From contig OX597829.1 in the NCBI GenBank assembly GCA_951406725.2, forward strand, positions 5,642,001 through 5,706,000: 64,000 nucleotides of DNA, given 5' to 3'. The DNA comes from Octopus vulgaris. Lineage: Eukaryota. A program made the position numbers and the translations under genes. The notes beneath the pieces were generated by a model, which was not told the origin of the DNA, searched no databases, and saw only the letters and a list, made by a program, of their open reading frames with translations. Each line of letters opens with the position of its first letter. Position 1 is the first letter of the stretch. Shown one piece after another: positions 1 to 64,000 of this stretch.

Positions 1-30559: not shown

Positions 30560-33500
30560 AGTGATGGTGTCACAATCAAAAGACTGGTTATTGCGCAACC
30601 TGATAATCGCTACCTCATATGAGTGACAACGAAAAAACAAAATATTGTGAATAACGGTGGTAACGAAGCTGAAGCCAATGATGGTGACAGTGTTACACTC
30701 GGTCGGCTCAGAGGTTCTGGTCCGGCTCCAGCCTGTCGATATCCAGAAATGGACCACCACAAACGGCGAAGATGGAGCAGGCAAATTAATGCTGTGGTCA
30801 TGGAGTGTTACTACACGAGCAGCCTGGTAGATGAAAATGGTGTTCAAATTAGGGGTTAATGTATGTATGACCATTGGAAAGAAAAGGGATAGTTTCAACA
30901 CACGGAACAAAGACTGTGTGATCAAGCTAGAGCAATAAGGAAAAATTGTTGGTTCACAGAAGTAGAGCTCGAAGTTATCAAAAGACGGGTCACGGAAAAT
31001 AGCAGCAGAGATAACAATGAAAATACAGTTCTTATTAATAAGAGTAATATCATAGCACAGGTAAGGAGCAGTGGTAGTTTACTTGATGAGATACATATAG
31101 ATGATCTAAAAGAAGACAATAAAACTAATGGCGACATGACAGATGAACAAAACGCAATCTACGACATAATAAAGTCAAGACTACAGGAGAACGATAGCGA
31201 CATTATTTGCAACCTTAAGAAGGTTGATCGATAGAAATTGAACCAAGAAAAGAAAAATGTCAATGAAATTCTGAAATACATCAGAAGAAAAAATATCACA
31301 GAAACAAATAATTTGATCAAGGCAGCTAGTATTGTTGTAGCAGAAAACATGAGAAACGTAATGGGAGTGACAAAAGAAAGGATCCATAGTGGAAAAGAAG
31401 AATCTAGGCAGGGTTAAACATGCTCTCGAAGGAAAACTCTGTGTTAGACCGAAAAGAGAAAGGGGAACTTAAAAGCGAAAAAAATACAGGGCACTGAAAA
31501 GGAAGTGTAATATAGAGAGAAAGGGCCTGAAAATAGTAGTGGAGGAACTGGAACAGCGCCTCGTTGCAAAGAACGCAAAGATGGTAAGATACGACTAAAG
31601 AATGAAGGGTTGCTACCAGAATAGGTTATTCAGAGTAGATCAGAAGAGTTTCTATAAAGAAATAAATGGAGGGTGTACAGATGAAAAGTTGATACCAGAT
31701 AACATTGAAAGTCAAAGGTTTTGGAGTGACATCTGGAGTAAAGACAAGGAGCACAAGAAGGATGCTGAATGGTTGCAAGAACTAAAACAAACAGTAGTCT
31801 GCCCCAAACAGACAGAACTAGGGAAGTGAAGGAAATCAGCAAAAAAAAAAAAAAAATTAGCAACTCGAAGGCCCCGGGACCAGATGGAGTTCAAGGCTAC
31901 TGGATCAAAGGATTTGGTGAATGTCATGCACGAATATCTGCGCAACTCAGCACCATGTTAAATTCCGACCAAGGAACACCAGAGTGGTTGACATTGGGTA
32001 GGACAATGCTGTGCCTGAAAAACATCTAAAAAGGCAAAACGGTAGATTATTACAGGCCGATATCCTGTTTGCCACTCATGTGGAAGTTATTGACTGGAAT
32101 ACTCACAGAGTTAATGTCCGAACATCTGGAAAAAAATGGAGTCCTGCCACATGAGCAGAAGGGTTGCAAGCGTAAGTGATAGACAAAACTGTACTTACAG
32201 ACTGCAGGAGGAGGAAAAGTAACTTAGCCATGTCATGGATGGACTATCGTAAAGCGTATGATATGATTCCACATTCTTGGATTATGGAGTGTATGAACCT
32301 ATTTGGTATTGCATCGAATGTTGAGCGATTGCTTGGAAAAAGTATGACGAATTGGAGGACGGATCTGACAGCATACGGAAGAAGTTTACGGACAGTAGAA
32401 ATTAGGAGGGGCATTTTCCAAGGGGTCTGCCTGTCCCCAATGTTCTTTGTACTCTGCTTGATACCACTAACTCTGATTCTGAGGAAAGCAAAAGCTGGGT
32501 ATGTTTTCAAAAGCCGCCAGCAAAAAGTCAACCATTTGTTATTCATGGATGACTTCAAACTTTATGGTAAAGATGAAGCCCAAGTCAGTTCTATCGTTGA
32601 TACGGTGTATACATTCAATGCTGAGTTCGGACTGAGAAAGTGTGGTGTGTTTGTCTTGAAGAGAGGCAAAATCAAAAGAAGCAGATAGAAGAAACGAGCT
32701 ATAAGTACTTGGGGATTTTGGAAATGGATAAATTGATGGAGAAAGAAATGACAGAACAAGTTAAGGTGGAGACAGAATAAGATCGAAGCTATCAACACCT
32801 GGGCTGTTTTACTCCTTAGATGTGGAGCAGGAGCAATCGCATGGACAGAAGACGAACTAAGCAGTTTAGACAGAAAGACAAGGAAGTTGCTAACTAGATA
32901 TGGAATACTCCATCCAAAAGGTGGCACAGATAGACTTTATGAACCAAGAAAAAGAGGGGGAAGTGGACTCATTGGATGCGAACACAGCATTCGAGCAGAA
33001 GAAAACAAAATAGCATAGTATGTAAAAACAAAATACCTCAGAACCGCTATTATTGGAAGGTCAGGTTTTTGTAAGCTGGAAGATTGCAAAGATAAAGCAC
33101 TGTACAAGAAATTGAAAACGAATGAAACTGAAAATAGGTGGGTAAAGAAAAGAATGCATGGACAATTTCATAGGGATGTTGAAGATAAGAGAGACAGAGA
33201 AAAAAGATGTCTGTGGATGACTAAAAGTGATTTAAAACCGGAAACGGAGGCTCTAATATGTGCTGCCCAAGAGCAAGCACTAAGAACAAACTACATAAAA
33301 TACAGAATAGACAACACATCAGAAAGTGATAAATGCAGAATCTGTGGACAAAATGGTGAAACCGTATGGCATATTACCAGCCAATGTACGCCAATAGACC
33401 AGAAGGAATATAAGAGAGGCCACGAAAATATAGCCAGGCTTGTCCATTGGACACTTTGCAACAAGTATGGACTTGACAGATCGAAAAATTGGTACGATCA

Positions 33501-33987
33501 CAAACCTGAAGGCATCGTCAAAAATATAAATACATAGATACTATGGGATTTTATTATTCAGGGCGACAATCACATAAAGAATAGAAAGCCGGGCATAGTC
33601 TTAATTGAGAAAGAAAACAAACTATATTGGATCATAGATATAGCATGCCCAACTGATAAAAAGGTATGTGATAAGGATGAAAGAAAAGTCGAGAGATATG
33701 ACAGGTTAGCTTGGGAGGTTAAGCAGTTGTGGTCGATAAAAAAGGTAGCAGTAGTACCAAAAATTGCTGGAGTCTTGGGAACAGTGAGCAAAAATATCGA
33801 GAAGTACGTGGAACAAACAGGAGCTGCGATAAGGTTGAAGCACCTGCAGAAAACAGCACTGCTTGGAACCCTACGAATACTCCGATGGTGCTCGAAAAAT
33901 AAGGGGTGTTACCTTAGTTCACTGGTAGTAAACAACTGACACTGTAGTACATCTCTAGCGTTAGAAGCTCTGCAAAGGCTATAAATG
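30560..33987 (+). mobile_element. Near full-length, disrupted R4/Dong-clade non-LTR retrotransposon (RT + CCHC + RLE)
   Basis: N-term RRRWSRQINAVVMECYY; RT motifs [45 protein letters not shown]; CRICGQNGETVWHITSQC; RKPGIVL..IIDIACP; ends in (TAA)n. Multiple stops and frameshifts; 5' boundary approximate. Confidence 0.9.
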
Positions 33988-34074
<87 letters not shown>

Positions 34075-34181
34075 GTAATAATAATTAAAAAAATAAATAA
34101 ATAATAATAATAATAATAATAATATTTACCCCAGTGTCACTTTGATGGCATGAACTGCTCTCTCACTCAATAATAATAATA

Positions 34182-34371
<190 letters not shown>

Positions 34372-34420
34372 TACTAATAATAATAATAATAATAATAATA
34401 TTAATAATAATAATAATCAT

Positions 34421-34977
34421 AAATGCCCTGATGCAGTACCAGGCAGTGGCTCTCATGGCTTCTGATCTTAACTGATTGGAAGTGTTATCATGTACATCGT
34501 TTTGTCTTGGTATAAAAGATGGGCTACAGCAAATATTCTGCTCAATACCACAGATTTGCTTGTCAGTTGTTTGACCATAACCAGTTGAGCATGTCCCTTA
34601 GTGGCTGACGATATGTGCATCTGTGATCACGAGCAGAAGTAGTGGGGGAGCATCATAGCCATGTGTTGAGAGGGATTCTTTGGGGTTTGAATAATTCACC
34701 TCTGGAAACATGGGTGGTTCTTTCAACATCCTTAAGCAACCCTTATTCAGGGACCGTTTGAGCGGGATGGGCTATTCGATCAGAAGAAAATTCTAACTGG
34801 GCCCCACCTGCAAGGTCATGTGCTGTTTATCTTGTATGAGATCACCATGTCGCGCACATATGGTTGTGATGCATGTGCCTAGTGTACCCTTATCAGACGA
34901 GTAGTCATGGTGGGTATATTGGGCTTCGTATATTTTACCCCAGTGTCACTTTGATGGCATGCTCTGCTCGCTCACTC
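34421..34977 (+). mobile_element. ~555-bp non-coding interspersed element in (TAA)n tracts
   Basis: AATGCCCTGATGCAGTACC...CTCACTC; further copies at 45466, 51616 and a 3'-only copy at 34122-34168. Confidence 0.85.
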
Positions 34978-35477
34978 AATAATAATAATAATAATGATGA
35001 TGATGATGATGATGATGACGACGACGACGACAACGAAAACAACGATGGCAACGACGACGATGATGATGATAATTTTTAACATCCTCCTCCTCCACATCAT
35101 CATCATCATCATCATCGGTAGTAGTAGTAGTAGTAGGAGTAGTAGTAGTAGTAGTAGCTGCAGTAACGGTAACAATGTATATTGTATGACAGACACAATA
35201 TCCATTCTGACTGTGGCTGTAACAGAGATATACTTTCATATTTTTAAGAAACACTAGAGTCCGGGCGTTGCCGCCGGTCCGGTCCGCCACCCACCATAAT
35301 TCATATACGATTGTCTTTCCTGGGATGAGACGATCGAGTGAAAACGACTGACTCATCCAAGGAATGAAACCAGACAACTGAAAGCAATCCCTGGATCAAC
35401 GATCAGCGAACAATAGTGGTAGGCGTAGTTTAACAATACTTATTGTTCATATATACACAAATAGATTACATACGCAC

Positions 35478-35666
<189 letters not shown>

Positions 35667-35903
35667 ATGGAAATACCTATATACATAAATATACTAATAC
35701 TTACACAAGTACATGCGCACGCGAACGAGCATATACAAACGCATACACACACGTATGTATGTACAAGCGCATGTGTATGAGGTGTGAGTGTGTGTACGTC
35801 TATATATCTATGTGTGCTCATGCATTAGCGTATGCAAGTTTTGTATGTATAGACATCTTAGGTACTCGCCATTGATGTAATAAACAATAGAAGTACGTTT
35901 CGT

Positions 35904-36011
<108 letters not shown>

Positions 36012-36259
36012 GTTCTTCTTCTTTCAAAGGAAATTATTATTATTATTGTTGTTGTTGTTATTGTTGTTGTTGTTGTTGTTGTTCTTCTTCTTCTTCTTCT
36101 TCTTCTTCTTCTTCTTCTTTTTCTTCTTCTTCTTATTATTATTATTAATACCGGTGTTGTTATTGTTGCATTAGATATACATAAATATAAGGAGACATGT
36201 ACGTCCACATGTATGTGTGTATAAATAATGTATCTATATCTATGTATGTATATATGTGC

Positions 36260-36292
<33 letters not shown>

Positions 36293-36543
36293 AACATATA
36301 TGTATATATATACAAACATATATGTATATATATATATGAGTGTGTGTGTGTGTATACATACTTACACACATATACACACATTGTATATAAGTATACATTT
36401 TTATATACGTGTGATATATTCGCGACAGTTGTGTATTTGTGTATGTATATAAAGGTATTTATTTCCTATTGTATAAACATACGTTTGAACGGTTATGCAT
36501 TTACTATGCCTTTATTTATAAGTATATATAAGCGTGTATATTG

Positions 36544-36589
<46 letters not shown>

Positions 36590-36883
36590 GTGTGAAAATG
36601 CGAGTGTGTGAGCGCGAACGCGTGTTCTGGATATGTTTGTCTGAATGTTATATCACAATGAATATGTAAAGGTATTTCCTAAGACATGTGTGTTTGTACA
36701 TTCAAGCATTTAACGTACCTTCATTAATCAGTATGTATAAGCTTGTATTTTCCCTTTATACACAGCGGAGCATACACACACAGTAAATCAGACACACACA
36801 TATAGACACATATGTGTGTCTAAAAGCAAAATATATACTAGTACGCACACACACACACACACACACAAACACATGTATGTATG

Positions 36884-36930
<47 letters not shown>

Positions 36931-37028
36931 ACCTATACATATGTATATATGTGTGTGAATTGGTAAGTATATCCGAATATATACATCCATACATCATACA
37001 TTGATTAATATAAACAGATGTGTATGTG

Positions 37029-37075
<47 letters not shown>

Positions 37076-37490
37076 GAAGCTCACATACAGAAATGCATGC
37101 ATACTTATAGGTGCACATATACACACATACATACATATCATGTATACGCGTAGCCTATATCCATATATCCAATTATATATTATATAGACATACATACAAA
37201 CATAACTTTTATATACGTATGAGTTTATGTATATGTATATGTATATATGTCTGTATGTATGCTTGCATGAATGCATATGTGTATTGTGTATATATGGCAC
37301 AGTAAACAACAATGGTAATAACAAGCAAGTAGTTGTCGACTAAAATAAAGACACACAGACTTGTCGATTGCCGCAAATATATCTGACGTAGTTATCAGTC
37401 CGGCTTTGCTATCATTCTGAGGATTACGATAATCCACCCATTTTGATGTTGAGTTGGTATAGGATAGGGGTGTTTTCTGCAGTTGTTTAC

Positions 37491-37545
<55 letters not shown>

Positions 37546-37727
37546 CACATGCACAACAGACACATATGCACATATATACACACACACACAAACACATACA
37601 TATACAAATACATGTGTATATGTACGTAGGCATACAGATATATATTTACATATACTTATGCATATGTATGTATATATAAATATATATATATGTGTGTGTG
37701 TGTGTGCGTGTTTGTGTATGTGTGTGC

Positions 37728-37758
<31 letters not shown>

Positions 37759-37953
37759 ACACACGTCTGCACATCTGCACATGATACCTGTGTGTTTATA
37801 TAATTTTATAGATATATTTGAATTTATATCTAAGTATACATTTCTATGTATTATATATGTATTATATTTTATCTAATAATATAGGTATTATATATATATG
37901 TGTATATGTATAAATAAATGTATACTAAATTTTGTATAAGCAGGAGTGATTTG

Positions 37954-38018
<65 letters not shown>

Positions 38019-38474
38019 GGTATATATATATATATATATATATAGCTAGCTTGCTGGAGAATACACACACACACGCACATACACGTGCACTTATATGTAA
38101 TGAATATTTTTCAGCGTGCTTATTTATGTATACATGTATATGTATATATGTGTATATGTATATATGTGTATACATGTATACGTGTATATGTGTATATGCA
38201 TGCACGTGTACGTAGTTGGGAGCAGTCGCAATTCCTTGGTCGCATGTTCAACTGCGTCCGCAGTTGTAAGAATTTTGGTATTGCCATTTGGATGTATGTT
38301 TCCCTTATTGTCATTGTTCTCTACGGTGTGGCCCAATATCTCAAGAATTTAGACGAAGGTGTGCAATAAGTGAACCTGGTCGCAGCTCTCCAGATATTTA
38401 CTCGCCTGTCTGCTTGCCTGCCTACCTACTCACCCCACTGTCTACCTACCTACCTGCTTCCTTGTCTTCCTGCC

Positions 38475-39330
38475 TGCCACCTACCTACCTACCTGCCTAC
38501 CTACCTACCTACCTACCTACCTACCTACCTACCTACCTACCTACATACCTACCTACCTACCTACCTACCTACCTACCTACCTACCTACCTACCTACCTAC
38601 CTACCTACCTACCTACCTACCTACCTACCTACCTACCTACCTACCTACCTACCTACCTACCTACCTACCTACCTACCTACCTACCTACCTGCCTACCTAC
38701 ATACCTACATACCTACCTACCTACCTACCTACATACCTACCTACCTACCTACCTACCTACCTACCTACCTACCTACCTACATACCTACATACCTACCTAC
38801 CTACCTACCTACCTACCTACCTACCTACCTACCTACCTACATACCTACCTACCTACCTGCCTACCTACCTACCTACCTACCTACCTACCTACCTACCTAC
38901 CTACCTACATACATACATACCTACCTACCTACCTACCTACCTACCTACCTACCTACCTACCTACCTACCTACATACCTACCTACCTACCTACCTACATAC
39001 CTACCTACCTACCTACCTACATACCTACCTACCTACCTACCTACCTACCTGCCTACATACCTACCTACCTACCTACCTACCTACCTACCTACCTACCTAC
39101 CTACCTACCTGCCTACCTACCTACCTACCTACCTACCTACCTACCTACCTACCAACCTACCTACCTACCTACCTACGATATGTTGTTGCTAAAGGTCTGT
39201 TGGTAAAGCAGCTTATCAACCTACCTACCTACCTACCTACCTACCTACCTACCTACCTACCTACCTACCTACCTACCTACCTACCTACCTACCTACCTAC
39301 CTACCTACCTACCTACCTACCTACCTACGA
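38475..39330. repeat. (CCTA)n microsatellite
   Basis: Direct reading. Confidence 0.95.
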
Positions 39331-39641
39331 TATGTTGTTGCTGAAGGTCTGTTGGTAAAGCAGCTTATCAACAAAACTCCAGCTGAAATACATCGCTTGA
39401 TACACTCAGTAGCTACTACAAACTCGTAAGCCATGAAACACATGTAGGATGCTCTTGAAGTCGAGAATTTGTGTTTACGGAGACAATATTTATATACCGC
39501 ATGAGGAAATACAACTAGATCTCATAATGTAAGGAAATAGTTACGTAAACCCACAAAACTACGATACGTAGAAACAATTGTAGTGATTGCAAATAAATGT
39601 GCTTCCGTAGTCCAGCTTGTTGATACCAATATATTTAATTA

Positions 39642-39674
<33 letters not shown>

Positions 39675-39676
<2 letters not shown>

Positions 39677-39947
39677 CAATTGCAGCGTGGAAGGTGTTTA
39701 TAAGTCATTTAAGAAACACAGAAAAACCGTTAGATTCACGTCAACATTTAAATTCAATTTGTCAAAATATTTTCCTCGCTTTCAGACCGCGACCTGTTCA
39801 CTAACAAAGCTTCGTGGTTAGTGAAGAGGTCGCGGTCTGAAAGTGACGAAAATATTTTGACAAATTGAATTTAAATGTTGACGTGAATCTAACGGTTTTT
39901 CTGTGTTCCTTAAATGGCTTATAAACACCTTCCACGCTGCAATTGTT
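39675..39947. repeat. Fold-back inverted repeat, 131-bp arms, 11-nt spacer
   Basis: 39675-39805 pairs with 39817-39947 with few mismatches. Confidence 0.92.
39758..39808 (-). ncRNA. Minimal type-I hammerhead fold with G3:C8 core
   Basis: Minus strand TTTGTTA-GTGAACA-G-GTCGC GGTCTGAAA GCGAG-GAA-AATATT-T-TGACAAA; sister copy on + at 39817-39861. Confidence 0.65.
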
Positions 39948-40051
39948 TTCGTTCCAGCACACGATCTCAGATCAAGTCACTCGCTATGCAAGTACATCTC
40001 CGTAATATATATATGCATATATACATACACACACACACATACGCACGCACG

Positions 40052-40100
<49 letters not shown>

Positions 40101-40102
<2 letters not shown>

Positions 40103-41119
40103 TTTGTTGGAATTTACACAAAAAAAGACGAAGACGGGTGTATAAACAACAAACAGGTGTATTAGTTTAACGCTCGGGAAGGTGAGAAAGTCTTTTACGT
40201 TTCGAGCCTACGTTCTTCAACAGAAAGGAGCACAAGAAAATAAACAGAGAAAGAATAAAAAACAAGTTATGTGGCTAGCGGTCGATTATGGCGGTTGGCT
40301 GGACAGAGGTGGTCAGACAGGTGACCTAGGATGAAGGGGAGATAATAAAGTAATGTCGATCCCAAAATGAAGGTGCGCGTGCATGTGTAAGTATGTACGT
40401 GTGGATTGGGGCTGGTGACCTTGACGTGTGGATGTCTGCATGTGTATGTGTGTGGATGATGGTGTGGGTGCTGGAAAGTGGTCTGTGCTAGGGTGTGCAA
40501 GGTGATGGGATGTGGTAAGTTAGTGTGGTGATGTGTGTTGTGTGTTGTGTTGTGATGTGATGGTATGGTGTGGTGTAGTGGTGAGGGGTGTGTTGGTGTT
40601 GGAGTGTGGGGGATGCGAGGGTGGCTGTGGGTTTGGGGTGAGGGTAGAGTGTGATATGTGGGAGTGAAGTGTGAGGGTGGGATAGTAGGATTGGGATGTT
40701 TTAGGATGGTGGGGTTGGGATGTGTAGGATGGGGTGTGGATGGAGGGGGTAACGATGAAGGGAGAAGGTGGTTAAGAGTGAAGAGAGGAAGTAGGTGTCA
40801 GGGGAAGTGAAGTTGGTGTGAGATGAACAGAGGAGAGAGGAGGGGAGGAAAGTTGAGTGCATGTGGCGCAAAGGAGCGAAGAGAGAAGATTAATTCCTGT
40901 TCACGGTGAAGGCGGGAGTCCAGATGACCCCTGTGCAAAGACAATCCTAACACAGACAGATGTTGTAATGAATAACCGATAGAGCAGAAATGGTGCGAGA
41001 CCGGAGTATCGTTGTCGAGTCTAATGTCTCGGAGGTGTTCCGCGAAACGTTCAGCAAAACGGCGTCACATTTGACCGATATATAGAAAAGGATAGAAAGA
41101 GTAGGAGATGCAGTATATA

Positions 41120-41125
<6 letters not shown>
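40101..41125 (-). mobile_element. Penelope-like element 3' part: GIY-YIG endonuclease plus terminal repeat
   Basis: Minus frame ~41115-40850: IYCISYSFYPFLYIGQM*RRFAERFAEHLRDIR..TPVSHHF...RLHREQELIFSLRSFAPHALN. Confidence 0.88.
40192..40227 (-). ncRNA. Hammerhead-like motif, A6U variant with extra A
   Basis: CTTT-CTGTTGA-A-GAAC GTAG GCTC-GAA-ACGT-A-AAAG, downstream of the GIY-YIG stop. Confidence 0.5.
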
Positions 41126-41185
<60 letters not shown>

Positions 41186-43289
41186 ATATATACTGCATCT
41201 CCTGCTCTTTCTATCCGCATATATGGGTACGGGACACCAAAAAACGTCGAACACAATGAGAAACGAAAACACAAAACCAAGGAAGTGGACATTTTTCTTA
41301 AACAACAAAAAATAGACTACAGGACAAATAACACAAGGAAAATTCCCCTTCTTCAGTCGCCATGGTTTTATCTTCTCTGCGTTTCGAAGGTGAATGCGAT
41401 ACTCATCTTCGATAGAAACTTTCCTTCCCGCGAAAAGCAAATTAAATAAAATTTGAGATCTTTTTGCGGAGGGGTAAAAATGGTGACAAAAACAGGACCG
41501 TAACAACAGTACAAAATATAAAGAGTAAAAGACAGGACAAGGAGAATAACAAGACAAGAAGGGCTGTTAAGCCGAATGAGAAAAAGTATTACGAACGCTA
41601 CTTTTGAGAACGGCGAAGGAGCAACAGAAAATGTCGTCCACACTTCAAGGAAGTCAGGCCAGATAGACAGTAGCAGAGCTCCCGTCACGGGTCAACGACG
41701 GGAGGGATGAGGAGGAGCAAGAGAAAGGGAGAGATAAAAAGGGAATAGTTGTGAGGAAACCAGAAAGAATGAAGAATGAGAGAGAGGGAAAGACAGTAAG
41801 GTAGAAGAAAAGGAAACCAGAAAGAATGAAGGCTGAGAAAGGGAGGGGACAGAAAGGTCAAGAGTGCGCATCATTATTAATATCAAGAACAATCTTACTT
41901 AGAAATGGATGCGTGCGTTCCGTCATATAATAAATTGATAAATAAAACATATGCATATATACATACATACATACATATATGTACGTACCTACCTCTACAT
42001 GTATATATGTATATACATAAATATATATTTAAGTAAGTAAATAGATGTGTGTATGTGTGTGTATGCACGCGCGTGTGTACGTGCGTACATGCGTGTATGC
42101 AAATAAAGCTTTTTCACATTACTTAATGATTCGTGATTGTAGATATAGATTCTCGGCTTCAAACGTACGAACTCGTAGAAAAGACTTAAATATTATTTCA
42201 GTGTGAGCATATTTGTTGACAGACCCCTGTTTGTCCGTTCAGGTCACGTGAATTAATAAAACAGCAGAATTAGGTAAGTTTGTATATATGCTGCCTTGCT
42301 TTAGAAGACACTGTCCTGTGGCGTAAGGCTGTGAAGATGAACCTATTCATGTAGTCAGAAAATTTCTGTCCCCGATGAGGAAGCATTTACCAAGTAACTA
42401 TAAATATCGTAAACTTTTTATTCCCCATAATTTTGGGCTTAGCTACTTATGCTTGGATAATATGGCTTTCAATACGCACAAATAACAAAGTCGTTTCTCA
42501 ATTATTTTCGCTTAGGAACTTATCAATTTTCATGCACACGCGCACGCACACGCACTTATAAACAGTAGATAGATGGCATGAAGATAAGTAAAAAAAATTT
42601 CTATGTAAGCGAGATATTTAATTAACGAATTAACAGTGGCCTGTGCGAATTAATCAAATAGGAATTGACTTGAAATATAGTACACACAGTGAAAAGGTAT
42701 ATTTGTCACAATTTTCTCTGTAGAGTATCGAGATATTGTGAGTAATGTCGTCAATCACTAGTAAATTAAAAATCCTAACACGTTTATCCATACAATAATA
42801 TTTTTCTTGAGAATTGTTTCAGCTTATGCAGCAGCCTGAAACGAAAGATCACTAAAAATACAGTATGACATTAAATAAAAGCAACGAAAATTCACGTATA
42901 ATTACATACAGTATGCATACAACCTATGAATGGCTGCTAGTTTATTATTTCCTCAGAAATAACCCCCAAAATGTGATGGGAAATTTAAATCAATGAAAAT
43001 AGAAGCTAATAGAATTCATTTTACATCAATTTCTTTGATTAATGAACGACGTTTTTCTGAAAACTTCTTATAAGCATTTCGTTTTTCTATTTGGTTTTAC
43101 AAGGTTCTTGATGTGAATTCGTGCGCTGCACTAAATCTTGTGTCTTGGGAGGGTCTTTACGCCAATAATAATAAACACACGCGCTGATTCACTATCAGTC
43201 TTTATTGTTATTTAGTCAGTGAAATATCTAACCAACTAACTAATCAATCATTTGTTTAATGTGTTGTTTAAACAAACAATCGGTTGCTT

Positions 43290-44019
43290 GTTTGTCAAGG
43301 TCTTTTTATTGACATGCCATCTCTCTTCAAGGCCTGTAGACTCAATACAGACATTGAAAAGAATGTGACAAGAGAGAATCGTTCGATCCGTGCAAAGCAC
43401 TTGCTAAACAAAAGACCAAGAAACTGGAATGCTTTGATTTTCCTTCGATAAGTAAAACTTTGATCAGGACCAACAGGTAAAATGAAGGAGCGAACGATGA
43501 GGTTCCAACGTTCATGCATATTATGTTCCCAGCAATTATAATGTTTCTGGGATTCATCAGCTTTTTACAAAAAGCCTAAGATTCCATGCCGCTGTCTAGA
43601 GAAAGGTGGTGGTGATAGTTGTGAGGCCTTGGATAGATAGAGTAAGAAAAGGAGAATAGTCTATCATCCAACAAGACTCTGCACCGTCTCAATCGGCTTT
43701 AATAACCTAAGCATGGTGGCGTGCCTAGCCCCATAATCATGTTCACTCAGAAAGGAGGTTTTCCAGCTTAGCAGGCCTCAATCCACTGGACTGTTACGTA
43801 TGGAGCGTAGTCAAGAGAAAGAAAGAAAGAGAGAGAGGGAGAGAGAGAGAGGTGGGGAGAGAACTATAATGCCGTCAAGCCACATAAGACCATCCAAATT
43901 CACAAAACCACCATAATCAGTGCTATGACCAAAATTGATAAAGAAAATCTTAGTCGGGCATATCAACGCTTCGAACTCCCTATTGAAGGAGCAATTGATG
44001 TTAACGGCGGATTCATTAA

Positions 44020-44020
<1 letters not shown>
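43290..44020 (+). mobile_element. Highly decayed DD37D-like transposase remnant
   Basis: IQQDSAPS (~43665) and LNPLDCYVWSVV (~43778), similar to the 439-1319 element. Confidence 0.65.
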
Positions 44021-44050
<30 letters not shown>

Positions 44051-44495
44051 TGTATGTATGTATGTATGTATGTATGTATGTATGTATGTATGTATGTATG
44101 TATGTATGTATGTATGTATGTATGTATGTATGTATGTGTGTGTGTATGTATGTATGTATGTATGTATGTATGTATGTATGTATGTTTGTATGTATGTATG
44201 TGTGTATGCATGTATGTAATGTATGTTTGTATGTATGTATGTATGTATGTGTATGTATGTATGTATGTATTATGTATGTATGTATGTTTGTATGTATGTA
44301 TGTGTGTATGTGTGTATGTATGTATGTATGTATGTTTGTATGTATGTAATGTATGTATGTATGTATGTAATGTATGTTTGTATGTATGTATGTATGTAAT
44401 GTATGTATGTATGTATGTATGTATGTTTATATGTATGTATGTGTGTATGTATGTATGTATGTATGTATGTGTGTGTGTATGTTTGTATGTATGTA
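44021..44495. repeat. (TATG)n microsatellite
   Basis: Direct reading. Confidence 0.95.
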
Positions 44496-45407
44496 TAGGC
44501 ATATTTAGTTGTGTATTAGTGATAAGAAACAACAAACAGGAGAAATGTCGTATATACACATACATAAACACATACATACATACAGACAACCATACATATA
44601 TACACATATACATACATGCATACATACAATATAGACATACAGACATACATGCATACATACATATATATGTGTGTGTATGTGGCACGCGCGCGTCTACCTT
44701 GACGCATTAAAAAAAAAATCAAGTCAGTCCCTGTCGGCCAGTTGGTGAGGCTTTTACACTCCTTCTCCTGTCGGCCAGCTTCTTACAGTCAAGAAGCGCA
44801 TCCAAGATAGCGTTCCGTTCGTCCACCAGAACTAAAGGCTGAGGTGTGCCAAGGAATACTTCTATAGATCCGCAAAAATTCGGCTAACCCACCCCAGCTG
44901 GAGCGTAGATAGCGTCTAGAATAAAACGTCACCTTCGCTACCACCCACGACCAGAACCAACAGTTTCCATTCCTGGTGCATGAAGATCGTCTGTACCTCG
45001 AGATTCAAGTCTTACCTTCACAGCATTCCTACTCTGCCTCCTATTCCTGGTTGACAAAGAGATGCGTAGATCTCAAAGTCATCATAAATGGGGGTCAATA
45101 TGCGCGTGTCGAAATCCTGGTCTCGCTGATGGCTGTCACTTCCATAACTAGTAACCTGAATAAATGGAAGCAATCGTGCTTCCAACATGACACTAGGTCA
45201 CATACATTTATATAACTTACTCTACTAATTACCATGTCTGGAAAAGGTTGAGAAAGAAGAAGAATGGAATTACCTTCCCGGTAAGACGGGGTTCTTTTGG
45301 GGGACCTCTTTATCGTTACAAGAGGATGAAATCTCGGCAGCGGGAAGAAACCGAGTGCTGGATTGCTAGGGTGGTGGTGATGGTGGTGGTGGTGGTGGTG
45401 GTGGTGG

Positions 45408-45462
<55 letters not shown>

Positions 45463-45465
45463 AGT

Positions 45466-45897
45466 AAATGCCCCGATGCAGTACCAGACTGTGGCTCTTA
45501 TGATTTCTGAACACAACTGAAAGTGTTATCATGTACATTGTTTTGTCTTGGTATAGAAGACGGGCTACAGCAAATATTCTGTTCAATACTGCAGGTTTGT
45601 TTGTTAGTTGTTTGACCCTTTGAGCATATCCCTTAGAGGCTGATGATACGTGCATCTTTGATCACAGTGGGGGAGCTTCAAAGCCATGTACTGGGTGGAA
45701 TGTTGTGGATTTGAATAATTCAACCATGTTTCCATAGGTGTTTCGTTCAACAACCTCAAACAATCCTTATTCAGGGACATTTTGAGTTACTCAACCTGAA
45801 GAAAATTCTAACTGGGCCCACCTGCAAGGTCATGCGCTGTTTATCTTGATATGAGATTACCATGTTGCGCAAATATGGTTATGATGCATATGCCTGG

Positions 45898-45964
<67 letters not shown>

Positions 45965-46060
45965 AGTAAATGCCTTATCAGACGGGTAGTCATGATGGGT
46001 ATACTGGGCTTCGTATACCTATCATGTATCACTTAGATGACATGCACTGCTCTCTCACTC
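45466..46060 (+). mobile_element. Diverged copy of the ~555-bp TAA-tract element with internal (GAT)n expansion
   Basis: Colinear with 34421-34977. Confidence 0.85.
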
Positions 46061-46090
46061 AACAACAACAACAATAGTAATAATAATAAT

Positions 46091-49000
46091 TTCATTTATT
46101 TGCCACAAGGGCGAAGGATGAGGAGGTCAATACAGAGACAGGCATAAAGTTTGGGGGTTTACATATAATAATGAAATGATTAAAAAAGTATAGTATACAT
46201 GGTATACACTGGAAAAGAAGAGACGTATGCATAGCATACAATGGTTAAAAAAAGTGGGGAGGAATAATGATTGAGATGTGGCCTCCCTGATACAAGAACA
46301 CCTCTAGGGTTAATCGAGGAACCCCACTGTCCGAGATTTCCCTGAAAACCTAGGAGCAAGTGACCTCTCCAATTCCTTCTCTCCGACTCACAGGTCTTCA
46401 CTTAGAGAGGTACCATCCTCTCTCGGCATTTTCGCAACTTTCACCCACCTTTCAATAAATTCACTCGAGGACAGCTTTTCCCTATCCACTCTCAATTTCC
46501 TTTTCAAATGAAACTTGAAGAAGTCAATGAGACTTCCTCTACCAAAAAGGAATGTATTTGTCCTCATACCTTTCAGCCTTGTTCACCTAACAAGATCTTT
46601 CGCCATAGCTACCAGGCAAAGGAAAACTGCCTTGCCTGCCCGATTGAAGGAGGGTGGCGGTGCAATCATCACTACACTGCCGTCCCACACGTCACAGCAA
46701 CTGTTCACCATAACGCCACAAGTCAGCAATGCCCCGGACACTGAACAAGACCGTACAGAATGGTTTTGCCACTCTGTGTGCACCTCGGACAAGTACGTTT
46801 CACAGCACATCCGTGCCTGTAGATTTTATCTCGAACTGGTAGCGCCCCCTCAGTAGCATTTCCAGGCCAAGGACATCCGGAGATTATCCATGATAGTTCC
46901 AAACCGGAAAGTCCTCCGGAACAGACAAGCCAGTTCGTTCTCGTCGGCGCCCAGAGTCTCCACGGAACATCGTCGCACTTCCCCATCACAAATCCTTAAT
47001 AAATATCTAAAGCGGAACGTCTACCGATTCCATTGCCCGACTGGAAGAGGACTGTGAGCACCTGACGACATTCTAGGTTCCAGGCGCCCAGTCTCGGTCT
47101 TTTCTTCATACAGGACATCAGCTTCGTCAAGGAGACGGGCTGCAGAAAGACGAGTCTCACAAATGGAGCCCACACACACTCACCATCCAGAAATCATTGC
47201 ACGTGGCGTAACCCAAGCGCGTGTCTGCGCATTGGGAGCCACTGCATACCTAATCCACCACTCAGAGGATGATGGCAACAGACTGACTGCCTGAACCACC
47301 GGAACGCGTCTCTTCCACAAGTATTTAAATAAGAGACGCTCCATCTTGGTCAAACAGTTACCGGAACAATGCATTCGCCACCTCAGCCCGACCTTTCAGG
47401 GACAGCTTTCTTTCAGCCCATTTCTGGGTAAGACTGGCCAACCTGTTCGCCACTTCATCCCAGTTCTTATCAACCTGGAGTTCGCGACCAAACTAGACCC
47501 CGAGCACTTTAACTGGTCCGTCAGCCCGACCGCAAACTAACCGATTTGTTGGCATTGATTTTAGCCCTTGCAATCGACTCATATTACTTTAGGATGGTGC
47601 CGACCGTCTCCACTTCGGAGGCGCCCGACACCATGACGGTGACATCGTCCATGTATGCTGTCATTGCTTTTCCTTGTCCCAGTTAAAAAGGAATTCCCCT
47701 TAGCTGTTCCAACTTCCGCAATAGTGGCTCGAGTGATTGGCACTCGAGCCACTATTGCGGAAGTTGGAACAGCTATAGAAGAGATGACAGCGTGCATCCC
47801 TGACGGCTCGAGCGTGCGATGCCGTTGACATTGACCACTGAATAGGTGCTGCTGTACATTGCAGCGATGCAGCCTCTGAAAACGGGTCCGAAATAGCCTG
47901 CTTTCAGCACGGCTTCCAGGTAGCGATGGTCGACCCTATCGATGCTTTTGATTAACCTTCGAAAGCTGTGGGCCCAGCCCTCTCTATGATGTATCGCATA
48001 AGGTGAAGGTTGTCGTAGATAAAGCTGCTCGGGACTGTACTTCTTCGACCAGGCTATCCGTAACATCACCAATCTTTTCGCTAACACCTTGGTCAAAATC
48101 TTAAACTCTGTTTAGCTGAGTTATGGGTCGAAAATTCTCTAGTACGTCCCCATTGTCGGCGTCCTTCCTCAGCAGTGTCACCACACCTCTGCTAATAGCA
48201 TTAGGAATTCTCCCGTTCTGTTGCCAGTTGCAGTAGACATCTGTCAAGAGGTCGCCAAAAAACAATCTGGCATGAATACATAAAATTCATAGGGCAGACC
48301 ATCCAAACCGGGCGATCTGCGGCTTCTGCAATCGTTCATCGCCTCCTAAATTTCGGTGGCTGTTATCGGCCTTTCACATAAACTCACATCAGCTACCAAG
48401 AGCCGCGGCAAGTCGGCCAGGTACGAATTAAGTCCAGTACCGTCGTCGACCCATCGTTCTCTCCAAACGGTCATGCGAAGTGCTGCTGAAAAGCCGCACA
48501 CATCTGCTCGGAGTCGCGTAGTACACGCCTATCCCGATCTGTCAAATACTTAATCGTGGTTTTGTTTCTACTTCGCGTCGCCACCGTTCGAGCCCATCAG
48601 ACAGTTTTAGTTCCATCCTGTTTGAGTGCACTGGCCTTAACTCTAACAACGCAACCTTCGTGTTTCGCTTCGAATAATGATTAAGGGTCATTCTCGGCGC
48701 TAACACATCGGTCGCGATGCCCTTTGTAATCGCCTCTTCTATTTTGCTAACTAGTTCACCCTTTACTCTTTTCCTTTCTATTGCTAACTCTTTGTTAAAT
48801 GCTATCGAATTTATTCTAATAACCCTCTTTAGGACAGCCCACCAACGTTTGTTGATGATTGCTCCCATCTAGTTCACTAATCCGGTCCCTGTAGTCTTTG
48901 CGAGCCGGAAAGGACGCGTTTAACTACCAGTAACCGGGTTCCTGTCTACAAGTCCTATTTAACTCGACTGTGCAGATCACAAACCTATGGTCTGTGTGGC

Positions 49001-51111
49001 TGACCAATTTGAATTGTGGACAATCTACACTATCCCTGTCCTCTAGATACGATCTGGATGACCCATTGTGGTTGCTTCATGTCCATACTGGTACATCAGG
49101 GTAATCCAGTCGATACCTATGAGACAATTGGAAGTGCCTAAGTAGGTTTCCGAGGTTTTTGCATCCCCTTCTTCCGTGTACTAACCCCACACAGTCCTTC
49201 CGTCCCAAATCACATTCCAGTCCCCTAGTACTAAACTGCGGTACGTTCCCAAGTAAGTTTCTAGACACCTGAAGAATTCTGGTCTTCCAGCTCCTGATGG
49301 GAAATAGACGACCACCAGTCTAAGGGCGCCACCTATGCTACCAACCTGCTGCCTGGGTCCAAGAATATTGCCTTTACTTTGAGGTCTAAAGATTTTCAGA
49401 ATAGCACTGCTGCTCCGCCACCCGCTCCCGACGGACCATATGATGAGAATATCTAATAGTTATTGAAAATGGGCGCTAATGCTTGCGCATTAGAAATCTT
49501 TGTCTTGCCAATTGTAGCCACATCTAAATCGAACGACCTGAGGTCGTTTAGCAAGTGACCTTGCTTCCAAGCTGACCCTAGGCCACAAACATTCACACAA
49601 CCTATTCTGAAAATGACTATGTTTATCGAAGAAACAAAATGAAAGAAGGTCACTTACTTTGTATTTTGAGAGGGTCGGCTGTTTCAGCTGCCTCGTCTGA
49701 AGCATTATCATTAATGAAGGGCCTTCCTAAAGTCCTCTTAGCTGGCTTTAGCCTAAGACGCCCAATGTCTATTGAGTATTTTTTAAAAGCTGTAGATAAG
49801 TGTTTGCGTCCGTTTTTATCAGATGTCTGTCATAGGAGGTTTTCGACAGTAATTAGTCGAACCCTTCTCCTATTGTGTGAATGTTTGTGTTTTCAATTCC
49901 TGCATCAGCTCGCTGTTGCTCTTGTGAACGACTATGAGGTTGATGAGGCGTTCGGGTTCTGTAGTCAGTTGTATGGGTTGTTCTTGTGAATGTTGCTTCT
50001 CTTCGTGTATTTATTTCTGTTTTGGTGTTTTTTGTAGTTGTAGTTGTTGTTTGAATGAGTGTGCATTACTTTTGCTGTTGGGATTTGGATGAGTGTGTCG
50101 GTGTTGTTAGTGTAGCTGATGGATTAGGTGAATTTTCCTCGTCCTGTCTTTTCACTTTCAGCTTAGGATGGCCTCTTTTCTAACTATTTTTTTCGTTTTT
50201 CCCCAACACATGTCCTTCTTGAGGGTTCAGTTCGTCCTCGTTGCATGATAAGGCTTCTGAATCGCCAACCACCAAATGTCTAATTCTGGTTGCACATCTG
50301 ATATTTTAACTTTCACCACCTACCGTGCAAGGTATGTAGGAAGGAGAAGATCTTCGTGTTTACACTGGACCATTGAGTGTTTTGGGGCTAGAGCCTCTGT
50401 GAGGAACCTCACTTCCACTGAACCATATTGTCTACCTTGTCCAAGTGCTTTTCAAGCATTTTTCTACTTGGAAATGTGGGGCATTGAAGATTTTCTTCGT
50501 CTTTAGCGACACACATCTGTATATGATGGTCCGTCTGGCCACCTTCTCAATCACATCTGAAAGGATAGCAAGCTTGGTTTTCCTATCCCCTCTATTGAGG
50601 AGTTTTTTTGCTTCATATTCAGGTACTCATGTTTTCTTTCCAGGGAGATTTGCTCCTGCAATTTTGTTAATGCAGCAAAGGAGTTGGCTTTATCGTTACT
50701 GTTAATTATATCGTTTTTTACTGCTGGTGTTTTCCTGTTGTTTTTACTGTTGTTGGTTTTAGTCGGAGCTAAAACGACGTTATTGTTTCTGGCGATGTTT
50801 ATATCGTTGACCGAAGTAGCCAAGCTACTTGCTAACGGGGTGGGAGCATCATTTATATCTCTTTCTTTACTACTCACAAGGGGCTAAACATAGAGGGGAC
50901 AAACAAGGACAGACAAACGGATTAAGTCGATTACATCGACCCCAGTGCGTAACTGGTACTTTATTTATCGACTCCGAAATGATGAAAGGCAAAGTGGACC
51001 TCGGCGGAATTCGAACTCAGAACGTAGCGGCAGACGAAATACGGCTACGCATTTCGCCCGGCATCATTTATATCATAGCTGTACTGTTTACTTGTCTCTC
51101 CCGTCAAAGCT

Positions 51112-51143
<32 letters not shown>

Positions 51144-51600
51144 CGTAGTGGTAGTAGCAGAGGTGAGGAAGGCGGCGGTGTCAGAGCTGCTGTTGTTGTT
51201 TTTTGTGATTGGGATGGTCATCTTGTTTTGCCTGCATATTTGTCTAGTAGTCACGCCAACAGGCGAAGAATTCACACTCTCTCTCTCATTTTTGTAGCAA
51301 GACACTCCTCTGTCTCTTCCCATCTCTTATGGACGACTGAAACTATTTGCTGCTGCCATTCAGCAAAATTCTAAATTTTTCCACATGGAATAAAAAAAAA
51401 AGATGGAATAAATTTGATAAGTCCCCCAAGAAATAGGGGGACTTTTAACAAAAAAGGAACTCACCAGCAAAAGAATGATCCCTTATTCTCCACCCTGGTT
51501 GAAAATGATAGGAAAGCACCGCTATTTTCCGGAGAAAACTGACGATATCCGAAAACAAAATACGGAGCCGATGTCAAGCGTAGCTTCCTCGGCTGACGGC
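46091..51600 (-). mobile_element. Decayed near full-length L1/Tx1-like LINE (ORF1, APE endonuclease, RT, zinc knuckle)
   Basis: APE start FRIGCVNVCGL...GKTK (49453-49653); RT DRVDHRYL, RQGCTLSSLL, AYMDDVT; CPRCTQSG..QCP; 3' end GGCAAATAAATGAA(ATT)n. 5' boundary approximate. Confidence 0.8.
50861..51063 (-). mobile_element. SINE family B inserted in LINE ORF1 region
   Basis: Matches 23159-23384. Confidence 0.9.
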
Positions 51601-51615
51601 TATAATGATAATAAT

Positions 51616-52140
51616 AATGCCCTGATGCAGTACCAAGCAGTGGCTTTCATGGCTTTTGATCTTAACTGATTGGAAGTGTTATGTCCTGGTATAAAAGATG
51701 GGCTACAGCAAATATTCTGCTCAATACCACAGATTTGCTTGCTCAACCTTAACCGGTTGAGCATGTCCCTTAGTGACTGACGATATGTGCATTTCTGATC
51801 ACGAGCAGAAGTAGTAGGGGAGCATCATAGTCATGTGTTGAGAGGGATTCATTGGGGTTTGAATAATTCACCTCTGGAAACATGGGTTTTTCTTTCAACA
51901 TGTTTTGTTCATCATCCTTAAACAACCCTTATTTATGGACCTTTTCAGTGGGATGGGCTACTTGACCGGAAGAAAATTCTAATTGGGCCCTCCTGCAAGG
52001 TCATGCCCTGTCTTGATATGAGATCACCATGTCGCGCACATATGATTGTGATGCACGTATCTGGTGGTCCTGATGGGTATACTGGGCTTCGTATATTTTA
52101 CTCCAGTGTCACTTTGATGGCATGCACTGCTCTCTCACTC
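51616..52140 (+). mobile_element. Copy of the ~555-bp TAA-tract element
   Basis: Colinear with 34421-34977; TAA flanks. Confidence 0.88.
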
Positions 52141-52192
<52 letters not shown>

Positions 52193-52285
52193 GATGATGA
52201 TGATGATGATGATGATGATGGTGATGGTGATGGTGATGGTGATGGTGGTGGTGGTGGTGGTGTTGATGATGATGATGATGATGAT

Positions 52286-52710
52286 GCCAATAGGCCGGAT
52301 ATAGTTGTCAGAGATCACCAAGAAGGAAAAAATGCTTTCTAATCGAAGTATTAATACCAGCAGATGACAACGTTTCTCTAAAAGAAATGGAGAAACTTTC
52401 AAAATACAAAGACCTGGAAATAGAGGTAACCAGAATGTGGAATCTAAAAACAGAAACAATTCGCATCATAGTAGGCGCATTAGGCATGATAAAAAAATAT
52501 TCAGACAAATACATAACAAAAACACCAGGACTTACAAACACATATAACATACAGAAAATAGCACTTCTAGGCACCGCACACATCCTACGCAGAGCACTTT
52601 CCATACAGTAAAAATAACGACACCAAAATAAACTTCAGCATATACATGAGGCACACGGAGCTGCGCTCGGTAGTGTAGTGAAGTCACGTGATAAAAATAA
52701 GACTACTGAA
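52286..52710 (+). mobile_element. R4/Dong-like LINE family 1, 3' fragment
   Basis: ANRPDIVV and open frame MEKLSKYKDLEIEVTRMW...LGTAHILRRALSIQ. Confidence 0.9.
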
Positions 52711-52720
52711 AAATAATAGT

Positions 52721-52752
<32 letters not shown>

Positions 52753-52762
52753 CAGCAGCAGC

Positions 52763-52836
<74 letters not shown>

Positions 52837-52843
52837 TAGTAGC

Positions 52844-52884
<41 letters not shown>

Positions 52885-55501
52885 CAGCAGCAGCAGCAGC
52901 AGTAGATATGAAATAAGGAAGAGCAGCATTATGCTGAGGTTGAGTAGTTACTAAATTTGAAAGAGTCTGAATAACAAAACAACTTAATTCACTGATCAAC
53001 GGAAATAAAGAAATTCCTGAGTGAATAAGTTTTGATGAACATTAAGTTTGTTTGAAAGCTACTTCAAAAAGGAATGCCGTGAATAATTACTGACCCATAT
53101 CATACCTTCCACTGACGTGGAATCTGTTCAGTGGAATAATATATACAATTCTTGATGATACCAGAATTCTATCTGTTGAGCAATAGAGCTATATATATAT
53201 TGCCGGACGCTAAAGTCTAGTTACTCATACATAAAATGGGGGTGAAAAAATTTCAGGGAAGGAAGACGAATTTAACCTGGATAGATTACTCTGTCGCTTA
53301 CAATTACTTCTGGAGTTTGCCCACATGATGTCCTTTTTTCGACGCCATCTATATTCACCACACAACTCCCGTCTTGTGACATTATCGAGTTATCTTTTGT
53401 ATTGTTTTGAGCCACCTTCTTCGTCCGTAACTTTTTTTATATTTCAGGATAGAGTCACACCAATGACCTTTTTAATGGTTTAATTATAAATAGGAAAATA
53501 CGCCTATAGCCCATAGTTTTCTTAATGGCTTAAACATTGGTGGAAGACTAATACATTTCGTAGAAGAGTAAATCTGTTTTAAACATCACTCACAGGTGTC
53601 GCAGTAGCACTTTGAGGCTTTTTGGTATTTTAGTTATGGCGGAGCGATGGTTCTGCAAAAGTGTTCTTAATGGGTGGGAGGGAAAAAGAAAAGGAATAAG
53701 AAAGCAGAGATGTAGCCTGGTAATCAGCCGAGGATAGACTGCTATAAAAGTATACAAAGGTCAAGTGGTGGTGCTAAACGACGTAATGAGTTAAAACTAC
53801 TACTGAAAGCAGTCAGATATTTTTCAGAAGACACTTTCTTAAATGAAGGATGGAAAAACTGAGAAAGACAGTCCTAGATATATACAATGGTTGTTGTAGA
53901 CCTAGAAATATATTGCGCACGAAAAATCCCCAGATGAGGCGGCCACTTCAGAAGCGCACTGTTGAACAAAACATGTAAAATAAATAAATAAATAAATAAA
54001 TAAATAAAATTTAAAAAATTAAAATCAAATTGGAGTAACAATGCGTATCTTGAACTCTCAGAAATAGTAACCACGTCTCCCTTTAATAATTCTCTACCAT
54101 CTGAATTTACAAGTAGATACATTGGTAATTCTGCATTAATGAAAAAAGCAGGATGGAGACATCGTTGGAATATCTTTAATCATATATTAGATTGATCAAC
54201 CATAAATAAATAAGTTTAAATAAGTGAAACATTTCTAAAGAATTAGGCCTGAAACTCAATTTTCTCAGCTTTTACGTAGAGCTACAATGTCTATAAAAAT
54301 GTACACATTTATAGGGAAGATGTGTAATAGATTACATCGTGATTACGTATATGTTTGGTATATATTTTAGAAATCCTGAATGACTGAAAGTAAAGTCAAC
54401 TCAGACGAGATTTTCAACAAAGAGACTAAATAGTTGTAGTTAAATGTTACATTGTTTTACTTTCTAATGCTCTAAAAATCCTTATTTAAATATTTAAAGT
54501 CGATATACCTTCGGGAGAAACTAACATTGAAACAAAATTTGCAAGAGAAATCAGGAAAGTAAATAAATAATATAAATATACATTCTTTAAACTGAGTTTC
54601 TTTTTAGAAAAAAGTCTATGCAAAACAAGGCGATTGTTGAGGGAAGGGAAAAAACTTCGAAAACACGTTGTTGGTCTAAGGAATAGAAAATACACAGAAA
54701 AATTACTGTTCCAATAGAATAAAATTCAACAGTCATAGGTTTTAGAAAAGTTATAGAAGCATTATTATGATGCAGATAAACTAATCCAGTTGACATTAAC
54801 AATAATGTACATTGTCTCAACATTACATTGCACTGTCCTTTAATAAATTTATCTACAATCCCTACAAAACAAACAAAAATCAGAACAAAACACGTATAAT
54901 CCAAGTTTTAAACAGCTTACACATACATTCAGTGAAAAAAAATTGAAAACAAAAATTCTCCTAATGAGTCAATTTCGATCGCTTCTATGGCAAAGAATTG
55001 CAACTACAATTACGATTTCTTTATTTATAAACGAGGTTAAGCATTTTAATGTGCGAGAGACGAATGATATTGTGTGACATTCATACATGTTTTTAATTCT
55101 TTCGAAAAGTATTTCTGAAGTAAATACAATAAATATGTTTTTTTCAGGTATCGAAACAGATTCACGGGTTTAAGTAGCATTTCTTTTATCCCTTGTGTGT
55201 TATTTTCACAGGTAATTCATTCTACCACATATTTATAGAAGAATGTATACTTGTATGAATCGATGGACAGATTGCCAGGAGAGTATTTACACGTTCGCTC
55301 GACCTTCGAGAAATATCAGTCAAATATTGCTCAAATGACATTCGACCGACTAAAAAAGCAAATAACACATTCAATAATTTAGACCTCAGTAGCCAAAGGA
55401 AGATGGAGATATGTATTTACGTACATACGTACGTATGTACTTATGCATGTATATATGCATGTATGTATTTATGTATGTATGTATATCTACGTATATATGT
55501 A

Positions 55502-56296
<795 letters not shown>

Positions 56297-56353
56297 GAAA
56301 TATTAAAATAACTAAGTCTCTCTAAAAGAGAACAGCGGCAGCGTTACTGGAAA

Positions 56354-56711
56354 ATAATAGTTATCGCCATACTAATATGGCATTCTTATAAAAATAAGAA
56401 AAAGCTGTCCGCTTATTAGCTCCATGAGGCCATCGCCTTAAGTTAGCTATTTGATACACAAACTGTATCCATATAACCTTCGAACAAGGGAGGTCAGTCG
56501 CTGCATTGAAAAGGGGCAATACCCCGAAACGCGTCTGTAGCTGCCGGTCAAGTAGTGTGGAGCGACTGACCTCCCTTGTTCGAAGGTTATATGGATACAG
56601 TTTGTGTATCAAATAGCTAACTTAAGGCGATGGCCTCATGGAGCTAATAAGCGGACAGCTTTTTTTCTTATTTTTATAAGAATACCATATTAGTATGGCG
56701 ATAACTATTAT
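56354..56711. repeat. Fold-back inverted repeat, ~149-bp near-perfect arms, 58-nt loop
   Basis: 56354-56502 pairs with 56561-56711. Confidence 0.95.
56500..56541 (+). ncRNA. Minimal type-I hammerhead fold with U3:A8 core
   Basis: GCTGCA-TTGAAAA-GGGG CAATA CCCC-GAA-ACGCGT-C-TGTAGC. Confidence 0.7.
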
Positions 56712-56790
56712 ATATATATACATATATATATATATACATATATATACATACACACATCATTCATACATGCATGCATACATTCATACATAA

Positions 56791-56849
<59 letters not shown>

Positions 56850-57029
56850 TGCGTTTGTGTGTGTGTGTGTGTGTGTGTGTATTAAATATATATCCACGAA
56901 AGGAGATGTAAACCGCAATGAAACACATCTGATACAGCCACATCGTGATAGAAACAGTAATAGTGATAAAGCTAACACGGTAAAAACGTCGGAAAATGAA
57001 GTCAGAACTGCAATATATACAGCTAAATA

Positions 57030-57450
57030 TAATAAATGATCATGCACAGAAAAATCAAAATGCTCATTGATGAAGCTCTGGATGAGTACAAATCTTCTTT
57101 ATAAATGTACCGTACACAAAAGGGGAGGATTGCATGTTTACATTTGGGCAACGGCTGATTCATTCAAGAATCGCTATCGCAACCATGTTGCCAACTTCAA
57201 GGAAATCAACAAAAGATATTCAACATATTTAGCTAATTTCTGTGGCCGCTTAAGGAAGATAAAATTAAGTATAACATAACTTGGTCCATAGTAAGGTACA
57301 CAAAACCATATAGTATCATTTCCAGGAGATGCCGACTCTGCTCCGAGGAATCCCTGTCTATTTTATGGCCCAATGAGAAGATTACTAATAGAATTTCTGA
57401 AAGACTCTCAAGATGATTACATGCATATAAATGCATTTTCGCACAATGCA
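57030..57450 (+). mobile_element. Penelope-like GIY-YIG endonuclease remnant
   Basis: NLLYKCTV...VYIWATADSFKNRYRNH...STYLANF, then (other frame) WSIVRYTKPY..RRCRLCSEE. Confidence 0.75.
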
Positions 57451-57992
57451 GTGGGAATGAATTTGGGTAGCCGTTAACCTAATTAATAATCATAATTCAC
57501 CTTAAGGTATGGACAAATTAAATTTAACCCTAATCTTTCCATTCTTATAATCACCAAGTAGCTATTTAATTCGCTATATGAACGTATGTGCACCAAACCG
57601 CACGTGCGTCTATGCCTATATCTTCGTGGATATTTGTATGCGTAAGAGTACATGCGCCATACAACCCACACGTGGGCGTTAATACCGCCATGTATGTTAA
57701 CGGTTATATTTAATTTTTTTTTCGCTGCATTGTGTATTCGTTTCTTTTTTGCATCTATTATTTTATTATTATTGATCTTCCGTATACATGAAGCTATATC
57801 CTTTAATTTGCTGCTCTACTTTACACAAAGCAAGAAGATATCTTGCGGAACAGTCGTTATTTTATGTCCTGCACATCCCTTGATATTTAAAAGACCACAA
57901 CTATCACAATCAAATGCATATATATTATAAATATTTTCAATGCACATGTGTTTGTATGTTTCTAACAGAAACAGAAAACTCTGAATAAATTA

Positions 57993-59775
57993 CACTGGGC
58001 AACAATAACATTTGTTGCATTGATATTGACACTTGTTCTTATCTAATTTGGATTCAATGAATTCAAATCTAAAATCAGACTTTCTGTATTAATTATAAAG
58101 TTCTGCAATTCAAACTTTTCATTCTTTATGGAATTTCGACACCTTTTGCATAAATCCATGTTCTATCAAAGGAATTTATGTTCATACCATCTTAAATAAC
58201 AATCATCTAGGCAAAAAAAAAAAAAAAGAAAGAAAAGAAAAGTCTCAGCAGCGTTTAAATTAATCATAAATGAATAAAAAAGAACTAATGAAATTATAAA
58301 GCTGAAATTGTCCTTATTCTGGTAAGAAATTTCGATTGACGCTCTTGCGTGTTTATAGACTTTGCCAGGATAGTCTCGTTTGATACTCCATCTGAAGACC
58401 GCCATATGTCTGTTCCAACGCCTATGATAACGCTTTCCATCGTCACGGGATGCATTTTCCCTGATCATCATTAAAAGCTCGAAAATACTCGAGGAAATGG
58501 TAGCGAGACTCTTCAGCAAATGAATTTTGACATTCATGTTGCATCCAAGATTTCAAAAAACCAACAGCGTTTTGACAACCAAAATTTCGTAGTTATCTGC
58601 AATTTCCTTAACAAAAAAGTTTCTTATAACCATCACGATTGACAGCCACGCTGACTTCTTGTCATTCATCTTCTTGCCAAATTCCTCAAGTACAAGAGCA
58701 CAAACTTGAGGCCCATCAAAGACGTTCGCTCTGATGTTCTCGAAATAAAAAGCAGGAAACGCAGAAAGTATGCGCTGTAAACATTCACTCTCAGTACATA
58801 ATGCCTTGACAAACTGCTTCATCAAGCCAAACTTAATAAGTAGTGGGATGATGGGAGAAAATGGTTTTCTTTTGGTTGACGATCGGGTCATTTACTATGT
58901 TTGGCATGCATGCAGAGTTTCACAGATGGACCGTTTTTTCTGGGTCCAATGTTTGTCTCGAATACAATTTCCATCATGCAGATGTAGCATAGAAGCATAA
59001 GGAAACCTTTCTGTTGCTCGAGGAGGAAGTTGACCATCTTTAGGTTCACACAAACCATCCATTTGTACTCGTGACCAACTGGGACTGTGCCATAAACATT
59101 ATCCTAATGCAAAGAGATTTTTGCAGAGCTTTCAAGACGATTGATTTTATTTAGTCTAGAGGCTAATAGCTCTGTTAATTTCTTGGAGAGTACCAAATCA
59201 TGTGCTAAGTCCATCAGTACCGCCCGACTAAAACGTTGAGAGGGATAGTGACTGTTTGGCATTAGATGAGAAACCTTCAGAATCTGACACCATTTCTTCA
59301 AACTCCTGATGAGATTTACAGTGTCCATCTTCAGAGAAGGCATAACAATTAAACACTGGAACTGAGATTTCCTCAGAATGAGAAAAAAGGTGAATTGAAG
59401 ATGGAAATACGCGGAGATCCTATGCAAGTAAAAACTTCTTACCAAAATTTTAGTGGTAACCAAGACAAACTAACAGTCAATTATGTAGTAGTTTGAGTGT
59501 CGCCAAACCATAGGAACTCGAAAAAGTAGGCCTTTTAGTTTTCTTATGGTCCAACCACGAAGGCTTTCCATCCAATTATGACAAATCATATGTGGAGACC
59601 ATTTCTTGTCTTGGTCCTCAAGGTGAACGTCAAAGCAGGCGTCGTCATAGACACGTGTCACGAAGTTTGTCATTTTACGTCTTTGACGAACAAATGTGTA
59701 GCTTCCACATTTGTAACAAAATGCATCGGGATCATTTATACATTTACGTATTTGATCTGAAACAAAACGAAGAAG
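57993..59775 (-). mobile_element. Decayed Chapaev3-like (CMC) DNA transposon
   Basis: CINDPDAFCYKCG, DQDKKWSPHMIC, VPMVWR, PLLIKFGLMKQFVKAL, FDGPQV, MNVKIHLL; terminus CACTG preceded by TTA. Superfamily name from memory. Confidence 0.7.
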
Positions 59776-59814
<39 letters not shown>

Positions 59815-59815
<1 letters not shown>

Positions 59816-60708
59816 TAGCTTAAGGTGACCCGCTCTACGCGCGGGTAAGAGTGTGGTTGTTACTCTCTGTTGCTTCCTTTTTGTTTTTTTATCACCACAT
59901 TCTCCCTCTTTGTTTCTCTCTCCTTTCTCTCTCACTTTCCCACTCTCTTACTCTTCCTTTCTCTCGGACTCTCCCTCGCTTTCTCTTACTCTCTATCTTT
60001 CTCTATCTATCTATCTCCCATTTATAAACAACAAAAGATCTTGACTAAGTTGAGAAAGAAAATATTTTGAAAGATTAATCATAAATATCAGGCAGTGACA
60101 ACGGAAAGGTCTGCTTCAAGGCAGACAGCAAAACACTAACATTTAAAAGGAACAGACCAACTTGCGAGCTGAATAAAAATTTTAAAATATTGGAAACCAA
60201 AGTTTGAAGGGATAAAATCTGAGGATAGAGTCACCATGGCTGGCGTTTCTTAATGACGGATAGCAACGTAGTGGCAGTTTAACGGCTGGCGTAAACATTT
60301 GAATTTGATGTAAAAGAATATTCCTAAACACCAAGTTTTGAAGTGATTCTTTCTCACGACAGTAGACTCACCAATGCAAGCATTCAAAACTTCTTCATCA
60401 TGGACGGCAACACATTGGAGATTTAAAGGCTGGCGCAAATTTTTTAGCTTCATGTAACAGAGAATTCCTAAACACCCGGTCCTGTAAATTTTAATCCCCT
60501 TCCAGCCTCATTTAGACCCATTTTCAAATTTTGGTTAATATAACCCGATTTCATTCAGGTCTACTCGGGCCACATTTTATAAGATGAGGAATTTTGTCCT
60601 AGAGGTCAAGCCTTTCATTTAAGAAGAAAAATAGTTGCCATGCAAACTCGCCAGCACTTTTAACACAGGTGTGCATATTTTCAGCTCAACCGACCACATA
60701 ATGCACAC

Positions 60709-60788
<80 letters not shown>

Positions 60789-61412
60789 CATTATATATAC
60801 AAATGTATACAAATTATATATATATATATATACATACATATATATATATATATTTATAAATACAGATATATACACTTTGTATATATACATTATATATACA
60901 TATTTATATATAGAACACACACACATACACATATATAAATTAACCCAATAAATATCTGATTCATAATATTTGTTCTCATGATTGTGTTGTGGTGGTGGCG
61001 ATAATAAAACTCTCTATGAATGCAGACAGACATAGAGAGAGAGAGAGAGAGAGAGAAGGAGGTGGTGGGGGAAAGAGGAACAGCGCTGGCGAAGGCAGTG
61101 GGGGAAAGATAGTAGTATCTGTCAAATGTCGTTATAGAGAGAAAGTGATGGGAAGGGAGGAAACAGAGAGAGGCGGAGGAAGACATAGAGATAAGAGAAT
61201 GAGAGGAGACTTGTCAAAGTGTGTGTTTCTTGCCCTAGTAACGACACCTTTTAAGATAGGGATTTCTAATCTAGCCCACTCGCATCCTCCCCTCATTTTA
61301 CATAACCCTGTAAATTTTGTAGTCAATCCAATGGGATCTAGTGCCCTTTAACACGTTCCAAAGCCAAAACCAGACAAACAAACTTTTCGCATTTCAGATT
61401 TATAGATATTGA
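59815..61412 (-). mobile_element. Non-autonomous Helitron with nested microsatellites
   Basis: CTAG at 59815 with hairpin ACCCGC..GCGGGT; candidate 5' TC at ~61406-61412; (TA)n flanks. Confidence 0.65.
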
Positions 61413-61439
61413 TATAATATATATATATATATATATATA

Positions 61440-61658
61440 TCACCTTGATCACCTTGATCGACCAGTCCGTCGTCCATTTGACACCGCTGGTCACAGCACG
61501 CTGTCCACTCCTTTCTGGATCGCGCCTTTCTCATCCACGTGATCCCAATCGTCCTCCTGAAATCGTAACTCCACCGTCGTGGAGGCCTTCCGGGTGGTCG
61601 TTTCTGCTCGCGCGGGTACCACTCGACAACTGCGCGGGTCCACCGATTATCAATTCCC
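61440..61658 (-). mobile_element. RTE-clade LINE 3' end
   Basis: DNRWTRAVVEWYPREQKRPPGRPPRRW C-terminus and (GATCAAGGT)2 tail. Confidence 0.85.
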
Positions 61659-62412
61659 TATAAATATATCAATTTCGGAAGAAACATAAATTTTAAATTG
61701 CATAAAACGAGACAAAATCCTGTTCTAAATTTGAAACCAACGTTGAAAAACTACTTAGAATCGGTTGAAAAATTCTGTCCAGCAGCAAATGAGAAAAATA
61801 TTCTTCTAAGTGTTGTAATTGTAATAAAATTATGTTATTTAACTGGGCACTTTTCAAAATGTTGCATGAAAAGCTATTCTCTTTAGATTTACGAAATATT
61901 TACTCTATTTCTAACATTATATTCCTTTTTTGTTTCTACGTTTTTAAAATAACATTCCGAAATCAAATTACTTTACAATAAAACTTTTATTTAGTATTTG
62001 ATTTTTACAGCACTTTTACTAGGCTTTGTAGATTTTAGGTTTCATTTATGGTAAACATCCATAACGTGTAAAATCAGTAGCTTTCATCTGTTACCATCAC
62101 TTCACCTGCTTGATATATTTTTGTGTGTGTTTATGTGTGTGCATGTGTGCGCGCGTATATATATGTGTGTATGCGTGCGTATATATGTGTGTGTGTGTTT
62201 GTGTGGATACATATACACACACATATATATGTATATATATGTACATACATAATATATATATATAAAATAAATTACATATATACATTATATATTATATAAG
62301 GAATAACTTCTTTTTTAGGCATGTGCTAGACAATTTTATCTTTTTATCAAAGTTTTTCTCACATTTTCGAATGTGTACCTGGCAATTTACTTGGAACAGT
62401 AAAGTTACTAAA

Positions 62413-62454
62413 TCCATCAACGTTTCTAGGCCTTAGCCACATCATCAGGATAAA
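62413..62454 (-). ncRNA. Minimal type-I hammerhead ribozyme, canonical core
   Basis: Minus strand TTTATC-CTGATGA-TGTGGC TAAG GCCTA-GAA-ACGT-T-GATGGA. Confidence 0.65.
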
Positions 62455-62639
62455 GTAATTTTGGCGTGCATTAGAAGCCCTAGAATATCTCTGAGATAAA
62501 AAAATCATTACGCACGCAGACGATAAAATTTAAGACTTACTCCAAGGTGAATGTAATAAAAATAGATATTTACACAACAATAAACAAATACTCAACACGA
62601 AACTAATACAAGTTCTGCATGATTTAAAAAAAAAAATAA

Positions 62640-64000
62640 TTACATCAAAATATGTAAAAGTGATAGAAATAATATATTTGTGGTCATGGATAAAGTGGAA
62701 TATATTGCAAAAGTTAATTTATTCAATGACAAAAACTCATTCACAAGGTTTCAGAAAGATAATACTTCCTAATTAAATATTAAACTGAATAAACTAATTA
62801 CAGCGATAAACGCACAAATTGGAGCCGCTTATTTCTCCCTGCATTGAAGAAGAATTCATCCCCATCAGATATCTATGAAACAGAAAAGAAAACAAAAAAC
62901 AAACAAATAAAACAATCTCTTCCGACCCATAATAACTCGAATAAATACTTCAACACGAGATTACTAAACAGCTAGATAACATTATTAAGCAATACTCACC
63001 GGAGAAGTACAGTATGCGGTCACCCAAAGAGTTCCTAGGGATATTAGGAAAAATCCACGAAGTTAGCAACATCTCAGACTTACACGTAGAACGCTTCCTT
63101 ACGAACATTTAAGCTTCAAAAATAATAAAAATCATATTCAGTAATGTAAACGAATATCCAAGAATAAAACTAACCACAATACTAGCTAATAAATTGAAAA
63201 GAAAATAGTTATATTGTACAACAGAAATACTTATTACTTGTTCACAAGGCAAATTCTGTAAACGAAAAGACGACGTGGCCAAGGTCTTTGTTCTTAGGGA
63301 CCACATACACAATTTCACTATATCAGAAAATAATGTGACACAAAAACACAAAATTATGATATACACTAGATACGTGGACGATACATTCGTTGCAACAAAC
63401 TTAACAAAAGATGTTCACGGCTTCTTCATCTTCTGGAAGAGTAAGAATGAAATACCATTCTAAGACAAAAATATTCAGATTAAAAGATAAATATAGATAT
63501 ATCACGTTTGATTAGATCAATGGCACAAATTAATGCGTATGCCTACATGGAGATAGCAAATGACCATTCCTATGAAAAATGTCCGTGTTTCCCCCACAAA
63601 CAAAGCACTGAATAAAGAATTATACAGACTAAATAAGGCGCAAAAAAAACAAAAATCTAACGGACTAACCATAAGATATTACAGGAAGAAGTAGACTGCG
63701 AGAAATACATCAGATATCATACATATGGAATGTACAAAAGGCAGGCATAAAATGATAATATATTAATATAATGTCATGTGAGTATTGCATAGACTAATAT
63801 AAGAAAAATAACTTACAGACAAAACATAAAGTACATTAAAACAACCGATAACTTTAAAGTAATAATTCAAAACTATTATCTACAGCAAACTGCAAACAAG
63901 TTAAGTGAGTTAAAATTTACCAATAAAAAACAATTGCAAAATTGAAAGTTCTTCATGGTTCCATTGCCTATACATATACGACGACCTTACGCCCCTCATC
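62640..64000 (+). mobile_element. Decayed Penelope-like reverse transcriptase
   Basis: VVMDKVEY (~62680), PLPTHN(~62920, LRPI-like), YTRYVDDTF (63275-63463). Confidence 0.65.

Follow-up and report, generated by a model that had tools for sequence, protein, structure and literature searches.

A fold-back in Octopus vulgaris as a probable two-armed insertion of a Penelope-like element family with a reciprocal G3-C8 hammerhead core

The fold-back at positions 39675 to 39947 of the window, the 64,000-nucleotide stretch of Octopus vulgaris DNA analyzed here, can be assigned to a Penelope-like element (PLE) family whose members carry a type I hammerhead motif with G at core position 3 and C at position 8, the reciprocal of the C3-G8 pair in related families of the same genome. 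The best explanation of the locus, to which we give a probability of roughly 0.62, is a short two-armed PLE insertion from this family, in which the intact motif would likely be slow at best as a ribozyme and both arms of the window copy would likely be inactive.

The two arms (39675-39805 and 39817-39947) are 131 nt each, are separated by an 11-nt gap and are 96% complementary, with 126 of the 131 bases pairing and 5 differences between them, which confirms the 131-bp fold-back noted in an initial sequence-only reading of the window. The left copy continues through the 11-nt "spacer" to its end at 39816, and the right copy continues for 59 nt beyond its arm as a tail (Table 1). This tail ends after MQVHLRN, and the window contains no ORF body. 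The insertion lies in a (TA)n target, with a TA-rich run also following the tail on the right side from about 40005; no target-site duplication was readable in the (TA)n and TA-rich flanks. A microsatellite of the (CCTA)n type, about 1 kb long, occupies 38335-39330, just upstream of the insertion.

Table 1. Features of the fold-back and its immediate surroundings, in window positions
Feature	Position	Strand	Description
Left copy	39675..39816	-	3' part of the PLE end repeat (pLTR), without tail; 5' end 15 nt upstream of G3
Type I hammerhead motif, left arm	39758..39808	-	Core with G3-C8; stem I of 7 bp; stem II not closed, as G10.1 faces G11.1 (39775)
Predicted cut, left motif	after 39765	-	
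Right copy	39817..39947	+	Same pLTR part as the left copy; 5' end 4 nt upstream of G3
Hammerhead motif, right arm	39817..39864	+	G3·G8 mismatch (39821, 39826), stem I cut to 4 bp
Predicted cut, right motif	after 39857	+	
PLE tail, one arm only	39948..40006	+	First codons of the element ORF, ATG at 39986, MQVHLRN
Head-to-head junction of both truncated copies	39816..39817	.	Without evident microhomology
(TA)n target, left side	39645..39674	.	(TA)n sequence

Judged by its sequence, the fold-back is a member of a Penelope-like element family. Upstream of the arm, one locus contained a frame resembling GIY-YIG, whose match to the Pfam GIY-YIG family (E = 0.0043) did not reach the cut-off, and a genome search with this frame returned 150 scored matches. 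In all 20 of the long-ORF loci fetched, the arm lies about 1 kb after the stop of an ORF for reverse transcriptase (RT) and GIY-YIG on the same strand, and the pLTR carries the hammerhead motif, supplying the adjacent PLE ORF that the sequence-only reading had proposed to look for in longer copies. The arm is present within the 1.5-kb flank examined in 10 of the 20 best-hit loci. The longest frames, found in other copies and not in the window, comprise 839 and 1025 amino acids, with YVDD and YIGET..R..EH recognized by eye; a Pfam search with the 839-aa frame matched no family, and the protein database contained 136 homologues, of which the best named match was an RT-domain protein. In L086, where copies stand in tandem, the tail extends into the ORF. 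The family thus has the features of EN+ Penelope-like elements, namely, a single ORF with RT and C-terminal GIY-YIG, a pLTR in tandem or inverted copies with an optional tail, and a pLTR hammerhead. The Hydra clade, as defined by no CCHH in EN, a CxCx5C linker, RDD-type RT5 and a length under 3 kb, was rejected on the basis of a CCHH-like C-x4-C plus H-x4-H, a C-x3-C-x2-C linker, YVDD and a unit of about 4.3 kb. A CX2-5CxxC linker is present, as in the Nematis or Neptune clade, for which assignment would also need placement in an RT tree; the RT4 motif GGAIG gave 0 matches in the available part of the supplement of Craig et al. 2021 (PMC8557442). A non-LTR retrozyme was rejected as well, as the locus holds two inverted copies and no tandem array. 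A 366-aa frame that by eye resembles Hydra-clade PLE proteins (L031:5191-6291, minus strand) is nested in an insertion of the window family, referred to below as family A.

The hairpin layout is, by its arrangement, the ordinary inverted 5'-truncated insertion form already described for PLEs, and the fold-back as such is not new. In the available portions of the two papers, an inverted 5'-truncated PLE copy with a tail at one end only is described by Craig et al. 2021 (PMC8557442), and the same inverted form with ORF codons in the tail is described by Arkhipova et al. 2013 (PMC3846280). As far as these texts extend, both share with the octopus copies the head-to-head pLTR copies, the one-sided tail, the ORF start codons in the tail and the (TA)n target, whereas the tail is about 59 nt here and 30-40 nt in the described inverted insertions; unlike those insertions, the octopus fold-back has two minimal arms and no ORF body, and short copies of its family favor a particular 5' start. 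Of the 51 inverted pairs counted across the fetched loci, a set enriched for fold-backs and ORF copies (as was the sample of 5' ends) in which a few pairings join nonpartner copies in crowded loci, the tail is on exactly one arm in 47, on both arms in 3 and on neither in 1. The arms of one pair differ by 3.2% on average, compared with 6.9% for random copies, and the two arms in the window share four rare variants and therefore had a common template or were later converted. In L115, L118 and L022, the two arms of one fold-back have different loop-II subfamily types, which could reflect two RNA templates or mosaic sources.

A read-through transcript of the window locus is predicted to form a 131-bp hairpin of -211.6 kcal/mol, which greatly exceeds the stability of the motif by itself (-8.6 and -7.6 kcal/mol, predicted), and short fold-backs are common: the first 100 of the 6,905 matches include 8 inverted pairs lying close together. 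Both observations are compatible with a selected regulatory unit in which read-through would bring ribozyme and antisense together in one duplex, so that the ribozyme is silenced or small-RNA pathways that act on the element are supplied. We regard such a unit as highly improbable: inverted partners occur at every length, from tens of bases to 5.6 kb between cores, and correspond to the described insertion product, both arms are damaged, and the locus is without the upstream start region. Of the earlier proposal for read-through RNA, the long hairpin stands as a prediction, whereas antisense self-silencing is without support beyond this geometry, and a designed ribozyme/antisense switch is not supported, the inverted partner being of the described PLE form and both arms breaking a conserved pair.

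Rereading of both arms bore out the motif as first described. The left arm, on the minus strand, has the core GUGAACA with G3 at 39801 and C8 at 39796, followed by an extra G; its 7-bp stem I includes one U-G pair, a G replaces C11.1 of stem II at 39775, and GAA, the palindromic AAUAUU and U17 follow. The right arm reads GUGAAGA (39821-39827) with stem II closed (GUCGC/GUGAC), and its stem I has lost 3 nt from the start of the 5' strand. The ancestral core and stem II proposed earlier are identical to the majority letters of the aligned arms. The two arms do differ at positions 8 and 11.1, as had been claimed, but neither lesion is private: G8 occurs in 220 genomic matches and 23 of 138 aligned arms, and G11.1 occurs in 7 of 140. 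Because these differences recur, and do so in the same phase in locus L010, a picture of two private lesions is too simple. Both window arms break a conserved pair and are likely broken as ribozymes. Neither has the full three-stem architecture of a type I hammerhead, and an Rfam scan of the 64-kb window returned 0 matches at the gathering score. In intact family copies, the predicted fold contains stems I and II, with a stem III of 1-2 bp or a dimer helix, and a cofold of two intact copies pairs them through stem III.

The G3-C8 pair is the norm of the family. A genome-wide exact search (G000) with a 20-nt pattern open at positions 3 and 8 yielded 6,905 matches and 0 for the reversed pattern used as a control, so the motif is not a chance match. 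In the family it has three stems around the core in type I order, and the hammerhead reading is supported. The matches comprised 6,323 with G3-C8, 220 with G3·G8 and 0 with C3-G8. The sequence-only reading had predicted that G3 would be kept with C8 across copies, naming their separation beforehand as the outcome to count against it, and the two are kept together in 6,323 of the 6,905. The core departs from the canonical CUGAnGA in that these copies read GUGAACA, with a Watson-Crick pair kept at 3-8. Loop II differs from one subfamily to the next, but the rest of the core, the extra base and stems I-III stay the same, and among the 40 rows listed of 57 for contigs from four runs under four organism labels, no other core letter was seen and loop II varied. 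Four assembled contig sets of presumed RNA origin cover the repeat. Within the family, variation in the motif is not clearly below that of the flanks, and two structure-breaking variants are common. The G3·G8 copies occur on several loop-II backgrounds and are unevenly spread, with 95 of the 220 on contigs C1-C15, where most of the genome lies; contig C16 has many of the sequences that match the window arm best, also of several loop-II backgrounds. The copies may have been converted locally by one another or may stem from a source element nearby, and a general C>G excess was not found among the rare changes on contig C16.

Sister family B, found by protein search (54% protein identity), has a C3-G8 motif at the homologous place, and families B and C and a single copy designated D are all C3-G8 in the fetched loci. 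The D copy is the same as family A across the inner stem I, the core and the 5' strand of stem II except at positions 3 and 8. A second pattern, open at positions 3, 8 and 9, gave 12,055 matches (control, 8), the first 100 of which, sorted by eye, comprised 50 G-C, 47 C-G, 3 G·G and 0 C·C. Across 13 distinct sequences, 91.7% of cells pair, a score on which related sequences easily beat shuffles, and 5 of 12 pairs have changed on both sides, in each of stems I-III as well as at 3-8; families C and D and the old B copies were found with a pattern fixing part of stem II, so the conservation of stem II in this count is inflated. Since the homologous site of related families holds C3-G8 and their stem changes are compensated, G3-C8 is, as read from these families, a natural reciprocal swap, with real covariation that represents one evolutionary event in these data. 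It is likely the derived state, given C3-G8 in families B, C and D as well as in published PLE motifs. A looser pattern that required C11.1 and TG after the cut, leaving room for other families, revealed no second G3-C8 family among the first 100 of 8,298 matches (control, 59): 98 belonged to family A and the other 2 were without stem I. Family D gave 1 match only, and in the 6 fetched loci of family C no ORF match was found within 3 kb. Young copies of family B read CUGAUGC, with A9 changed to C, and older copies read CUGAUGA, indicating that active PLEs here tolerate core changes; this A9C change, with a bulged stem I, is why a strict descriptor missed family B. Many intact frames of 1310-1312 aa with an asparagine-rich insert were seen in family B (L076:1282-5217; L077-L082, L089 and L090), and the family shares 98.7% identity with a protein that the database lists under Octopus vulgaris.

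By analogy with characterized ribozymes, the intact G3-C8 motif likely cuts slowly at best. Minimal PLE hammerheads are described as slow and in need of dimers in the available part of Cervera and de la Pena 2014 (PMC4209133). Single mutants at position 3 or 8 are dead and the double mutant is partly rescued (PMC11167929; also the review PMC8495972, in the part available), and the engineered C3G/G8C swap partly restored cleavage in a protein-dependent PLE ribozyme as well (Frangieh et al. 2024, PMC11167929). The swap is the same here, engineered in that work (PMC11167929) and in the octopus natural, fixed in more than 6,000 copies and known from sequence. In the same study, PLE insertion in vitro did not need cleavage and uncut RNA was the main template. 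A footprint of cutting was sought in copies with a non-T before the predicted 3' product, sorted by eye, with a control 4 nt downstream. Of 102 such copies, 30 were read: 17 were truncated at or near the cut (3 of them with stem I microhomology), 11 were point mutants and 2 were ambiguous, compared with 2-4 of 30 truncated at the control position (316 matches). Over a wider span, the copy ends found by script were spread over columns 68-83, with 2 of 18 at the cut, and 100 rows sorted by eye had 8 ends at the cut versus 4-8 at several neighboring positions. The copies examined thus show at most a weak excess, and no sharp pile-up, of 5' ends at the predicted cut site. Two fold-backs, L149 and G000:C1:194164978-194165034, have both arms starting 0-2 nt from the predicted cut and could be copies of cleaved RNA.

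It is conceivable that the motif is a dead relic, its core changes fixed by drift in a lineage not needing cleavage and their complementarity a matter of luck or only a folding aid. The dispensability of cleavage for insertion in vitro (PMC11167929), the genomic copies that pass through the cut site with no sharp peak there, the 220 G3·G8 copies on several loop-II backgrounds and the single swap event all fit that account. We nevertheless judge it rather unlikely, since among all possible changes the two core differences from the sister families are exactly reciprocal and, across the inner stem I, core and 5' stem II, are the only differences from the D copy, and since the remaining core letters, extra base and stems persist across loop-II subfamilies, with no other core letter among the 40 of 57 rows listed for the contigs of four organism labels.

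The 5' ends of short copies are not evenly distributed. Among 124 copies, 57 reach at least 60 nt upstream of G3; the other 67 start 19-23 nt upstream in 37 cases, 1-18 nt in 26 and 24-59 nt in 4. This wall is where 47 copies end; AGATG is the first sequence in 28 of them, and 20 of these 28 are preceded by an extra G at a site occupied by C or T in the element (P = 3e-7 versus 25%), although several of the extra Gs could belong to the partner arm. The arms in the window stop 8 and 19 nt short of the wall. A cap can be copied by RT into an additional G, and the spacing between TATA and initiator is a mark of a transcript start; TATATAT is found at -30 in 2 of 3 long copies checked. Taken from copy ends only, the wall suggests a transcript start. 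The concentration of short-copy ends 19-23 nt upstream of the core, in many cases behind an additional G, suggests that capped transcripts were copied uncut. The promoter type would then differ from that of D. virilis Penelope, which is internal and TATA-less in the part of the source available. The wall could instead be a splice acceptor, with short copies made from spliced RNA: the sequence upstream reads ACTAAC, a pyrimidine run and then CAG or TAG, and the pLTR intron of D. virilis Penelope ends at helix I, next to the hammerhead, in the available part of PMC4209133. We find this improbable, because AG is kept in 28 of the 47 copies stopping at the wall, the bases that precede the extra G vary (T9 A6 G3 C2), so that no shared upstream exon is seen, and TATATAT precedes the wall.

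Under the preferred reading of a short two-armed insertion, transcription of the element would begin about 23 nt upstream of G3, and its endonuclease would nick both strands of a (TA)n target. RT would begin at two internal sites bracketing the tail, as shown in vitro for the anole PLE (Frangieh et al. 2024, PMC11167929), and would copy back toward the capped 5' end through the uncut ribozyme, after which the two short cDNAs would be joined head to head. A transcript start at the wall combined with two internal RT start sites would therefore produce short two-armed insertions that pass through an uncut ribozyme. For cleavage, the ribozyme would depend either on a second copy, dimerized through the palindromic stem III, or on the protein of the element, and its rate would be reduced by the swap rather than abolished, as in the laboratory double mutants. 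A bolder version, which we advance tentatively and would sooner bet against, is that a retroelement lineage successful in several related species has a natural, active G3-C8 hammerhead as a fixed feature, one missed by CUGAnGA searches, and that the fold-backs are "strong-stop"-like products of capped uncut transcripts on both target strands. If so, thousands of short fold-backs would be a genomic readout of the PLE start site and would also show how little the ribozyme cuts before reverse transcription.

Compared with the minimal type I hammerheads that metazoan PLEs carry in the pLTR (Cervera and de la Pena 2014, PMC4209133, as far as the text is available), the octopus motif has the same end-repeat position and type I order, a single additional base separating 9 from 10.1 (after A9), G10.1-C11.1 and a short palindromic stem III, along with many truncated copies and opposite-strand pairs, 100-700 bp apart in that work. 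It differs in its core pair, G3-C8, the pair being C3-G8 with a U3-A8 variant in the available part of that paper and C3-G8 in all hammerheads of the accessible part of file S2 of Craig et al. 2021 (PMC8557442). The natural U3-A8 hammerheads in the portion available of Perreault et al. 2011 (PMC3088659) are likewise a natural 3-8 covariation, but they keep a pyrimidine at 3 and a purine at 8, an order that is reversed here. In the literature searched, whose incomplete coverage leaves room for an earlier description, G3-C8 was found only in engineered mutants, and the available parts of PMC6765202, PMC6155905, PMC10085705, PMC2920678 and bioRxiv 10.64898/2026.07.22.740005 hold nothing on it; it is an unusual core variant, probably little described. 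A natural purine-pyrimidine reversal of the 3-8 pair would widen the known range of hammerhead cores, and standard descriptors would miss whole families, such as the one here with more than 6,000 copies and no Rfam match. Related families in one genome offer C3-G8, G3-C8, G3·G8 and A9C cores in near-identical frames, and this ready comparison makes the role of PLE hammerheads directly testable.

Other mobile elements are also represented in the window. Fragments of another, non-LTR retroelement, some in tandem, occur at 6244-9319, 27872-28516 and 32176-33537, with motifs of RT and a DREIKANRPDIV-type endonuclease, and a fragment at 741-1196 resembles, by eye, the C-terminus of a Tc1/mariner-type transposase.

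Follow-up and report, generated by a model that had tools for sequence, protein, structure and literature searches.

The near-perfect hairpin at 56354–56711 of the window, the 64,000-nt stretch of Octopus vulgaris DNA that was analysed, lies within a single insertion of a young tandem repeat that carries a hammerhead in units of ~361 nt and by its sequence is of the non-LTR retrozyme type. Several hundred insertions of this non-coding repeat occur in the genome, and the hairpin is quite probably the twin-primed form of a PLE-type insertion, made on an RNA that was probably circular. The value of the locus lies in an insertion rule, with two arms from two different fixed points, and not in the hairpin or in the U3:A8 pair of the hammerhead core. 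The locus itself is a by-product, and a function at the level of the locus is unlikely.

The features of the insertion are summarized in Table 1. Arms of 149 and 151 nt (56354–56502 and 56561–56711) flank a loop of 58 nt (56503–56560), and their pairing is interrupted only by a single mismatch and by a 2-nt bulge within an A/T run. The hairpin has a minimum free energy of −276 kcal/mol (z = −34.6 against 100 shuffles), which agrees with its description as near-perfect in an earlier reading made from the letters alone (the sequence-only reading). The limits given there, 56354 and 56711, hold for the hairpin arms; the whole insertion begins farther left and spans 56291–56711, and both of its ends adjoin (TA)n. 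In comparison with a natural monomer (L016:1501–1861), the locus holds partial units only, and each arm has sequence that is absent from the other. The junction of the arms is private to this locus. The insertion (418 nt) contains no ORF, and so has none of the RT and GIY-YIG ORF that an autonomous PLE carries inside the element; it behaves like the end piece of a PLE, yet it is not a PLE.

Table 1. Coordinates of the insertion in the window and of three related arrays elsewhere in the genome.
Feature	Position	Strand	Basis
(TA)n target microsatellite, left part	56241–56293		sequence
Left arm, partial monomer in inverted orientation (274 to 60); outer end = site B	56291–56505	−	98.6% to natural monomer
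Tail of 63 nt from site A (211) to site B (274), left arm only, unpaired	56291–56353	−	sequence and family comparison
Inversion junction, 4-nt microhomology CGCT	56499–56502		sequence; monomer alignment
Right arm, monomer positions 1–211; outer end = site A	56499–56711	+	98.6% to natural monomer
Type I hammerhead, U3:A8, 4-bp stem II, dimer-type stem III; predicted cut after C56535	56500–56541	+	descriptor, family comparison, folding
(TA)n target microsatellite, right part, interrupted	56708–56745		sequence
Inverted tandem arrays, units 271, 277, 333 nt	G000:C8:91.475–91.483 Mb (L187); C2:64.628–64.632 Mb (L188); C5:37.481–37.489 Mb (L189)		

Other repeats were observed in the window. Immediately left of the hairpin, a 550-nt repeat (55691–56240) has (TA)n on both sides; all 40 scored places, out of 1,834 candidates, match it near full length at ~95%, which marks a separate family of fixed length. 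A decayed GIY-YIG-type endonuclease frame of an old PLE-like family lies at 57040–57420, outside the hairpin insertion; this old family is very abundant (8,082 candidates, 150 of them scored). Broken transposase-like frames rich in Cys/His occupy 58290–59780 on the minus strand, and several near-identical non-LTR retrotransposon 3′ fragments, each adjoining an (ATT)n tract, were found at 5860–9320.

The 361-nt repeat family

The hammerhead core has 786 exact copies in the 2.8-Gb assembly and 1,125 copies when positions 7 and 8 are left free; the reversed controls gave 0. As read from the assembly, the copies form short tandem runs with a spacing of 361–362 nt (at most 8 units among the sampled loci) and are dispersed on many contigs, non-coding and without LTR structure. 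The family is new, and its U3:A8 core has already been published for PLEs. In tandem copies, the hammerhead would act as a dimer and cut multimers into monomers. We sampled 90 of the ~700 loci, all on contigs C1 and C2, the sole criterion being a core match among those listed first. Sixty came from the list of exact cores, and 30 more comprised the last three places of that list and 27 loci from the relaxed search, including a subfamily of ~86% identity.

All 141 cores in the 90 loci carry U3:A8, and A8 is present in all of the 100 places listed from the relaxed search. The sequence CUGANGA ahead of the same stem II has 0 copies in the genome. The U3:A8 pair that had been noticed in the window is thus the state of the whole family. 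A canonical C3:G8 sister family was considered and rejected, as a search with any stem II gave 9 scattered matches against 4 control matches.

Stem I extends into a long distal helix in the family copies, with compensatory changes. Among 20 copies hand-chosen from 79 distinct ones to span the subfamilies, a set that holds few independent events, 98.5% of the stem cells are paired and 3 of the 20 pairs are changed on both sides, while stem II and the 3:8 pair are invariant. The second subfamily (L083–L103) has C at core position 7, the same U3:A8 pair and the same two ends; its distal stem I shows compensatory changes, and so does the helix enclosing site A. The monomer is highly paired (circular fold, z = −6.4).

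Family sequence is present in contigs of three out of three runs guessed to be RNA, which come from three studies and whose contigs carry no strand, end or circle information; no run with family sequence is catalogued as RNA. Four runs were aligned to 56470–56711, and no contig among those listed bridges the junction of the locus, a result that is uninformative either way. Letter differences in the run contigs are inseparable from variation among copies, and we therefore make no claim of editing.

Inverted insertions and their two fixed ends

Sixty-three of the 90 sampled loci are inverted, always with the 3′ ends outward, and 27 are single-armed, so the fold-back seen in the window is shared by other copies of the family. 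The junctions are scattered: the arms overlap by 1–6 nt at 40 of the 63 inverted loci and by more at 3, whereas 6 junctions are blunt and 14 contain extra letters. (TA)n adjoins 125 of the 141 callable family ends. In-register pairing reaches at least 149 bp in 39 inverted loci. In 31 of the 63, a figure that sampling by core match inflates, one arm contains a complete hammerhead for which the other arm offers no partner. Given the frequency of the fold-back, the scattered junctions and the unpaired hammerheads, the layout in the window is ordinary for the family. As far as the genome sequence tells, the hairpin is the main insertion form of the family and not a purpose-built ribozyme hairpin. 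A MITE or foldback DNA element was rejected as an explanation, since the centres differ from locus to locus, the ends are unequal and single-armed loci occur.

The outer ends fall at monomer position ~211 (site A) or ~274 (site B), which are 63 nt apart. All 53 inverted loci with both ends callable have one end of each kind (0.5^53 = ~1e-16), with the tail on one side only; A+A and B+B pairs number 0, and one end is uncallable at the other 10 loci. The A+B pair was found in 38 of 43 inverted loci of the first set and in 15 of 20 of the second, to which the ~86%-identical subfamily belongs. Each of the two ends also occurs among the single-armed loci (15 B, 10 A and 2 other; n = 27). Arm divergence is 1.0% within loci and 3.9% between them (58 loci); 20 rare alleles are common to both arms and 100 occur in one arm only, an imbalance that speaks against the twin-primed reading. 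The 5′ ends of the arms fall at the cut site in 4 of 126 cases against 1.3 per position, which is no clear enrichment and so gives no genomic sign of cleavage. The family has the anatomy of a PLE-type insertion, namely an inverted 5′-truncated copy, a one-sided tail and a microsatellite target.

A young, intact family with a 722-aa open frame occurs in the same genome (L128:6745–8910; G000:C4, ~75.254–75.256 Mb). It was reached from the decayed endonuclease-like frame by the hairpin (57040–57276), through the old family and a fragment of the RT region. The ORF has RT-like and GIY-YIG-like motifs and an upstream cysteine cluster, as read by eye. From these motifs, set beside passages of Craig et al. 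2021, we take the family to be of the Neptune type. Pfam called no RT or endonuclease on the ORF and on one fragment gave no more than a faint indication of GIY-YIG (E 0.034), so the label "PLE" rests on the motifs read by eye and on the geometry. In regards to the latter, this family inserts into (TA)n and has two fixed ends at a distance of 73 nt, with one of each end in 14 of 14 tail-out pairs, as read by eye, the remaining loci showing one end or none.

A CUGAAGA...GAAA motif just upstream of the first end of this family misfits the canonical hammerhead descriptor, and that descriptor gave no match on the 20 loci of the partner search. A PLE-like ORF match was absent from view in 87 of the 90 sampled loci (L023–L112), and two had one. 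PLE-like RT fragments lie near retrozyme insertions at L087:1843–2774 and L006:2459–3369, probably through common microsatellite targeting. The 361-nt monomer has no detectable DNA similarity to the 722-aa family, the one intact family compared, which is therefore not established as the mobilising partner. A remark in the sequence-only reading that inverted partial repeats are a by-product of PLE integration is adopted as the explanation, on the strength of the inverted loci, the (TA)n targets and the one-sided tail.

The end piece of the 722-aa family forms three inverted tandem arrays with A+B ends (Table 1). The unit junction of each array occurs at one locus only, and there in both arms (26+5, 8+6 and 4+20), which accounts for all matches in the genome (31, 14 and 24, respectively). 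A junction that is private and present in both arms is the expected trace of two polymerases on one private circle. On this sequence evidence, the three arrays are candidates for newborn retrozyme-like circles; if this is true, retrozymes arise as one-off circles of a PLE end piece.

We propose that a PLE RT/endonuclease, acting as a dimer, likely cuts both strands of a (TA)n tract. Two cDNAs, starting at site A and at site B respectively, would be primed on the same RNA, probably a single circle, and would then likely be joined head to head where a few bases match. In a stronger form of this proposal, PLE insertion would be obligately asymmetric, with a dimer on one small RNA circle, a subunit at each fixed start site and both subunits rolling round from opposite cut strands. 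This stronger form may equally well prove right or wrong; the one-of-each rule has no biochemical basis yet, because no start-site difference between strands was seen in vitro (PMC11167929). If true, obligate asymmetry explains the tail, the inversion and the partial tandems of PLEs together, and such elements continually supply the genome with long, near-perfect hairpins, hundreds of them. About 70% of the sampled insertions form hairpins, and any of these that is covered by read-through transcription would give dsRNA. The use of the family lies in working out how PLEs integrate: as a young, non-coding substrate of 361 nt, with both start sites mapped and 53/53 pairing, it would permit a direct test of one circle, one dimer and one start per strand.

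Two separate RNAs from the same source locus may instead have served as templates, each strand priming on one of them without a shared circle, and the tandems coming from multimeric transcripts or unequal crossover. The arm lengths are uncorrelated (rho −0.19, p 0.16) and not every arm is contained in its partner, both of which fit two RNAs. So do the repeated variant blocks in two of the arrays, owing to which part of the array length is attributed to later local duplication or assembly error, and local amplification is the model proposed in main-text passages of bioRxiv 10.64898/2026.07.22.740005. We nevertheless consider two RNAs unlikely, since the strict A+B pairing is left without a reason and no second place in the assembly carries any of the three private junctions and could be their source.

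A second arm could also be made if a single target-primed cDNA folded on itself and copied its own strand. The greater likeness of arms within loci agrees with such self-copying, as does an excess of arm 5′ ends at the TTCGAA palindrome (10 of 126). One arm is contained in the other at 33 of the 53 A+B loci, and the longer arm contains the shorter in all three private-junction arrays, so that self-copying is a possible route for those arrays. At the other 20 A+B loci and in the window, however, neither arm contains the other, and self-copying of one cDNA is ruled out there, and so it fails as a general route. It also does not account for the second arm ending precisely at the other of the two start sites, and we regard it as very unlikely. 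A length rule, with B following A on one template, holds in 33 of the 53 loci and was rejected as not seen.

The hammerhead within the hairpin

Stem I of the hammerhead pairs GCUGCA (56500–56505) with UGUAGC (56536–56541), and the core UUGAAAA (56506–56512) is followed by stem II (GGGG-CAAUA-CCCC), GAAA and the palindrome ACGCGU; the predicted cleavage site, C17, is 56535. The motif has the core boxes with a 3:8 pair, the GAAA, the NUH site and the stems I and II of a type I hammerhead, and it is the single match of the type I descriptor in the window with both strands scanned. The hammerhead that had been placed in the loop from the letters, with its U3:A8 pair, GGGG/CCCC stem II and palindromic stem III, was thus located, and three nucleotides of stem I (56500–56502) do fall inside the hairpin arm, as had been stated. 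Rfam gave 6 matches at E ≤ 10 on 56440–56620, none of them from hammerhead families, and scans of the window and of the loop gave only noise of the microsatellite or miRNA type, without a hammerhead.

Stem III at the locus is one pair topped by a tetraloop of palindromic sequence, and the locus carries one hammerhead only, which leaves a dimer-type stem III without a tandem partner. Loop 1 and distal stem I, present in family copies, are absent here, their 5′ strand being cut off by the junction at 56499. Fold prediction gave a stem I pairing probability of ~1 in the family context, for a copy that has a stem II variant, and of ~0 in the finished hairpin, in which forming stem I is predicted to cost ~7 kcal/mol. 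For nascent transcripts ending at 56545–56566, with the right arm still unmade, the predicted probability is 0.5–0.9. The modelling predicts that the completed hairpin outcompetes the ribozyme fold at the locus and that the ribozyme, being crippled, cuts poorly.

A hairpin can serve as a dsRNA substrate without cleavage of its loop. The suggestion of the sequence-only reading, that the hammerhead is placed to cut the loop of the transcribed hairpin and free ~150 bp of dsRNA for siRNA production or ADAR editing, can draw on the near-perfect hairpin, the intact core and stem II, a possible 6-bp stem I and the values for nascent transcripts, but it is highly improbable, because the junction is private here and variable across a family in which an unpaired hammerhead is common, distal stem I and a neighbouring hammerhead are missing, the closed hairpin disfavours stem I, a copy 98.6% identical to the family is too young to show selection, and a dsRNA substrate does not require loop cleavage. 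Under the twin-primed reading, the hammerhead would lie in the loop here because of where the junction happened to fall, and dsRNA, if any, would arise as a by-product of read-through transcription.

Comparison with known systems

Main-text passages of Cervera and de la Pena 2020 (PMC7229834) and Li, Clavereau and Pollet 2026 (bioRxiv 10.64898/2026.07.22.740005) describe metazoan non-LTR retrozymes as non-coding tandem units of 150–450 nt (~350–390 nt in mussel) with one type I hammerhead per unit, without LTR, PBS or PPT and with a short palindromic stem III, and propose that they depend on PLEs. According to the former passages, hammerheads with such a stem III act as dimers in amphibian retrozymes. 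The present family is like them in unit length, in one hammerhead per unit, in the absence of LTR, PBS and PPT, in the palindromic stem III and in its highly paired monomer. It is unlike them in its fixed U3:A8, its (TA)n targeting and its mostly inverted, two-armed insertions with two fixed ends. Circle expression is demonstrated for the published retrozymes in these passages, whereas the present family is known from genome sequence. The same main-text passages describe no inverted insertions and no such ends, and we found no published account of strict A+B pairing or of inverted retrozyme insertions in the literature outside subscription journals and supplements.

In regards to PLEs, passages of Craig et al. 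2021 (PMC8557442) report inverted 5′-truncated copies, partial tandems, a 30–40 nt tail often at one end only and a (TA)n bias, and name the tandem and inverted structures an open mechanistic problem. A purified PLE protein, modelled as a dimer, cuts and extends both strands in vitro; its two start sites lie within the RNA and delimit the tail, and hammerhead cleavage is dispensable for it (Frangieh et al. 2024, PMC11167929); this sole in vitro PLE system found two start sites and not how they are used. Endonuclease-positive PLEs and the present family are alike in the inverted truncated copy, the partial tandems, the tail at one end, the (TA)n bias and the two internal RT starts. Unlike PLEs, the present element is non-coding; its tail measures 63 nt, and that of the PLE-like family in this genome 73 nt, as against 30–40 nt. 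The pairing of ends is strict here (53/53), whereas passages of the PLE papers say "often" (PMC8557442, PMC11167929). Covariation of U3 and A8 is reported in passages of Cervera and de la Pena 2014 (PMC4209133) for the hammerheads of the Schistosoma mansoni Cercyon PLE (~1,300 matches), where close hammerhead pairs on opposite strands were also observed. The Cercyon hammerheads are minimal and heterogeneous with a long stem II, whereas in the present family a stem II of 4 bp is combined with an extended stem I that covaries, and the tandem copies are nearly identical.

In L1 twin priming, both target ends prime cDNA and the inverted arms are joined by microhomology; the arms derive from neighbouring stretches of a single linear RNA that do not overlap, and the position of the inner primer site varies. 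In the present family, unlike L1, neither start site varies and the two arms have sequence in common, which gives long hairpins.
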